Source: Anaerolinea sp. (GTDB taxonomy: Bacteria > Chloroflexota > Anaerolineae > SpSt-313). Taken from it: a stretch of DNA of 57,967 nucleotides. Of the stretch, positions 1 through 57,967 are shown piece after piece. The stretch's first letter is position 1, and each line of letters starts with the position of its first letter. Position numbers and translations under genes: made by a program. Location of the stretch: NCBI GenBank assembly GCA_020725765.1, contig DYEI01000123.1, positions 1 to 57,967 of the forward strand, in the 5' to 3' direction. A model generated the notes under the pieces. The model searched no databases. It saw nothing but the letters and a program-made list of their open reading frames with translations, and had not been told where the DNA came from.

Positions 1-13
1 CCATCTGTCCTCA

Positions 14-56
14 CCCCTCCCCCAGGCAGGCGCCCAGCGCCTGCCTGGGGGAGGGG
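14..56. repeat. REP-like palindrome, family A (CCCCTCCCCC-AGGCAGGCGC..GCGCCTGCCT-GGGGGAGGGG)
   Basis: Inverted repeat read directly. A near-identical copy lies at 7714-7752, and both are preceded by TCAC. Confidence 0.8.
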
Positions 57-260
57 CAGGGGTGGGGGCACTCTGCAGTTGCAGCCCATCGCGGCTGCCG
101 CTCGGCACGTTCCGAGCACGAGTGCGACCGGCGGGCCAGCCGCCTAACCCCGCTTTGCCCAGCGGGTAAAGCGGGGAATGCCCCAGGGGTGCTGGCACCT
201 GCCGGAACAAGTACGCTGGCGTTCGTCAAGTTAGCGCCTATGGGGCCCCACCCCCGGCGC

Positions 261-307
261 CCCCTCCCCCGGGTCGGCCTGCGGGCCGATTCGGGGGGCC
301 TTTTTTT
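261..307 (+). terminator. Intrinsic terminator built from a family B palindrome
   Basis: A 14-bp stem (266-279 with 284-297, two G-U pairs on the + transcript), a TGCG loop, then T7 at 301-307. The same palindrome occurs as a perfect copy at 57740-57783. Confidence 0.6.
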
Positions 308-310
308 CAT

Positions 311-356
311 GGGGTGTTGTGCGGCGGCGCGCTACGCGCGCCGCCGCACAACACCC
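311..356. repeat. Perfect 22-bp-arm palindrome (GGGGTGTTGTGCGGCGGCGCGC TA GCGCGCCGCCGCACAACACCCC)
   Basis: Read directly. It lies immediately after the terminator T-run. Confidence 0.8.
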
Positions 357-431
357 CACTCTACGCATCTTCCCGCCCAGGCGGACGCTGCGGCGTCCGC
401 CCCGCGGAAAGCCAGACGCCGGCACCGCCGT

Positions 432-460
432 TTGACAGCGCCCGCCCGTTCGGATATAAT
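432..460 (+). promoter_or_regulatory. Sigma-70-type promoter for the tRNA-Ala / T-box / leuS transcript
   Basis: TTGACA (432-437), 17-bp spacer, TATAAT (455-460). The mature tRNA 5' end is at 475. Confidence 0.65.
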
Positions 461-474
461 CCACACTGCATGGC

Positions 475-550
475 GGGGCTGTAGCTCAGCTGGTAGAGCG
501 CGTCAATCGCACTGATGAGGTCAGGGGTTCGAGTCCCCTCAGCTCCACCA
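475..550 (+). tRNA. tRNA-Ala (anticodon CGC), CCA encoded
   Basis: Manual cloverleaf: acceptor GGGGCTG/CAGCTCC with G3:U70, D arm GCTC/GAGC, anticodon stem CGTCA/TGATG, loop ATCGCAC (CGC at 508-510), T arm AGGGG-TTCGAGT-CCCCT, discriminator A, CCA at 548-550. Confidence 0.93.
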
Positions 551-760
551 CCTACACGCAACGACGCCGATCGGGAGCAGTAGGCCATCCCCGCAGAGAG
601 CCCGGCAACAGGCCGGAGCCAGGGGCGCCGGAGGTGAGAGCCGGGCAGCGCCCAGGGGAGCGCGTCAGGCCGAACTCGCCCGGGAGTCGCGGTGGCGAAC
701 AGCAGTAGTCACCGCCGGTCGCACCGTTATCTGCCGAGAGTGGGCAGGGTCCACACTCGT

Positions 761-834
761 GGGGCTGTAGCTCAGTTGGCTAGAGCGCCTCAATGGCATT
801 GAGGAGGTCAGGGGTTCGACTCCCCTCAGCTCCA
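761..834 (+). tRNA. tRNA-Ala (anticodon GGC), CCA not encoded, nested inside the T-box leader
   Basis: Manual cloverleaf: acceptor GGGGCTG/CAGCTCC with G3:U70, D arm GCTC-AGTTGGCTA-GAGC, anticodon stem CCTCA/TGAGG, loop ATGGCAT (GGC at 795-797), T arm AGGGG-TTCGACT-CCCCT, discriminator A834, followed by CCT. Confidence 0.92.
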
Positions 835-874
835 CCTTCACTCAACCCTGCCAAGCGGGGTGGTACCGCGGAGA

Positions 875-908
875 AGTCCTTCGTCCCCAAGGGGCGAAGG
901 ACTTTTTC
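875..908 (+). terminator. Intrinsic terminator (T-box terminator helix)
   Basis: AGTCCTTCG(T)CCCC AA GGGGCGAAGGACT followed by TTTTT. Its 5' arm overlaps the sequence just 3' of the T-box core. Confidence 0.85.
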
Positions 909-1013
909 GATTCTCCGCTGCGCCGGAGAGGACGGCGCACTGCCGACGCGGACCTGCAGTCCGCCCGAGCCCGCATCCGTGGGCAGCAAGCGCCCATCGA
1001 GGAGGCGCCGAAC

Positions 1014-3470
1014 ATGCAGCAGGAGCCATACGATCCCTGGGACATCGAGCCCAAGTGGCAGCGCATCTGGGCCCAGACCGGTATCTATCGGGTGGACCTC
1101 TTGCGCGCCCGGCGGCCCTTCTACAACCTCACCGAGTTCCCCTACCCCTCGGCCGAGGCGCTGCACGTCGGACACGTCTACACCTACTGCGGCGCCGATA
1201 CCTACGGCCGGTACCGCCGCATGCTCGGCGACGACGTCTTTCAGCCGACCGGGTTCGACGCCTTTGGCATTCACTCCGAAAACTATGCCCTGCACGTCGG
1301 GCGCCACCCCATGGAGCTCACCGTCGAGAACACTGCCCGCTACCGACGGCAGATGGAGGAGCTCGGCACGCTCTTCGACTGGACCTACGCCGTCGACACC
1401 AGCCGCCCCGAGTACTATCGCTGGACGCAGTGGATCTTTCTGCAGCTCTACAAAGCAGGCCTCGCCTACCGCGCCCGCGCGCCGGTGAACTGGTGCCCGA
1501 CCTGCCTCACCGTCCTGGCCAACGAGCAGGTCATCGGCGGGCTGTGCGAGCGCTGCGATTCCACGGTGGTCCAGCAGGAGATGGAGCAGTGGTTCCTGCG
1601 CATCACCGCCTACGCCGACCGGCTGCTCGCCGGCCATGCCGAGGCCGACTTTCCCGAGGTCACCGTCACCCTGCAACGCAACTGGATCGGGCGGAGCGAA
1701 GGCGCCGAGATCGTCTTCCGGGCAGTGAACGGACCCGACATCCCGGTCTTCACCACCCGGCCCGACACTCTGTTCGGCGCGACCTACCTGGTGCTCGCCC
1801 CCGAGCACCCTGCGGTCGCCGCGGTCAGCACCCCCGAGCAGGCGCCACTGGTCGAGGCCTATGCGGCGCAGGCGCGCACCAAACGCGAGCTGGAGCGGGT
1901 GGCTGCGGAGCGGGAAAAGACTGGCGTCTCTACCGGCGGCGAGGCCATCAACCCGGCTACCGGCGAGCGCATCCCCATCTGGGTGGCCGACTATGTCCTC
2001 ATGGGGTACGGCACCGGGGCGATCATGGCCGTCCCCGCCCATGACGAGCGAGACTATGCCTTTGCCCGGGCCCATGGCCTGCCGATCCGCGTGGTCGTCG
2101 CCCCGCCCGGCTGGCAGGGAGAGCCCCTCGAGGCGGCATACACCGGGGAAGGGACCCTCGTCAACTCGGGCCCGTTCGACGGCATGCCTTCCGAAGAGGC
2201 GCGCGCCGCCATCACCCGGTGGCTGGCCGAGCGCGGACAGGGCCGGCCTGCCGTCACCTACCGCCTGAGGGACTGGCTCATCTCCCGGCAGCGCTACTGG
2301 GGGCCACCGATCCCCATCATCTACTGCGACCGCTGCGGGATCGTCCCGGTTCCCGAGGAGGACCTCCCGGTGCGCCTGCCCTATGTGCGCGACTTTCGGC
2401 CCAAAGGCACGGGCGTCTCACCGCTGGCGATGGTCCCCGAGTTCGTCAACACGAGCTGCCCGCATTGCGGCGGACCCGGCCGCCGCGAGACGGACGTGTC
2501 GGACACCTTTCTGGATTCCAGCTGGTACTTCCTGCGCTACCCCTCCGCGCACCGGCAGGACGTGCCCTTTGACCCGGAGATGACGCGCAAGTGGCTGCCG
2601 GTTGACTTGTACGCCGGCGGCATCGAGCACTCGACGCTGCACCACCTCTACGCGCGCTTTATCACCATGGCGCTGCACGACCTGGGCTACCTCGAGTTCT
2701 CCGAGCCCTTCAAAAAGCTGCGGCTCCACGGCCTGATCATCAAGGACGGGGCCAAGATGAGCAAGTCCCGCGGCAATGTCGTCAACCCCGATGAGTACGT
2801 GCACCGCTACGGGGCCGACACGCTGCGGCTATACCTGCTCTTCCTCGGGCCCTATCAGGAGGGGGGCGACTTTACCGATGCCGGCATCCGGGGGATCACC
2901 CGGTTCCTCACGCGCGTCTGGCGGCTGGTGCTCGAGAGCGCGGCCCGGGAGCCAGCGCCTGCCGCGGAAGAGCCCTACGACCCAGCCATCCTTGCGCCCA
3001 TGCACCGGGCCATCGCCACGGTGCAGGCCGATATCGAAGCGCTGCACTTTCACACGGCCATCGCCGCCATCATGAGCTACAGCAACTGGCTCACCGAGAA
3101 CCGGACCAGGCTGCCCGCTGCGGCCTGGCGGGTGGCCGTGCGCACGCTGCTCCTGCTCCTCGCGCCCCTCGCCCCCCACATCTCGGAGGAGCTGTGGGAG
3201 CGCATCGGCGAGCCGTACAGCATCCACCAGCAGCCGTGGCCGAGCTACGACCCGCGCCTGCTGGAGCGGCGGACGGTCACCCTCGTCATACAGGTAGACG
3301 GCAAAGTGCGGGACCGGGTCGAGGTCCCGGCCGGGCTGAGCGCCGGGCAGGCGCAGGAGGTCGCCCTTGCCCGCCCGCGCATCGCGAGGATCCTCGACGG
3401 GCGCAAGCTACGGGACGTCATCTACGTGCCCGACCGGCTGGTGAACCTGGTGACCGCGCCGGGCCCCTAG
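1014..3470 (+). CDS. leuS: Leucine--tRNA ligase
   Basis: 818-aa ORF with a HIGH-type motif (HVGH), KMSKS, and the overall bacterial LeuRS layout. It is preceded by a Leu-specific T-box. Confidence 0.95.
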   Translation: MQQEPYDPWDIEPKWQRIWAQTGIYRVDLLRARRPFYNLTEFPYPSAEALHVGHVYTYCGADTYGRYRRMLGDDVFQPTGFDAFGIHSENYALHVGRHPMELTVENTARYRRQMEELGTLFDWTYAVDTSRPEYYRWTQWIFLQLYKAGLAYRARAPVNWCPTCLTVLANEQVIGGLCERCDSTVVQQEMEQWFLRITAYADRLLAGHAEADFPEVTVTLQRNWIGRSEGAEIVFRAVNGPDIPVFTTRPDTLFGATYLVLAPEHPAVAAVSTPEQAPLVEAYAAQARTKRELERVAAEREKTGVSTGGEAINPATGERIPIWVADYVLMGYGTGAIMAVPAHDERDYAFARAHGLPIRVVVAPPGWQGEPLEAAYTGEGTLVNSGPFDGMPSEEARAAITRWLAERGQGRPAVTYRLRDWLISRQRYWGPPIPIIYCDRCGIVPVPEEDLPVRLPYVRDFRPKGTGVSPLAMVPEFVNTSCPHCGGPGRRETDVSDTFLDSSWYFLRYPSAHRQDVPFDPEMTRKWLPVDLYAGGIEHSTLHHLYARFITMALHDLGYLEFSEPFKKLRLHGLIIKDGAKMSKSRGNVVNPDEYVHRYGADTLRLYLLFLGPYQEGGDFTDAGIRGITRFLTRVWRLVLESAAREPAPAAEEPYDPAILAPMHRAIATVQADIEALHFHTAIAAIMSYSNWLTENRTRLPAAAWRVAVRTLLLLLAPLAPHISEELWERIGEPYSIHQQPWPSYDPRLLERRTVTLVIQVDGKVRDRVEVPAGLSAGQAQEVALARPRIARILDGRKLRDVIYVPDRLVNLVTAPGP

Positions 3471-3480
3471 CCGCCCCTAG

Positions 3481-3580
3481 CCCTCCCGCAGGTTCGACGG
3501 AGCGCTATTCTGCCGGCCACGCCCAATCCCCGGCGCGCCCGACGCTCCGGCGCGCACCGCTGACCTGCGGGAGGGTTCGC
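3481..3580. repeat. REP unit flanking the RAYT (one copy)
   Basis: CCCTCCCGCAGGTTCGACGGAGCGCT...CGACGCTCCGG...CCTGCGGGAGGGTTCG. The terminal 12-mers are reverse complements, and the same unit is repeated at 4264-4556. Confidence 0.85.
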
Positions 3581-3648
3581 TCGCACTGGCCGGCGATGTC
3601 TCGCACCCCCTCCAGCAACAGGTCCCTGGCCTGCGGGACGGGCAGGCT

Positions 3649-4215
3649 CTACTCGAGAAGGTACGTCTTCAGCACCTGATCTTCCCACCCCTCGGAGACA
3701 AACCTGCGATACCCGTCTGGGCCTCCCCAGTAATCCGCAACAATGCTCCGCGCCACCGCGTTGGTTTCCTCCAGCCCGATCCACGCCCGAAAGTCGGAGT
3801 ACGGCCACTCCTCCGGCGCAGGCGCGAGCCCGGCTTTCACCGGGTTCAGGTGGATATACCGACACAGTTGCCAGACATAGTCGTCCCGATCCACCCGCAC
3901 ATAGCGAAAGCGGCCCTCGAACAGAGGTCCCCTGCGTCCCCACTGGCGATTCGCGGCCTGGACGTACGCGTTAAAGAGCGTGCACAGAAATCTGGACAGT
4001 GGCTGATCTCCCTCCTGCCGCAGCAGGAAATGGTAGTGGTTGGGCATCAGGCAGTACGCGACCACAGTCACACCATAGCGGTCAGCATGCAGCCTGGTCA
4101 ATCTGAGGCAGTACCGATAGTTCGCCGGCTTGCGGAAGAGCAACTCGCCAGCGAGTGCGCGGTTATAGACGTGGTAGTAGGTACTTCGCTCGAACGCCGG
4201 GCCTCGATAGGGCAT
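3649..4215 (-). mobile_element. REP-associated tyrosine transposase (RAYT; IS200/IS605-like Y1 transposase)
   Basis: 188-aa ORF with an HUH motif (MPNHYHFLL) and a catalytic-Tyr motif (YIHLNPVKAGL). The same repeat flanks it on both sides. Confidence 0.85.
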
Positions 4216-4263
4216 CTCATGGCCCCCTTCCCCCCGCCTGTGCGCCTCCCCGAATCACTCGCG

Positions 4264-4556
4264 GACCCTCCCGCAGGTACGCCACGCTCGCCAGCGCGAC
4301 ACTCCCACCTGGGATGTATCACACTGACCCCAGCAGCACATTGTGGAACCTGCGGGAGGGTTCCCCCTCGCCCCTCCCGCAGGTTCGACGGAGCGCTACT
4401 CTGCCGGCCGCGCCCCATCCCCGACGCGCCCGACGCTCCGGCGCACACCGCTGGCCTGCGGGAGGGTTCGACGGAGCGCTGCTGTGGCGGCCACGCCCCA
4501 TCCCCGGCGCGCCCGACGCTCCGGCCCGCACCGCTGACCTGCGGGAGGGTTCGCCT
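4264..4556. repeat. REP array (about 2.5 head-to-tail copies of an ~84-bp unit plus partial inverted cores)
   Basis: The core CCTGCGGGAGGGTTC(G/C) occurs at 4348, 4455 and 4538. Its complement CCCTCCCGCAGG occurs at 4267 and 4371. The units are contiguous with no spacers. Confidence 0.85.
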
Positions 4557-4570
4557 TCGCCTCCCCTGCA

Positions 4571-5602
4571 TCACGTAAAGGTGCCAAAAAGCGAGTCCTT
4601 CGCCCTCTGAAGAGCCGGCAGCTCGTGCGCTAGCTCGATCTCAAAGCCCAACTCCTGGCTCAGGGGCTTCAGAACGATGGGCAGGTACGGCGACATCACC
4701 CGCACGCGCCGGGGCAGCATCTTCATGTTCAGGAACTCGCGCACCAGGCCGAGCGGCACCAGTGCCCAGGTCGCCTCGACGCTGGTCTGCACCTCGAAAA
4801 GCTGGTGCCCACACACCAGCCCCAACGAGGTTTCCACGAGGAGCAGCGAGTACGGATAGCGAGGGCGCTCGCCCTTTGTGCCGATGCGTATCGGAATCAC
4901 AAAAAAGTCGACCTCCAGGGCCTGGGACATGCGGGGCAGCCTCTTGGCAGCCTCCAGCGCCCTCATGTCCATGGGGACGGCGACCAGCTCTGGCTCTACG
5001 GGCGGCACGGTGACGATGCGGTCTTCCCAGACCAGTGCCGTCCCCTCCTGATGGGGCACCCGCACCAGGTAGTCGTACTCGCCGGGCTGCTGGAGCAGGT
5101 CGGGGCTATCCCGGTATCGGAGGACGACGTCTATGGCCTGCTCGATGGCGTGAGCCAGAAAGCGCGCCTCGGCCGGCTCCAGGAACCATGGGAAGTACCC
5201 GGGGCGATAGCTGCGGAACAGTGGCCAGGCCTGCCGGCCGCGGAAGGTCAATCCCAGCTGCTTGATCACCGCCCGGTCCTCAGGCTGGAGCAAATCCCGG
5301 TCCTCAAAGGAGACCTGCAGCTCTCGCACAGCCAGCATGCTCTCCGCCGAAGCCATCTCGCCAGGCTCGGCCTGCATCCCCCAGAAGCGACAGAGGCCCT
5401 CAGCGCCCAGGTACAGGGCCAGGGCAAAATGCTGGCCGAGCAGGCCCATGATGCTGACAAAGCCCAGCTCCTGCGTCTCGGGGTCCTGGACGCCAAAGAC
5501 GTCTGTCTCCTCCATCCACTCCCAGGGGGCAACCTCCTTCAGGCGGATCGCCGCTTCGTAGAGCCTGCGCCACTCTTCCAGGGATGGCCTCGCTTCGCTC
5601 AT
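4571..5602 (-). CDS. Conserved hypothetical protein
   Basis: Long ORF with coding-like composition. I chose the internal ATG at 5602 (MSEARPSLEEWRRLYEAA...) because the upstream extension is Arg/Pro-rich and looks non-coding. I recognise no catalytic motif. Confidence 0.55.
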   Translation of the reverse strand: MSEARPSLEEWRRLYEAAIRLKEVAPWEWMEETDVFGVQDPETQELGFVSIMGLLGQHFALALYLGAEGLCRFWGMQAEPGEMASAESMLAVRELQVSFEDRDLLQPEDRAVIKQLGLTFRGRQAWPLFRSYRPGYFPWFLEPAEARFLAHAIEQAIDVVLRYRDSPDLLQQPGEYDYLVRVPHQEGTALVWEDRIVTVPPVEPELVAVPMDMRALEAAKRLPRMSQALEVDFFVIPIRIGTKGERPRYPYSLLLVETSLGLVCGHQLFEVQTSVEATWALVPLGLVREFLNMKMLPRRVRVMSPYLPIVLKPLSQELGFEIELAHELPALQRAKDSLFGTFT

Positions 5603-5636
5603 TTTCTCTCTCCCTGCGCCGGGCCACGCCCGGAGC

Positions 5637-6326
5637 TCAAAGCCCGGCAATCGTACGCAGCGCCTCCGCCGCAAAGGGGCTGCCATGGCCGGGGTAGACC
5701 GTCCTGACGCCTCGCTCAAGCAGTAGCTGCCAGCTGGCGGCGATCAGGCCAAGGTCCTCGGCCACGTAGGGGAACCCCGGCCGCCGGCGCAGCGGAGGCG
5801 CGCCACCCATGGCCAGATCGCCAACGACGGCGCTGCCCTCGCGGAGCACAACGCTGATCGATCCCGGGGTATGCCCCGGTGTGTGTAGGACCTCACCCGG
5901 GACTCCGTACGGCTCGAGCGACAGGCCCCCATCGCCAATGACGACATCCGCGCGAACAGCCTGGAAGGGTAGTGCGGAAAAAACCCGAGTCGCCGCGGGC
6001 GAGAAGCGTCGCCCCAGCGCCCCTACCAGCCGGACGGGAGCGGAGCGCCCGCTTTCGAGCCAGGACCTGTCCGCCCGATGAATGGCAACCCTGGCCCCGG
6101 TCATCGCCGCGATCTCGGCGGCCGAGCCGACGTGGTCCGCATGGCCGTGGGTGAGCACAATCAGCCCGATATCCCCTGGACTCATCCCCAACGCCGAGAG
6201 CGCCCGTCGGAAAGCTCGACCCCTGCCAGGATAGCCGCAGTCCACCAGCACGGCGCCCTCGTGTCGTACCAGGTAGCACGCGCCGAAGCCCAGGGCGATG
6301 CGGCTGATGGTCACTTCCATCGCCAA
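5637..6326 (-). CDS. MBL-fold metallo-hydrolase
   Basis: 229 aa with the THGHADHVG (HxHxDH) metal-binding motif and a downstream HTPGHTPG. Confidence 0.8.
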   Translation of the reverse strand: MAMEVTISRIALGFGACYLVRHEGAVLVDCGYPGRGRAFRRALSALGMSPGDIGLIVLTHGHADHVGSAAEIAAMTGARVAIHRADRSWLESGRSAPVRLVGALGRRFSPAATRVFSALPFQAVRADVVIGDGGLSLEPYGVPGEVLHTPGHTPGSISVVLREGSAVVGDLAMGGAPPLRRRPGFPYVAEDLGLIAASWQLLLERGVRTVYPGHGSPFAAEALRTIAGL

Positions 6327-6457
6327 CCCCCAGGAACCGTGGGAGTGCCGGTACCGCCCGCCCGGACCCGGCGCGCCACCACAGCCGACACGCCGTGCCT
6401 TGCCGGCACTCTAACCCGGGATTGAGAGAGCAATAGAGGAGGCTCTGCGCCTCCTCG

Positions 6458-6619
6458 CTACTTTCCGCTCTCTTTTTCCGAGAGGAAACGCGTCACCTTG
6501 GTGCCGCAGACGGGGCAGGTACCCCGCGCCATGGGGCGGCCCCTGGCCGTCTTTTCCACGGTGCCCTGCCGGATCCGTTGCTGTTTGCGGCACTTGACGC
6601 AGTAGCCAACGAACTCCAT
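6458..6619 (-). CDS. Small zinc-ribbon protein (DUF5679-like)
   Basis: 53-aa core MEFVGYCVKCRKQQ...CPVCGTKVTRFL with two CxxC pairs. GGAGG lies 6 nt upstream of the ATG at 6619. The longer 141-aa ORF extension was rejected. Confidence 0.6.
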   Translation of the reverse strand: MEFVGYCVKCRKQQRIRQGTVEKTARGRPMARGTCPVCGTKVTRFLSEKESGK

Positions 6620-6737
6620 CCTGGACCTCCTTCTGGCGTCTTTCCGCCTTCGGAGCCGCGATTCGGGAGCGAACTCCCGTCCGCGGCGCAAGCGCCGACA
6701 TTCCGAGGCCCTGCGGGGAGTAACCGAGACCGGGGTG

Positions 6738-6766
6738 ATGATACACCAGGGGGAGGTGCCCGTCAA
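6738..6766 (-). promoter_or_regulatory. Candidate promoter for the small zinc-ribbon gene
   Basis: On the minus strand: TTGACG, 17-bp spacer, TATCAT. This leaves a leader of about 115 nt. Confidence 0.45.
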
Positions 6767-6903
6767 GAAACGTGCGCGTCGCTGGGGTCTGTCTGAGCTT
6801 GGAGCAAGCTCATCCACACCGCCGCTGATGAAGGCCTCGCCCCCGCGCCGCCTCGTCGGCCTGCGGACCGACCCAGGGGGCAAGACCCGAGTTCGCCAGT
6901 GGC

Positions 6904-7305
6904 TCAGGCCTCATCGTCCCACGCCGTCAGCCAGTGGCATGGGACCAGTTCGCTCAGAGGCACCGCATGGCCCTCGCCGAGGATGACGCGGCAGTCGCAG
7001 TTGCGGGGATCGATCTGCACCATCGTCTCCCGGCAGCGGCCGCAGGGCGGCAGGATCCGGTCCTCGGAGACGGCAACGATGGCGACGATCTGCGTCTCCC
7101 GGTGCTTCAGCATCTCGGCCATGGCGGCGACCTCGGCACAGAACCCGAGGCCGCAGGCAAGGTCGATGCAGATGCCGGTGTAGACGTGCCCCGCCGCCGT
7201 CAGCAGGGCCGCGCCGACTGACGCGGCAGAAAAGTCTTTCCCAAGCCCGAACTCTCCGCAGACGGCCCTCGCAGCCTCGATCAGCCTCGACGTCGTCTCG
7301 TCCAT
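6904..7305 (-). CDS. Cytidine deaminase family protein (blasticidin-S-deaminase-like)
   Basis: 133 aa with the zinc motifs CAE (FCAEVAA) and PCGRCRE, in a small homotetrameric-CDA-like layout. Confidence 0.8.
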   Translation of the reverse strand: MDETTSRLIEAARAVCGEFGLGKDFSAASVGAALLTAAGHVYTGICIDLACGLGFCAEVAAMAEMLKHRETQIVAIVAVSEDRILPPCGRCRETMVQIDPRNCDCRVILGEGHAVPLSELVPCHWLTAWDDEA

Positions 7306-7590
7306 GTCCCCATCCTTCCCTGTACCGGGCCGCTGCTCCGCACAAGCCGGCCAAGCACGCCACGTAGAGCCACGCCGGCCCTCCGCACGCTACGTGTGGA
7401 GCAGGTCCGCCCAAACATACACGAAGGTGCAGCCGAACAAGATACAGTCCGAGCCCAGAGGCGTCAAACGCACGTACCGAGTTGCTCCGTGCTCCCCTCG
7501 CGAGGCCTATCCATTACCCACAAGTGACCTGGGACGAGCGCAGGCGCCTGCGGTCTGCGCAACGCCTCGCGGAGCCGCCCCCTCCCCTGG

Positions 7591-7633
7591 CCCCTCCCCC
7601 ACGCGGACGCAATGCGTCCGCGTGGGGGAGGGG
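7591..7633. repeat. Perfect palindrome (21+1+21) with the CCCCTCCCCC/GGGGGAGGGG clamp
   Basis: CCCCTCCCCCACGCGGACGCA A TGCGTCCGCGTGGGGGAGGGG, read directly. Confidence 0.85.
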
Positions 7634-7644
7634 AACATTCTTTT

Positions 7645-7702
7645 GGGGCGGTTTCGGGCAGTCGAGCGCGCCGCGGCGCGCTCGACTGCCCGAAACCGCC
7701 CC
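7645..7702. repeat. Perfect 58-bp palindrome
   Basis: GGGGCGGTTTCGGGCAGTCGAGCGCGCCG / CGGCGCGCTCGACTGCCCGAAACCGCCCC. Confidence 0.85.
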
Positions 7703-7709
7703 TCTGTTA

Positions 7710-7752
7710 TCACCCCTCCCCCAGGCAGGCGCCTGGCGCCTGCCTGGGGGAG
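7710..7752. repeat. REP-like palindrome, family A, second copy
   Basis: TCACCCCTCCCCCAGGCAGGCGCCTGGCGCCTGCCTGGGGGAG, near-identical to 11-53. Confidence 0.85.
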
Positions 7753-7822
7753 CGGAGCCCAAAACATCCTGCAACGAGTAAAGCGGGTCCTCAACCTTAC
7801 ATAACACCCGACAACGCTCTGG

Positions 7823-7852
7823 TTGCCAACCACCACCCGCCCATAGTATAAT
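7823..7852 (+). promoter_or_regulatory. Candidate promoter for tal-glk
   Basis: TTGCCA (7823-7828), 18-bp spacer, TATAAT (7847-7852). Confidence 0.5.
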
Positions 7853-7894
7853 CCCGCTCGCCAGCCTGAAGACCGCGCCTGAGGAGGAAGACTC

Positions 7895-9049
7895 ATGTCC
7901 GACAATCCTTTGCTGCAGCTCCGAGAGAAGGGCCAGAGCGTCTGGCTGGACAACATTGACCGCAGGATGCTGACCAGTGGGGAGCTCCAGCGCCTTGTTG
8001 AGAGCGGCGAGGTTCAGGGCGTCACCTCGAACCCCACCATCTTCCAGAAGGCTATCAGCACCTGCGCCGAGTATGATGCCCCCATCCGCGAGTTCGCTGC
8101 AGCCGGAGCGGATGCCTACACCATATGGGAGAACCTCAGCATTGCGGATATCCGCGCCGCAGCCGGCATCCTCGAGCCAGTGTACGAGGCCACTGAGGGG
8201 CGCGATGGCTACGTCTCCATCGAGGTCGCCCCTTCGCTGGCCCATGACGTCGACGGAACCATCACCGAGGCCACGCGTCTGTTCACCACCATCGCACGGC
8301 CCAACGTGATGATCAAGGTGCCGGCGACCCAGGAAGGTGTGAGGGCCACCGCCGAGCTGATTGGAGAGGGCGTCAACGTCAACGCCACACTCATCTTCTC
8401 CCCGGACAACTATGAGCAGATCGCCCGGGCCTACATCGCCGGCCTTGAGCGCCTTGCGGAGCGCGGCACCCCCGTGGACAGCGTCGCCTCGGTAGCCAGC
8501 ATCTTTGTGAGCCGCATCGACACGGCAGTCGACCGTGAGCTCGAGGCGCGCCTGAGCGAGGCCACCGACGTCCGCACCCAGAACCTGCTCCGTCGCCTCC
8601 TCGGACAGGCCGCGATTGCCAACTGCAAGGTGGCCTACCAGCGCTTTCGGCAGGTCTTCTCCGATGCCCGCTTTGCCAGGCTGCAGAGGCAGGGTGCCCG
8701 TGTGCAGCGGCCTCTCTGGGCGAGCACGAGCACCAAGAACCCGGCCTACCGCGACGTGGTCTATGTGGAGGAGTTGATCGGCCCTGACACCGTCAACACC
8801 ATGCCGCCCGGTACCCTCGCGGCCTTTCGCGATCACGGTCGCGTGCGGCTGACCCTGGAGGAGAACGTCGACTACGCCTGCCGCGTTCTCGAGGAGCTTG
8901 CGGCCCTGGGAATCGACATGGACCACATCTACGCCGAGCTGCAGGCGGACGGCGTCAAGGCCTTTGCCGACTCGCTCGAGGCCCTGCTGGGCTGCATCCG
9001 CGAGCGGGTGAAGGCTCTCTCGGTGCCCGAGGGCGAGAAGGGCGCATAG
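7895..9049 (+). CDS. tal: Transaldolase
   Basis: 384 aa. The N-terminus NPLLQLREKGQSVWLDNIDR and the IKVPAT (active-site Lys) region are typical of long-form transaldolases. GAGGAGG RBS. Confidence 0.88.
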   Translation: MSDNPLLQLREKGQSVWLDNIDRRMLTSGELQRLVESGEVQGVTSNPTIFQKAISTCAEYDAPIREFAAAGADAYTIWENLSIADIRAAAGILEPVYEATEGRDGYVSIEVAPSLAHDVDGTITEATRLFTTIARPNVMIKVPATQEGVRATAELIGEGVNVNATLIFSPDNYEQIARAYIAGLERLAERGTPVDSVASVASIFVSRIDTAVDRELEARLSEATDVRTQNLLRRLLGQAAIANCKVAYQRFRQVFSDARFARLQRQGARVQRPLWASTSTKNPAYRDVVYVEELIGPDTVNTMPPGTLAAFRDHGRVRLTLEENVDYACRVLEELAALGIDMDHIYAELQADGVKAFADSLEALLGCIRERVKALSVPEGEKGA

Positions 9050-9089
9050 CCCCGGGCGGCCGGTCGGCGACAGCGGGAGAAGCAGGCAG

Positions 9090-10067
9090 ATGATCCTGGC
9101 AGGCGACATCGGTGGCACCAAGACGAACCTGGCCCTGGCCGCCATTCGGGAGGGCGTGCCGCACCTGGAGCGCGCGCGAAGCTACCCCAGCCAGAGCTTT
9201 CCGAGCTTGGAGGCCGTGATCGCGGCATATCGCGCCGAGGAGCGGGAGCCGATCGAAGGCGCCTGCTTCGGGGTCGCGGGCCCTGTGCTTGGCGGAGAGG
9301 CGCGAATCACCAACCTGCCCTGGCACATCACCCTCGAGGGGTTGCGCACGGCGCTGGGGATCGACCGCGTCTGCCTCATCAACGACCTGACGGCCCTGGC
9401 CTACTCCGTGCCGGTGCTCGCACGGGAAGACCTGGCGACGCTGCAAGAAGGGGTGCCTGACCTGACCGGCCCTATCGGCATCCTGGCACCTGGCACCGGC
9501 CTTGGACAGGGCTATCTGTGTTGGGATGGAACGCGGTACCGTCCTGGCGCGAGCGAGGGAGGCCACACAGACTTTGCTCCGGCGGACGACGTGCAGATTC
9601 ATTTGCTGCAGTACGTGCGCCGGCGAGTCGGCGGGGGGCACGTGAGCTGGGAGCGCGTGCTCTCTGGGCCGGGCCTGCATACTATCTACTCCTTCCTGCT
9701 GGAAAGTGGCGGGGAGCAGCCCTCGTGGGTCGCCGAGCGGCTGGCTACCAGCGACCCCAGCGCGGCCATCTCCAGTCTGGCCCTGGCGAACGCCGACCCT
9801 CTGTGCAGTCAGGCGCTAGACCTGTTCGTGACGATGATGGGAGCACAGGCCGGGAATCTGGCACTGACCCTCATGGCGACCGGCGGGGTATACCTGGGCG
9901 GGGGGATACCTCCGAGAATCCTGCCCAAGCTGCAGGATGGAACGTTCATCCGAGCCTTCTGCGACAAAGGGCGGCTGACGCCGGTGTTGCGGCGCATCCC
10001 CGTGCGTGTGATCATGAACCAGCACGCGCCGCTGATCGGCGCCGCATCCTGCGCACAGGGGCTGTGA
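9090..10067 (+). CDS. glk: Glucokinase
   Basis: 325 aa with the N-terminal ATP-binding motif ILAGDIGGTKTNLAL. The length and layout match the Glk family. Confidence 0.85.
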   Translation: MILAGDIGGTKTNLALAAIREGVPHLERARSYPSQSFPSLEAVIAAYRAEEREPIEGACFGVAGPVLGGEARITNLPWHITLEGLRTALGIDRVCLINDLTALAYSVPVLAREDLATLQEGVPDLTGPIGILAPGTGLGQGYLCWDGTRYRPGASEGGHTDFAPADDVQIHLLQYVRRRVGGGHVSWERVLSGPGLHTIYSFLLESGGEQPSWVAERLATSDPSAAISSLALANADPLCSQALDLFVTMMGAQAGNLALTLMATGGVYLGGGIPPRILPKLQDGTFIRAFCDKGRLTPVLRRIPVRVIMNQHAPLIGAASCAQGL

Positions 10068-10460
10068 CCGCGCTAACTCGGCCGAGAGGGCGGCGGTCCT
10101 TCTACTTCGCACTAGGCACGTTATGTCGCGACCTTAGGCTGGAGAGGGTCGAGGTGACATAACCGAGGCCTGCAGCGGCAACACATCTGGATGCGCCCCA
10201 CGCGTCTGCAGCTCCTGCGCGGCACCCGGCGCCACTCCGCCGTGATGCGGCCCCGGGGTGTCGTCGCGCGGCTGCGCGTCGCCGAGGCGACGTGTCGGCC
10301 CGATCGCACGCTGCTGGAGCCGCAGAGGCGCGCCTTACACGCCTGTCGCGCTGCAGGCACCTCCTTGGTCCTTGGACGGCTTCGGCGCGCCCGGCTAGCC
10401 ATGGCGAGGCGCGCGCGCCCGTCTCGACAACCCGGCAGACCCCGTGCGGACGCGTGAAAC

Positions 10461-10489
10461 TTGCTGTTGCCCCCTGGGTGTGCTACAAT
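10461..10489 (+). promoter_or_regulatory. Candidate promoter (extended -10) for the S41 protease gene
   Basis: TTGCTG, 17-bp spacer containing TGc, TACAAT (10484-10489). Confidence 0.5.
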
Positions 10490-10565
10490 CACTCCATGTT
10501 CACGGGGCGATTGCATTATGTCGACCCCGTCCCCTGCTCGATGGCTCCTACGAGGAGAGGATTTC

Positions 10566-11789
10566 ATGAGTTGCAACAAGTGGACGCGCACGGCCCTGAT
10601 CCTTCTGCTGGCGCTCGCCATGATGGCTGCGTCGGGAGCGACAGGGTTTGCGGCCGGATGGTACCTCAAGGGTGCCTCCTCCCCCACCCGTGCCAGCGTC
10701 CCGCACGATGTACAGGAGCGCTTTGACATCTTCTGGCAGGTTTGGGGCATCCTCGAGGACGAGTACGATCGCGAGGGTCCCCTCGATACTCAGAAGATGA
10801 TCTATGGAGCCATCGATGGCATGGTGCGGTCGCTCGGCGATCCTGCGACCGCCTTCTCTGAGCCCAGCGAGACCAAGGTTCTTGAGCAGGACCTCCAGGG
10901 CACCTTTTTCGGCATCGGTGCCTCGGTCGACCTCATCGCTGGCAGGCTGGTGATCGTCGAGCCTCTCAAGGACTCCCCTGCGGCGAAGGCGGGGCTGCGC
11001 CCCGGCGATGTGATCCTCGAGGTCGATGGCAGGCCAATGGAAGGGATAGACCTGACCGAGGCGGTCGCCCTCATCCGCGGGCCCGAGGGGACGCAGGTGC
11101 GGCTCCTTATCGGCCGAGAGGGCGAGGCGCAGCCCTTCGAGGTTGTGCTGGTGCGTGCCCGGGTCGAGCTGCCCACGATCAGCTATCGGATGCTCGGTGA
11201 TGGCATCGCCTATGTGCGGCTGTTCGAGTTCAACGGCCAGGCCAGCCTGCGCATGAAGGAAGCATTGCGGGCCCTGCTGGCCGAGAGCCCTCGGGCCCTG
11301 ATACTGGACCTGCGCGGGAATCCCGGCGGGTACCTCCACATCGCGGTCGAGGTTGCGAGCCAGTTCATCCCGAGAGGCCTGATCGTCACGGAGAAGGACC
11401 ACACCGGCAAGGTCACGGAGCACAAGGCGACAGGCGACGGCCTGGCGCTCGACCTGCCGCTTGTCGTCCTGGTCGATGGAGGCTCCGCCAGCGCCGCAGA
11501 GATCGTGGCCGGCGCCGTGCAGGATACGGGGCGTGGCGTGCTGATCGGCAGGCCCACCTTCGGCAAAGGGTCGGTGCAGACGACACACACCTTCCGTGAC
11601 GGCTCATCCCTGAGGGTGACCATCGCCCGCTGGCGCACGCCTAATGGGCGGCAGCTGGACCGTGAGGGCCTGACCCCCGACATCGTCGTACCCTATGACC
11701 CGGACCAGCCCGCGGACGCGGACCCGGTGCTGGAGCGGGCCCTGGAGTACCTCCGGACAGCCGGCCCCACGCGTCAGGCGAGGATGTAG
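10566..11789 (+). CDS. ctpA: S41 family C-terminal processing peptidase
   Basis: The start at ATG 10566 has an AGGAGAGG RBS. The protein has an N-terminal TM segment, a PDZ segment (GDVILEVDG) and a GGSASAAEI serine motif. Confidence 0.88.
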   Translation: MSCNKWTRTALILLLALAMMAASGATGFAAGWYLKGASSPTRASVPHDVQERFDIFWQVWGILEDEYDREGPLDTQKMIYGAIDGMVRSLGDPATAFSEPSETKVLEQDLQGTFFGIGASVDLIAGRLVIVEPLKDSPAAKAGLRPGDVILEVDGRPMEGIDLTEAVALIRGPEGTQVRLLIGREGEAQPFEVVLVRARVELPTISYRMLGDGIAYVRLFEFNGQASLRMKEALRALLAESPRALILDLRGNPGGYLHIAVEVASQFIPRGLIVTEKDHTGKVTEHKATGDGLALDLPLVVLVDGGSASAAEIVAGAVQDTGRGVLIGRPTFGKGSVQTTHTFRDGSSLRVTIARWRTPNGRQLDREGLTPDIVVPYDPDQPADADPVLERALEYLRTAGPTRQARM

Positions 11790-11794
11790 GCGAG

Positions 11795-12256
11795 ATGGCC
11801 GAGAAGACCGTTGCGGTCAACCGCAAGGCGTATCACGACTATATCATCGGACAGCGGTACGAGGCGGGGATCGTTCTCCAGGGCAGTGAGATCAAGTCCA
11901 TCCGCGAGGGCCGCGTGAGCCTGCGCGAGGGCTTTGTGGCCATTCGGGATGGTGAGGCGTGGCTCGTCAATGTGCACATCGCCCCCTACAGCACCGCCGG
12001 GTATGCCCAGCACGACCCGAAGCGGGACCGCAAGCTCCTTCTGCACCACAAAGAGATTCGAGAGCTGAGCGAGGGTGTGCAGGCCAAGGGGTTCACCATC
12101 GTGCCCCTCCGGCTCTACCTTCGCGATAACCGCGCCAAAGTGGAGATCGCCCTCGCCCGCGGAAAAAAGCTCTACGACAAGCGTGCAGCCATCGCTGAGC
12201 GCGAGGCGCGCCGCGCCATGGAGCGTGCTGCACGCCGCCGCGAGGAAGAGTCCTGA
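11795..12256 (+). CDS. smpB: SsrA-binding protein
   Basis: 153 aa. NRKAYHDY...GSEIKS...L..HI.PY...DP.R.RKLLLHK.EI are classic SmpB motifs. Confidence 0.95.
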   Translation: MAEKTVAVNRKAYHDYIIGQRYEAGIVLQGSEIKSIREGRVSLREGFVAIRDGEAWLVNVHIAPYSTAGYAQHDPKRDRKLLLHHKEIRELSEGVQAKGFTIVPLRLYLRDNRAKVEIALARGKKLYDKRAAIAEREARRAMERAARRREEES

Positions 12257-12269
12257 GGCGATCTCGCCC

Positions 12270-12592
12270 TTCCCCGGCCCCGGGTTCAGGGGTGAACAGG
12301 TGGTCCTGTGCGAGGCGAAAGCATCCGCCAAGCTCGCGGACGGACGGGCGAGGATGCGATCTGCCGTTCGATGGCTGCCGGCTCTGCAACTGCGTCGCCA
12401 GACAGGCGCCTGTTCGCCCGTGGGCCCAGCCCCGAAGGGGCTTCGCCTCTTTCAGCCCGGCGCGTGGCGCAGGCATGCGCACCCGCCCGCCGCCCGATTG
12501 GAGGGGCGAGGCGACGCCTCGCCCCTCCAATCGGGCGGCTGCCATCGAAAGAGGGCGCGCCTGTTCGCCCCTGAACCGGCCCCGGCCGGTGT
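12270..12592. repeat. Nested inverted-repeat block, including a perfect 25+1+25 palindrome at 12489-12539
   Basis: The outer arms 12270-12300 and 12559-12592 are reverse-complementary (GGTTCAGGGGTGAACAGG / CCTGTTCGCCCCTGAACC). The middle arms are 12369-12380 and 12537-12548. The central palindrome is GCCGCCCGATTGGAGGGGCGAGGCG A CGCC... Confidence 0.7.
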
Positions 12593-12886
12593 AGCGGCCT
12601 GCCCGTGAGCGGCTCCTCCCCATCCGCGGTCTGCTCCCCTCCCGCTTCTTGTGCGTGCTCGTGGCACAGAACTTGCTCTACTTCTCTGCGGTGCGCAGCG
12701 GGCGCCCATCTCACGATGTAAAGGCCCGCATGGGCCTCGCGCCCGCTGGGCTCCCCCTGGATCGACTCCTGGTCTTTACCCCTTGTACGGCCCATTGACG
12801 CACGTCACCCAAGAGCTCGGGTTCTCTGCGCCGGGCGAGTTGCCCGGTGGCCAGACGACACCAATGACAACAAGGAGGAGATCCCG

Positions 12887-13063
12887 ATGTTGCCGTACGT
12901 TCTTGCCTGGCTCCGCACCCTCAGGCGCGAAGACGGACAGGACCTCGCCGAGTATGCCCTCCTCATCGCGTTGATCGCCATCGTCGTGATCGGTGCGGTG
13001 GGACTGCTCGGCGGCCAGATCAACAACGTCTTCGCCAAGATCACCGCCGAATTGAGCAAGTAA
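12887..13063 (+). CDS. flp: Flp family type IVb pilin
   Basis: 58-aa ORF, below the ORF-track cutoff: MLPYVLAWLRTLRREDG|QDLAEYALLIALIAIVVIGAV... It has the Flp G/xxxxEY processing motif followed by a hydrophobic helix. AAGGAGGAG RBS at 12871-12879. Confidence 0.85.
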   Translation: MLPYVLAWLRTLRREDGQDLAEYALLIALIAIVVIGAVGLLGGQINNVFAKITAELSK

Positions 13064-13215
13064 GCCCTCCGGACCCAATGCCCTGCCGGATTGCCGAGAG
13101 TCGGCTGCGAATCCCAGTGTCGCGGGGGCCGCTGACCGCCGCCAGCAGGCGCTGGCTGGCACCGCCGGTGGTCGCAGGCTGACGGCAGGAAGCCTATCGG
13201 ACAAGGAGGCGTGGG

Positions 13216-13626
13216 ATGCTGCTGCGCAGGCACAAAGGTCAGGCCGCGGCCGAGCTCGCCCTTGTTCTCCCGGTCTTGTTGCTCATCACCCTGGGCTGCC
13301 TGGACCTCGGGCGAGCCTTCTCGATATGGCTCACTCTGGCCAACGGCACACGCGAGGGTGCCCGCTATGGCTGCACCCTGTCCCGCCTGAGCGAGAGCGA
13401 CCGCCGCCGCATCGTCGAGCGGACGGAGGCCGACCTGGTGAGTCAGGGCCTGCGCTGCGAGGACCTCCAGATCGAGGTCAGCACCCCCCTCGGGATGACA
13501 GGCGCAGCGCCGATCCGCGTGAGGGCATCCTACAGCCTCCCTCTCGTGATGTTGTACCTCTTTGGCGGTGAACCCGTGAGGATCAGTGCAGAGAACAAGA
13601 TGGCCATCCTTCCGGGAGGCAGCTGA
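13216..13626 (+). CDS. tadE: TadE-like pseudopilin
   Basis: 136 aa with the N-terminal GQAAAELALVLPVLLLITLG TadE signature. Confidence 0.8.
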   Translation: MLLRRHKGQAAAELALVLPVLLLITLGCLDLGRAFSIWLTLANGTREGARYGCTLSRLSESDRRRIVERTEADLVSQGLRCEDLQIEVSTPLGMTGAAPIRVRASYSLPLVMLYLFGGEPVRISAENKMAILPGGS

Positions 13627-14067
13627 ATGGGAACCGAGGCAGCTTTCGGGAGACGCAGCAATCGCCTCGGGAAGCTTTTCCAGCGGGGCCAGGCCCTCGC
13701 CGAGTTTGCGCTGGCCTCGCTGGTACTGATGGCTCTGGTGCTGGGCATCGTCGACCTGTCCCGTGCCGTCTACGTCCGCAGCATGGTCGCCAGCGCGGCA
13801 CGGGAGGCGGCAAGGGTTGGCTCCGTTGATCCGGGCAACGCCGGGGCCATGCTCCAGGCAGCCCGCGAGCGCATCGTGCTCATTGGCATCGACCCCTCCG
13901 ATCCCGATGCCTACGGCGTGGCCGTTTCGTGGCCGGATGGCGAGCACGTGCAGGTCGACGTCTCCTGCAGGTTCGTGCCCGTTACCCTGATGATCGCGCA
14001 GCTCTTCGACGAGGGCCCGGCAGGGGTGACCCTCCGTGCCCGGTCGATCATGAGGATTGAGCCATGA
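13627..14067 (+). CDS. TadE/TadF-like pseudopilin
   Basis: 146 aa with the motif GQALAEFALASLVLMALVLGIVD. Its start abuts the previous stop. Confidence 0.75.
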   Translation: MGTEAAFGRRSNRLGKLFQRGQALAEFALASLVLMALVLGIVDLSRAVYVRSMVASAAREAARVGSVDPGNAGAMLQAARERIVLIGIDPSDPDAYGVAVSWPDGEHVQVDVSCRFVPVTLMIAQLFDEGPAGVTLRARSIMRIEP

Positions 14068-15020
14068 AGCATCAGCAACTGACGGGATCGCCCGGCGCGG
14101 CCAGCGCTGACAGAGCGATCTTCCAGAGCGGCCAGACCCTCGTGGTTGTCGCCGTCATGCTGGTAGGGCTGATCGGCATGCTGGCCCTGGTCATCGACAT
14201 GGGCAACATCTACTCTCAGCGCCGCTTCATGCAGAACGCTGCCGACGCCGCTGCCCTTGCGGGAGCACGGGCCCTGGCGCTGGAGCAGGACGTTGGCCAG
14301 AGCGTATTCGAGTATGCCGTCACGCACAATGGAGCCGAGGAGTACGAGTACGCCATCGTCGGTCACACCGTGGCCGTTACCGTCCACAAGAGCTTTCCCA
14401 CGTACTTTGCCGGCGTTGTCGGCGTGCCGACGGCGCGGGTCTCGGCGGTCGCCGTCGCCGGCTACAGCCCCGTGCAGCGCATGAAAGATAGCGCCGACCT
14501 CATGCCCGTGACCGTGCGACAGGACATGTGGGCCCCCGGCCAGATTGTGCGCATCTGGGCCGACGACAAAGGCGTAGGCGACCCGCAGCCGGGAGACATC
14601 TGGGACGGCCAGCGTGGCTGGCTCAACTTCGACGGCGGCGCAGTCGCCGACAGTGAGGTCAAGGAGTGGATACGGTACGGCTACCGAGGCCCAGTGTGGG
14701 TCGGCATGTGGATCAACGGCACCCCGGGCGTCCAGGCGGCGTCACTGATCGAGTTCAACACCTGGCGGCTGGGCACGGACGTCGTCGTTCCCATCTTCGA
14801 TGTCGTTGAGCCCGATAACCCCGGCCACAATCTCGGCAGCGGGCAGCTCGACTACCACATCGTCGGGTTCGGAGTGTTTCACGTCACCCACGTCGAGCAC
14901 GCTGGCAACCCCAAGTACGTGGAGGGCTATTTCCTCCGGAGCTACATTCCATCAGGAGGCGGTGGCGGAGACGGGGACGCTCCTTCCTTCGGTCCCTACG
15001 CCATCCGACTCTTGCGCTGA
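14064..15020 (+). CDS. tadG: TadG-like pilus assembly protein
   Basis: 318 aa with an N-terminal TM segment plus the NAADAAALAGA motif typical of TadG. ATGA overlap with the upstream gene. Confidence 0.75.
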   Translation: MKHQQLTGSPGAASADRAIFQSGQTLVVVAVMLVGLIGMLALVIDMGNIYSQRRFMQNAADAAALAGARALALEQDVGQSVFEYAVTHNGAEEYEYAIVGHTVAVTVHKSFPTYFAGVVGVPTARVSAVAVAGYSPVQRMKDSADLMPVTVRQDMWAPGQIVRIWADDKGVGDPQPGDIWDGQRGWLNFDGGAVADSEVKEWIRYGYRGPVWVGMWINGTPGVQAASLIEFNTWRLGTDVVVPIFDVVEPDNPGHNLGSGQLDYHIVGFGVFHVTHVEHAGNPKYVEGYFLRSYIPSGGGGGDGDAPSFGPYAIRLLR

Positions 15021-15042
15021 GCCCAAATCCACGAGCGGAGGT

Positions 15043-15852
15043 GTGACGTTGACCCATCGAAGAGGCTTGCTGTGGTTTGCTTCTGGTCTCGTGCTGGCCG
15101 CGGTCGCCGGCATTCTCACCTATGTCGCCGTGCAGCGCGCTACGGCTCTCCAGAAGGCCTCGCACACGCCAGCGGGCCTTCAGGTGCTCGTCGCGGCCCG
15201 CGACTTGCCGCCCCACACGCTCATCGGGGAAGGCGATCTGGCGCTTCGGGAGGTTCCCGCCACCCTCGCGCTGGAGGGCAGTCTCAGCCATCCGCGGGAG
15301 GCTGTGGGTCAGTTGACCACGGCGACCATCGCTCGCGGTGAGCAGATCCTCCGTGATCGCCTGATCGCCCCCGACTATGTCGGCCCAAGGGCGGCCTTTG
15401 CCATGGATCCGGACAAGGTCATGGTGGCCTTCCCTGCTCAGGACCTTCTGAACACTGCGGGGATTGTCAGACCAGGCGACCGTGTGGACCTGCTTTTCAG
15501 CCTCGATCTCGCCCGCGTCCAGCCAGAGGCTGCGGAAGGCCTCAACACCCTGTGTCTGCTCCAGGACCTTCAGGTAGCTGAGGTCGTGTACGCCGAGTCA
15601 GCCCAGCAGGCGAGCTCGTCATCCTCGCCGCTGCCCTCGGGGCTGGGTGCGACGCAGCGCGGGCGTCCGGAGGCCATCCTCCTGGCCGTTAACCCACAGG
15701 ATGCGCTGGCCATCAAGTTCTTCCGGGATGCCGGGGCGGCCCCCGATCTCGTGCTCCGGAGCCCTGCAGCGGCGGGTCTCTTCGAGCTGGTCCCGGTCGA
15801 TGGCAGCTACGTCCTGCAACACTACTGGACGCGATGGCAGGGTACACCATGA
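15043..15852 (+). CDS. cpaB: Flp pilus assembly protein CpaB/RcpC
   Basis: N-terminal TM segment, then the VLVAARDLPPHTLIGEGDL SAF-like domain. The start is ambiguous: GTG 15043 or TTG 15049, both after GGAGG. Confidence 0.75.
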   Translation: MTLTHRRGLLWFASGLVLAAVAGILTYVAVQRATALQKASHTPAGLQVLVAARDLPPHTLIGEGDLALREVPATLALEGSLSHPREAVGQLTTATIARGEQILRDRLIAPDYVGPRAAFAMDPDKVMVAFPAQDLLNTAGIVRPGDRVDLLFSLDLARVQPEAAEGLNTLCLLQDLQVAEVVYAESAQQASSSSSPLPSGLGATQRGRPEAILLAVNPQDALAIKFFRDAGAAPDLVLRSPAAAGLFELVPVDGSYVLQHYWTRWQGTP

Positions 15853-17066
15853 CGAGCCGCCCTTCGCCAGGTCACGGGAACTCAACCGGCACACTTGGTG
15901 CCTCTCGGCCCCTTCGCAGGCGGCTGCTTGTCGTCGGCGACGAGTGCACCGGCGCCAGCATTCGCAGTGCCCTGGACCCGGCACGCTGGGATATCGAGGT
16001 TGTCCGCACAGGCTGGGAGGGCCTGTCGGCAAGGCGCATGCTGCTGCCGGATGCCATCCTTGCGGACCTGGATCTGCCCGACATGACCGGTGCCGAGTTC
16101 TGCAGGCTTCTGACAAAGAGCGCGGATGCCAGTTCCACTCCGATCATCGTGTTGGGAGAGGACGCCGGTGTGAGCGGGAGAGTGGCCAGCCTCCGGGCTG
16201 GTGCCTTTGACTACCTGGTGAAGCCGCCTGATCCAGCCGAGCTGGCAGCGCGCCTCGAGGCAGCGCTGGACCTCCGCGGCGAGAGCGTTGGCAGGATCAT
16301 CGCCGTATGTGGCAGCAAAGGAGGCGTCGGCGCCAGCACCATCGCCGTCAACTGCGCCGCGTCCCTGTGCTGGCACCGCGGTGTCCAGACCGTACTCGTG
16401 GATGCCGGCGCTCGCACGGCAACAGCGGATGTGCTGCTCAACCTCCAACCGGCACAGGACGGGACGGCACTTGCCGAGAGGCTGGAGGAGCTGGATCCGG
16501 ACGACATCACCTCATTCCTGACCCCCCACGAGAGCGGGCTCGAGGTTCTGCTGCTGCCAGGTGCCCGGGGTCGCCACGATGGACACGGTGGGCTGCGCAG
16601 GATACTGCTCGCGCTCCGCCGGCTGCGACCGTTCGTCGTCGTGGATGCTGCCGGCGGAAGTGTCGAGTGGGCGGCCGTTTCGCTGGAGCTTGCCGACGTC
16701 GTCCTGCTCGTGTTCACCCCCGAGCTTGCGGCCCTTCGAGGCGTGGGCCTGATCCTCGAGCAGGCGAAGGCCGTGGATCTCCTCCCAGACCGTGTTCTCC
16801 TGATCCTGAATCGCTACCCGCTGCCGGGTGGGCTCGATCGTGCTGCCATCGAAAGCGTCCTTGGAGCGAAAGTGGCCCACGCCGTGCCGGACGATGTGCG
16901 GCTCGTCACCTACAGCGCAAACCGGGGCCTCCCGTTCGTCCTGAGCCATGCCCGCAGCCCGGTTGCACGCCACGTTGCGGCCATCTCGGCGGGCCTCGCG
17001 GAGGCTATGCCCCGGCGGAGCCCGGCAGCCCCGCGCGAGCCGGCACTGTACGCGGAGAGGTGTTGA
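15849..17066 (+). CDS. cpaE: CpaE/TadZ-like pilus assembly ATPase with N-terminal receiver domain
   Basis: REC-like N-terminus (LVVGDE...DLDLPDMTG...LVKP) followed by the deviant Walker A CGSKGGVGAST of MinD/ParA type. ATGA overlap with cpaB. Confidence 0.8.
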   Translation: MTSRPSPGHGNSTGTLGASRPLRRRLLVVGDECTGASIRSALDPARWDIEVVRTGWEGLSARRMLLPDAILADLDLPDMTGAEFCRLLTKSADASSTPIIVLGEDAGVSGRVASLRAGAFDYLVKPPDPAELAARLEAALDLRGESVGRIIAVCGSKGGVGASTIAVNCAASLCWHRGVQTVLVDAGARTATADVLLNLQPAQDGTALAERLEELDPDDITSFLTPHESGLEVLLLPGARGRHDGHGGLRRILLALRRLRPFVVVDAAGGSVEWAAVSLELADVVLLVFTPELAALRGVGLILEQAKAVDLLPDRVLLILNRYPLPGGLDRAAIESVLGAKVAHAVPDDVRLVTYSANRGLPFVLSHARSPVARHVAAISAGLAEAMPRRSPAAPREPALYAERC

Positions 17067-17067
17067 C

Positions 17068-18021
17068 ATGGATAGCGCTCTGATCGCTGGTGCTGCCAGC
17101 GCCCTGTCGATCCTTGTGGTCTTTCGGGGAATTCATCTCGTGGCCGGCCCGTCGCCGACGATAGCGGCCCGGCTTCAGACCTACGCGGCGACCGGCAGTC
17201 GCAAACAGCAGCCATCAGAAGGTCAGCGGCCACTTCAGCGGTTGATGGCCGCCCTCGACCGGGCGCTGGCGGGCCAGCAGATTGCCAGGCGCATAGCACT
17301 GTCGCTGGCACAGAGCAACCTGCGCCTGACCGTGACCGAGTTCCTTGCCAGCATGCTGGCCATGGGCCTGGCCGGTGGCGTCCTTGGCTACGCGCTGGGT
17401 GGGCATGCGCTTTCCTTCGCCGCCGGACTGCTCCTCGGCCTTGCGATTCCCTGGCTCCTGCTGGAGCGGAGGCGCCGAAGGCGCCTGGCCGCCTTCCAGG
17501 GCCAACTGGTCGACGTGCTGGTCCTCATGGTTGGATCGCTCCGCAGCGGACATGGCCTCCTCAACGCTCTGGAGCTGGCCAGCAGGGAGCTGGGGCCGCC
17601 GGCTTCGGAAGAGTTCGCCCGGGTCGTGCGCGAGATCGGCTTTGGCCTCTCCCAGTCTGAGGCGCTCGGGAACCTGGTGCGACGTATGGAGACGGACGAT
17701 CTCCAGTTGATGGTCACGGCGATCAACATCAGCCACGAGGTCGGCGGCAACCTCTCCGACATCCTCGAAAAGATCGCGGAGACCATCCGCGAGCGCATAC
17801 GGCTGAATGGCGAGGTCCGCGTCCTCACCACCCAGCAGCGCCTCACCTCCTACCTGCTGGTGGCGCTGCCGATCTTTCTGGGGATCGTGCTCTCAATCAT
17901 GAGCCCGAGGTACATGATGGGCATGTTCCGGCCTCCGTGGGTGATCATCCCGATCGTGGCCCTGCTCCTGGAGGTGGTCGGGTTCGTGCTCGCTCAGAGG
18001 CTCACCCGCATCGAGGTATGA
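17068..18021 (+). CDS. tadB: Type II secretion system F-family protein TadB
   Basis: Polytopic membrane protein with a GspF-like cytoplasmic domain. It starts 1 nt after the cpaE stop. Confidence 0.8.
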   Translation: MDSALIAGAASALSILVVFRGIHLVAGPSPTIAARLQTYAATGSRKQQPSEGQRPLQRLMAALDRALAGQQIARRIALSLAQSNLRLTVTEFLASMLAMGLAGGVLGYALGGHALSFAAGLLLGLAIPWLLLERRRRRRLAAFQGQLVDVLVLMVGSLRSGHGLLNALELASRELGPPASEEFARVVREIGFGLSQSEALGNLVRRMETDDLQLMVTAINISHEVGGNLSDILEKIAETIRERIRLNGEVRVLTTQQRLTSYLLVALPIFLGIVLSIMSPRYMMGMFRPPWVIIPIVALLLEVVGFVLAQRLTRIEV

Positions 18022-18036
18022 AGGAGGTCACGACCG

Positions 18037-18960
18037 GTGACTCAGATCGCAGCTCTCGTCGCGGTCGTCGCGGCCCTGGCCTTTGGGGTGATCTGGATCG
18101 CCATACGGATTGAGCATGAGCAGTACCGCGCCGTGCGTCGTGCCGAGCTCTTGCTCGCAGGTGATCTTCTCGCGCCGACGCTGGAGCTCCGTACTCCCTT
18201 TGCCGAGCGCGTGCTCCAGCCGCTCGTCAACCGCGTGCTGCGCTGGCTGGGGAACCTCTCGCCCAAGACGAACCTGGAGAGGCTGCGGCGCGATCTTCTC
18301 ATCGCCGGCTCGCCCCTTGGCCTGAGTCCACTGGACTTTCTTGGCCTCTGCCTGCTCACAGCCCTTGCTGGGACGGCCCTCGTTGCCGGCCTGCTCCTGA
18401 GGTCGGGCGCGGCCCTGCCGCGGCTCATTCCGATCGCTGCAGCAGGTGCCTTGCTCTCCTACCAGCTGCCGAGGTTTTTCCTCCATCGGCGCATGGCGCA
18501 GCGGCGCAAGGCCATGACCCTCGCGCTCCCGGATGCGCTGGACATGCTCACTGTGTGCGTCGATGCGGGCCTTGGCCTGGAGAGCGCCTTCCTGCGCATC
18601 GCTCAGGGTTGGGACCATGCCCTTGCTCGCGAGTTCCACCGGGTCGTCATGGAGATCGGCGTGGGCGCAAGCTGGCGAGAGGCCATGCAGAATCTGGTAT
18701 ACCGGACGGACGTGCCGGACCTGTCCTCGCTGGTAGCGGTGCTGCTCCAGGCGGACCAGCTTGGCTTCAGCATATCGGACACCTTGCACGCCCAGGCGGA
18801 GCAACTCCGGGTGCGGCGGCGTCAGCGTGCACAAGAGCTTGCCCGCGCGGCGCCGCTCAAGATGCTCTTCCCCATGGTCTTTTTCATCATGCCGGCTACT
18901 CTGGCGGTGATCCTCGGGCCGGCCCTGCCGGCCATCGTCGAGACGTTGGCCTTGCGATAA
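18037..18960 (+). CDS. tadC: Type II secretion system F-family protein TadC
   Basis: 307 aa, paralogous to TadB in layout (LPDALD..., ...RAQELA...KMLFP). GTG start with an AAGGAGG RBS. Confidence 0.8.
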   Translation: MTQIAALVAVVAALAFGVIWIAIRIEHEQYRAVRRAELLLAGDLLAPTLELRTPFAERVLQPLVNRVLRWLGNLSPKTNLERLRRDLLIAGSPLGLSPLDFLGLCLLTALAGTALVAGLLLRSGAALPRLIPIAAAGALLSYQLPRFFLHRRMAQRRKAMTLALPDALDMLTVCVDAGLGLESAFLRIAQGWDHALAREFHRVVMEIGVGASWREAMQNLVYRTDVPDLSSLVAVLLQADQLGFSISDTLHAQAEQLRVRRRQRAQELARAAPLKMLFPMVFFIMPATLAVILGPALPAIVETLALR

Positions 18961-19023
18961 GCCACATGCCGGGAAGCAACAAGCCTGGTGCCCAAAGCAT
19001 TACGAGGCGAGGAAAGAGCAAGC

Positions 19024-20370
19024 ATGCTGATACGAGGCACACGCATTCCCGCGGCTGCGACAGAACTCTCGGCTTCTGAGGCAGCGCCCGCTGGCCGCAT
19101 CGTGCCCGACACCCATCGACAGCTCGTGACATTGGTTCGGGACCGGGTTGTCGCCTCGCTGCGCTCGGATGAGGACCTCTCCGACAGCGAGATGATCCGA
19201 CGCAGGATTGCGGATGTCTGCACCGAGGTCGTGCGCGAACAGGGCATTGTCCTCGGCCGCAGCGAGCGCGAGGAGCTCCTCGAGCGGGCCATCGCAGAGA
19301 TTCTGGGCTATGGCCCTCTCGACCGATTGCTGCGCGATGACACCATCACCGAGATCATGGTCAACGGTCCCTATCAGGTCTACATCGAGCGCAACGGCAA
19401 GATTGAGCGCACGGCACTGACCTTCGACAACGAGGCTCACCTCCTGCGTATCATCGAGCGCATCGTTGCGCCGCTTGGCCGGCGCATCGACGAGGCATCA
19501 CCCATGGTCGACGCGCGCCTCCCCGATGGGTCGCGGATCAATGCGATCATCCCGCCGCTGTCACTGGTCGGCCCCGCCTTGACGGTGCGCAAGTTCTACC
19601 GCGTGCCGCTCGGCGTCGAGGACCTGGTTCGCCTCGGCACATGCACGAGCGAGTTCCTGGACTTTGTACGGGCCTGTGTGCGGGCGCGCCTGAACATCGT
19701 CATCTCCGGTGGTACGGGCGCAGGGAAGACGACCCTCCTGAACGTCTTTTCCTCCTTCCTCCCTGCTGACGAGCGTATCATTACCATTGAAGATGCGGCC
19801 GAGTTGCAGTTGCGGCAGGAGCACGTCGTCACCCTCGAGGCGCGGCCGCCCAACCTGGAGGGAAAGGGCCAGATCACGATCCGGCAGCTCGTGATCAACG
19901 CCCTGCGCATGCGCCCGGACCGCATCGTCGTTGGTGAGGTGCGCGGTGGCGAGGCACTGGACATGCTGCAGGCGATGAACACCGGCCACGATGGCTCACT
20001 GACCACGGCGCACTCCAACAGCCCACGGGACACGCTGCGCCGCCTGGAGACGATGGTCCTGATGGCGGGGATGGACCTCCCCCTGCGGGCCATCCGCGAA
20101 CAGATCGCGTCGGCGATCAACCTCATCGTGCACGTGCAGCGCCTTCGCGACGGTTCGCGCAAGGTCGTGCAGGTGTCGGAGGTATCCGGCATGGAGGGAG
20201 ATACCGTGCTCCTGCAAGACATCTTTGTGTTCAGGGAACAGGGCATGCGTGATGGGCGCATCGTCGGCTCCCTGGAGCCTACCGGTGTCCGCCCCAAGTT
20301 CTACGACCGCATCCGCTCTGTCGGCATCGACCTCGGGCCGGAGACCTTTGGGTATACGCTGCAGCGCTAG
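19024..20370 (+). CDS. cpaF: CpaF/TadA secretion ATPase
   Basis: Walker A GGTGAGKTT, followed by Asp-box and His-box regions (TGHDGSLTTAHSNS) typical of the VirB11/CpaF family. An alternative start lies at 18988. Confidence 0.9.
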   Translation: MLIRGTRIPAAATELSASEAAPAGRIVPDTHRQLVTLVRDRVVASLRSDEDLSDSEMIRRRIADVCTEVVREQGIVLGRSEREELLERAIAEILGYGPLDRLLRDDTITEIMVNGPYQVYIERNGKIERTALTFDNEAHLLRIIERIVAPLGRRIDEASPMVDARLPDGSRINAIIPPLSLVGPALTVRKFYRVPLGVEDLVRLGTCTSEFLDFVRACVRARLNIVISGGTGAGKTTLLNVFSSFLPADERIITIEDAAELQLRQEHVVTLEARPPNLEGKGQITIRQLVINALRMRPDRIVVGEVRGGEALDMLQAMNTGHDGSLTTAHSNSPRDTLRRLETMVLMAGMDLPLRAIREQIASAINLIVHVQRLRDGSRKVVQVSEVSGMEGDTVLLQDIFVFREQGMRDGRIVGSLEPTGVRPKFYDRIRSVGIDLGPETFGYTLQR

Positions 20371-20613
20371 AGGTGCGCCTCAGGGCGGGTGTCCCCGTCG
20401 TCGCATCCCCGCGCCTGGATTCCCTGCCCCCGTCCGCGCCGCGGGCCGGGAATCCAGGAAACTCTACTCTGGCCTTTCGGAGTGCAACCCGCGGTACCGT
20501 CCAGAACTCGCCGAGGGGAATCCACGATGGAGGTAATAGTGAGGGGCGAGGACCCCGAGAGGCCAGACTCCGCCACACGACACAGCGCCCCGCTCGTACA
20601 AGGCTGCTGATTC

Positions 20614-20642
20614 TGGACAGCACCCGCCACGCGTGGTATAAT
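20614..20642 (+). promoter_or_regulatory. Promoter for ssrA
   Basis: TGGACA, 17-bp spacer, TATAAT (20637-20642). The tmRNA 5' end is at 20651. Confidence 0.6.
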
Positions 20643-20650
20643 GTGGCTGC

Positions 20651-21068
20651 GGGGATGACAGGTCTCGACAGGGAGGGCTGGCCCGCGATTGCAAGCCGAG
20701 GTGCCCCAACCTCGCAAATCAGGGGCAAAACCACAAGTGCCAACAGAGCACAGACTCCGGCGTACGCCTACGCCATGGCTGCCTAACGGCAGCTAGGGCG
20801 CAGACGGCGCCCGATCACCTAGCGTGATCACGCCCGCCCCGGGTGCGCCCGGCTGGCTCGGGGACGGGCGCCAGGCACAGCAGGGTGCGGCCCGTCGACG
20901 CCGATAGGCGGGCTCAAGCCGCAGGCGATGAGCCGGCGGGATCGGCTGGCCCTCCGGGAACTCGGTCGGTGGAGGTCCGGGAGGGTGAGACCCAAAACGC
21001 CGACTAAGCTTGTAGTACATCGCTGGTCGAACTTTCTGGACGCGGGTTCGATTCCCGCCATCTCCACC
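20651..21068 (+). ncRNA. ssrA: tmRNA (SsrA)
   Basis: The 5' end GGGGATGACAGGTCTCGAC pairs with the 3' end CATCTCC-A-CC (G3:U70). T arm GGACGCGGGTTCGATTCCCGCC. The tag ORF GCC AAC ... GCT GCC TAA (20739-20786) encodes ANRAQTPAYAYAMAA*. Confidence 0.92.
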
Positions 21069-21070
21069 TC

Positions 21071-21102
21071 GGGCGCAGGTCCGTGGAGGCCTGCGCCCTT
21101 TT
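21071..21102 (+). terminator. Intrinsic terminator after ssrA
   Basis: GGGCGCAGG ... CCTGCGCCC followed by TTTT. Confidence 0.8.
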
Positions 21103-21242
21103 GACGTGCTGCGGCCTGCTCCGGCTGCCCGGAGCAGGAGCCGCCTGCCATTGCGCAGAACACCCGCATCTTCCGCTGCCTGGCCTCGGCCAGGGCGCCG
21201 AGGAGCAGGCACAGCCCAGCCCAGACTCCAGGAGGTGACCAC

Positions 21243-22109
21243 ATGCGCAGCGCTCGCATCGCCGTGATCGGCGGCACCGGCCTCTACAAAATGGAGGGCG
21301 TGACCGACATCGAGGAGGTCAATCTGGAAACGCCCTTCGGACCACCGAGCGACGCGATTGTGCTTGGCCGGCTGGCTGGCGAGAGCGTGGCCTTTCTGCC
21401 GCGCCACGGCCGCGGGCACCGGCACTCACCCTCCGAGGTGCCCTCACGGGCCAACATCTATGCACTCAAGTCCCTGGGCGTGGAGCGCATCATCTCGGTA
21501 AGTGCGTGCGGCTCCCTCCGGGAAGAGATCGCGCCGCTCGACGTGGTGATCCCCAACCAGCTTTTCGACCGCACGAAGGGAATCAGGCCGGCCACCTTCT
21601 TTGGCGAGGGGATCGTGGCGCACATTGGCTTCGCGGACCCGTTCTGTCCTGACCTCAGCGCCGTCCTGTACGAGACTGCGCGGGACCAGGGCGTTCGCGT
21701 GCATCGTGGCGGCACTTTTGTGGTCATCGAGGGGCCGCAGTTCTCGACTCGGGGCGAGTCGGAGGTGTACCGGCAGTGGGGCATGGACATCATTGGGATG
21801 ACGGCCCTGCCGGAGGCCAAGCTGGCGCGCGAGGCCGAGATTTGCTATGCGACGCTGGCCATGGTCACCGACTATGACGTGTGGAAAGTCAGCGAGGAGC
21901 CGGTCACGGTAGAGGTGGTCGTGCGCAACCTGCATCAGAACGTGCAGACGGCCCAGGCCATCATTCGGGGCGCGATCCGGTGCATCGCCCGGGAGCGCAC
22001 GTGCCCCTGTCCCCATGCCCTTGAGAATGCCATCATCACCGATCCAGCGGCGATTCCCAGCGTGCGGAGAGAGCAGCTTGCGCTGCTGATAGGCAAGTAT
22101 CTCCCCTAA
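21243..22109 (+). CDS. mtnP: S-methyl-5'-thioadenosine phosphorylase
   Basis: 288 aa. IGGTGLY...FLPRHGRGH...ANIYALKSLGV...SACGSL is a PNP/MTAP family signature. GGAGGTG RBS. Confidence 0.88.
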   Translation: MRSARIAVIGGTGLYKMEGVTDIEEVNLETPFGPPSDAIVLGRLAGESVAFLPRHGRGHRHSPSEVPSRANIYALKSLGVERIISVSACGSLREEIAPLDVVIPNQLFDRTKGIRPATFFGEGIVAHIGFADPFCPDLSAVLYETARDQGVRVHRGGTFVVIEGPQFSTRGESEVYRQWGMDIIGMTALPEAKLAREAEICYATLAMVTDYDVWKVSEEPVTVEVVVRNLHQNVQTAQAIIRGAIRCIARERTCPCPHALENAIITDPAAIPSVRREQLALLIGKYLP

Positions 22110-22217
22110 CCTGCGCCAGCAGCCCTGTACCCACAGAAGCTCTGCATCGCCCACAATTCCTTTCGCATAGCCTAACGTGGCTCAAGGTAGCGAAGTGGGA
22201 CAGGGTTGTGCTTTGGG

Positions 22218-22736
22218 CTAGTGACTATGCGAAGAGCGGGCGAGCGCGAACCGCTCCTCCAGCAGGTCCACAACCGCCCCTACCTGTTCGAACCCGAACT
22301 GCGGCACTGCTAGGCCAGGATACGGCTCGTCCGTTACCAACGCCAGCAGTTCCTCCGCACCACACAGGAGCTCCCGCCCACAGGCCGCACGCGACACCTC
22401 GATCTTGGGCTTGTCCCCCCGCTTGTAGCCTTCCGTCAACACGATGTCTACCGGCACCGGCAGGTGCTCCACGAGCTCGTCCAGCGCGATCTCCCCAGCG
22501 CTCCGCCCAATCATGGCGAACCGCTGCGGCGAGACAATGGCCACCAGGTCACTCCCCGCCTGCGCATGCCGCCAGCTGTCCTTCCCCGGGCGGTCCATCT
22601 CAAAGCCGTGCACATCGTGCTTGACCGTCGCCACCCGGTAGCCCCGCCGCTTCAGCTCGGCAATCAGGCTCTCCAGCAGCGTCGTCTTGCCCACGTTCGA
22701 GCGCCCCACTACCGACACCACCGGTACCGAAGACAT
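22218..22736 (-). CDS. mobB: Molybdopterin-guanine dinucleotide biosynthesis protein B
   Basis: Walker A VVGRSNVGKTTLL and the KHDVHGFEMDRPGKDSWRH motif. Start taken at the internal ATG. Confidence 0.85.
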   Translation of the reverse strand: MSSVPVVSVVGRSNVGKTTLLESLIAELKRRGYRVATVKHDVHGFEMDRPGKDSWRHAQAGSDLVAIVSPQRFAMIGRSAGEIALDELVEHLPVPVDIVLTEGYKRGDKPKIEVSRAACGRELLCGAEELLALVTDEPYPGLAVPQFGFEQVGAVVDLLEERFALARSSHSH

Positions 22737-22912
22737 CTCCCCTGCTCCACTCCTGTCACAGTCCATTGCATTCTAGCCCCGCACACGTTGCGGCACAAGC
22801 CAAGGCCTACCGGACGGACGCCCCCGCGCTCCGCCTGCCACACGCGAGGGTCCGGCCGCCAACCCCAGCAGCCGGACCCTCGCGTGTGCCTGCTGAACCG
22901 ACCAGCCTGCCC

Positions 22913-24406
22913 TCAGGGCGCTGGCGGCTTCCATCGCAGACGCGGCTCGCGTGCGGCACGGACCTCATCCAGTCGCCCGACGGGTGTCGTGTGCGGTGCG
23001 TCGTGCAATAGCTCGGGCTGCGTTCGTGCCTCCTCCGCGATGCGCGTCATCGCATCGACGAACGCATCGAGCGTCTCCTTGCTCTCCGTCTCCGTCGGCT
23101 CGATCATCAGAGCCTCATGCACGATCAGCGGGAAATAGTTCGTCGGCGGATGCATGCCATAGTCCATGAGGCGCTTGGAGATATCCAGTGCCCGGATGCC
23201 CGGTGCATCCGCGAGGCGCCCCTCAAGCACAAACTCGTGCATGCACGGCCGGTCGTACGGAAGCGGATACACCTGCTTCAGCCGGGCCTGCAGGTAGTTG
23301 GCGTTGAGTACGGCATCCTCGCTGGCCTGCCGAAGCCCCGCTCCCCCCAGCATGCGGATGTAGGTGTAGGCCCGCACCATCACCCCAAAGTTGCCGTAGA
23401 AGGCCTTCAGCCGCCCAATGGACGAGCCCGGCTGAGACAACTCATAGCGGTAGCAGAACTCGTCGTGCTCATCGTCGGGCCCGCACGTGCAGGCCTCCTC
23501 GTCCAGAGTGCGTATCACGACGGGGCCCGGCAGGAACCTCGCCAGCTCTTCCGTGACACCCACTGGCCCCGAGCCCGGGCCGCCGCCCCCGTGCGGCGTC
23601 GAGAACGTCTTGTGCAGGTTGAAATGCATGACGTCAAAGCCCAGGGCTGCCGGCTTGGCGATGCCCATCAGCGCGTTCAGGTTCGCTCCGTCGCCATACA
23701 TGAGGCCGCCCGCCCCATGCACGAGGCGCGCGACCTCCTCCAGATGCTCGTCGAACAGCCCCAACGTGTTGGGATTGGTGAGCATCATGCCGATCACACG
23801 GTCATCCAGATTGGCCCGCAGGTCGTCGAGATCTACGTTCCCCCTCGAATCCGACCTGAGCTGGACAACCTCGAGTCCACTCATCGTGGTGCTCGCGGGG
23901 TTGGTCCCATGCGCAGAATCGGGGATCAGGATGCGAGAGCGGCCCGTATCGCCCCGATCCAGATGGTATGCCCGCATGATCAGGATCCCGGCGAACTCGC
24001 CGTGCGCCCCAGCGGCGGGTTGCAGGCTGACCGCAGCGAACCCGCTGATCTCCCGCAGATAGCACTGCAGGTCGTACATCAGCTTGAGGTTGCCTTGCAC
24101 CGTGTCTTCGGGCTGCAGGGGATGCGTCTGCGCAAAGCCGGGCAGTCGACAGGCCTCCTCGTTGACCTTGGGGTTGTACTTCATCGTGCAGGAACCCAGC
24201 GGGTAAAAGCCCGTATCGACGCCATAGTTGAGCTGCGACAGCCGCACATAGTGCCGCACGAGATCAACTTCGCTGACCTCGGGCAGAAGCGGCGCCTCTT
24301 CACGCACCCACTCCGAGGGCAGGTCCGCGGGTGGCACATCGGTCTTGGGCAGGAAGCACGCGCATCTGCCCGGCCGGCTGAGCTCATAGATGAGTTTCTC
24401 GGTCAC
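22913..24406 (-). CDS. gcvPB: Glycine dehydrogenase (aminomethyl-transferring) subunit 2
   Basis: 497 aa with the PLP-lysine region [20 protein letters not shown] overlap with gcvPA. Confidence 0.93.
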
Positions 24407-25764
24407 TCCCCGCCTCCCTCACCGATGATGCGGAGCGCCATCACCAGGTCGTCGATCTGCGCCCGAGTGTTGAGCTCTGTCACACAGAGGAGCATATGCC
24501 CCGCGAGATGCGGATAGTCGCGGCCGAGGTCATAACCCCCCAGGATATCCCACTCCATCAGCTCGGCGTTGATCTCCTCCACAGGGATCGGGCAGCGAAC
24601 CACAAACTCTTTGAAGAACGGGCGATCGCCGAGGACCGCAAAGCCCGGCACCTGCGCGATCCGTTTCGCCGCATAGTGCGACCTGTGGTAGCACAGCTCT
24701 GCCACCTGCCGCAGACCCCGCGGCCCCAGTGCCGCCAGATACACCGACGCCGCCAGTGCGCACAGCGCCTCGTTGGTACAGATGTTGGAGGTGGCGCGCT
24801 CCCGCCGGATGTGCTGCTCCCGGGTGGCCAGCGTGAGCACGTAGCCGCGGCGGCCCTGGGCATCGACCGTCTCACCGACCAGCCGCCCGGCCATTCGCCT
24901 GACATACTCCTCGCGACACGCGAAGAACCCCAGATAGGGTCCCCCAAAGCTCGGTGGGAGCCCGAGGGCCTGCCCCTCACCCACGACAATGTCCGCCCCA
25001 TACGCTGCCGGGGGCTTGAGCAGCCCCAGCGAGATGGGGTCTACCGACACCACAAACAGCGCCCCTGCCCGATGGGTTGCGTCGGCGAGCGCCGAAAGCG
25101 TCTCGGGTGAATCAAGCCCGCCGAAGAAATCAGGCACCTGCACGATGACGCAGGCTGTATCGCCATCTATCCGCTCTGCCAGCCGGCCGATGTCGGCCGT
25201 CAGGTCCTCGTCTCCGACGACCTGAACGCCCATGCCCTGCGTGTAGGTCCGCACCACCTCCCGGTACTGCGGGTGGACCGCAGGCGCCACGACCGCCTTG
25301 CGCCGCTTGCCACGGCCCACGCTGATGGCCATGATCACCGCCTCGGCCATGGCCGTCGCCCCGTCATAGTGCGAGGCGTTCGAAACGTCCATGCCCGTCA
25401 GGCCACAGATCATGCTCTGGTACTCAAAGATCGTCTGCAGCGTGCCCTGACTGATCTCCGGTTGGTAGGGCGTGTAGGCCGTATAGAACTCGGAGCGCCC
25501 GATCACATGCTGCACGACGCTGGGGATATAGTGGCGATAGGCGCCGGCCCCGAGGAAGCAAGCCAGATGGTCGAGGTCCGCGTTCGAGTCGCTCAGCGCC
25601 CGGAGCTCCTCCAGCACCTCGGCCTCCGAAAGGGGCTCGGGTAGCTTCAGCTCGGGGAATCGCACCGACTCCGGCACGACCGCGAACAACTCCTCGACGG
25701 AGCGCACGCCTATCGCGGCCAGCATCTCCCGCCGGTCTGCGTCGGTATGCGGAACATAGGACAT
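24403..25764 (-). CDS. gcvPA: Glycine dehydrogenase subunit 1
   Basis: 453 aa. FLGAGAY.HYIP...[11 protein letters not shown] are typical P-protein alpha motifs. Confidence 0.93.
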
Positions 25765-26160
25765 CTAGTGCGCTCCTTCCAGGCTCGAGACGTACTCCTC
25801 ATAGCTGGCCGCATCCATCAGCTGCTCGATCTCGGCCGGGTCATCGGGCCTGAATCGGATCATCCACCCCGCGCCATACGGGTCGGTGTTCACCTGCTGG
25901 GGCTCGTCGGCGAGGCTCTCATTGACGGCCGTGATCGTGCCTCCGACAGGCATATAGTTGTCGGAGGCCGCCTTCACCGACTCGACCACCCCATACACCT
26001 CGCCCTTGCCAAAGTGCTCCCCTATGGCCGGCAGCTCCACGTAGACGATATCGCTCAGCTGCTCCTGGGCATAGTCCGTGATGCCCGAAACGGCCTCGTC
26101 ACCTTCGAGGCGTACCCACTCGTGCGTCCGGGTATAGCGACTCGCCCTGTCCACCTTCAT
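25765..26160 (-). CDS. gcvH: Glycine cleavage system H protein (lipoyl carrier)
   Basis: 131 aa with the lipoyl-lysine motif VESVKAASD. Confidence 0.93.
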   Translation of the reverse strand: MKVDRASRYTRTHEWVRLEGDEAVSGITDYAQEQLSDIVYVELPAIGEHFGKGEVYGVVESVKAASDNYMPVGGTITAVNESLADEPQQVNTDPYGAGWMIRFRPDDPAEIEQLMDAASYEEYVSSLEGAH

Positions 26161-26189
26161 TGTGTTCTCCTCCTGTCAGCACTGACCGC

Positions 26190-27296
26190 TCATGCCGGCT
26201 GGCGCCGGTAGGCTGGCGTGTAGAACGGTGTCTTGACCACCCTGGCCCGCTTCGCCTCACCGCGTATCATCACCTGTACCTCGGTGCCGATGGCAGCCTG
26301 GGTCGGTGGCACGAAGGCGAGGGCAAGGTACTTGCCAGGCGTTGGCGCATACATCCCTGTGGTCACCTCCCCGATGGTACGCCCATCGAGGGCCACCGCA
26401 TAGCCGTGCCGCGGCACCCCCCGATCAACCATCTCGAGCCCCACCAGCTTCCGCTGCGGGCCCTCCAGCCTGACCTTCAGAAGGGCGCCCCGACCCACAA
26501 ACTCCCCTTTCTCGAAAGAGACCGCCCAACCCAATCCGGCCTCCAGCGGGTTGATCGTCGCCGAGATCTCCTGCCCGTAGAGGGGCAGCTTTGGCTCGAA
26601 GCGAAGACTGTCGCGCGCGGCCAGGCCAATCGGCTTGAGGCCAAGGGGGGCGCCGGCCTCCATAAGGCCATCCCACAGCAGAGTCGCTTTCTCGCGAGGG
26701 AAGAAGAGCTCAAAGCCGTCCTCGCCGGTATAGCCGGTACGTCCGATGAGGGTCGGCACGCCCGCCACCTTGCTCTCTGTAGCCCGATGGAAGGGCAGCT
26801 TGTCCAGTTGTGCCGGGGTCAGCTTCTGGAGGATCGCCTCCGCCTGCGGCCCCTGCAGCGCCAGCATGTACGTCTCCTCAGAGACGTTCTCTACCGTGGC
26901 CTGAAAGCGCCCGACATGGTAGCGGAACCAGAGGGTGTCCTTCTCCACGTTGGCGGCGTTGATCGCGATAAAGTACCGGTCGGGCAACCGGTATACAAAC
27001 ACATCGTCAACGACTCCGCCGTCGTCGTAGCAGACGAGCGAGTATCGGGCCTCGCCGGTCGCCATGCGGCTGATGTCCGCAGTCAGCACGTGCTGCAGGA
27101 AGGGCAGCGCGTCCGGGCCCCTGACCACGATCTGCCCCATATGATCGATGTCGAAGAGTCCCGCTGCCCGGCGGACGGTATGGTGCTCCTCGATGGGACC
27201 TGTGGGGTACTGCACGGGCAAGAGCCAGCCCGCAAAGTCGATCATCCGGCCGTTCAACGCGACGTGGCGTGCGTAGAGCTCTGTCCTCCTCGCCAT
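26190..27296 (-). CDS. gcvT: Aminomethyltransferase (glycine cleavage T protein)
   Basis: RTELY..H...G....FAGW..P..Y and the rest of the GcvT layout. The ATG at 27296 is preceded by AAGGAGG. Confidence 0.93.
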   Translation of the reverse strand: MARRTELYARHVALNGRMIDFAGWLLPVQYPTGPIEEHHTVRRAAGLFDIDHMGQIVVRGPDALPFLQHVLTADISRMATGEARYSLVCYDDGGVVDDVFVYRLPDRYFIAINAANVEKDTLWFRYHVGRFQATVENVSEETYMLALQGPQAEAILQKLTPAQLDKLPFHRATESKVAGVPTLIGRTGYTGEDGFELFFPREKATLLWDGLMEAGAPLGLKPIGLAARDSLRFEPKLPLYGQEISATINPLEAGLGWAVSFEKGEFVGRGALLKVRLEGPQRKLVGLEMVDRGVPRHGYAVALDGRTIGEVTTGMYAPTPGKYLALAFVPPTQAAIGTEVQVMIRGEAKRARVVKTPFYTPAYRRQPA

Positions 27297-27365
27297 GCGT
27301 TCCTCCTTGACCTCTACCAGCATGGTACCGAGCGGCCCCGTTGCCGCCTCTGCCCTGACCCTTCG

Positions 27366-28382
27366 TCAGTAGGTCAGGCTCGCCATGACGAGCGCAGTAG
27401 CCGATCTGGCTTCCGCTGCGGACAGCGGACGAGGGTAGTTGTAGAGGGGACCGCCCGGCCGCTCGTTGTAGAAGGGGCGGTTACATCCGGAGCACCCCGA
27501 CGTGCGGTAAGCTTCTCCCGTGTGGAGCACCTCCTCCAGGGTTCCGGCGGGTAGGCCGTAGGAAGCTATCTCGCCCTGCGCTGAGTAGCGGAACCGTTCC
27601 GCCCGCGCCAGGCCGTTCACGATGAGGTACCGCGCCACCTGGCAGCGCCTGTAGCTTACTTCCGAGGGCGGCTGCTCGCGCTCCAGCGCCGTGCCTGGGA
27701 CTGGCGTAAAGGCAAAAAGCGCTGTCAGGACCCCCAGGTCGTGCATCTCCTGGAGAAGCGCTGCAACCTCAGCTTCGGTCTCACCCAGGCCGACGATAAT
27801 GTGCGTGCCTACGCGCCCGGGATACGCCCGCGCCGCCTCTCGCAGGAGGGCAAGGGTCTTCTCCCAATGGCGCCCTTTCACCCGATTATACACATGCTCG
27901 CTGGCCGCGTCCAATGCCAGGGTCACGCGCTCGACCCCGAGGGCAAGCAGCTCGCCCATCTCCTCCCGACGACTCACCCGCGTGCAGACGCACAGCGGGA
28001 GTGCCGCCTCTCGCCGGATGGCGCGGACGACCGCGCGCGTACGGGCAGCGTGACCGGGGGCGGCGACAACCTGAAGGCAACAGCGAACGATTGCACCCGA
28101 GGCATAGGCGGGCGCCAGTCGCGGGACGACCGTCGCCAGCGGATACTTCGGCCAGATGACCCTCGAAAGCTGGTCCGCTGGCGCACTGCTCGCCCGCGCC
28201 TGGGCGCAGAAGGCACAATCGAGCGAGCATCGCTCACCCAGCATGAGGTACACCGTTGTCGGGGGTACCTCCATGCGAAGCGAGGCCAGCCCGAGGACCG
28301 CTGCCGACCCCGAGGATACGCGCACGTCCAGACCGTCATCCGGCGCCGTGTCGCCTAGAGTACACAACATTCGTCGCCCCAT
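27366..28382 (-). CDS. Radical SAM protein (BioB/LipS-like; candidate split lipoyl synthase subunit)
   Basis: 338 aa with the CSLDCAFC (CxxxCxxC) cluster motif, GLGETEAEV, and a C-terminal CSGCN cysteine pair. It lies directly upstream of gcvT on the same strand. Confidence 0.6.
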   Translation of the reverse strand: MGRRMLCTLGDTAPDDGLDVRVSSGSAAVLGLASLRMEVPPTTVYLMLGERCSLDCAFCAQARASSAPADQLSRVIWPKYPLATVVPRLAPAYASGAIVRCCLQVVAAPGHAARTRAVVRAIRREAALPLCVCTRVSRREEMGELLALGVERVTLALDAASEHVYNRVKGRHWEKTLALLREAARAYPGRVGTHIIVGLGETEAEVAALLQEMHDLGVLTALFAFTPVPGTALEREQPPSEVSYRRCQVARYLIVNGLARAERFRYSAQGEIASYGLPAGTLEEVLHTGEAYRTSGCSGCNRPFYNERPGGPLYNYPRPLSAAEARSATALVMASLTY

Positions 28383-29236
28383 TCGATGCGCAGCCCCAGC
28401 CGCTGCGCCGCCAGGACTGCGGCCCGGGCCGGGTTCACGATGCTGTTTAGCCCTACCTCCACTGCGAGGGGATCGAGTTGCTCGCGATACTCCCCGCCCG
28501 GACGCATGCAGCCAAGGCGCACCGGCACGTCAGGAAAGCGCACCCGGGCCTCTGCGAGGAGATCGACAACCTCACCGATTGATGGTGGCTCGCACCCGGC
28601 ATACGCCGTCCCTGGCGTAGGGATGAAGACGATGAGCACCAGCGCCTCAGCGCCCAGGGATCGAAGGAGCTCCAGAGCGCGCCGCTCGCCCCGAACCCGT
28701 CCCCTATAGAGCCCGATGGTGAGGTGCGGCACGACGCGAGCGTGCCGGCGCAGCATCTCGTAGCAGGCCACATAGTCGCCTACGGTCTTGTCGAGGCCGT
28801 ACACCTCCCGGATCGTGTCATCGTCGCCCACAAAGTCAAAGCTGATGACGTGTGCATAGGGCCGGATGGCCAGCATGGTAGCCTCATCGATCAGACCCAC
28901 ATGCCAGTTCAGGCGCCTGCCCGCAGCCAGCCGCGCGATCTCCTCGAGGCGGGGCAACACCGGCACGCGCCCCTCGCGATCGCAACCACCCGAGATGAGC
29001 AGGCTGCGCGCCCGGCCAAGTGCGGGATCGTCGAGTGTGCGCATCCCGGCCAGATAGTGGCCGTTACAGTGTGCACACCGCAGCGCACAGACCGTTCCGG
29101 TGACACTCACCGCCAGCGTGGCCGAGGGTCGCTCAAAGCGGATGTGCGGCTCAAAGAGCTCTTGCCGCACCTCCCACGCCCTGCGCCAGAGCGGATGCAC
29201 GGCGCGACTCTCCAGATCATCTCCCATGGCCTGCAT
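28355..29236 (-). CDS. Radical SAM protein (candidate split lipoyl synthase subunit)
   Basis: 293 aa with CALRCAHC (CxxxCxxC), SGGCD, and a C-terminal ECC. It overlaps the next radical-SAM gene by 28 nt. An alternative start lies at 29227. Confidence 0.6.
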   Translation of the reverse strand: MQAMGDDLESRAVHPLWRRAWEVRQELFEPHIRFERPSATLAVSVTGTVCALRCAHCNGHYLAGMRTLDDPALGRARSLLISGGCDREGRVPVLPRLEEIARLAAGRRLNWHVGLIDEATMLAIRPYAHVISFDFVGDDDTIREVYGLDKTVGDYVACYEMLRRHARVVPHLTIGLYRGRVRGERRALELLRSLGAEALVLIVFIPTPGTAYAGCEPPSIGEVVDLLAEARVRFPDVPVRLGCMRPGGEYREQLDPLAVEVGLNSIVNPARAAVLAAQRLGLRIEWGDECCVL

Positions 29237-29250
29237 GCCTCACCGCGTCC

Positions 29251-29279
29251 ATTCTACGCCACACCGGGCAAACCATCAA
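29251..29279 (-). promoter_or_regulatory. Candidate promoter of the radical-SAM/gcv operon
   Basis: On the minus strand: TTGATG, 17-bp spacer, TAGAAT. The leader is very short. Confidence 0.45.
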
Positions 29280-29320
29280 AAACCGGTCGGACTCCGCCGG
29301 TTCTGCCCTCTAAAGAAGCC

Positions 29321-29349
29321 TTGACAGCAACTCCCATCTGGGCTACACT
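29321..29349 (+). promoter_or_regulatory. Candidate promoter of the acyltransferase/GT4/phosphatidyltransferase operon
   Basis: TTGACA (29321-29326), 17-bp spacer, TACACT (29344-29349). Confidence 0.55.
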
Positions 29350-29427
29350 GCGCGCGCCGGCGCGGCGGAGATCAGGGTGGTCCGCCTTCCATGCGCCGGT
29401 CAGCACGGAAAAGAGGTAGCCTCCTTC

Positions 29428-30357
29428 ATGGTCTGGGACGGTCTAACCTACTACCTGTTCCGCGCTGCAGGTGCACTCGCGCCGCACATACCGGCATCTG
29501 TCGGCTACCGTCTCGCAGAGCGGCTCGGTGCGCTGGTCTACCGGGTGTCTCCGCTGCGCTGCCACGTAGAGGACAATGTCTCGCACGTCCTCGGCGAGCC
29601 CTCGGGCTCGCCGCGCGTGAGAGAGATCGCCCGACGCATCTACGGCAACCAGGTCAAGAACTACTTCGACCTCCTGCGCGTGCCGGCTCTGGACGAGGAA
29701 GATATCCGCACCAGCGTGCGCACGCTGGTCGGCCTGGAGCACCTCGATGCAGCCCTCGCGCGCGGGCGTGGCGTCGTGCTCACGAGTGCCCACTTTGGCA
29801 ACTTTGACCTCGCGGGACAGATACTGGCGCTGCGTGGCTACCGGGTCATCGCCATCGCCGAGCATCTGCGGCCCGAGCGGCTGTTCGACTACGTCCGCCG
29901 GGCCCGGGAGAGCCATGGCTTGTCCTTCATCCCAATCGATAGCTGGCTGCGCCCGGTCTTCCGCGCCCTGCACGGCAACGCGGTTGTGGGCTCGGCCCTC
30001 GACCGCAACGTCACGGATGCAGGGCGCCTCGTCGATTTCCTGGGCGGGCCGGCTCGGGTCCCAGACGGGTATGCCAGGCTTGCCCTCCGCACCGGAGCAG
30101 GGCTCGTCGTAGCCTTCTGCCGACGCTCGCCAGACAACGCTTTTCATATCGTCGTCGAGCCCGAGATACCGCTCGAGCGCACGTCTGACCCGGAGCGCGA
30201 CGTCGAGAATGCGGTACGCAAGGTGCTCTCCATCTTTGCCAGGTACGTGTCTCGCTATCCCGATCAGTGGGTCTACTTTCAGCCGCTGTGGCTCCCGGAT
30301 GGGGGCATCTCCCTCCCAGGGGGCCACCGGCGCGGTGAGACCATTCGTAGTGGTTGA
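29428..30357 (+). CDS. Lysophospholipid (HtrB/PatA-like) acyltransferase
   Basis: Contains the TSAHFGNFD (HX4D-like) motif and has an LPLAT/lauroyl-acyltransferase family layout. Confidence 0.7.
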   Translation: MVWDGLTYYLFRAAGALAPHIPASVGYRLAERLGALVYRVSPLRCHVEDNVSHVLGEPSGSPRVREIARRIYGNQVKNYFDLLRVPALDEEDIRTSVRTLVGLEHLDAALARGRGVVLTSAHFGNFDLAGQILALRGYRVIAIAEHLRPERLFDYVRRARESHGLSFIPIDSWLRPVFRALHGNAVVGSALDRNVTDAGRLVDFLGGPARVPDGYARLALRTGAGLVVAFCRRSPDNAFHIVVEPEIPLERTSDPERDVENAVRKVLSIFARYVSRYPDQWVYFQPLWLPDGGISLPGGHRRGETIRSG

Positions 30358-31514
30358 GGAGGCAACGGTTGAGGATCGCGCTGGTCTCACCTTACGATTA
30401 CCCCTATCCCGGCGGTGTGACGGAGCACATCGCTGCTCTCGACCGCGTGTTCCGCCAGTGGGGCCATGAAGTCTGGGTGCTCGCCACTTCGAGCAAGAAT
30501 GAGGAAGAGCTCCACAGCAATGTCCTCAAGGTCGCAGGCGGAGTCTTTCCTCTGCCATCGAGCGGGTCTGTGGCGCGAGTGTCCCTGTCGCCGCGGGCAT
30601 ACCGGCGGGTGAAGAGCATCCTCCGCGAGATGAGCTTTGAGGTTGTGCATCTGCACGAGCCACTCATGCCGCTGCTGCCCCTCGCCGTCCTCCGGCACTC
30701 GCACTCGCTCAACGTTGGGACATTCCATGCCTACCGCGAGGACAGTCACCCCGGCTATGAGTACGGCCGACATCTCCTGCAGCCCTTCTTCGATCGGCTC
30801 GATGGCAGGATAGCCGTCTCCGAAGCCGCGCGGGACGCGATCTGGCGCTACTTCCCCGCAGACTATACGATCATCCCCAACGGGATAGACTACGAGTTCT
30901 ACAGCCGTGAGGTCGAGCCGCTCCCTGAGTATGGCGAGGGCCGGCCCACTATCCTCTTTTTCGGGCGCCTTGAGAAGCGCAAGGGCTTTGAGTACCTGCT
31001 GCGCGCCTTCGGGCGGGTGCGCAAACACATCCCCAACGCGCAGCTCCTCGTAGCCGGAGCCTACAGCAGGGAGGACAGGGAGCCCTACGTGCTCGAAGCC
31101 CGCCGGGAGGGCATCCATGGTGTCCGCTTCCTCGGGTTCATTCCCCACGAGGAAAAGCCCCGCTGCTTTCGATCCTGCGACGTCTTCTGCGCACCCTCAA
31201 CCGGGTTCGAGAGCTTTGGCATCGTGCTCCTCGAGGCCATGGCGGCGGGCCGTCCGGTCGTGGCCTCCAACATCCCTGGCTACCGAAGCGTGTTGACGCA
31301 CGGGCGGGAGGGACTCCTCGTGCAACCCGCCGACCCCGAGGGGCTTGCCGACGCGCTGATCCGCCTCCTGGAGGATCCGGCGGAGCGAGCTCGCATGGGC
31401 GCCTGCGGGCAGGAGACTGCGCGGGGCCTCGCTTGGGACAGGGTCGCACGCCGCGTCATGGACTACTATCTCCAGCTGTTGGATGGAAAGGCACCCTGCA
31501 CAGATGCTCAGTGA
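30354..31514 (+). CDS. GT4 glycosyltransferase, PimA-like
   Basis: 386 aa with the N-terminus IALVSPYDYPYPGGV.EH and a C-terminal EsFGIVLLEAMAaGrPVVAS (GT-B retaining motif). Confidence 0.75.
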   Translation: MRRQRLRIALVSPYDYPYPGGVTEHIAALDRVFRQWGHEVWVLATSSKNEEELHSNVLKVAGGVFPLPSSGSVARVSLSPRAYRRVKSILREMSFEVVHLHEPLMPLLPLAVLRHSHSLNVGTFHAYREDSHPGYEYGRHLLQPFFDRLDGRIAVSEAARDAIWRYFPADYTIIPNGIDYEFYSREVEPLPEYGEGRPTILFFGRLEKRKGFEYLLRAFGRVRKHIPNAQLLVAGAYSREDREPYVLEARREGIHGVRFLGFIPHEEKPRCFRSCDVFCAPSTGFESFGIVLLEAMAAGRPVVASNIPGYRSVLTHGREGLLVQPADPEGLADALIRLLEDPAERARMGACGQETARGLAWDRVARRVMDYYLQLLDGKAPCTDAQ

Positions 31515-32115
31515 CCATTTGCGCCGCTACACGCGCTGGCTCGTCGAGCCCATTGCGCGTGCGCTTCACCGTCTCGGAGTCACGCCGAACGCACTCACGG
31601 TCATCGGGTTCCTCCTCAGCCTGGTCAATGCCTGGCTCCTGGCCAGCGGTCGCCTGCGACTGGCAGGGGCGCTCATCCTGCTATTCTCAGCGCTGGATGC
31701 CTTTGATGGAGCGCTCGCTCGCGTCTCAGGGCAGGCCACGCGCTTCGGCGCCTTCCTGGACTCGGTGCTCGATCGCTTCTCGGAGGGCGCCCTCTTCTTT
31801 GGGCTGCTCGTGTATTTCGCCCTCGCCGACAACCGCGAAGGGCTCTACCTGACGTACATCGCCCTCCTCGGCTCCCAACTCGTCAGCTACACCCGGGCAC
31901 GCGCCGAAGGCCTCGGACTCCGTTGCCAGGAGGGCTGGTTCACCCGCGTAGAGCGCATCCTCGTGCTCGCCGCGGGGCTCCTCCTCGGTCTGCTGCAGCC
32001 AGTGCTCTGGGTGCTGGCCATCCTCACCAACGTGACCGCCTTGCAGCGGATGGCGCTGGTCTACCGGCTCACGCGGAGCGATTCGCCCGGCGGCACCGGC
32101 ACTGCCGGAGGTTAG
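31483..32115 (+). CDS. CDP-alcohol phosphatidyltransferase
   Basis: DAFDGALAR(x8)G(x3)DSVLDR matches D(x2)DG(x2)AR...G(x3)D(x3)D. An alternative start lies at 31504. Confidence 0.85.
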   Translation: MERHPAQMLSDHLRRYTRWLVEPIARALHRLGVTPNALTVIGFLLSLVNAWLLASGRLRLAGALILLFSALDAFDGALARVSGQATRFGAFLDSVLDRFSEGALFFGLLVYFALADNREGLYLTYIALLGSQLVSYTRARAEGLGLRCQEGWFTRVERILVLAAGLLLGLLQPVLWVLAILTNVTALQRMALVYRLTRSDSPGGTGTAGG

Positions 32116-32239
32116 CCCGGGCAGCGTCACCCGCATCCGGAGCTTGACACCTCTTCTACCCCATGCTACACTCGCCGCATGTCGACCGGTTTCCGCCTCC
32201 AGATGCCGCGAGAGAGCCGGCCTAGTGAGGAAACCTGCC

Positions 32240-33265
32240 GTGCACCGATGTGTACGCCGCTTTCGACTGCTGGCTTCGCTGGCAGCCGTGCTGGCCATGG
32301 TGGCACTCCCGGCCACCGCCACCGGCTGCAGTGGGCTCCCGCTGCTCGCCCCGGCGACGGCCACGCCCACACCCACCGCAACCCCCACGCTGACCCCCAC
32401 CGCCACCGGCACCCCCACGGCCACGCCGACGGCGACGGCGACACCAACCGCTACTGCGGCGCCGCTTTCCCTCTCGATACGCCTCGAGCCGGAGGTCGTG
32501 CCACAGGGAGAGATCGGCACCCTGATCGTGGAGCCAAGCAGACCGGTGACCGTTTCGGCCACCCTCGCTGGAAAGCCTCTGCCTCTGTTTTACGATGGCG
32601 GGCGCTGGTATGGCCTGATCGGCATCTGGGCAGGCAGCAAGCCGGCAACGTGGTCGCTCCTCGTGACGGCGGAGGACCCGCACGGCGGCTCGCCGGCCGT
32701 TGAGGAGCGAGCCCTGCGGATCAGCTCGCGCGCGTTCGAGATCGAGAGGGTCGACATGGAGGATTCGACCCTGGACCTCGTGCTCGACACGGAGGCCCTC
32801 GCCAGAGAGAACAGCCTGATCGCGGGGATTGTGTCACAGCGCTCTCCCGAGCGACTGTGGCAGGGTCGCTTCATGCTACCCGTGCAGGGCGAGATATCGT
32901 CGACCTATGGGATGTTGCGTAGCTACAACGGCGGCCCGCCGACCGACCAGCATGGCGGGCTCGATCTCGCTGCGGACGAAGGAGTCCCGGTAGCAGCCGC
33001 CAACGCCGGGCGTGTCGTCCTATCACGCCCACTGAAGGTTCGCGGCAACATCGTCATCATTGACCACGGCTGGGGCCTGTTCACAGGCTATTATCACCTG
33101 AGCGCCCTCAAGGTAGAGGCCGGCCAGTACGTCCAGCAGGGTCAGACCATCGGCCTGGTCGGCTCGACGGGCTTTTCCACGGGCCCGCACCTGCACTGGG
33201 CCGTCTGGGTGGGTGGGAACCTTGTCGACCCGGCCCGCCTCCTGGAGTGGCAGCTGCCAGACTAG
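32240..33265 (+). CDS. M23 family metallopeptidase, probable lipoprotein with Thr/Pro-rich linker
   Basis: GTG start after GAGGAA. Signal peptide with the ATGC lipobox, a (T/A)PT repeat linker, an HGGLD motif, and [13 protein letters not shown]. Confidence 0.8.
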
Positions 33266-33303
33266 AGGCGACCCGCCTTCAGGGCGCGCGGGAAGGAGGC
33301 ACT

Positions 33304-33825
33304 ATGTCCCGCGAAGAGCATCATCCTCTGGTCAACCTGGCGAGGCAGACCATAGAGACCTACGTCCGCGAGGGCCGGCAGATCAGCCCTCCCATTGATC
33401 TGCCTCCCGAAGCCCGGCGCCGGGCAGGCGCATTCGTCTCACTCCACGCTCGTGGCGAGCTGCGCGGGTGCATCGGGACCATTGAGCCCACACAGCCCAA
33501 CGTGGCTCTCGAGGTCATCCACAATGCAATCATGGCCGCGACGCAGGACCCCCGCTTCCCGCCCGTGCGTCCTGCAGAGCTCGCCGACCTGGAGATCTCG
33601 GTCGACGTGTTGTCCCCTCCCGAGCCGGTCAACTCTCCCGACAGGCTCGACCCCAAGAAGTATGGGGTGATCGTGCAGAGCGGCTACCGGCGTGGCCTCC
33701 TTCTCCCCGATCTGGAGGGAATCGACACGGTGGACTGCCAGATCGACATCGCCCGCCGCAAGGCCGGCATAGGGCCGAACGAGCCGATCAGGCTCTACCG
33801 CTTCACAGTTGAGCGGTACCACTGA
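33304..33825 (+). CDS. AMMECR1 domain protein
   Basis: [16 protein letters not shown] and DPRFPPV motifs. GGAAGGAGG RBS. Confidence 0.85.
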
Positions 33826-33906
33826 CGTGGCTTGTCCCGGACCTTGGCTGCCGGCACCCGACGCAGCGTAAGGCTCCGTCGGGTGCTGTTCCCCGAAAAG
33901 CGCGAC

Positions 33907-34692
33907 CTACGCACCCGGCTCCAGAACCTGCACCGGGACCTTGCACCCATCGCGGAAGCGCTCCGCGTCCTGCCGGCTCCCCACAATGCGGCCCCAGTGC
34001 ATGGGCACCGCCACGCCCGGCCGCATGGCGTTGGCCGCAGCCGCCGCCTCGCTCGCCGTCATAGTGTACTTGCCACCCACGGGCAGAAGCGCCACATCCA
34101 CCTGCAGGGAGTCCATCTCGGGGATATGATCGCTGTCGCCGGCGTGGTAGATGCGCACCCCATTCACCGTGACGATATAGCCGACCCACCCGTTCTGCCT
34201 GGGATGGAAGGGCTTGTCCAGGTTGTAGGAAGGCACAGCCTCCACCGGGACGCCCTGCACGGTGATCTTGTCCCCGGGTTTGACCACGACCACGTCTCCG
34301 CCGAGCTTGGCGACGCAGTCGGCGGTCGCAACCACCGTAGTGTTGGGGCCGCGGATCCGGCTCACGTCCTCCGGCGAGCAGTGATCGTGATGCTCATGAG
34401 TGATGAGAATTATGTCCGCCGGCACCGCATCCTTCAGCTGCCACGGATCAATGTAGATGGTCTTGCCGTCGCCGATCCTGAACGATGCGTGCCCCAGCCA
34501 GTGTACATTCTCCAGCATTGCTACCGCCTCCTCTGCTGTGGTAGTGGCCCGCACGCCGCCCGCCGGCGCAGAGGGTGGAGCCTGCGAGGCCGAATCTTCC
34601 CGAGGGCCGCCCCCCGCACAGGCTGCCACAAGTGCCGCAGCGGCGACCAGGGCCACAAGGAGAAAAGCCCACAGGTGTAGCCGCTCGACCAT
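33907..34692 (-). CDS. Secreted or lipoprotein MBL-fold hydrolase
   Basis: The start at 34692 has a GAGGAGGG RBS. The protein has a signal peptide with LVAAC and the ITHEHHDHC motif. Confidence 0.75.
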   Translation of the reverse strand: MVERLHLWAFLLVALVAAAALVAACAGGGPREDSASQAPPSAPAGGVRATTTAEEAVAMLENVHWLGHASFRIGDGKTIYIDPWQLKDAVPADIILITHEHHDHCSPEDVSRIRGPNTTVVATADCVAKLGGDVVVVKPGDKITVQGVPVEAVPSYNLDKPFHPRQNGWVGYIVTVNGVRIYHAGDSDHIPEMDSLQVDVALLPVGGKYTMTASEAAAAANAMRPGVAVPMHWGRIVGSRQDAERFRDGCKVPVQVLEPGA

Positions 34693-34903
34693 CGCGCCCT
34701 CCTCTGCGGCCATCGTACCACACCTATCCGCCCCCGTCAAAGATGTGGTCCAATGACGGTGCGCACACTTGGTCTCGGGCGGCGGTGGCGCTCCGGGCGC
34801 GCCTACCGCCCGATGTCCACATCGAGTCGTCTCTTTTTGCGCTCCTGCGCCCCCTGTGGTAAGCTCAGGCCCTGGTACACTTGACACAGACGAGACGGAC
34901 GCT

Positions 34904-36349
34904 ATGGACACATCCCAACCTACCCCGAGGCCTACAGGCGAGCTCCTTGCCTCCCTGCCACCACCCTGGCCGGACAATCCTCTGCCCGACCCCAAGGAGC
35001 ACTTGCCGCATCTCGATCGGAAGGTCGTCGTGCTGGATGACGACCCCACGGGCACGCAGACCGTGCACGGGGTGCCAATCCTCGCCGGATGGGCCATCTC
35101 TGAGCTCACCGAGGCCCTCCGCGAGCCGGGAACGACCTTCTACGTCCTCACCAACTCGCGCAGTCTCCCCGAGGGCGAGGCGGTCGCTCTCGCGCAGGAG
35201 ATTGCCAGCAATCTCGCTGCCGCCTCACGCCTCGCCGGGCGAGAGTTCGTCGTCGTGAGCCGCAGCGACTCCACCCTTCGCGGCCACTATCCGGCAGAGG
35301 TGGATGCCCTCGCCGATGTCCTGGAATCCCGGCTCGACATGCGCTTTGATGGCACCCTGATCGTGCCCTTCTTCCTCGAGGGCGGGCGCTACACTATCGG
35401 CGACGTTCACTGGGTGGCGCAGGGCGAGCAGCTTGTGCCCGCCGGAGACACCGAGTTCGCCCGCGATCCGGCCTTCGGGTACCATGAGTCGAACCTTCGC
35501 CGCTGGATTGAGGAAAAGAGCGGAGGACGCATTCCAGCTTCCCGTGTCCGCAGCATCACCCTGGAGATGCTCCGCTCCGCCGGGCCGGCTGCCGCGGCAA
35601 AAGCGCTCCTCGAAGCACGAGACCGCACCCCCATCGTGGTCAACGCAGCCGCTTACCGCGATCTGGAGGTGCTTGTTGCGGGCCTCCTGGACGCCGAGCA
35701 TGCAGGAAAGCACTTCCTATACCGCACAGCGGCATCGTTTGTGCGCGTGAGAGGTCTGATCCCCGAGCGAGGGCTCCTGTCGCCGGAGGAGCTCTACCTG
35801 CCTCACGCAGACCGCGGCCCGGGCCTCGTGGTCGTAGGCTCGCACGTGCAGAGAAGCTCGGTGCAGCTGCGCGCCCTCCTCGAGCTCCCGCGGCTGCAGG
35901 TGTTCGAGCTCTCCGTGCCGGCAGTGCTGGACGCCGCACAGCGGACGGAGGCCCTCACCGACCTGGCGAATGTCGCGGCAGCAGGTCTGCGTGCGGGCCA
36001 CGACGTGGTCATTGCCACGAGTCGCAGAGTCATCGCCGGCGCAGGCCCCGAGGACTCCCTCGCCATCGCCCGCGCCGTGTCCACGGCACTGTGCGAGCTC
36101 ACCCGCCGTGTGCTCGACCATGCGCGGCCCGCGTTCGTCGTGGCCAAAGGGGGCATCACCTCCAGCGACCTCGCAACCCGGGCGCTCGGCGTGCGCCGTG
36201 CCCTCGTGCTCGGGCAGATCCAGCCCGGAGTCCCCGTATGGAGGCTGGGCGATGAGAGCAGCCTCCCGGGTGCGCCCTACATCGTGTTCCCGGGCAATGT
36301 CGGCGGCCCCGAGACGCTGCGGCTGATCGTCGATCTGTGCCGCCCATAG
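34904..36349 (+). CDS. Four-carbon acid sugar kinase family protein (DUF1537)
   Basis: VVLDDDPTGTQTV N-terminal motif, with length and layout typical of the family. Confidence 0.75.
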   Translation: MDTSQPTPRPTGELLASLPPPWPDNPLPDPKEHLPHLDRKVVVLDDDPTGTQTVHGVPILAGWAISELTEALREPGTTFYVLTNSRSLPEGEAVALAQEIASNLAAASRLAGREFVVVSRSDSTLRGHYPAEVDALADVLESRLDMRFDGTLIVPFFLEGGRYTIGDVHWVAQGEQLVPAGDTEFARDPAFGYHESNLRRWIEEKSGGRIPASRVRSITLEMLRSAGPAAAAKALLEARDRTPIVVNAAAYRDLEVLVAGLLDAEHAGKHFLYRTAASFVRVRGLIPERGLLSPEELYLPHADRGPGLVVVGSHVQRSSVQLRALLELPRLQVFELSVPAVLDAAQRTEALTDLANVAAAGLRAGHDVVIATSRRVIAGAGPEDSLAIARAVSTALCELTRRVLDHARPAFVVAKGGITSSDLATRALGVRRALVLGQIQPGVPVWRLGDESSLPGAPYIVFPGNVGGPETLRLIVDLCRP

Positions 36350-36370
36350 GGTTCGCATCCGACCAACAAC

Positions 36371-36402
36371 ACGCAGGGGCACGGCGTTCCGTGCCCCTGC
36401 GT
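36371..36402. terminator. Hairpin between convergent genes
   Basis: ACGCAGGGGCACGG CGTT CCGTGCCCCTGCGT, a 14-bp perfect stem with no strong T-run. Confidence 0.5.
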
Positions 36403-36439
36403 GCCAGTCTCTCGGGCGAGTCAGTGCGGGTAGACGGGG

Positions 36440-36751
36440 TCACGATGGCGCAGCAGCCCTCGCGTGCCCCGGATCGTCTGGATCTACCGGCCCGACGACC
36501 TCGAACTCGCCATCGCCTGCCGGCCGCGACACGCGTACAACCCTGACCAGCAACGGCTCGCCTTTGTCCGGGACAAGCCTTGCCAGGCCTGTGTGCAGCG
36601 GGCAGAGCTCCTCCTGCAGGGAGAACTCGCCAGTGACAATCTCAAAGCCGTCGATGGCCACATCCCGCCGGAGCTTGAAGCTCACGCGCGCAACGGTATG
36701 CCCGCCCTTCTCATCGAGAAACGTCCCGACGAGCGCTTCCTCTCCCAACAT
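36440..36751 (-). CDS. Hypothetical protein, close-packed after glyQS
   Basis: 103-aa ORF starting 3 nt after the glyQS stop. I recognise no motif. Confidence 0.45.
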   Translation of the reverse strand: MLGEEALVGTFLDEKGGHTVARVSFKLRRDVAIDGFEIVTGEFSLQEELCPLHTGLARLVPDKGEPLLVRVVRVSRPAGDGEFEVVGPVDPDDPGHARAAAPS

Positions 36752-36753
36752 GG

Positions 36754-39738
36754 CTAGAACCCCTCAAGGCGGCTGAGGTCGGCTATCCCCTTTGGCAGCG
36801 CCGAGATGCTCTGCAGCAAGGCCAGGCGATTCGCACGCACGTCCGGCTCCTCGGTCATCACAAGGATCTTGTCAAAGAACCGCGTTATGGGCTCGACCAG
36901 CTCCCTCAGGGCGCGGACGAGCACCGCGACCTCCGGCCGCGCCGAGACCATCTCGGCAGCCTTCCGGTAGCCCTCATACAGCGCCCTCTCCTCCGGCTCC
37001 GTGAAGCGCCGCGGCTGCATCTCATACCGGGTCTCCAGGTCACGGGTGATCCGCACGGCCCGTGCGTAGGCCACCAAGATGCGGCCCCAATCTTCCTCGC
37101 GGACCGCCTCCTGCAGCGTTCTGGCCGAACGCGCCGCTCTAAGGGGGTCATCCCCTTGCTCGGCCAGCACGGCGTCGACCACGTCGTAGCGCAGCCCTTC
37201 ATCCAGCAAAAAGCCTCGCAGCCGCTGCTGCAAGAAGGACAGGACCTCCCCGCGCACCTCTGGCTCCACAGTCACCGGCTGCACGCTCGCTGCAGCATCC
37301 ACGGCCCCGCGAAGGGAGAGCGACACCTCTCGACCCAGCAGAATCTGCACAATCCCCAGCGCAGCTCGCCGGAGCGCATAAGGATCCGACGATCCGGTGG
37401 GCGCCAACCCCACGGCGAAGAGCCCCACGAGGCTGTCGAACCTGTCCGCCAGGGCGAGAACCATCCCCGGGCCGCTCTCGGGCAGCCGGTCGCCAAGCCC
37501 CCGAGGCAGGTAGTGCTCCTCGATAGCCCGGGCTACGGGCTCCAGCTCCCCCGAGTGCCGGGCATAGTGCCCGCCCATCACCCCCTGCAGGGAGGTATGC
37601 TCAACAACCATCTTGGTCGCGAGGTCTGCCTTGCACAGGAAGGCCGCCCTCTGCGCTGCGACCATCTCCGCTGCGCTCAGCCCTACTAGCCGCGCGAGGA
37701 CGGGCACGAGCCGTTCCAGGCGGTGCGTCTTGTCCAGCATGGACCCGAGGTCCGCCTGGAAGGTGAGCGTCTCGAGCCGCGGCACAAAGTCGGCCAGGGA
37801 CTGCGAACGGTCGGACCGGTAAAAGTAGGCCGCATCAGCGTACCTCGCGCGCAGTACATCCTCGTTGCCGTGTCGCACGGCCGCCCAGTCCAGGTCCCTG
37901 CCGTTGGCGACCGCGAGAAAGGCGGGCAGCAGGTGCCCACCATCCGCGACCGGGAAGTAACGCTGATGCTCCTTCATCACCGAGATGAGCACCGGCTCCG
38001 GAAGGTGCAGGTACTCCTCGGCAAAGCTGCCTCGCAGCACCGTGGGCCACTCGACCATGTTAGCCACCTCGGCGAGCAGGTCGGCGTCCTCAACCATCTG
38101 CCCGCCGATCTCCCCAGCCAGCCCTCGCCCCTGTTCGAGGATGGCCGCCTGCCGCTCCTCAGGGCTCAGCATGATGCCCTGCTCGCGCATGATCCCCTCA
38201 TAGGTCTCTGCCGAGGGGATCAGTACCTCCGGGGATCCCGCCGGCCGGATGCCCCGGGACGCCCTGCCCGAGGTCACACCGGCAAAGGTGCACGGCACCG
38301 TCGCCTCCCCAAGCATCGCCACGAGCCAGCGGATCGGCCGGGAGAAGGCGACGCCCGTCCCGTTCCAGCGCATCGTCAGCGGAAAACGGAGTTGGCCCAG
38401 CAACTGCGCGACCGCCGGCCCGAGGACCTCCGTCGCCGGCAGTCCGTGCTCGGTGTGCACTGCAACCACGTACTCTCGCCCCTCGAAGCTGCGCACCTGC
38501 AGCGCCTCAACCGGGACCCCGTTGTTGCGCGCAAAGCCCAGCGCGGCCTGCGTAGCCCGCCCCTGCTCATCGAAGGCGACCCTCGCGGGAGGCCCCTTGA
38601 TGACGCGCTCGCTATCCGGTTGCAGCGGAGCAACACCCGACACGCTCACCACCAGACGGCGCGGCGTGCCCATGACCCGCACCTCTCCATGCTCCAGGCG
38701 CGTGTCTCTGAGGACCTCCGGGACCACCCTCTTGAGCTGGTCAATCGCCAACGCAAGGTCCCCTGCTGGCAACTCTTCCGTGCCGACCTCAAGCAGGAAG
38801 GTGCGAGGCTCCTTCGGAGCCTGGGCCGCTACCGGTTTCTGCACCGGCTGCAGCCGCGCTCCGCCGAAACCGCGCGCCGCCAGCGGATAGCCCATTTCGG
38901 CCCGCTGCGCCAGGTACGTCTGCGCCACCTCCTGGGCCAGATCGCGCATGCGCGCGAAAAAGCTTGCGCGCTCGGTCACGCCAACGGCGCCGCGCGCATC
39001 CAGCACATTGAACACGTGCGAGCAGAGGAGCACATAGTCGTAGGCAGGCAGAACCAGGCCCGAGTCCAGTGCGTTCCGTGCCTCGGCCTCGAAGAGGTCG
39101 TACATCTCCCGCAGCCGAGCGATGCTGGCCGCCTCAAAGTTGTAGCGACACTGCTCCACCTCGCCACGGAAGAGCACATCGCCGTAGGTGACCCCGTCGA
39201 GCCACTGGATGTCCTGAAAGACCGGCACATCCTGCAACGCCATGACGATGCGCTCAAGCCCGTAGGTGATCTCCACCGACACAGGGGAGAGGTCAACGCC
39301 ACCCGCCTGCTGGAAGTAGGTGTACTGCGTGATCTCCTGCCCGTTGAGCCAGACTTCCCAGCCCAGGCCCCAGGCGCCAAGGGCCGGCTGCTGCCAGTTG
39401 TCCTCGACAAACCGAATGTCGTGGCGGGCCGGATCTATACCCAGGGCACGCAGGCTATCCAGATACAGCTCGAGCGGATTGCCCGGGTCGGGCTTCAGAA
39501 TCACCTGGAACTGGTAGTACTGGCCCCAGCGGTTCGGGTTCTCACCATACCGCCCGTCCGCCGGCCGCACGGAAGGCTCGACGTAGGCAACCCGCCACGG
39601 CTCAGGGCCCAGCACACGCAGGAATGTTCCCGGGTTCATCGTTCCCGCGCCGACTTTGACGTTGTGCGGCTGCCAGATGATGCAGCCCTGCTCCGCCCAG
39701 TATTGCTGCAGGCGCATGATAGCTTCTTGAAAGTTCAT
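36754..39738 (-). CDS. glyQS: Glycine--tRNA ligase, fused alpha-beta chain
   Basis: 994 aa. The N-terminus [19 protein letters not shown]...[17 protein letters not shown] matches GlyQ, and it continues without a stop into a GlyS-like ~700-aa region. Confidence 0.92.
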
Positions 39739-39825
39739 CCGACGGTCACTCCCTCTACGGCCGGTTCAGGGGGCTTGGCCCGGCCGCAAGAATGCACGAC
39801 AATCTACTACTGTCCCCAGGCTCCG

Positions 39826-40599
39826 TCAAGTGCCCGGAGTGCCACCATGCACGCGGCTCAGAAAACCCAGGGTCTTGAGGTTGCGCTCGATGATCCACAC
39901 CAGGTAGCGCTGAAGCGCTATCTGCAGCTCGCGGTCCGTCTCCGGTCGCAGCCGCAGGCCCGAGATCGCGCCCAAGTCGTTCCCCTGCAGGTAGCGCAGC
40001 ACCTTGAAGGCATTGAGAGATAGCCTCAGAAGCCCGGGGACGCCCTCGCCGCACCGCGGGCAGCGGACGCCCCCTTCAGAGAAGCTGAAGTACACGGCTG
40101 TTGGCTCATGCTTTACCCCGCAGGTCACGCACCGCTGCAGCTCCGGCCGGTAGCCGGCACAGTCCAGGAGATGCAGCTCAAAGAAGCGCATGAGCAGCAC
40201 CGGCTGGTCGCCCGATGACAGGCGTCGGAGCGTCTCGGCCACGAGCGCGTACAGAGCCTGGCTCTCACCCCCCTCTTCGGCCAGGGCATCCACAAGCTCG
40301 GCCATGTAGAAGGCGTACCCCATGCGACCCAGGTCGCTACGCAGACCGGGGTAGACCTCAATCGCCTCCGCCTGTGTGACAATATCCAGGTCGCGACCCC
40401 GGGCGAGCAGGAACTGGGTGCGCATAAAGGGCTCAACATGGCCAGCCTTGCGGCTCGGGAGCTTGCGCACTCCCTTGGCAAGGACGCGAAGCTTGCCGAA
40501 CTCGGGCGTGATGAGGACGAGAAGCCGGTCCGCCTCCCCAAAGTCGTTGCGCTTGAGGACGATCCCCTCCGTCCGATACAGCCGTTCTCTATTCGGCAT
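39826..40599 (-). CDS. recO: DNA repair protein RecO
   Basis: The N-terminal OB-fold segment EGIVLKR.DFGEADR....T...GK and the C-terminal CxxC..CxxC zinc motif (CVTCG...CPRCG). Confidence 0.88.
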   Translation of the reverse strand: MPNRERLYRTEGIVLKRNDFGEADRLLVLITPEFGKLRVLAKGVRKLPSRKAGHVEPFMRTQFLLARGRDLDIVTQAEAIEVYPGLRSDLGRMGYAFYMAELVDALAEEGGESQALYALVAETLRRLSSGDQPVLLMRFFELHLLDCAGYRPELQRCVTCGVKHEPTAVYFSFSEGGVRCPRCGEGVPGLLRLSLNAFKVLRYLQGNDLGAISGLRLRPETDRELQIALQRYLVWIIERNLKTLGFLSRVHGGTPGT

Positions 40600-40670
40600 G
40601 GCCTTCCCCAACAACAAAGCCAGCCGCGCGTGGCTGGCTCGACAGGCCCAGGCCCCTGCGGCCCAACGGC

Positions 40671-41381
40671 TCAGGACTCACCACCGTGCTCCGTCCATGC
40701 CGCCCTGCGCTGCCTGTAGTATGCCAGGAGCGCCTCCGCCTCCTCTGGAGCCAGCTCGCGCACACCACCGAGCTGCCGCGCCCCCAGCAGCACCAGGGCG
40801 GCGTGCTCCACTTTCTCGAGCTTGAGGTAAGCCTCGAACGCACTCCGTCCAACGGTCAGAGTGCCATGATGGTCGAGCAGCAAAGCGTCATGGCCACGGA
40901 TCAACTCACGGACCACGACGGCACCTTCCGCACTCGACGGCCTCGCGTACTGCGCCGTCGGAACCCCGCCCAGGGTTACCAGCACTTCCGGCAGGACGGG
41001 CTGCATCAGCGACACTCCCGCCACTGTGCAGGCAGTCGCCACCGGCGGATGCGCGTGCACCACCGCCAGAACGTCCGGGCGCTCACGGTACACCGCACAG
41101 TGCATCCGCAGCTCCGACGAGGGCCGTAGTCCCGCTGCCGACGGCGCCGGTGAAGCCAACACCCCGCTGAGATCGGTGAGGACGAGCTGATCCTCCCGCA
41201 GGAAGCCCTTGCTCAAGCCGGAGGGAGTCGCGAGCATCCTGTCGGGTCCCAGCCGCACCGACACATTCCCGTCGGTAGCGGCCACATACCCTCGCTTCCA
41301 CAGCAATCTGCACACGCGCACGATCTCCTCGCGCGCCTGTGCCTCCGTCGGCCACAGCTCGCAGGACCCTGGCTGCGTCAC
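40671..41381 (-). CDS. Class II aldolase/adducin family protein
   Basis: The GTG start at 41381 follows GGGGAGGAG and a TTGCAT-17-TATACT promoter. Motifs: TDGN.SVR, SSE..MH, and VVHAHPP. Confidence 0.8.
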   Translation of the reverse strand: MTQPGSCELWPTEAQAREEIVRVCRLLWKRGYVAATDGNVSVRLGPDRMLATPSGLSKGFLREDQLVLTDLSGVLASPAPSAAGLRPSSELRMHCAVYRERPDVLAVVHAHPPVATACTVAGVSLMQPVLPEVLVTLGGVPTAQYARPSSAEGAVVVRELIRGHDALLLDHHGTLTVGRSAFEAYLKLEKVEHAALVLLGARQLGGVRELAPEEAEALLAYYRQRRAAWTEHGGES

Positions 41382-41434
41382 CCGTCTCCTCCCCAATCGG
41401 GCCCGGTGCCGCGTGGCACGGCGGCACGCGACCC

Positions 41435-41463
41435 AGTATACCTGCGCCTGGAGCAGAATGCAA
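41435..41463 (-). promoter_or_regulatory. Candidate promoter for the aldolase gene
   Basis: On the minus strand: TTGCAT, 17-bp spacer, TATACT. Confidence 0.5.
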
Positions 41464-41529
41464 CCAATCGATATGCCCATCTGGGGCATCGGCCCCGGCG
41501 CGGCAAGCGGTTGAGCGCCTCTTTCCGCG

Positions 41530-42216
41530 CTACGCCATCCCCTGCAGAATCTGGATACTGGCGCTGGTCCCGAGGCGGTTGGCGCCCGCATCGAGCATTT
41601 CCCGGGCAGCGGCATAGGTACGTATGCCCCCAGCAGCTTTGACACCAACCTGCGGCCCAACCGTTGCCCGCATGAGCGCCACATCGGCGGCTGTAGCGCC
41701 GCCCGGTCCAAAGCCCGTCGAGGTCTTGACAAAGTCGGCCCCTGCGCTGACTGCGCGCCGGCACGCCTCGATCTTTTCCGCATCGGTGAGGAAGCCCGTC
41801 TCGAGAATCACCTTGAGCAACGCCCCCTTTGCGTGACAGACCTCCACAACGGCACGGATATCCTCCTCGACCGCCTCCAGGTCCCCGGCCTTGAGCGCGC
41901 CGATGTTCAGCACCATGTCTATCTCACGCGCCCCGTCGAGGATCGCCCGCTGCGCCTCGTATGCCTTGACCAGGCTCGTGTTGGCACCCAGCGGAAACCC
42001 TGCAACCGTGCCGACGCACACTCCGGACCCCTCAAGCAGCCTGCTGGCCAGCGGAACATAGCACGGGTTGACACACACCGAGGCGAACCCGTACATCCGC
42101 GCCTCGGAGCAGAGGCTCCGAACCTGCTCCGGCGTGGCATCGGCCTTCAGAAGGGTATGGTCGATCACCGCTGCCAGCTTTTTTTGCTCATCGGTCAGAC
42201 GCTCTGCCGTCGCCAT
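41530..42216 (-). CDS. deoC: Deoxyribose-phosphate aldolase
   Basis: IDHTLLK, VCV.P, and the KVILET...FVKTSTGF Schiff-base Lys region. Confidence 0.92.
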
Positions 42217-42273
42217 GCCTGCCCCTCCTCCTCTCTCCGGAACTCTTACAGAGGCCGGCGCCCGGGCGCCGCC

Positions 42274-43578
42274 TCAGCCAAGGCTCGGCAGAAAGATGCG
42301 GAGCACCGCCCGGTACGCCTGGTTGATGGCCAGCAGGTCACCGCTCCAGCCGCCGAGGGCATAGACCGTCGTGCCCAGCGAGTTCTCTACTGACGCCACC
42401 CCCAGATTCCGCCACCGTCCGAGCACGGGGCTTGGGAAAGGCCGCCACAGGTCGCCCATCACATCATAGCTCTCGTTGTAGGCGAGGTTGCCGTTCCAGC
42501 CACCGCCAACGGCATAGAGGCGCGTCCCTACCACCACAAGGCCAAGCCCGCCCCTCCCCTGAGACATGGCTGCCACCGTCCGCCAGGGCGACTCGCCGCT
42601 CCCCTCAAGCGCGGGATCGTACACCTCGCACGTAGCGAGCTCGTTGACTCCGTCGTATCCGCCCGCCACAAAGATTCGCCCATCGAAGCTCGCCGCTGCT
42701 GCAAAGCCCCGCGGCCTCCCCAGCGGCGTGCCATAGCTCCAGGCATCCTCCTCCGGGTCATAGATCAGCACATCAGCAACGTACCTGCTCCCGTCCCACC
42801 CCCCGAAGAGATAGAGACGGCCTCCGCTCGCCGCCAGCGCGTAGCCACAGCGAGGAGCCGGCAAGGGGGACGCACTTCGCCACGAGTCGCTCTCCGGCGC
42901 GTAGACCTCCACTGCGGCGACCACCCGGCCGTCGCGGTCATAGCCCCCCGGCACATAGACCTCATCGCCGATCACGGCCGCAGCGACGTTGGCCACCGCC
43001 GTCGGCTTGCGCGCACCGACGTGCCAGGTATCCTCCGACGGCTCGTAGATGTCGACGGAGTCGGTCGTGCCCGCCCGCGTCTCGCCAGCGATCACATAGA
43101 TGCGCTGACCCAAGGCCACACAGCCGAACCGGCCCCGCGCCTCCGGCAGCGGGGCCCGGGCAGCCCAACGCTGCACAGTACCCGGGTCGGCTGGCACCCC
43201 CGCGGGTGCCCGGTCGCTCAGAGCGTCCTCTTGCGAGGAAAGGCGCGACGCGGGCGCAGACCAGAAGGCCAGCGATAGCGCACCGCCCAACGCAGCAACC
43301 AGAAACCCCCGGCGCCCCCAAGAGAGGGGCGGACGTCGTCCAGTCCGGTCGATCGCCCCGGCCGGCGCAGCGCCGGGCACTTCCACCCAACCCCTTTGGA
43401 TAGCGACGACCGTCGCCTCCGTACGCGACTGGACGCCTATCTTGGCAAAGATGTTGCGGAGGTGAACTTTGACCGTATGGGGGCTGATCATCAGGCGCAG
43501 AGCGATCTCGTTGTTGGTCACTCCTGTCGCAACAAGCCGCAGGATCTCCAACTCCCGCTCGCTGAGCGCTTCCTCCAT
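42274..43578 (-). CDS. LuxR-family HTH regulator with TM segment and Kelch-repeat beta-propeller
   Basis: N-terminal LSERELEILRLVATG.TNNEIA..L.IS..TVKVHL.NI..K, then a hydrophobic segment (GFLVAALGGALSLAFW), then about six Kelch-like blades (repeated GG.DG....v..YDP..d.W). An alternative TTG start lies at 43614. Confidence 0.75.
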   Translation of the reverse strand: MEEALSERELEILRLVATGVTNNEIALRLMISPHTVKVHLRNIFAKIGVQSRTEATVVAIQRGWVEVPGAAPAGAIDRTGRRPPLSWGRRGFLVAALGGALSLAFWSAPASRLSSQEDALSDRAPAGVPADPGTVQRWAARAPLPEARGRFGCVALGQRIYVIAGETRAGTTDSVDIYEPSEDTWHVGARKPTAVANVAAAVIGDEVYVPGGYDRDGRVVAAVEVYAPESDSWRSASPLPAPRCGYALAASGGRLYLFGGWDGSRYVADVLIYDPEEDAWSYGTPLGRPRGFAAAASFDGRIFVAGGYDGVNELATCEVYDPALEGSGESPWRTVAAMSQGRGGLGLVVVGTRLYAVGGGWNGNLAYNESYDVMGDLWRPFPSPVLGRWRNLGVASVENSLGTTVYALGGWSGDLLAINQAYRAVLRIFLPSLG

Positions 43579-43603
43579 CGCATCCTCCACGCCAGCCTCC
43601 GAC

Positions 43604-45736
43604 CTAGCCCACAAGCGGTCGCCATTCTACCGCGGCAGAAGAGGAGGAGCAAGGGCACACCCACATCCCGGGCACCGCCTCTGTGCCAGACCCGGCGACC
43701 TCACGCGACGGCCGGACGCGGTAGAGCGTCCCGCTCAGCCGCTCCCGGTCACCGTAGAGCGGCACGGTAAGCTTCCGAACTGGTTCGAGCCGGCCTTCGA
43801 CCGCCAGGGACGTGACGAGTGCCGCGTGCTCGTTCCCATCGTCAATGATGTATACCGGCCTTCCCGCCTGCTCCATAGCCCGGAAGAAGGTCTCGAGCTC
43901 CCTCCGCGACCAATCTCCCGGCCGAAAGCACTCCCGGTCCGCACAGAGCTCGACCGAACCGCTGTTGAGGCTCGTCCCGATGACCGCGTCCTCCTCAGTG
44001 ATCTCCCCGAGCAAGGCGAACGCGCGCCGCTCCTCAGCCGAAAGGTACCCAAAGGTCTGCTCACAATCCCGCAGTGGCCACTCCAGCATGATCCCCACCC
44101 GCAGGGTCAGTGCCAGGGCCATCGCCAGGGCCGCACACCCCGGGGCCCAGCTCGGCTGTGCGTTGGCACGAAGCCAGGCCAGGAACGCGGCCCCGCCGTA
44201 GGCCGAAAACAGTGCCAGGGGTGGCACCACCGCGAGGAGGTCCCGCCAGCGCAGCGGGCCGTAGAGGAACTGGGTTCCGGCATTCAGCAGAATCCAGAGG
44301 CCCAGGACCGTCGCTGCCCTCCGGTTCTCCTTCCACAGGCGCCACGCGCCGTATGCCAATAGCGGCACGAGCAGGCCAAACTCCGCGCGCCCCCCTGCTG
44401 CCGCGGCCATTCGCACCGCATTCGTCCACCAGTACCGTACCCCGATGAGGCAGAGCTCCGGAGACTCTGGCCGCCACGGGCTGCCAAAGGCGACTGCATG
44501 GTACCAGAGGTCGGGCAGCGCCATGAGACAGGCCCCCGCCGCCGCAGCAGCGAGTAGCCCGAGCGCCCCCCTGAGCGCCCCTTTCCGCCACAGGGCGACC
44601 GCCACCACCGGTGCCAGGAACACCTGCGTGTGGCGAATATCGTAGGCAACGCCCAGTGCCATCCCCGCAAGCAGCGCCTCAGGCCACGACGCCCTCCTCC
44701 CGGCGCGAAGCGCCAGCCACACGGCCAGCACGGAGAACAGCTGCGCGGGCACGTCCGCCATGGGCACGAGAAGCTGCAGCACCTGCTCCTGCGACGTAGC
44801 CAGGATCAGCGCCCCAAGCGCCAACCCCAGCCAGCGGTTCGGTCCGCGCTGCTCGGGCCAAGCCTCCCAGGCCAGGCCTGCCAGAGAGAGCAGCACAAGG
44901 AGCCCCATCAGCGGCGCCCACACGTACAGGCCGACCTCGCCAAGCAAGAGGTACCCCACGGCGAGAAGCGCCGGCCAGCCGACAGGCCACACCGTCGCCG
45001 AGATTCCGCCATCTCCCGGAGGATAGTACCCCACGTGTACGATCGGCCACCAGGGAATCCCCAGCTCACTCACTGCCGGGAAAAGCGTGAACACGTGCCT
45101 TGGATCGTGGTGCCGGGCGATATCCACGGCCATCTGCGCGTAGCAGTAGGGGTCGCTGCCGGTGACCCCATGGGTGCGTCCACCAAGGTACTCGGCCAGC
45201 GCCCACACCCCGGTGAAAGCCAGCAGCAGGAGCGGCGCCGGGCGGGCTGCTCTTCCCGCCACCCTGTGCGGCCAGAAGCGCTCGGCCTGTATCAGCAACG
45301 TATAGCCCGCGGCGGCCACGCAGCAGACACGCAGCAGCGTATACCCCTCGGCCGCCGGGAGCAGATGCAGCCCCAGCAGGAGCCCTGCTCCGTATGGTAC
45401 GACCAGCGGGGTCAAGGCCGTTGCGTCGACACCGCGACGGCGCCAGAGCGCCCCCAGTTGCGGCAGGAGCAGTGCCGCCGCCGATATCAGGCCGAGCGGT
45501 ACGGCCTGCTCATAGCTCCTGCCCCAGATGCGCCAGAGATAGGCCAGGCCCATGCCATGCCCCAGAACCAGCGCTGCCTGCGCCCATGCGCCACCGATCG
45601 CGCTCTGGCCCGCATCATACCAGAGCGTCCCCTGCAAGAGCGCCCTCAGCGCCCGGGCCGGGCTGGTCCGCCAGGCCTGCACCGCCAGGGCCACCAGCAC
45701 CGCCGGCCACGCCACAACGAGCAAGAGCTTGGCCAA
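43604..45736 (-). CDS. Large polytopic membrane protein, possibly a GT-C (ArnT/PMT-like) glycosyltransferase
   Basis: 710 aa with many hydrophobic helices and a ~150-aa soluble C-terminal domain. TTG start after GAAGGAG. The function is inferred from architecture only. Confidence 0.45.
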   Translation of the reverse strand: MAKLLLVVAWPAVLVALAVQAWRTSPARALRALLQGTLWYDAGQSAIGGAWAQAALVLGHGMGLAYLWRIWGRSYEQAVPLGLISAAALLLPQLGALWRRRGVDATALTPLVVPYGAGLLLGLHLLPAAEGYTLLRVCCVAAAGYTLLIQAERFWPHRVAGRAARPAPLLLLAFTGVWALAEYLGGRTHGVTGSDPYCYAQMAVDIARHHDPRHVFTLFPAVSELGIPWWPIVHVGYYPPGDGGISATVWPVGWPALLAVGYLLLGEVGLYVWAPLMGLLVLLSLAGLAWEAWPEQRGPNRWLGLALGALILATSQEQVLQLLVPMADVPAQLFSVLAVWLALRAGRRASWPEALLAGMALGVAYDIRHTQVFLAPVVAVALWRKGALRGALGLLAAAAAGACLMALPDLWYHAVAFGSPWRPESPELCLIGVRYWWTNAVRMAAAAGGRAEFGLLVPLLAYGAWRLWKENRRAATVLGLWILLNAGTQFLYGPLRWRDLLAVVPPLALFSAYGGAAFLAWLRANAQPSWAPGCAALAMALALTLRVGIMLEWPLRDCEQTFGYLSAEERRAFALLGEITEEDAVIGTSLNSGSVELCADRECFRPGDWSRRELETFFRAMEQAGRPVYIIDDGNEHAALVTSLAVEGRLEPVRKLTVPLYGDRERLSGTLYRVRPSREVAGSGTEAVPGMWVCPCSSSSAAVEWRPLVG

Positions 45737-45745
45737 CTTGCTCCT

Positions 45746-46765
45746 TCAGCAGGTCAAGAGTCGCGTAAACTCGTCCTGGTCAAAGCGTGGCAGCGACGTT
45801 TCCACGCCGCCATCAATCAACCGCAGCCCTTCGCCGCGGGGCACTGCGGCACCGATCTCGGCCCAGCGAATGCCCTCCCGCTCATAGGCCGCTCCCAGGG
45901 CAGGCACGCTGCGCGCGTCAACGGCCACCAACAGCGATCCCGAGGCGATCAGACCGAGCGGGTTCAGGCCCAGTTCGTCACACAGACGCTGGCAGGCGGG
46001 CAGCACTGGAATCTGATCCCGGTACACGCGCAGGCCCACGCCCGAGGCCCACGCGAGCTCGTGCAGGCCAGTCGCCAGACCTCCCTCCGTTGGGTCGTGC
46101 ATGGCATGGACGTCTGCGTGCTCGATCGCCAGGCGGGCCGCCCGCACCACACTGATGCCCGGCTCATCCAGGTAGTGCCGCGCCTCGGCCAGAGTAGCCT
46201 CCTCGATGCCCAGGGACTGGAGCGCTTCCCCGCACTCCCTGGCGATCAGCGCCGCCCCCTCTACCGCGATTGCGCCAGCCAGGACGATAGAATCTCCGAC
46301 ACGGGCCCCGCTGCTCACCAGTCTGTCGCGGCTCACCTCGCCCAGCATGTGCCCGACGACGATCGGCCGCTCGAGACCATAGGTGACCTCGGTGTGCCCA
46401 CCAACCACCGAGATCCCCAGGCCCTCGCACGCCGCACGGACCTGCCCCATGATGGCCTGGGCATCGGCAAAGCCAGCCTTGCCCTCCGGCAGGAGTAGGG
46501 TAACAAGCATCCACCTCGGCGCCGCCCCAGTCGTCGCCACGTCATTGGCGTTCACGTGCACGGCATACCAGCCGATGCGATCGGTCGCAAAGGTAATAGG
46601 GTCGCTCTTGGCCACCAGGAGGCGGTCGCCCATATCGATCACGGCCGCGTCCCTGCCCACGCCCGCTCCGGCGACTACCCGCAGGTCGCGTATCGGGCAC
46701 TCCTTCAGCAACTCGGCGAGCATCTCCAGGGACAGTTTTCCAGTGGGCAACCGGTCCGCGGCCAT
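45746..46765 (-). CDS. AIR synthase-related (PurM/HypE/ThiL-like) protein
   Basis: GRDAAVID...AKSDPITF...A.NDVA..GA.P and GGHTE motifs. Confidence 0.75.
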   Translation of the reverse strand: MAADRLPTGKLSLEMLAELLKECPIRDLRVVAGAGVGRDAAVIDMGDRLLVAKSDPITFATDRIGWYAVHVNANDVATTGAAPRWMLVTLLLPEGKAGFADAQAIMGQVRAACEGLGISVVGGHTEVTYGLERPIVVGHMLGEVSRDRLVSSGARVGDSIVLAGAIAVEGAALIARECGEALQSLGIEEATLAEARHYLDEPGISVVRAARLAIEHADVHAMHDPTEGGLATGLHELAWASGVGLRVYRDQIPVLPACQRLCDELGLNPLGLIASGSLLVAVDARSVPALGAAYEREGIRWAEIGAAVPRGEGLRLIDGGVETSLPRFDQDEFTRLLTC

Positions 46766-46864
46766 GTGCGCCTCACCTGCTCATCACGATCGGGAAAGGG
46801 GACCTTGACAGGAGCGGAATATGCCATGGGAGGCCTGCCATGTCAATGGCGGCAGACAGGGTTC

Positions 46865-47581
46865 CTACAGACCGAACACCGGCCCATCGCGGCAAACGAG
46901 GAGTCCGTCACCCCGGTCACAGGAGCCACACACACCGATCCCGCAGCGCATGTACGCCTCATAGCTAGCCTCGCCGGGCACCCCATACAGCCGGCACAAG
47001 GCTGCGACCCGCTCCAGCATCGGCACCGGACCGCAAGCGTACACGCGGTCGCACCCCCCATTGGCCAGCAGGCGCTCCGCAACCGACACCACGAGCCCCC
47101 GCTCCCCTGCGCTGCCATCCTCGGTGGTGATCCACAGGCGCGCTCCGGCCGCCTGGTATCGCTCCACCAGAAGCAACTCGTCGGCGGAGCGCGCCCCGAG
47201 GGCCACCGTCACCTCACGGCCAGTCTCGGCGAGCCGGCTCGCGAGGAAGGCGAGCGGAGCAGCCCCGCTGCCGCCCGCCACCAGGAGCGGCCGCTTCCCA
47301 TCCAACGAGAAGCCCCGGCCCAGCGGCCCCCGCACATACAGTGGATCGCCGGGCTGCAACCGCTGGAGTCGGCCGGTAACCGGTCCGACCGGCACCACGG
47401 CCAGCGTCAGGGGGCTGTCCGCAACCAGGCTGAAGGGCTTTTCGTCCATCCGTGGTACCCAGAGCATGACGAACTGGCCGGGCCGCGCGGAAAGCGGGAC
47501 ATCTGAGACGATCGTAACACCCCTATGGCCGGCTGGCTCAACCCGGACCACCCTTCCGGTGAGATGCACGCTAGGCGCCAT
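46865..47581 (-). CDS. pyrK: Dihydroorotate dehydrogenase electron-transfer subunit
   Basis: 238 aa with an FNR-like fold and the C-terminal 2Fe-2S motif C.(x)CGIGVCGSC. It overlaps pyrD. Confidence 0.85.
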   Translation of the reverse strand: MAPSVHLTGRVVRVEPAGHRGVTIVSDVPLSARPGQFVMLWVPRMDEKPFSLVADSPLTLAVVPVGPVTGRLQRLQPGDPLYVRGPLGRGFSLDGKRPLLVAGGSGAAPLAFLASRLAETGREVTVALGARSADELLLVERYQAAGARLWITTEDGSAGERGLVVSVAERLLANGGCDRVYACGPVPMLERVAALCRLYGVPGEASYEAYMRCGIGVCGSCDRGDGLLVCRDGPVFGL

Positions 47582-48506
47582 GGGCCAGCCCCCTCATCTC
47601 CGACACGCACCCAAAGCCCTGCTCCTGCATGAAGGCCCGCATCTCCGCAGCCATGGCTTCGAGCGCGCCCATCCCCCGCTGGTAGAAGGCCGAGCCCACG
47701 CCCACTGCGGTCGCACCGGCCATGATCATCTCCACCGCATCCTCACCCGTAGTTACGCCCCCCATACCAATGATGGGCACGGGCACCGCCCGGCTCAGCT
47801 CGTAGACGCACCGCACCGCTACCGGCCGGACGGCCGGCCCGGAGAGCCCGCCCATCCGGTTCGCCAGCACCGGCGTCCTCGCCCGGATGTCGATGAGCAT
47901 CCCCGGGCCGAGGGTGTTGATCGCGGCCAGCGCGTCCGCGCCCGCGTCCACCACTGCTCTGCCCACCGCACAGATATCAGCCACATTCGGCGAGAGCTTG
48001 ACGATCACTGGGCGGCGCGTTGCTGCCCGAACCGCAGCCGTCGCCCGCGCCGCCTGAACGGGATCGGCGGCAAAGGGCATCCCGAGCTCTTCCGCGACGT
48101 TCGGGCACGAGATATTCACCTCGTAAAGGTCGGGCTCTGCCTCCTCGAGGATTCGCACTACCTCCCCAAACCCGCCCGCCTCCTCCGCAAACACGCTGGC
48201 GATCAGCGGCACACCCAGGGGGGCGAGCCTGCGGCGGGCATCGGCAAGGATGCCCACCATTGCCGCCGCCCCGGGGTTCGCCAGCCCCACGGCATTGATG
48301 AGCCCGCCCTCCCAGGGCAGGACCGTCGGGTTGGGGTGCCCACGCCGTGGGCGCACGCTGCACGACTTGGCCGTGACCGCACCCGCCCCCCTCCGTGCGA
48401 CCCGCTCAAGGAGGGCCGCCGTTGTCCCCAGCACGCCGGCAGCAAGGACGAAAGGGGTGCGGAGGCGGATGCCGCACAGCTCGACCGAGAGGTCGGTATC
48501 CCTCAA
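47571..48506 (-). CDS. pyrD: Dihydroorotate dehydrogenase 1B catalytic subunit
   Basis: 311 aa with the motifs NPF..A.G, NISCPN, GGLSG and GGV.TGEDA. Confidence 0.9.
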   Translation of the reverse strand: MRDTDLSVELCGIRLRTPFVLAAGVLGTTAALLERVARRGAGAVTAKSCSVRPRRGHPNPTVLPWEGGLINAVGLANPGAAAMVGILADARRRLAPLGVPLIASVFAEEAGGFGEVVRILEEAEPDLYEVNISCPNVAEELGMPFAADPVQAARATAAVRAATRRPVIVKLSPNVADICAVGRAVVDAGADALAAINTLGPGMLIDIRARTPVLANRMGGLSGPAVRPVAVRCVYELSRAVPVPIIGMGGVTTGEDAVEMIMAGATAVGVGSAFYQRGMGALEAMAAEMRAFMQEQGFGCVSEMRGLAHGA

Positions 48507-49921
48507 GGCTTCCGGTCCTCCATGAACGCCGTCACCCGGTCGCGGTCAGCATCCGAGATGCGGCCCAGGCACGCGAGCACCTCCACGATCCGGCGCAGGG
48601 TCAGAAGCGCATGCACGCGATAGCCCTCCGCCTCCAGCGCCTCCCGTCCACCCTGACCACGATCGATGAGGACCACAATGTCGCGCACCACAAGCCCACT
48701 CTCCTCGAGTGGACGGATCGCCTCCAGCTTGCTCGCGCCAGTCGTGATCACATCGTCGAGCACCACGACCCTCTCTCCCGGGTTCCAGGTGCCCTCGATT
48801 CGCCGCGCGGTCCCATACTTCTTGGCTTCCAGGCGGGGGTACACCAGCGGCCTGTCCACGAGCAGCGCCACGGCAGTACCGATCGGCAGCGCAGCATAGG
48901 GGATGGCTGCCAGGCGGTCGTACCTCAGGCTCTCAAGCAGGCTGGCATACGCCCGCGCCACCTGCCACAGCACCTCGGGGCTCGACACCAGCACGCGCAG
49001 GTCCAGATAGATCGGCGAGCGCTGCCCCGAGTGCAGCACAAAGTCCCCCAGGCGGACACACCCCGCCTCATGAAGGGCCACGATCAGGGCGGCCTCCGGA
49101 GCCGTCTCGCGCTGCGGCTCGCCCAGGGCTGCAGCCCGCGCCGCCGCCATGGCGTCCCGCAGCGCACGCGCCGCGCCGCCGAAATCTTCAGCTGCGATCA
49201 CCGACCGCGAGGCGCTGATAAGGAGGCCGCCCCCGTCCGCCCGCAGGCCGGCCGCGACGGCGCGCTCGACCTCGCCACCCTGCGCCCCAACACCGGGAAC
49301 CAGGAAGGGCAGCCCGGCGGCCACCGACCTGACCTCCTGAACCGCCTCCGGATAGGTCGCACCGACCACCAGCCCGAGGTTGCCCGCGGTGTTCAGGCGG
49401 GTGACCATCTCGGCCAGGGCCAGGTACAGCGGCCTGCCCTCCGTTCGTCGCTCCTGGAGGTCGCGGGCTCCGGGGTTTGACGTGTGGCACAGCACATACA
49501 CGCCCTTCTCAGCGTAGCGAGCAAACGCACCTATGGCGTCACGGCCCAGGTACGGGTTCACCGTGACGGCATCCGCCTCCCACACCTCAAAGGCGGCTCG
49601 AGCGTACGCCTCTGCACTGTGGGCGACGTCCGCGCGTTTTGCGTCCAGGATAACCGGCGTCCCGTGGGCATGCGCACAGTCGATCGTTCGCCTCAGCGCC
49701 TCCAGCCCCGCCGCGCCCTCCGCCTCATAGAACGCCATATTGGGCTTGTAGGCACAGACGTATGCGGCCGTAGCCTCGATGACAGCACGGTTCCACGCCC
49801 ACAGCGGCTCCGGCTCGCGGGCAAAGGCCTCCGGCATGACCCGCCGATCAGGGTCCAACCCAACACAGAGGAGGCTCCCTCGCCTCCTCGACACTTCCTC
49901 GAGCTCTGCAAAGAACGCCAT
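48503..49921 (-). CDS. pyrF/pyrE: Bifunctional OMP decarboxylase / orotate phosphoribosyltransferase
   Basis: 472 aa. The N-terminal ~270 aa look like type-2 PyrF (LCVGLDP, DAKRADV, PGVGAQGG). The C-terminal ~190 aa look like PyrE (PRPP loop VVVLDDVITTGAS). Confidence 0.85.
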   Translation of the reverse strand: MAFFAELEEVSRRRGSLLCVGLDPDRRVMPEAFAREPEPLWAWNRAVIEATAAYVCAYKPNMAFYEAEGAAGLEALRRTIDCAHAHGTPVILDAKRADVAHSAEAYARAAFEVWEADAVTVNPYLGRDAIGAFARYAEKGVYVLCHTSNPGARDLQERRTEGRPLYLALAEMVTRLNTAGNLGLVVGATYPEAVQEVRSVAAGLPFLVPGVGAQGGEVERAVAAGLRADGGGLLISASRSVIAAEDFGGAARALRDAMAAARAAALGEPQRETAPEAALIVALHEAGCVRLGDFVLHSGQRSPIYLDLRVLVSSPEVLWQVARAYASLLESLRYDRLAAIPYAALPIGTAVALLVDRPLVYPRLEAKKYGTARRIEGTWNPGERVVVLDDVITTGASKLEAIRPLEESGLVVRDIVVLIDRGQGGREALEAEGYRVHALLTLRRIVEVLACLGRISDADRDRVTAFMEDRKP

Positions 49922-49927
49922 GGCCCC

Positions 49928-50905
49928 TCACGCCCGCCCTAGCACGGCCGCCAGCAGGGCCATGCGGATGTACATGCCGTTCGCCATCTGCCGGAAGTAG
50001 GCCGCGCGCGGGTCCCTATCCACCTCATAGCTGATCTCATTGACGCGGGGCAGCGGGTGCATGACGATCATGCGCTCCTTTGCCCGCTTGAGAAGCTCCG
50101 GCGTGATGACGTAGCAGTCCTTCACCTTCTCGTACAGGGACTCGTCCTCGAACCGCTCCCGCTGCACCCGGGTGACGTAGAGGACGTCCACATCCGCCAC
50201 GACCTCGGCGACGTCCTCGTGCTCACTGAACGGCAGTCCCTTCGCCTTTACCTCGTCGACCAGCTCTCGCGGCAGCCGCAGGACCTCCGGCGATACGAAC
50301 ACCAGCGCGACGTCGAAGAGCGACAAGAGCCTTGTGAGCGAGTGCACGGTGCGCCCGTACTTCAGGTCGCCCACCATCGCCACCTTCAGACCATCGATCC
50401 GCCCGATCTCCTCCTGGATTGTGAACAGATCTAGCAGGGCCTGAGTCGGATGCTCGCCCGTGCCGTCGCCGGCATTGATGACGGGTTTGGAGGCATAGTC
50501 CGCCGCAATCTGCGCTGATCCGACTTCGGGATGGCGAAGCACGATGATGTCGGCGTAGCACTCCAGCGTCCGCACCGTGTCGGGCAGGGACTCGCCTTTG
50601 GTCACGGAGGAGTAGCGGACCTCATTGATCGGAATAACGCTGCCGCCCAGCCGCTGCATGGCCGCCATGAAGGACGAGCTCGTGCGCGTCGAAGGCTCGT
50701 AGAAGAGGTTGGCAAGCACCCGGCCCCGAAGCAGATCAGCGGACCCGATCTGCTGGACCATGTGCCGCATCTCCTCGGCCACGCCAAAGATATAGTCCAG
50801 CTTGACCCGGTCGAACTGGCGAACCGAGATGATGTCCTGCTGGTAGAACCCGTTGTTAGTGTTCGCCATCAGTTGAGCGAAAATCGGTGCCCTGACCATG
50901 GCCAT
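49928..50905 (-). CDS. pyrB: Aspartate carbamoyltransferase catalytic subunit
   Basis: The start at 50905 follows AAGGAGGGAG. Motifs: EPSTRTS, HPTQ and HPLP. Confidence 0.92.
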
Positions 50906-50954
50906 GCTCTCCCTCCTTGCCAGCCTGTCCAGTTTTCTGGCGTCCCGGGCGGTG

Positions 50955-52010
50955 CTATGCGGATCGAAGCTGGCACCCGGATCCGGGCCTGCCCAGGACG
51001 TGACCATCCTCAAACACCGTGCGGCCGCGCAGCACAACCCGCCGCACCCGCGCGTTCACCCGCCGACCCTCGAAGGGCGTCCACCCGCATCGGGTGTGCA
51101 GGTTGGCCGCCCGTATCTCCAGGTGCCCGCCCACCTCGATCTCGACCGTCGCCTCCGGGGCGCGCACCCCATACACCCGTTGCGGCCCCTCGTGCAGGAG
51201 CCCGACGAGCCGGTCCGCGCTCAGGCGGCCCTCGTGGACCGAAGTGACCAAGAGTGGGAGCATCGTCTCCACACCCGGCACGCCGGGAGGCGGCTCGGCG
51301 CTCTGCTTCTCGGTGAGGGTGTGTGGGGCATGGTCCGAGGCCACCAGATCCACCACACCCAGGTTACGCCACAGCGCATCGACGTCCTCGGCCCCGGCCA
51401 GCGGTGGCTTCATCTGCGCGAGCGCACCCAAAGCCCGAGCGTCCTCGCGCGTCAGGTACAGGTGATGCGGCGCCACCTCGCAAGTCACCGCTACCCCGCG
51501 CTCCTTGGCTGCCCGCACCAGCGCGATCTCATCCGCGCGCGCCACGTGGCACAGGTGCACCCGCTTGCCCATCAGCTGCGCCAGCAGGATGGGGATCGCC
51601 ATGCTCATGCCCTCAGCATGCACCGCAATGGGCCTCGCGGCCGGCCACCCTTTGAAGATCGCGAGGAGTGCCCCCAACGACTCGAGTCGGAGCGGCCCGA
51701 AGGTCGGGGTCAGGTACAGCTTGAGGCCGACAGCCTCCGCAGCATCCTCGGGGCGGGGAAGCGCCTGCTCGCCGGCCCCCAGGAAAAGCCCATAGTCACA
51801 GCACGCCCGCTCCCCGAATAGCCTGCGCTTCCGTTCGAGCTGTTGGCCGTCGGTCACCGGCGGCACGTTATTCGGCATGTCGAGGACGCCCGTGATCCCT
51901 CCGGCGAGCGCGGCCGCGGTGCCGCTCGCAATGTCCTCCTTGTGCTCACCCCCAGGCTCCCGCAGATGCACGTGGGCATCGATCAGGCCCGGCAGCGCCA
52001 GCAGCGTCAC
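50955..52010 (-). CDS. pyrC: Dihydroorotase (short form)
   Basis: 351 aa with [14 protein letters not shown] and later His/Asp ligand regions. GTG start after GGGGAGG. The usual ~50-aa N-terminal beta-sandwich segment is absent. Confidence 0.8.
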
Positions 52011-52033
52011 CCCGATCTACCTCCCCTCGAGGC

Positions 52034-52070
52034 ACAAAAAAAGGACCCAGAACCGGCTGGCTCTGGGCCC
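52034..52070 (-). terminator. Leader terminator (attenuator) upstream of pyrC
   Basis: On the minus strand: GGCCCAGAGCCAGCCGGTTCTGGGTCC followed by TTTTTTT, about 25 nt before the pyrC start. Confidence 0.7.
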
Positions 52071-52189
52071 CTATTGGGCCGTTGCGGGCTGGGAATCGCC
52101 CATAGGCAGAGCGAAGGCTCTGCCCTCCCGCTCATATGCGCGAGCATCGCTCGACCCGGTGTACGCGGACTGGAGTTCATCGAGGGATC

Positions 52190-52218
52190 ATTATACCACA
52201 GCCGCCCACGCCCCGCAA
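52190..52218 (-). promoter_or_regulatory. Candidate pyr operon promoter
   Basis: On the minus strand: TTGCGG, 17-bp spacer, TATAAT. This gives a leader of about 170 nt containing the terminator. Confidence 0.5.
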
Positions 52219-52397
52219 GCACCGTTCGGACCTTTTTCGGCAGGGCTCTCACACAGCCATCGGCGTGCCCATCCCCGGCCAGCGCCGCGTGAGCACCGGA
52301 CACCGCAGCCGTACCGGTACCGGCAGACGGGCCCTTCCGCAGGTTGCGCGGCAGCGCTCAGGCGCTCGCTGCACCGGGGATGCTGTGGTTCGCGCGG

Positions 52398-53396
52398 TCA
52401 GCCTATCTCCGCCGGGCCCCGGAGGGCCGCCACCAGCAGACGCACGGCGCCGAGCACATCCTCATAGTCCACCATCTCTGAAGGTGTATGCACGTACCGC
52501 GTCGGGATCGAGAGCACGCCCGCCGGAACCCCTGCGCGGGTCGTCTGCATCACGGCAGCGTCGGTGGTGCCGGCCTCGAGGACCTCGAGCTGATAGGGAA
52601 TGCCCTCGCGCTCGGCCGTCTCCACGAGCCAGCGCCGCACGCCTGGGTGCGACAGCATGCCACGGTCCTTCACCTTCACCGCCGGACCCGATCCGAGGCT
52701 GACCGCCATCGTGCGCGCCTCGGGGGTATCGCCCGTTGTTGTGACGTCGACCGCGATGGCCAGCTCAGCATCGATGCCGTAGGCCGAGGTCTGCGCGCCG
52801 CGCAGGCCGACTTCCTCCTGCACGGTGAACACAAAGTGCACCTCGTGGGGCGTCTCGCCCAGCTCCTTGAGCACCTGTACCAGCACGGCGCAACCGATTC
52901 GGTCGTCCATGGCCTTCGCCACGAGGCGGCCGCCGAGGTCCACAAACGGTCGATCAAAGCAGGCGACGTCGCCAACCTTGACCGGTGCGCTGTCCCTATC
53001 CTTTGCTCCCACATCGATAAAGAGCTGGTCCAATCGGGGCAGGTCGCCCTCGACGCGCTTTTGCTCGCTGCCGATCACCCCGATCCGGCCATCGGCGAAA
53101 CGGACGCGGCTGCCGATGAGCGCCAGGCGAAACACGCCGCCGACCCCGCCAAAACGCACAAACCCCTTCGCATCGATGTGGCTCACCACGATCCCGATCT
53201 CGTCCATGTGGGCCGCCAGCATCACCCGTCGGCCACCGGCCCCCTTGCTGCCAACGGTCGCGATGAGGTTGCCGAGCGCATCGGTACGGACCTCGCGAGC
53301 CACCTTGCCAACCTCGGCGGCGATCAGGTCGCGCACCCGGTCTTCCGACCCGGACGGACCGAATGCCTCCACCAGGCTCTTGATTAGCTCCTTCAC
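52398..53396 (-). CDS. M42 family metallopeptidase (TET/FrvX-like aminopeptidase), paralog 3 of 3
   Basis: GPSG.E..VR, D.LGNLIA, AHMDEIG, DDR.G and QEEVGLRGA motifs. GTGA overlap with the upstream paralog. Confidence 0.85.
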   Translation of the reverse strand: MKELIKSLVEAFGPSGSEDRVRDLIAAEVGKVAREVRTDALGNLIATVGSKGAGGRRVMLAAHMDEIGIVVSHIDAKGFVRFGGVGGVFRLALIGSRVRFADGRIGVIGSEQKRVEGDLPRLDQLFIDVGAKDRDSAPVKVGDVACFDRPFVDLGGRLVAKAMDDRIGCAVLVQVLKELGETPHEVHFVFTVQEEVGLRGAQTSAYGIDAELAIAVDVTTTGDTPEARTMAVSLGSGPAVKVKDRGMLSHPGVRRWLVETAEREGIPYQLEVLEAGTTDAAVMQTTRAGVPAGVLSIPTRYVHTPSEMVDYEDVLGAVRLLVAALRGPAEIG

Positions 53397-54433
53397 AGCT
53401 CCAGGCCTCCTTGCAGACGCTGCAACGTGCCACGCATCAGCCGAACGGTGTTCTCGAAATCGTTGAGGCTCATCACCGATACGGGCGAGTGGATGTAGCG
53501 CGCCGGCACTGCCACTACCGCGCAAGGGATCCCGTCCCGCTGGACGTGAATCGCTCCGGCATCAGTACCGCCGATGCCGGGCTGCTTCACCTGGAAGGGG
53601 ATGCCCTGTGCTTCGGCCTCGGAGATGAGCAACTGCACCAGACGTCGATCACAGATCACCGAGCGATCCATGACCGTGAGGGCCGGCCCCGCTCCGAGCC
53701 GCGTCGTGGGGCTCGTGTCCTTCTCCTTTGGGCTATCGTCGCACACCGTGCCCTCGAGCACAAAGGCCACGTCCGGCTCGACGGCGTAGGCCGCGACGCG
53801 GGCTCCTCGCAGGCCTACCTCCTCCTGTACAGTGAAGGCGGCATAGAGGTCAAAGGGGTAGCTTTCCGCGAGGAGTTCGGCCAACACGGCACAGCCCGCC
53901 CTGTCGTCAAAGGCCTTGCCCTTGACGGTCCGCAGGCCGCCCTCATCCAGTAGCTCGAAAGCAGTGGCAAAGGACGCATACATCCCCGGCCTGACCCTGC
54001 GCTGCGCCTCCTCCCCCGACATGCCGGCGTCGATCGCGAGTTGCTCGAACTTGAGCACCCGGTCCCGCTCGCCGGGCTCGAGGAGATGCACCGGCTTGAC
54101 CCCAATCACCCCGGGGATGCGCTCCTCGCCGATGCGCACGACCTTGGCCACGACCACCCGCGGATCCACGCCCCCAACAGGGGCGAAGCGGATGAAGCCG
54201 TCGCGCTCGACCTTGGTCACCATCAGGCCGACTTCATCCATATGGGCGGCGACCATCACCTTCGCCACACCTGCCCCGGAGCGGCTGCGCCGGTACTTCA
54301 CAGCGATGAGGTTGCCCAGAGCATCGATGCGGTACTCGTCGGCCCGGTCCTCGATCGCCTTGATGAGAATGTCGCGGACAGCTTTCTCGCACCCCGAAAC
54401 GCCATCCGCTTCGACAAGCTCTCTCAGCAACAC
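53393..54433 (-). CDS. M42 family metallopeptidase, paralog 2 of 3
   Basis: Same motif set (GVSGCE, DALGNLIA, AHMDEVG, FDDRAGC, VQEEVGLRGA). Confidence 0.85.
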   Translation of the reverse strand: MLLRELVEADGVSGCEKAVRDILIKAIEDRADEYRIDALGNLIAVKYRRSRSGAGVAKVMVAAHMDEVGLMVTKVERDGFIRFAPVGGVDPRVVVAKVVRIGEERIPGVIGVKPVHLLEPGERDRVLKFEQLAIDAGMSGEEAQRRVRPGMYASFATAFELLDEGGLRTVKGKAFDDRAGCAVLAELLAESYPFDLYAAFTVQEEVGLRGARVAAYAVEPDVAFVLEGTVCDDSPKEKDTSPTTRLGAGPALTVMDRSVICDRRLVQLLISEAEAQGIPFQVKQPGIGGTDAGAIHVQRDGIPCAVVAVPARYIHSPVSVMSLNDFENTVRLMRGTLQRLQGGLEL

Positions 54434-55521
54434 GTCGGCCCTCCCTGCCCGTTCAGGCGCCGCACCTGCACCCCGAGTTCACTGGCAAAGGTCTCGTCCA
54501 GCCCACAGATGAACTCGGCCATGAGATGACCCGTCCGCTCAATATCGCGCACGTCGACGGTCTCGACCGGCGTGTGCATGTACCGCAGCGGGATCGACAA
54601 CAGTGCCGTCGGAATGCCCTCCCGGGTCACCTGGATCGCCCAGGCATCCGTTCCGCTGCGTCCGGGGATCGGGTCGATCTGATACGGGATCTCCAGCGCC
54701 TTCGCCGTCTCTACCAGCCGCTCGTGCACCTTCGGATGAAAGTTCGGCCCCAGCCCAATGGGCGGGCCGCCTCCCATCTCCACAGTCTCATACTCGGGCA
54801 CGCCATACTGGCTGCCAAAGGTCACGTCTATGGCGATCCCGAGATGCGGGGCCACTCCAAAGGCGCTGGTGATCGCGCCGCGCAGCCCGACCTCCTCCTG
54901 GACGGTGGCCACAGCGCACACATCCCACTGGTGACGCCTCTTCTTCAAGAGGTCCAGGCAGAAGCCAATGGCGGCGACCGCCGCCCGGTCATCAAGGGCC
55001 TTGGCCGCGAGCCGCCCGCCCGCCAGCTCGATCTGCTCCCGGCGCACGGTCACGAAGTCGCCCACGCGCACCAGCTCGCGCAGTGGCTCCTCCTCGTAGC
55101 CGACGTCTATGAAGAGCTCTTGCAGCGGCACGACGCGCTCGTTCTCAGCGGGCGTCAGGACGTGAGGAGGCCGGCACCCGATCACCCCCCGCAGCGGGCG
55201 CCGGCCGTGCACCAGGACCTCCTGCCCGAGCAGCGTTCGCACATCGAACCCGCCGACGGTTGTGAAGCGAAGGAACCCATCCTCCACCTTCGTCACCATC
55301 AGGCCGATCTCGTCCATGTGGCCGGCAAGCATGACCCGAGGGTGCTCCCCCGAGGGCAGGCCTTCGCCCCGCTTGAGCGCAATGACGTTCCCCATCACAT
55401 CGCTCCGGACCTCGTCCGCCAGGGTGCGGAAGGTCTCGGCCACGATAGTGCCCACCTCGCCCTCGGCACCAGAGACTCCGCTGGCCTCGGTGATCCTCTT
55501 AAGGAACTCGGCAACCTTCAC
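54424..55521 (-). CDS. M42 family metallopeptidase, paralog 1 of 3
   Basis: Same motif set (GVSGAE, DVMGNVIA, GHMDEIG, LDDRAAV, VQEEVGLRGA). GTG start after AAAGGAGAG. Confidence 0.85.
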   Translation of the reverse strand: MKVAEFLKRITEASGVSGAEGEVGTIVAETFRTLADEVRSDVMGNVIALKRGEGLPSGEHPRVMLAGHMDEIGLMVTKVEDGFLRFTTVGGFDVRTLLGQEVLVHGRRPLRGVIGCRPPHVLTPAENERVVPLQELFIDVGYEEEPLRELVRVGDFVTVRREQIELAGGRLAAKALDDRAAVAAIGFCLDLLKKRRHQWDVCAVATVQEEVGLRGAITSAFGVAPHLGIAIDVTFGSQYGVPEYETVEMGGGPPIGLGPNFHPKVHERLVETAKALEIPYQIDPIPGRSGTDAWAIQVTREGIPTALLSIPLRYMHTPVETVDVRDIERTGHLMAEFICGLDETFASELGVQVRRLNGQGGPTCC

Positions 55522-55555
55522 CCTTCTGCTCTCCTTTGGGCCGGGCCGGGCGCAC

Positions 55556-56374
55556 TCAGCCGCGCACCAGCGTACCCGGTTGGCAGCCCCGGCAAAAGCT
55601 GGTTATCCGCTGCCGCGCCCGCAGCTCCGAAATGGTGCGACCACAGCGCGAGCACCTGGCTCCCCCACGCCCGTGAACTCGCAGATGGTCCCGCACCTCC
55701 AGATCGATGCGCTCTCCGACGCGCTCGCGGAGCACTGCGACCGCCTCGCTCAGGATGGTGCGCATCGCCTCGTACAGCCGCTCGACCTCCGCTGCGGTGA
55801 GTTGCGTCCTCCTCCGGAACGGGCTGATCCTCGCTTCGTACAAGATCTCATCGGCATAGGCGTTCCCGATTCCCGCCACGAACTCCTGGCGCGTCAACAC
55901 CCCCTTGATCTCGCCACGAAACCGCGCGAGGCGAGCGGCAAACGTCTCCACCGTAAGCGAGGGATCGAGAGCATCGGGTCCCTGCTCCGCGAAGCCGGGC
56001 ACTTCGTCGAGTCGATGTGTTATGTAGACCTGGCCCATGTCCTTCGCATCCAGGTAGTGCAACTCCCTCCCCGAGCGGAGCTCTATGACCAGGGCCGGCC
56101 GACCGCGCGTACGCTCACCCGCCCGATACCACGCCAGACGGCCCGCCAGCTTGGGGTTCACCGTCAGACACATGCCAGGGCCCAGGTCGATCCAGAGGTA
56201 CTTCCCCCAGCGGCCGACCCCTGAGACGGACCTTCCCACGAGCGCTGACGCCCCCTCGCTCACCAGATCGCGCACGACTATCGGGCGCGCGACTCGAGCT
56301 CCCGCCACGACCTCACCCGGCAGGACCCGTCCGAGGAACTCACGCACCACCTCGAGGTCCGGAAGCTCTGGCAT
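55556..56374 (-). CDS. mutM: Formamidopyrimidine-DNA glycosylase family (Fpg/Nei)
   Basis: The start MPELPDLEVV gives the catalytic Pro2/Glu3. H2TH region GIGNAYADEILY, and the C-terminal zinc finger CSRCG...CRGCQ. Confidence 0.88.
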   Translation of the reverse strand: MPELPDLEVVREFLGRVLPGEVVAGARVARPIVVRDLVSEGASALVGRSVSGVGRWGKYLWIDLGPGMCLTVNPKLAGRLAWYRAGERTRGRPALVIELRSGRELHYLDAKDMGQVYITHRLDEVPGFAEQGPDALDPSLTVETFAARLARFRGEIKGVLTRQEFVAGIGNAYADEILYEARISPFRRRTQLTAAEVERLYEAMRTILSEAVAVLRERVGERIDLEVRDHLRVHGRGGARCSRCGRTISELRARQRITSFCRGCQPGTLVRG

Positions 56375-56399
56375 GGAGCGCCTCGCCGGCATGGCCCGG

Positions 56400-57053
56400 C
56401 TAGGGGCCAGCCTCGTCCTCTGCGCCCAAGAGCGCGACGACAGGCGCAAAGGTGCGCCGGTGAATGGGGCACGGTCCCAGGCTGGCCAGCGCCTGCCGAT
56501 GCAGCGATGTGGCGTACCCCTTGTGCACGGCAAAGCCATAGCCCGGCCAGGCCCGGTCGAACAGATCCATCCACTCGTCGCGTTTGACCTTGGCCAGGAT
56601 GGAAGCTGCCGCAATCGTGAGGGACAGCCTGTCTCCCTTGACGATGGCCTGTTGGGGATAGGGGGATTCGGGCAGGGAGAGCGCGTCAATGAGCAGGAAA
56701 TCCGGCTCGGGGACGAGTGCCCGCACGGCGCGGGCCATGGCCCGCCGTGTCGCGACCACTATGCCCGCCTGGTCGATCTCCCACGAAGGCGCGACACCCA
56801 CGCCCATCGAAATCGAGACCCCTTCGATCTCGCGCAACAGGCGGTCGCGCTGCCGGGGAGTGAGCAGCTTGGAGTCCGTCACTTCACGGAGGCGCTCCAG
56901 CTGGCTGGCCGAGTCCAGCCGAAGGATGACCGCCGCCGCGACGACGGGCCCCGCCAGGCACCCTCGCCCGGCCTCGTCAACGCCCGCAACGAGCCCGTAC
57001 CCTCGGGCCCTCGCACGCCGCTCGGCCGCCAGAGACGGTCTTACCGGCACCAT
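56400..57053 (-). CDS. rnhB: Ribonuclease HII
   Basis: Motif GVDEAGRGCLAGPVVAAAV, plus the DSK and HKGY regions. Confidence 0.9.
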   Translation of the reverse strand: MVPVRPSLAAERRARARGYGLVAGVDEAGRGCLAGPVVAAAVILRLDSASQLERLREVTDSKLLTPRQRDRLLREIEGVSISMGVGVAPSWEIDQAGIVVATRRAMARAVRALVPEPDFLLIDALSLPESPYPQQAIVKGDRLSLTIAAASILAKVKRDEWMDLFDRAWPGYGFAVHKGYATSLHRQALASLGPCPIHRRTFAPVVALLGAEDEAGP

Positions 57054-57197
57054 CCGCTAGCGCTCCGCCAGGTTAGCCGGCAACCCGCCACGGCCACCAC
57101 GGCGCACGACACCGCACCTCTGCACATGCCGCCCCACTGGAAGGCTCCGGGGCTGGAAGGCGCCAGCGGAGACCTCCATCAGAGCCTGCGACGGGAG

Positions 57198-57596
57198 CTA
57201 CTCGGCCGCCGGCTCGGGAGAGGCCTGAGCAGGGCTGGTCGGCGCTGGCTGGCGCCGCTCTCGGAGACGGGCCGCCTTCCCTCGTCGCCCCCGCAGGTAG
57301 TACAGCTTGGCTCGCCGCACCTGCCCATGCCGCAGGACTTCGACCTTCTCAAGCCTCGGAGAATGGAAGGCAAAGGTCCGCTCGACTCCCACACCATGCG
57401 CAGCGATGCGGCGCACCGTAAAGGTCGCATCAGCACCACCACCGCGCAGGCCAATCACGACACCCTGGAACGTCTGGACGCGCTCGCGCTCACCCTCGAC
57501 AATGCGGTTATGCACCCGCACGGTATCCCCGGGGCGCAGGGGTGGGATATTTGGATTGGGTTCTGGGCGCGAAAGCACCCTCATGATGTCGGCCAC
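57198..57596 (-). CDS. rplS: 50S ribosomal protein L19
   Basis: PGDTVRV...[13 protein letters not shown]......G...TFTVRR...GVGVER.F..HSP...KVEV core. I prefer the GTG start at 57596 (RBS GGGAAAGG, promoter just upstream). The ORF can extend to TTG 57617. Confidence 0.88.
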
Positions 57597-57632
57597 ATTG
57601 ACACCGCCTTTCCCCAAGAGTCACAAAGCGCA

Positions 57633-57661
57633 AGTATAACACCGCCCCGCGTTGTTGGCAA
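57633..57661 (-). promoter_or_regulatory. Candidate rplS promoter
   Basis: On the minus strand: TTGCCA, 17-bp spacer, TATACT. Confidence 0.55.
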
Positions 57662-57739
57662 ATGGCATGGGCGGCATGGGTGCAGTTCACCCTGGGGGCA
57701 AGCTCTTCTGCGCTGCTGGCAAGGCCCCTACCCCCGGCG

Positions 57740-57783
57740 CCCCCTCCCCCGGGTCGGCCTGCAGGCCGACCCGGGGGAGGGGG
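57740..57783. repeat. Perfect 22+22 palindrome, family B (CCCCCTCCCCCGGGTCGGCCTGC/GCAGGCCGACCCGGGGGAGGGGG)
   Basis: Read directly. A diverged copy at 261-297 serves as a terminator stem. Both are preceded by ACCCCCGGCGCC. Confidence 0.85.
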
Positions 57784-57894
57784 CCCTTTCCGTGTGGGCT
57801 CGAGTTTGGCCTTTTTAGGTCCTGGTCCCTTACCCCTTGCTCCAGCAGTCCTAAGGGGTCATATGGCGCCACACGTACGGTTGCTGCCCCCACC

Positions 57895-57945
57895 CCCCAC
57901 CCCTCCCCCCGGCGGGCACATCGTGCCCGCCCGGGGGGGGGGGTC
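57895..57945. repeat. Palindrome with C-rich/G-rich clamp (CCCCTCCCCCCGGCGGGCAC ATC GTGCCCGCCCGGGGGGGGGG)
   Basis: Read directly. One extra C makes it imperfect. Confidence 0.7.
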
Positions 57946-57967
57946 ATTCCCCATGGGTGTTTTGGGC

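Follow-up and report, generated by a model that had tools for sequence, protein, structure and literature searches.

The locus lies in a 57,967-nucleotide stretch of Anaerolinea sp. DNA (contig DYEI01000123.1), the whole of which we call the window, and all features described here are on its + strand. From 5′ to 3′ it carries a promoter, a tRNA-Ala(CGC) gene, a T-box leader with a tRNA-Ala(GGC) gene inside it, and leuS. The promoter (432–460) matches the sigma-70 consensus at 12 of 12 positions (TTGACA-17 nt-TATAAT) and is kept in a relative, L076. The first gene of the unit, tRNA-Ala(CGC) at 475–550, is recognized by ARAGORN and by the Rfam tRNA model (RF00005; 64.3 bits against a gathering score of 29 bits) and encodes its CCA end. 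The T-box leader extends over 558–909, with the nested tRNA interrupting it at 761–834, and leuS, encoding leucine–tRNA ligase (1014–3470; an open reading frame with a TIGR00396 score of 916.5 bits against a cut-off of 548), is preceded by a GAGGAGG ribosome-binding site at 1000–1006.

An initial annotation of this DNA had placed the whole unit behind one promoter, and this is supported: 432–460 is the sole promoter-like site in a scan of positions 1–1200. When the + strand of 400–1050 was searched at a relaxed threshold of 8/12, the same promoter was again the only site returned, and no independent promoter was found between the pieces. Across the homologous loci described below, promoter-like sites cluster immediately before Stem I, or before the upstream tRNA, and are very rare in the leader interior. 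All of these scans, in the window and at the other loci, considered sigma-70 consensus-like sites only.

The T-box and tRNA elements listed in the initial annotation were all recovered at the same positions and in canonical order. Stem I (564–687; cmscan alignment and sequence) contains AGCAGUA (576–582), the AG bulge AGAGAG (595–600), the distal loop GGUGAGA (633–639) and the specifier loop; the AG bulge and distal loop are present at the sequence level, with AGAGA aligned by cmscan, and their interdigitated T-loop fold is putative. Within GAA-CUC-G (672–678), sequence and cmscan alignment both place the specifier codon CUC (Leu) at 675–677, in agreement with the downstream gene leuS, and GAA-CTC-R stands at the equivalent position in 96 of about 106 nested loci among the matches listed. 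We also considered pairing between the GCC that follows the specifier (CUC-GCC) and the GGC anticodon of the nested tRNA, and set it aside because T-boxes as a family have a purine and CC as their consensus at this place. Stem II (690–714), the Stem IIA/B region and the F-box CCGUUA (724–729) fill 690–729; Stem II and the F-box are aligned to the Rfam T-box model (RF00230) with high posterior probability, and the pseudoknot is putative.

The covariance-model check proposed with the initial annotation, run on 400–1050, gave one global RF00230 match at 558–891 (model positions 1–219 of 219, 58.7 bits, E = 3.4e-12) that spans the tRNA; the 96 nt separating GGCAGGG from CCCUGCC are treated there as an insertion, which falls precisely in the loop of Stem III. 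This score is under the RF00230 gathering score of 93 bits, an operational threshold rather than a structural feature, and a whole-window Rfam search at the gathering score did not report RF00230. The shortfall is accompanied by insertions of 58 nt in Stem I and 96 nt in Stem III and by a composition bias of 17.4 bits.

Downstream of Stem III, the T-box core GGGGUGGUACCGCG (857–870) opens the antiterminator region (857–888), in which helix A1 pairs 857–860 with 885–888, the bulge UGGUACC occupies 861–867 and helix A2 pairs 868–872 with 880–884. The UGGU of the bulge is complementary to ACCA-3′, and A73 is the discriminator base of tRNA-Leu. ARAGORN found no tRNA-Leu gene in the window, tRNA-Leu(GAG) included, and the UGGU/ACCA match is thus a predicted one. 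The intrinsic terminator hairpin (869–909, T-run at 903–907) folds at about –37 kcal/mol (z = –5.8), and an alternative antiterminator can be drawn at –8.5 kcal/mol, including a G868·U884 wobble pair; the two structures are mutually exclusive, with 869–888 common to both. Judged from its sequence, this is probably a functional, Leu-specific (CUC) transcriptional T-box before leuS, in which antitermination would depend on tRNA-Leu. As architecture, a single promoter and a shared terminator are well supported, and we infer from this layout the double role that the initial annotation gave the T-box terminator, which would also end the tRNA operon.

That a complete tRNA-Ala(GGC) sits inside the leuS Leu T-box at the Stem III position, the central claim of the initial annotation, is supported by the window and by more than 100 homologous loci. 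The nested copy is called tRNA-Ala(ggc) by ARAGORN (761–834/836) and scores 66.5 bits with RF00005, again against 29 bits. Both determinants of alanine identity, G3·U70 and A73, are present, and CCU takes the place of CCA after A73. Bacterial tRNA genes need not encode CCA; for this CCU-ended copy the terminal A must come post-transcriptionally. In leuS itself GCC is the commonest codon (52/818), so that tRNA-Ala(GGC) is expected to be in heavy demand.

The tRNA is framed on its 5′ side (738–749) by the RRRNG purine flank GAGUG and the Stem III 5′ strand GGCAGGG (743–749), then by an unpaired linker (750–760) that is the presumed RNase P leader and has U(–1) as its last base. On its 3′ side come a second unpaired linker, the tRNA trailer (835–845), the Stem III 3′ strand CCCUGCC (846–852) and the conserved AA (853–854), the latter two making up 846–854. 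The window therefore reads GAGUG-GGCAGGG ... CCCUGCC-AA, with both strands of the helix identified by cmscan and covariation. Two partners had been suggested for GGCAGGG. Pairing with CCCTGCC (846–852), which closes a helix round the tRNA, agrees with the RF00230 alignment and with covariation, whereas pairing with CTGCC (731–735) is absent in the two closest relatives, L076 and L121, and is probably a chance match. The further suggestion that the tRNA acceptor stem substitutes for Stem III did not hold, since a separate base helix of 5–7 bp is kept, covaries and retains its RRRNG and AA flanks. Minimum free energy (MFE) folding of 551–915 and 736–860 gave neither the T-box fold nor the enclosing helix, preferring local hairpins, and enforcing the enclosing Stem III helix carried a penalty of 3.5 kcal/mol relative to the MFE. 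Thermodynamic folding is unreliable for long G+C-rich leaders and was dropped as a test of the fold; support for the enclosing helix comes from covariance models and comparative data.

The distribution of this arrangement was assessed by scanning 185,579 species genomes for a T-arm, from whichever tRNA, lying closely upstream of a T-box core, a pattern with no matches in 100 shuffles of the window. The scan returned at least 120 loci. Among the 120 matches listed, 111 have tRNA-Ala(GGC) and none has another tRNA identity; leuS lies downstream at 111 loci, including every listed locus with enough downstream sequence. Three pattern matches (L019, L024 and L079) have no tRNA and were discarded as chance matches, and five others are cut at the locus edge. 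The nested architecture is thus present in at least 111 species-level genomes, the record titles of the listed matches cover about seven phyla, and at all nested loci listed the tRNA is in the Stem III loop. The comparison with orthologous leaders proposed in the initial annotation therefore shows the tRNA insert to be conserved, and the sequence comparisons confirm nesting as an architecture that is not unique to this genome. Eleven of 18 diverse nested loci exceed the RF00230 gathering score with the T-box aligned across the tRNA (95–133 bits); at L011 the match is likewise global with the insert in the Stem III loop (133 bits). A hairpin and T-run terminator follows the T-box core in 103 of 111 loci among the matches listed, and the upstream tRNA-Ala(CGC) is also found at 24 of the nested loci.

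A purpose-built covariance model comprising the Stem III base, the tRNA and the antiterminator gave one full-length match per source in 100 sources (90–156 bits; 121.4 bits for the window). Second full-length matches at L097, L041, L028 and L005 came from the upstream tRNA-Ala(CGC), onto which the model had forced the flanks, and are no additional T-boxes. In the resulting 100-locus alignment, which is fitted to the model and so leans towards structure, 98% of cells are paired, against about 50% with slid partners. The Stem III base helix shows two-sided changes at 5/5 pairs, with up to six pair types per position, the nested tRNA helices are 98–100% paired with many compensatory changes, and the antiterminator is paired in 97.5–99.8% of cells. 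In an independent, ungapped test anchored on RRRNG, 70% of loci can form at least 5/6 Stem III pairs, a share that falls to 23% once 3′ strands are swapped between loci. Unconstrained RNAduplex energies separate own from swapped flanks weakly (–11.4 versus –9.2 kcal/mol, p = 4e-5), and this comparison is superseded by the anchored test and the covariance-model alignment.

Signals of tRNA identity and processing are equally widespread. G3·U70 and A73 are present in 112/112 nested loci listed (window included), among which there are 75 distinct nested tRNA sequences, and CCA is encoded by 88 of the 112 (79%). U(–1) is found in 71 of 100 loci, against about 23% T elsewhere in the linker, and unpaired linkers separate the Stem III helix from the acceptor stem, with a median of 6 nt on the 5′ side and 11 nt on the 3′ side.

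No recorded protein is identical in sequence to the LeuRS of the window; its nearest LeuRS relatives are L076, L046 and L121, by which the source would be a Thermomicrobiales-like member of the Chloroflexota. Compared with L076, the leader is conserved and the 5′ UTR beyond the terminator is not. In L121, the closest metagenomic relative, the T-box core is degenerate (GGGUGAUACCUGU) with tRNA and terminator retained, which indicates that the T-box half can decay. Natural leuS T-boxes without a tRNA also exist: L189 scores 132 bits with RF00230 over 219 nt, and L175, judged by eye, has a plain Stem III. In some lineages tRNA-Ala(GGC) adjoins leuS without any T-box, as would be expected if descent, and not mechanism, links the two.

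The explanation we favor, at a probability of roughly three in four, is that a functional leuS T-box carries a genuine tRNA-Ala(GGC) gene in its Stem III apical loop, the whole forming one transcription unit. The one strong promoter would give rise to a single primary transcript running from tRNA-Ala(CGC) through the T-box, the nested tRNA and the terminator into leuS. The nested tRNA would fold independently, with the short Stem III base helix closing round it, and this helix, the RRRNG and AA flanks and the antiterminator would together act as a normal discriminator. With charged tRNA-Leu, transcription would stop at the T-box terminator, at the same time the terminator of the two-tRNA operon; uncharged tRNA-Leu(GAG), bound to the specifier and the UGGU bulge, would allow read-through into leuS. 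Under either outcome the tRNAs would be excised, by RNase P at the 5′ end and, at the 3′ end, by RNase Z with the CCA-adding enzyme for the CCU-ended nested copy or by trimming where CCA is encoded. Only the Stem III termini contribute to discriminator function, through the motif 5′-RRRxG-Stem III-AA-3′ (PMC11404447, PMC7778990). It is because Stem III matters to the T-box through its termini alone that an insertion here could be tolerated.

Two competing readings deny the nested element a working role as a tRNA or deny the nesting any meaning, and we regard both as very improbable. The slightly more substantial of them is that the tRNA lies in a dead T-box, or that the pieces are transcribed independently from unrecognized promoters. 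The window T-box does fall under the gathering score, a close relative (L121) has a mutated core and the promoter scans were limited to sigma-70 consensus-like sites, all of which agree with such a reading. However, every T-box element is intact in the window (UGGU, the G·U pair, both Stem III flanks, RRRNG and AA, and the competing terminator and antiterminator among them), its leader is conserved relative to L076 whereas the post-terminator 5′ UTR is not, Stem III and the antiterminator covary or are conserved over 100 loci, and the gap between Stem IIA/B and the tRNA is just ~30 nt, filled by conserved T-box sequence. Hardly to be credited at all is the other, in which a cloverleaf that is never matured enlarges Stem III as a folding scaffold or as a dock for RNase P, EF-Tu, AlaRS or another protein. 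Stem III is free to vary in length and sequence (PMC11404447), other T-boxes have large structured inserts, that of the S. aureus met leader measuring 150 nt (PMC7913692), and tRNA-like modules within larger RNAs are known, the tRNA embedded in GOLLD being, by one proposal, kept from maturing (PMC12990946). Yet a scaffold needs no full tRNA-Ala identity set, and here the GGC anticodon is found in 111 scan matches and the window, G3·U70 and A73 are invariant, CCA and U(–1) are kept at the frequencies given above, and the stems are maintained through compensatory changes among the 75 distinct sequences. The linkers, moreover, are unpaired on both sides and leave no continuous helix, and the organism needs tRNA-Ala(GGC), GCC being the commonest leuS codon.

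A further possibility would extend the favored explanation rather than exclude it, by making excision of the nested tRNA part of leuS control; we think this unlikely, if well above negligible. The initial annotation had proposed that such cleavage severs the leader and that leuS read-through is kinetically coupled to tRNA processing, both of which are conjectural. In one version, cuts by RNase P and RNase Z would detach the Stem I domain, where tRNA-Leu binds, from the discriminator and mRNA, so that the leader is released or turned over and leuS mRNA gains a new 5′-monophosphate end with the terminator hairpin, altering its stability. In another, the extra ~96 nt would act as a timer, giving tRNA-Leu longer to bind before the termination decision. 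The strict pairing of tRNA-Ala(GGC) with leuS over about seven phyla, always in the Stem III loop among the matches listed, is in favor of such coupling, and both the excess of U(–1) and the single-stranded linkers point to cleavage sites being preserved within the leader. Leader cleavage also has precedents: the B. subtilis thrS and thrZ leaders are cut by RNase J1/Y upstream of the leader terminator (PMC3997798), and cleavage of the S. aureus met T-box terminator by RNase III releases the leader and begins mRNA decay (PMC7913692). Against this, the distance from the tRNA 3′ end to the terminator U-tract is ~70 nt, which by our estimate is probably transcribed in about 1 second, and processing would thus mostly follow the decision; related leuS T-boxes (L189 and L175) apparently work tRNA-free, and lineages devoid of the T-box also have tRNA-Ala(GGC) next to leuS.

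With canonical transcriptional T-boxes (RF00230; B. subtilis tyrS, glyQS and leuS) the leader shares a Stem I that carries specifier, AG bulge and distal loop, then Stem II, Stem IIA/B with the F-box, a Stem III bordered by RRRNG and AA, a UGGN bulge and an antiterminator in competition with a terminator. As in those, the specifier corresponds to the aminoacyl-tRNA synthetase gene under control. Where the canonical Stem III loop has a few nucleotides, however, it has here 96 nt comprising a complete non-cognate tRNA gene and its processing linkers, and, unlike canonical T-boxes, the window leader is preceded by a second tRNA of the same unit. In the spacer tRNAs of rRNA operons and in E. coli tyrU-tufB, RNase P and 3′ processing free tRNAs from longer two-product transcripts, and long-range helices of the host RNA similarly enclose the tRNA; those hosts, in contrast, have no regulatory switch, and their tRNAs do not separate the sensor of an attenuator from its decision domain.

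Three other systems share individual features with the nested leader. The S. aureus metICFE-mdh T-box likewise carries a sizeable structured insert in the linker that precedes its T-box core, and an RNase severs its leader from the mRNA as might happen here; its cut, by RNase III, is in the terminator and it is confined to one lineage, whereas the nested-tRNA leader spans several phyla (PMC7913692). GOLLD RNA also embeds a complete tRNA in a larger structured non-coding RNA, but it is large, of unknown function and often phage-associated, and its tRNA identity varies (PMC12990946), whereas here the host is a riboswitch of known function that senses another tRNA and the guest, among the matches listed, is always tRNA-Ala(GGC). 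The thrS and thrZ cut, too, is upstream of the leader terminator and leaves a hairpin near the mRNA 5′ end, yet it is made at an AU-rich site and not by tRNA-processing enzymes at an embedded tRNA (PMC3997798). A search of the full-text literature, to which two important comparative studies of T-boxes (Vitreschak 2008; Gutierrez-Preciado 2009) did not belong, found no description of a tRNA inside a T-box, in line with the view taken in the initial annotation.

A broader and tentative proposal, to which we would give less than even odds by some distance, is that the leuS T-box of a broad range of Terrabacteria (Chloroflexota, many Clostridia-type Bacillota, Armatimonadota, Sysuimicrobiota, Coprothermobacterota, Caldisericota and Atribacterota) is an ancient dual-purpose RNA, whose abundant terminated leader is the obligatory precursor of a major tRNA and in which RNase P/Z excision splits sensor from switch. 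If so, excision would determine how the leader is turned over and its bound tRNA-Leu let go, as well as where leuS mRNA begins and how stable it is, and this would be the first gene housed within a riboswitch and the first tRNA processing wired into riboswitch output. The terminated leader of a T-box is usually seen as waste; here it would be a production line for a heavily used tRNA, with leuS an optional read-through extension of the tRNA operon.

The favored explanation has consequences of its own. A riboswitch is apparently able to carry a working-looking gene within its own fold, and the T-box discriminator would tolerate a structured insert of 75–100 nt in Stem III, which is of use for engineering and for structural models. 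With its sensing domain and its decision domain separated by predicted RNase P and RNase Z sites, the leader may serve as a natural system for studying processing against co-transcriptional switching. In G+C-rich carriers, the window among them, the T-box escapes standard annotation, or else T-box and tRNA are given as features that overlap. Cultured carriers allow a direct test of the predictions, and they include Thermosyntropha lipolytica, Desulfotruncus alcoholivorax, Desulfofundulus thermosubterraneus, Desulfitispora alkaliphila, Tengunoibacter tsumagoiensis and Dictyobacter alpinus.

The Rfam T-box model (RF00230), run on positions 400-1050 of the window with an E-value threshold, gave one global match at 558-891, covering model positions 1-219 of 219 at 58.7 bits (E = 3.4e-12). 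The match runs across a 96-nt insertion in the Stem III loop, between GGCAGGG (743-749) and CCCUGCC (846-852), and a second insertion of 58 nt in distal Stem I. The initial annotation, which had proposed that a tRNA-Ala(GGC) gene is nested in the leuS T-box, was borne out; the score of 58.7 bits lies below the gathering score of 93, at which Rfam reports no T-box over the whole window. On the forward strand, the alignment places Stem I at 564-687, the specifier GAA-CUC-G at 672-678, Stem II at 690-714, the F-box at 724-729, the RRRNG flank (GAGUG) at 738-742, the AA flank at 853-854 and the T-box core with its UGGUACC bulge at 857-870; all T-box motifs read earlier from the window sequence lie where they had been placed. 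The terminator hairpin (869-909, forward strand) is very stable at -37 kcal/mol (z = -5.8), and a competing antiterminator can be drawn at -8.5 kcal/mol, including a G868·U884 wobble above the bulge. Such a relation is usual for T-boxes, whose antiterminator prevails only with the help of tRNA. The Stem III helix around the tRNA was not recovered by minimum free energy folding alone, and forcing it costs 3.5 kcal/mol.

On whether the insert is conserved or lineage-specific, a point raised in the initial annotation, a genome scan shows that the tRNA insert recurs in 111 loci among the matches listed, from several phyla. One genome per species (185,579 species) was scanned with a pattern kept generic on purpose, in which the T-arm of any tRNA (GGTTCRANTCC) precedes the T-box core AANNNGGGTGGNACCRCG by 15-45 nt; the pattern is absent from shuffles of the window. 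At least 120 loci match. In 111 of the 120 matches listed, ARAGORN calls a tRNA whose end lies directly ahead of the core, in each case tRNA-Ala(GGC); five further loci are cut at the locus edge, and L019, L024 and L079 were set aside as chance matches. A leuS gene lies downstream in 111 loci among the matches listed (tblastn with the LeuRS of the window), with 37-76% identity in the best segment and ~45-59% typical where most of the gene is present, the lowest values stemming from short fragments at locus ends. In 24 of the loci listed, tRNA-Ala(CGC) stands 180-360 nt upstream, as in the window. Record titles and NCBI taxonomy place the carriers among the matches listed in Chloroflexota (Thermomicrobiales, Ktedonobacteria, Chloroflexia, Anaerolineae, Caldilineae, Limnocylindria), Bacillota (Syntrophomonadaceae, Desulfotomaculia-type genera, Thermoanaerobacteraceae), Armatimonadota, Ca. 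Sysuimicrobiota, Coprothermobacterota, Caldisericota and Atribacteria; a few carrier MAGs with other taxon labels may be binning errors.

Across 18 diverse nested loci, RF00230 matched at full length above the gathering score, spanning the tRNA, in 11 (95-133 bits); the other seven did not reach that score (L005, L008, L043, L046, L070, L076, L120). With the T-box of the window and those of 7 of the 18 carriers tested falling short of the gathering threshold, routine annotation will show a lone tRNA before leuS. The alignment of another nested locus, L011, puts the tRNA inside a Stem III loop closed by GGACAAA/UUUGUC. GAA-CTC-purine stands at the specifier position in 96 of the ~106 loci with enough upstream sequence, and other Leu codons in three more. 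A covariance model built here combines the tRNA cloverleaf with the base of Stem III and the antiterminator, in 147 positions with 35 pairs. It gave exactly one full-length match in each of 100 sources (90-156 bits), that in the window being 738-893 at 121.4 bits. Standard pairs fill 98.0% of the cells of the resulting alignment, against 81% when shuffled and ~50% with the partners slid. Pairing reaches 98-100% in the tRNA helices, where compensatory changes are numerous, and 97.5-99.8% in the antiterminator helices; the Stem III base helix is 89% paired, with two-sided changes at five of five pairs (one position reads AU 38, GC 28, GU 8, UA 8, CG 5, UG 3). Because this alignment had been fitted to the model, we added an ungapped test anchored on the RRRNG and AA flanks, in which 70% of loci form at least five of six Stem III pairs, compared with 23% when 3′ strands are exchanged between loci; 46 distinct Stem III helices were observed.

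The elements appear to be read as a single transcription unit. A perfect sigma-70 consensus (TTGACA-17-TATAAT, forward strand, 432-460) is the sole promoter-like site within 1-1200 of the window, followed on the same strand by tRNA-Ala(CGC) (475-550), tRNA-Ala(GGC) (761-834) and the leuS ORF (1014-3470; TIGR00396, 916 bits). Both tRNAs were called by ARAGORN and score 64.3 and 66.5 bits, respectively, against an Rfam gathering score of 29. An internal promoter, which the initial annotation had named as the sign of separate transcripts, is not found on the forward strand of 400-1050, where 432-460 stands alone even at a relaxed 8/12 threshold. Promoter-like sites (at least 10/12 matches) in 98 loci cluster immediately 5′ of Stem I, 150-250 nt ahead of the nested tRNA, or 300-400 nt ahead of it in loci with an upstream tRNA; the 50 nt directly preceding the nested tRNA contain only two, and two more lie downstream. 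A hairpin and T-run follow the T-box core in 103 of 111 loci among the matches listed. The closest genomic relative among these matches (L076, 76% LeuRS identity) shares the promoter, both tRNAs, the T-box motifs and the terminator with the window; the 5′ UTR beyond the terminator is not conserved.

The guest itself is uniform in identity: A73 and G3·U70 occur in 112 of 112 nested copies (the 111 listed scan matches and the window), which comprise 75 distinct tRNA sequences, and G3·U70 in all 100 sources of the module alignment. CCA is encoded in 88 of the 112, the window copy having CCU. Unpaired linkers (median 6 nt 5′ and 11 nt 3′) separate the Stem III helix from the acceptor stem, and 71% of copies have U immediately 5′ of G1, T making up ~23% of the remaining linker; U at this position is a known preference of bacterial RNase P. 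The nested tRNA reads GCC, which leuS uses more often than any other codon (52 of 818). As far as sequence can indicate, these features are signs of tRNA expression and processing.

We regard the nested leader as a genuine T-box that hosts a conserved gene. Published structural work limits the discriminator role to the Stem III termini, in the motif 5′-RRRxG-Stem III-AA-3′, which leaves the length and loop of Stem III free (PMC11404447, PMC7778990); this explains how a tRNA that folds on its own can be accommodated there. Most economically, the locus would be read as a tRNA operon terminated by a T-box attenuator: the strong promoter would have both tRNAs made constitutively, and the T-box would pass RNA polymerase into leuS only with uncharged tRNA-Leu. 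Cleavage of T-box leaders by RNase J1/Y (PMC3997798) and RNase III (PMC7913692) affects mRNA fate, and by this analogy it is plausible that tRNA excision tunes leader turnover or leuS mRNA stability. The nearest analogues found are GOLLD RNA, which also embeds a tRNA (PMC12990946), and the S. aureus met leader, whose 150-nt insert is gene-less, unlike the nested loci. In agreement with the initial annotation, which was aware of no such case, the full-text literature searched yielded no T-box described as carrying a tRNA gene; its coverage of comparative T-box work is incomplete, and a prior mention is possible.

Eighty metagenomic relatives were fetched by LeuRS alone, making the sample unbiased regarding the leader. 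Most have no T-box core upstream of leuS, and Rfam found no T-box in 20 of 20 core-less relatives checked. Five are nested (L145, L158, L174, L146 and, with a decayed core, L121), and four have a core and no tRNA. Among the latter, L189 holds a canonical 219-nt T-box (132 bits), and L159, L168 and L175 were called by core motif alone and stay below the Rfam gathering score. L175 (1306-2486) reads tRNA-Ala(CGC), tRNA-Ala(GGC), hairpin, -10 box TATAAT, and a T-box with a plain short Stem III (AAGUG-ACGUUC...GAACGU-AA) that looks by eye like a complete CUC type; these are the genes of the window un-nested, which may be the ancestral or a derived state. L121 (1-236), the closest of the 80 at 74% LeuRS identity, still carries the nested tRNA along with the strands of Stem III and the terminator, with a mutated core (GGGUGAUACCUGU) and the antiterminator 3′ strand lost, either as a decaying T-box or through sequence error. 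Nine relatives without a core have a tRNA-Ala within ~1 kb of leuS on either strand (L150, L152, L156, L164, L165, L167, L176, L180, L195), GGC in eight and CGC in L164. Linkage of tRNA-Ala to leuS thus seems to extend beyond the T-box, and the nine loci may be left over from nested T-boxes or reflect an older synteny. On a neighbour-joining tree of LeuRS the nested loci fall into several groups with T-box-less loci between them, a pattern compatible with horizontal spread as well as with an old origin followed by repeated loss.

Gene order after the nested T-box varies. Eight loci (L016, L036, L060, L065, L066, L070, L089, L113; Armatimonadota, Sysuimicrobiota and Anaerolineae) have a ~310-aa branched-chain aminotransferase-like gene with a HYGSSVFEGIRAY motif, then leuS, several of them without an obvious terminator. 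In three Desulfotomaculia-type loci (L030, L073, L112) a ~555-aa ORF lies between the T-box and leuS, and by eye it looks like an AMP-dependent ligase. Elsewhere in the window, two long, near-perfect G+C-rich inverted repeats (15-57 and 311-357, arms of ~19 and ~22 nt) flank a terminator-like hairpin (265-298) with a T-run just 5′ of the promoter, and a tmRNA gene (20651-21069; Rfam 146 bits) encodes the tag peptide ANRAQTPAYAYAMAA.

Follow-up and report, generated by a model that had tools for sequence, protein, structure and literature searches.

The window, i.e. the whole 57,967-nucleotide stretch of Anaerolinea sp. DNA that we analysed, carries two radical-SAM genes followed by genes of the glycine cleavage system. 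The features of this locus are listed below in the order of transcription.

29251..29279, minus strand: candidate sigma-70-like promoter (TTGATG-17-TAGAAT) in the intergenic region directly before lipS1, from a consensus scan only
28355..29236, minus strand: lipS1, 293 residues from the start at 29236; predicted radical-SAM sulfur insertase, C6 step
27366..28382, minus strand: lipS2, 338 residues from the start at 28382; predicted radical-SAM sulfur insertase, C8 step
28355..28370, minus strand: lipS1/lipS2 overlap of 16 nt, read from the sequence
27297..27365, minus strand: lipS2-gcvT spacer of 69 nt, containing the gcvT ribosome-binding site AAGGAGGA
26190..27296, minus strand: gcvT, aminomethyltransferase (PF01571, PF08669; TIGR00528, 378.7 bits)
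25765..26160, minus strand: gcvH, lipoyl carrier (PF01597; TIGR00527, 144.8 bits)
24403..25764, minus strand: gcvPA, glycine dehydrogenase subunit 1 (NF001696, 641 bits)
22913..24406, minus strand: gcvPB, glycine dehydrogenase subunit 2 (NF003346, 741 bits)

ORF listing and translation placed lipS1 and lipS2 next to each other on the same strand, overlapping, and returned the 293- and 338-residue reading frames that a first-pass annotation of this DNA had proposed. That annotation gave the overlap as 28 nt, which is correct for these starts, but the overlap is probably 16 nt, with lipS2 beginning at 28370. In a genome of the same genus, the long lipS2 form is interrupted by a stop at its fourth codon, and the form of LipS2 that an exact look-up found on public record has 334 residues and starts at 28370; the same kind of look-up with the 293-residue LipS1 and the 338-residue LipS2 found neither on record. 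Because of the stop codon in the sister genome and the 334-residue public record, we consider 28370 the most likely true start of lipS2, and 16 nt the most likely overlap. For lipS1, the start may be at 29227 instead of 29236, since a Shine-Dalgarno-like GGTGAGG is better spaced for 29227.

The lipS2 ATG at 28370 falls within the GAA-TGT codons, which encode the invariant Glu-Cys of the C-terminal ECC motif of LipS1. In-frame lipS2 start candidates that give an overlap of 16 or 4 nt with the end of lipS1 recur in most of the bacterial lipS1-lipS2 pairs examined, which indicates that translational coupling is conserved; the overlap in the window likewise indicates that the two genes would be translationally coupled here.

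Upstream of lipS1, a divergent intergenic region of 140 bp leads to a plus-strand gene for a lipid A-type acyltransferase (29377..30357), and a gene for a GT4 glycosyltransferase on this side is also on the strand opposite lipS1. As both run in the opposite direction, the block of genes on the lipS1 strand begins with lipS1. At the other end, mobB lies 146 nt beyond gcvPB. None of these flanking genes (acyltransferase, GT4, mobB) encodes an FAD oxidoreductase. The lipoyl-lysine of GcvH, K63, sits in the sequence ESVKAASD.

Probable transcription of the two radical-SAM genes with the gcv genes

The arrangement gcvT-gcvH-gcvPA-gcvPB, described in the first-pass annotation as lying downstream on the same strand, 69 nt away and with no canonical terminator evident in between, was seen again with Pfam and NCBIfam models and a terminator scan, which found no terminator-like site in the lipS2-gcvT gap. 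The best gcvT start is at 27296, behind AAGGAGGA; an alternative ATG upstream, at 27323, would reduce the gap to 42 nt. A search against Rfam, at the gathering threshold and at E<=1, gave no match in the DNA preceding lipS1 or gcvT, and thus no glycine riboswitch was found at either gene.

The consensus scan also returned a promoter-like match inside lipS2 (TGGACG-17-TATAAT, 27913..27885). This site could give gcvT its own transcript, in which case LipS1/LipS2 would merely be adjacent to a gcvT-gcvPB unit transcribed from its own promoter. A close relative (locus L036) that keeps lipS1-lipS2 without gcv is also consistent with such independence. Against it stand the short gap without a terminator-like site and the same-strand linkage, which is conserved with lipS2-gcvT gaps of 1-108 nt in seven or eight other Chloroflexota loci; moreover, an internal promoter is compatible with read-through. 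We regard separate transcription as unlikely. Most likely, as the gene arrangement suggests, lipS1-lipS2 would be co-transcribed with gcvT-gcvH-gcvPA-gcvPB.

Identity of the two proteins

The 293-residue protein matched the NCBIfam LipS1 equivalog NF053742 along the entire model (positions 1-268 of 268) with 276.9 bits, above the curated cut-off of 230 bits, and it is the only match to this model in the genome. The 338-residue protein matched the LipS2 equivalog NF053743, again along the entire model (positions 1-292 of 292), with 350.7 bits against a curated cut-off of 270 bits. The suggestion that these genes are of the LipS1/LipS2 type was thus borne out by two curated equivalogs. PF04055 gave 54.7 bits on LipS2; on LipS1 it was below threshold, and no Pfam match was obtained for this protein. 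HydE-, ThiH- and PqqE-type assignments of the pair were rejected, as no such NCBIfam model came near its cut-off, and the scores on PylB and other radical-SAM models of NCBIfam were far below the cut-offs.

All five short motifs noticed earlier are present in the translations. In LipS1, CALRCAHC supplies the CX3CX2C radical-SAM motif (C50/C54/C57), which is invariant in 47 homologues, and ECC occupies residues 289-291. In LipS2, CSLDCAFC corresponds to C52/C56/C59 (also CX3CX2C), GLGETE to residues 198-203 and CSGCN to residues 297-301. Alignments of homologues drawn from Chloroflexota, Bacillota and Bathyarchaeia showed C50/C54/C57, C243, C290, C291, H171 and H112 to be invariant in LipS1 (n=25-47), and C52/C56/C59, C102, C297, C300 and H194 in LipS2 (n=17-98); the CX3CX2C motif and C102/C297/C300 of LipS2 are invariant across 98 homologues, and C243/C290/C291 and H171 of LipS1 across 47, Bathyarchaeia among them.

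LipS1 and LipS2 of Thermococcus kodakarensis were reportedly characterised by Jin and colleagues in 2020. The T. kodakarensis proteins are TK2109 (LipS1) and TK2248 (LipS2), and mutagenesis identified the ligands of their auxiliary clusters as C230/C276/C277, together with a conserved H159, in LipS1 and C85/C276/C279 in LipS2 (Neti et al. 2022, PMC9585515). C243/C290/C291/H171 of the window LipS1 and C102/C297/C300 of the window LipS2 appear to match these residues, a correspondence that we infer from order, spacing and invariance. In both systems there are two radical-SAM proteins of the BioB-like type, both of which have a CX3CX2C motif and an auxiliary-cluster site of three cysteines; LipS1 has the conserved histidine in either case, and neither genome contains LipA. 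The substrate in T. kodakarensis is octanoyl-lysine on the H protein, and the ESVKAASD sequence of the window GcvH is that of the octanoyl-peptide substrate used in the T. kodakarensis assay (PMC9585515). The systems differ in that the window pair is bacterial (Anaerolineae), whereas that of T. kodakarensis is archaeal, and in that the window genes are adjacent, overlapping and placed before gcvTHP, whereas the T. kodakarensis locus tags, TK2109 and TK2248, do not follow on each other. They also differ in the octanoyl donor, which here is likely LipB with ACP and in T. kodakarensis is a heterodimeric ligase (TK1908/TK1234).

An AlphaFold2 model of LipS1, built on an alignment, reached a pLDDT of 94.4. 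Its nearest folds are the biotin synthases 8vdw and 1r30, followed by HydE and PylB. LipS1 is therefore predicted to be a BioB-like radical-SAM barrel, in agreement with the literature, which describes LipS proteins as resembling BioB. A PDB search found no solved structure of LipS1 and none of LipS2, for which phmmer gave a weak match to the V. parvula biotin synthase 8vdw.

In canonical LipA, a single protein, the N-terminal motif is CX4CX5C and the C-terminal one is RSSY, and sulfur is inserted at C6 first. The overall reaction of LipS1/LipS2 would be the same, i.e. the insertion of two sulfurs into a protein-bound octanoyl group by radical-SAM chemistry with a sacrificial auxiliary cluster. 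The sequences are nevertheless unlike LipA, in agreement with the first-pass annotation. On the LipA models TIGR00510 and PRK05481, which embody CX4CX5C and the RSSY auxiliary-cluster motif, LipS2 obtained 29.9 bits (cut-off 310) and 35.1 bits (cut-off 203), respectively, and LipS1 had no match, so that neither protein exceeds 35 bits in round figures; among the fold matches to the LipS1 model, LipA (5exk) holds rank 44. On the BioB model TIGR00433 (cut-off 225) LipS2 scored 61.3 bits and LipS1 16.7 bits.

The pair, or LipS2 alone, could instead be a divergent BioB or another enzyme of the BioB/HydE/PylB type, its position next to gcv being incidental. The score of LipS2 on TIGR00433, its phmmer match to 8vdw and the nearness of the LipS1 model to biotin synthases are all in line with such an origin, as is the fact that no BioB over cut-off was found in the genome. 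However, both proteins fall short of the BioB cut-off and pass their own equivalog cut-offs. Nor did the genome yield a BioD or a bioA over cut-off, and a BioB would thus lack dethiobiotin as a substrate. Furthermore, the gcv linkage recurs in two phyla and in two gene orders, and the anticorrelation seen among relatives is with LipA (both described below). We give a BioB-type function hardly any credence, and LipS1/LipS2 remains the preferred assignment.

Lipoate genes in the genome and in relatives

The host genome is a metagenome-assembled genome (MAG) of 4.58 Mb in 570 contigs, 97.6% complete. The first-pass annotation had directed attention to the remainder of this genome for lipA and for an octanoyl transferase. 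No canonical LipA over cut-off was found in it, although in a MAG of 570 contigs a lipA could lie on unassembled DNA. An octanoyl transferase is present: a lipB gene adjoining fmt lies on contig C366 (198.5 bits, cut-off 155), and contig C276 carries a gene for an Lpl(AB)-type ligase. These two are the only LplA/LipB-type catalytic domains in the genome and both are on contigs other than that of the window, where none was found, as had been noted from the sequence. The genome further encodes four E2 acyltransferases of 2-oxoacid dehydrogenases and two GcvH-type proteins. The second GcvH-type gene, on C276, is divergent and adjoins the Lpl(AB)-type ligase gene and an HdrE/HdrD-like membrane module. 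Given the absence of LipA, LipS1/LipS2 is the only recognisable lipoyl synthase in a genome in which the demand for lipoate is large.

To place this absence in context, 41 relatives from the same class were scored for LipS2 and LipA. Fifteen of the 41 had only LipS2 and 20 only LipA, i.e. exactly one of the two was found in 35; four had both and two had neither. As kin are not independent, these counts are to be read as a pattern and not as a statistic. LipB was present in 7 of the 15 genomes with only LipS2. The two genomes with neither protein belong to the same family as the host and are about 91-92% complete, and this double absence calls for caution, since absence calls in MAGs can fail. 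In an even sample of the phylum, LipS2 was found in 7 of 151 genomes, a frequency in agreement with the 4.5% of an earlier survey, in which 62 Chloroflexota genomes had LipS1/S2 and 35 of these lacked LipA (Tanabe et al. 2023, PMC10332631).

Gene order was surveyed in about 100 loci. The nearest named loci are from Anaerolineae MAGs. lipS1 and lipS2 are adjacent in 47 of 98 surveyed loci, and at least eight other Chloroflexota loci share the order lipS1-lipS2-gcvT-H-PA-PB, of which three more have variants. In about 14 Bacillota loci the order is gcvT-H-PA-PB-lipS1-lipS2-lpl. In the LipS2 tree, the gcv-linked groups of Chloroflexota (SH-aLRT 89) and Bacillota form separate clades. In L036, the closest locus outside the genus and the closest other family member, lipS1, lipS2 and lipB are adjacent and gcv is absent. 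The nearly complete mutual exclusion of LipS2 and LipA among the class relatives, together with linkage to gcv in separate clades and two phyla, supports bacterial LipS1/S2 as a possible general lipoyl synthase.

The operons gcvT-H-PA-PB-lipS1-lipS2-lpl/lipM of anaerobic Bacillota (Desulfosporosinus, Desulfitobacterium, Thermincola) resemble the window in that LipS1/S2 is joined to a complete gcv set and in that the lipS1-lipS2 overlap is conserved. They differ in three respects: their synthase genes come after gcvPB, whereas those of the window precede gcvT; their lipS2 is followed by a gene for a ligase or transferase, for which the window has no counterpart; and their LipS2 proteins belong to a separate clade. 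According to a genome-neighbourhood analysis (Neti et al. 2022, PMC9585515), bacterial LipS1/LipS2 genes have those encoding lipoate ligase and the H protein as neighbours. Consequently, the association with gcv, from which the first-pass annotation had argued for function, is real and recurrent but not new, both because of that analysis and because NCBIfam equivalogs exist.

A second group of known systems consists of the sLpl(AB)-LipS1/S2(-LipT) clusters of sHdr sulfur oxidisers (PMC10332631). The same two synthase families are found there, whereas in the window neither a ligase gene nor a recognisable lipT adjoins lipS1/lipS2, and the partner carrier is a canonical GcvH and not LbpA. LipB is present in the genome studied here, whereas PMC10332631 tabulates Lpl, LipM, LipA and LipT, but not LipB. 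According to a 2026 preprint, bacteria with sLpl-LipS1/S2 still possess the canonical pathways that serve GcvH and E2 (bioRxiv 10.64898/2026.10.01.755906). This statement does not hold in the present genome.

The latter systems raise a further possibility, namely that LipS1/LipS2 is dedicated to an LbpA-like carrier of the sHdr type, with GcvH and the E2 subunits fed by scavenged lipoate through the Lpl-type ligase. The divergent GcvH-like gene, the ligase gene and the HdrE/HdrD-like module on C276 would be suitable components, and the pathway of Proteobacteria and Aquificota is specific for LbpA (bioRxiv 10.64898/2026.10.01.755906). In the same preprint, however, the specificity resides in the ligase and not in LipS1/S2. 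In addition, lipS1/lipS2 adjoin the canonical gcvH rather than the divergent copy, LipB has been kept although there is no LipA to use its product, and in L036, the nearest member of the family, lipB is adjacent to lipS1-lipS2. We consider a dedication to an LbpA-like carrier very unlikely.

Taken together, family membership, the conserved ligand residues, the fold, the gene order and its recurrence, and the absence of LipA directly support the assignment. The pair is very probably LipS1/LipS2 and the sole recognisable lipoyl synthase of this genome, its two genes mutually coupled and most likely part of the gcv transcript.

Proposed route to lipoylated GcvH and its implications

The steps by which the pair would act can be outlined as follows. 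LipB most likely octanoylates K63 of GcvH from octanoyl-ACP; the Lpl-type ligase, using free octanoate or lipoate, could be an alternative supplier of the octanoyl group. By analogy with the characterised T. kodakarensis enzymes, LipS2 would then use SAM-derived radical chemistry to place a sulfur onto C8 of the octanoyl-lysine, and LipS1 would next add the sulfur at C6 and thereby complete the lipoyl group. In each case the sulfur would come from the enzyme's own auxiliary [4Fe-4S] cluster. The E2 lipoyl domains would be octanoylated by the same LipB or ligase enzyme, and the same LipS1/LipS2 would also have to serve the four E2 subunits. A shared transcript would allow GcvH and its maturation enzymes to be made together and the supply of the synthase to be matched to that of the carrier. 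In this outline we infer the order of sulfur insertion, the co-transcription and the role of LipB as the octanoyl donor. A broader proposal, towards which we lean only slightly, is that in this lineage the housekeeping role of LipA has passed entirely to LipS1/S2, so that a hybrid LipB-LipS2-LipS1 route would provide de novo lipoylation of GcvH and the four E2 subunits.

The enzyme family, reviewed in PMC13692748, and its link to GcvH have already been described (Jin 2020, Neti 2022, Tanabe 2023), and the novelty of the finding is low in this respect. In the LipS1/S2 literature that we surveyed, where LipS1/S2 goes together with Lpl ligases or LipM, the pairing of LipB with LipS1/S2 in the absence of LipA was not found discussed, tabulated or tested, and a gene order in which the synthase precedes gcvT, as in Chloroflexota, was not spelled out. 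The pairing with LipB adds modestly to the pathway combinations in print and can be tested.

With this analysis, two genes can be named correctly by function; as the first-pass annotation had anticipated, the protein is still entered as 'radical SAM protein' in the sister genome's public records. It also explains how lipoate can be made in an Anaerolineae bacterium that has a glycine cleavage system and four E2 genes but lacks LipA. If the synthase is indeed at the head of the gcv operon, this position would make GcvH its first client. More generally, the results speak in favour of bacterial LipS1/S2 as a potential general lipoyl synthase, and not just an LbpA-specific accessory of sulfur oxidisers.

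The lipS1–lipS2 junction and an internal promoter-like site

In the window, the two synthase genes meet at 28355–28370, where the GAA TGT (Glu-Cys) codons of the invariant C-terminal ECC cluster motif of LipS1 contain the probable start codon of lipS2. An overlap of 16 or 4 nt between candidate lipS2 starts and the lipS1 stop was found repeatedly across Chloroflexota and Bacillota (junctions in the surveyed loci L010–L114). A promoter-like site within lipS2 could provide a second transcript for gcvT to gcvPB. This site and the RNA genes of the window are as follows:

27885–27913, minus strand: promoter-like match TGGACG-17-TATAAT (10/12)
20651–21069, plus strand: tmRNA gene (RF00023, 146 bits, full length)
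475–547: tRNA gene
761–834: tRNA gene

Arrangements in related genomes

In the Anaerolineae MAG H111_74 (G003; L036:1686-4300), the closest other family member, lipS1-lipS2 is directly followed by lipB, not gcvT. In two Chloroflexota MAGs (L040 and L041), the pair is followed by about 1 kb of unidentified sequence and then by gcvH-gcvPA-gcvPB, with two divergent GcvT-like genes (32–37% identity) downstream on the opposite strand. Two genomes from the same family as that of the window, G002 and G004 (both 91–92% complete), yielded no LipA and no LipS2, which could reflect either loss of lipoate synthesis or a gap in the assembly.

Related functions elsewhere in the genome

Another contig of the window's own genome, C276 (L120:7829-11594), carries a divergent second GcvH-like gene, which scores under the TIGR00527 cut-off and has the lysine in MESGKW. 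It is followed by a gene for an Lpl(AB)-type lipoate ligase-like protein; next come genes for a membrane protein resembling NarI/HdrE and for an HdrD-like protein with Fer4 and two CCG domains. Jointly, these genes form a carrier, ligase and membrane heterodisulfide-reductase-like module. Across the whole genome, no bioB or bioD scored over the cut-off and all bioA-like aminotransferases were sub-threshold; this bacterium appears to be auxotrophic for biotin.
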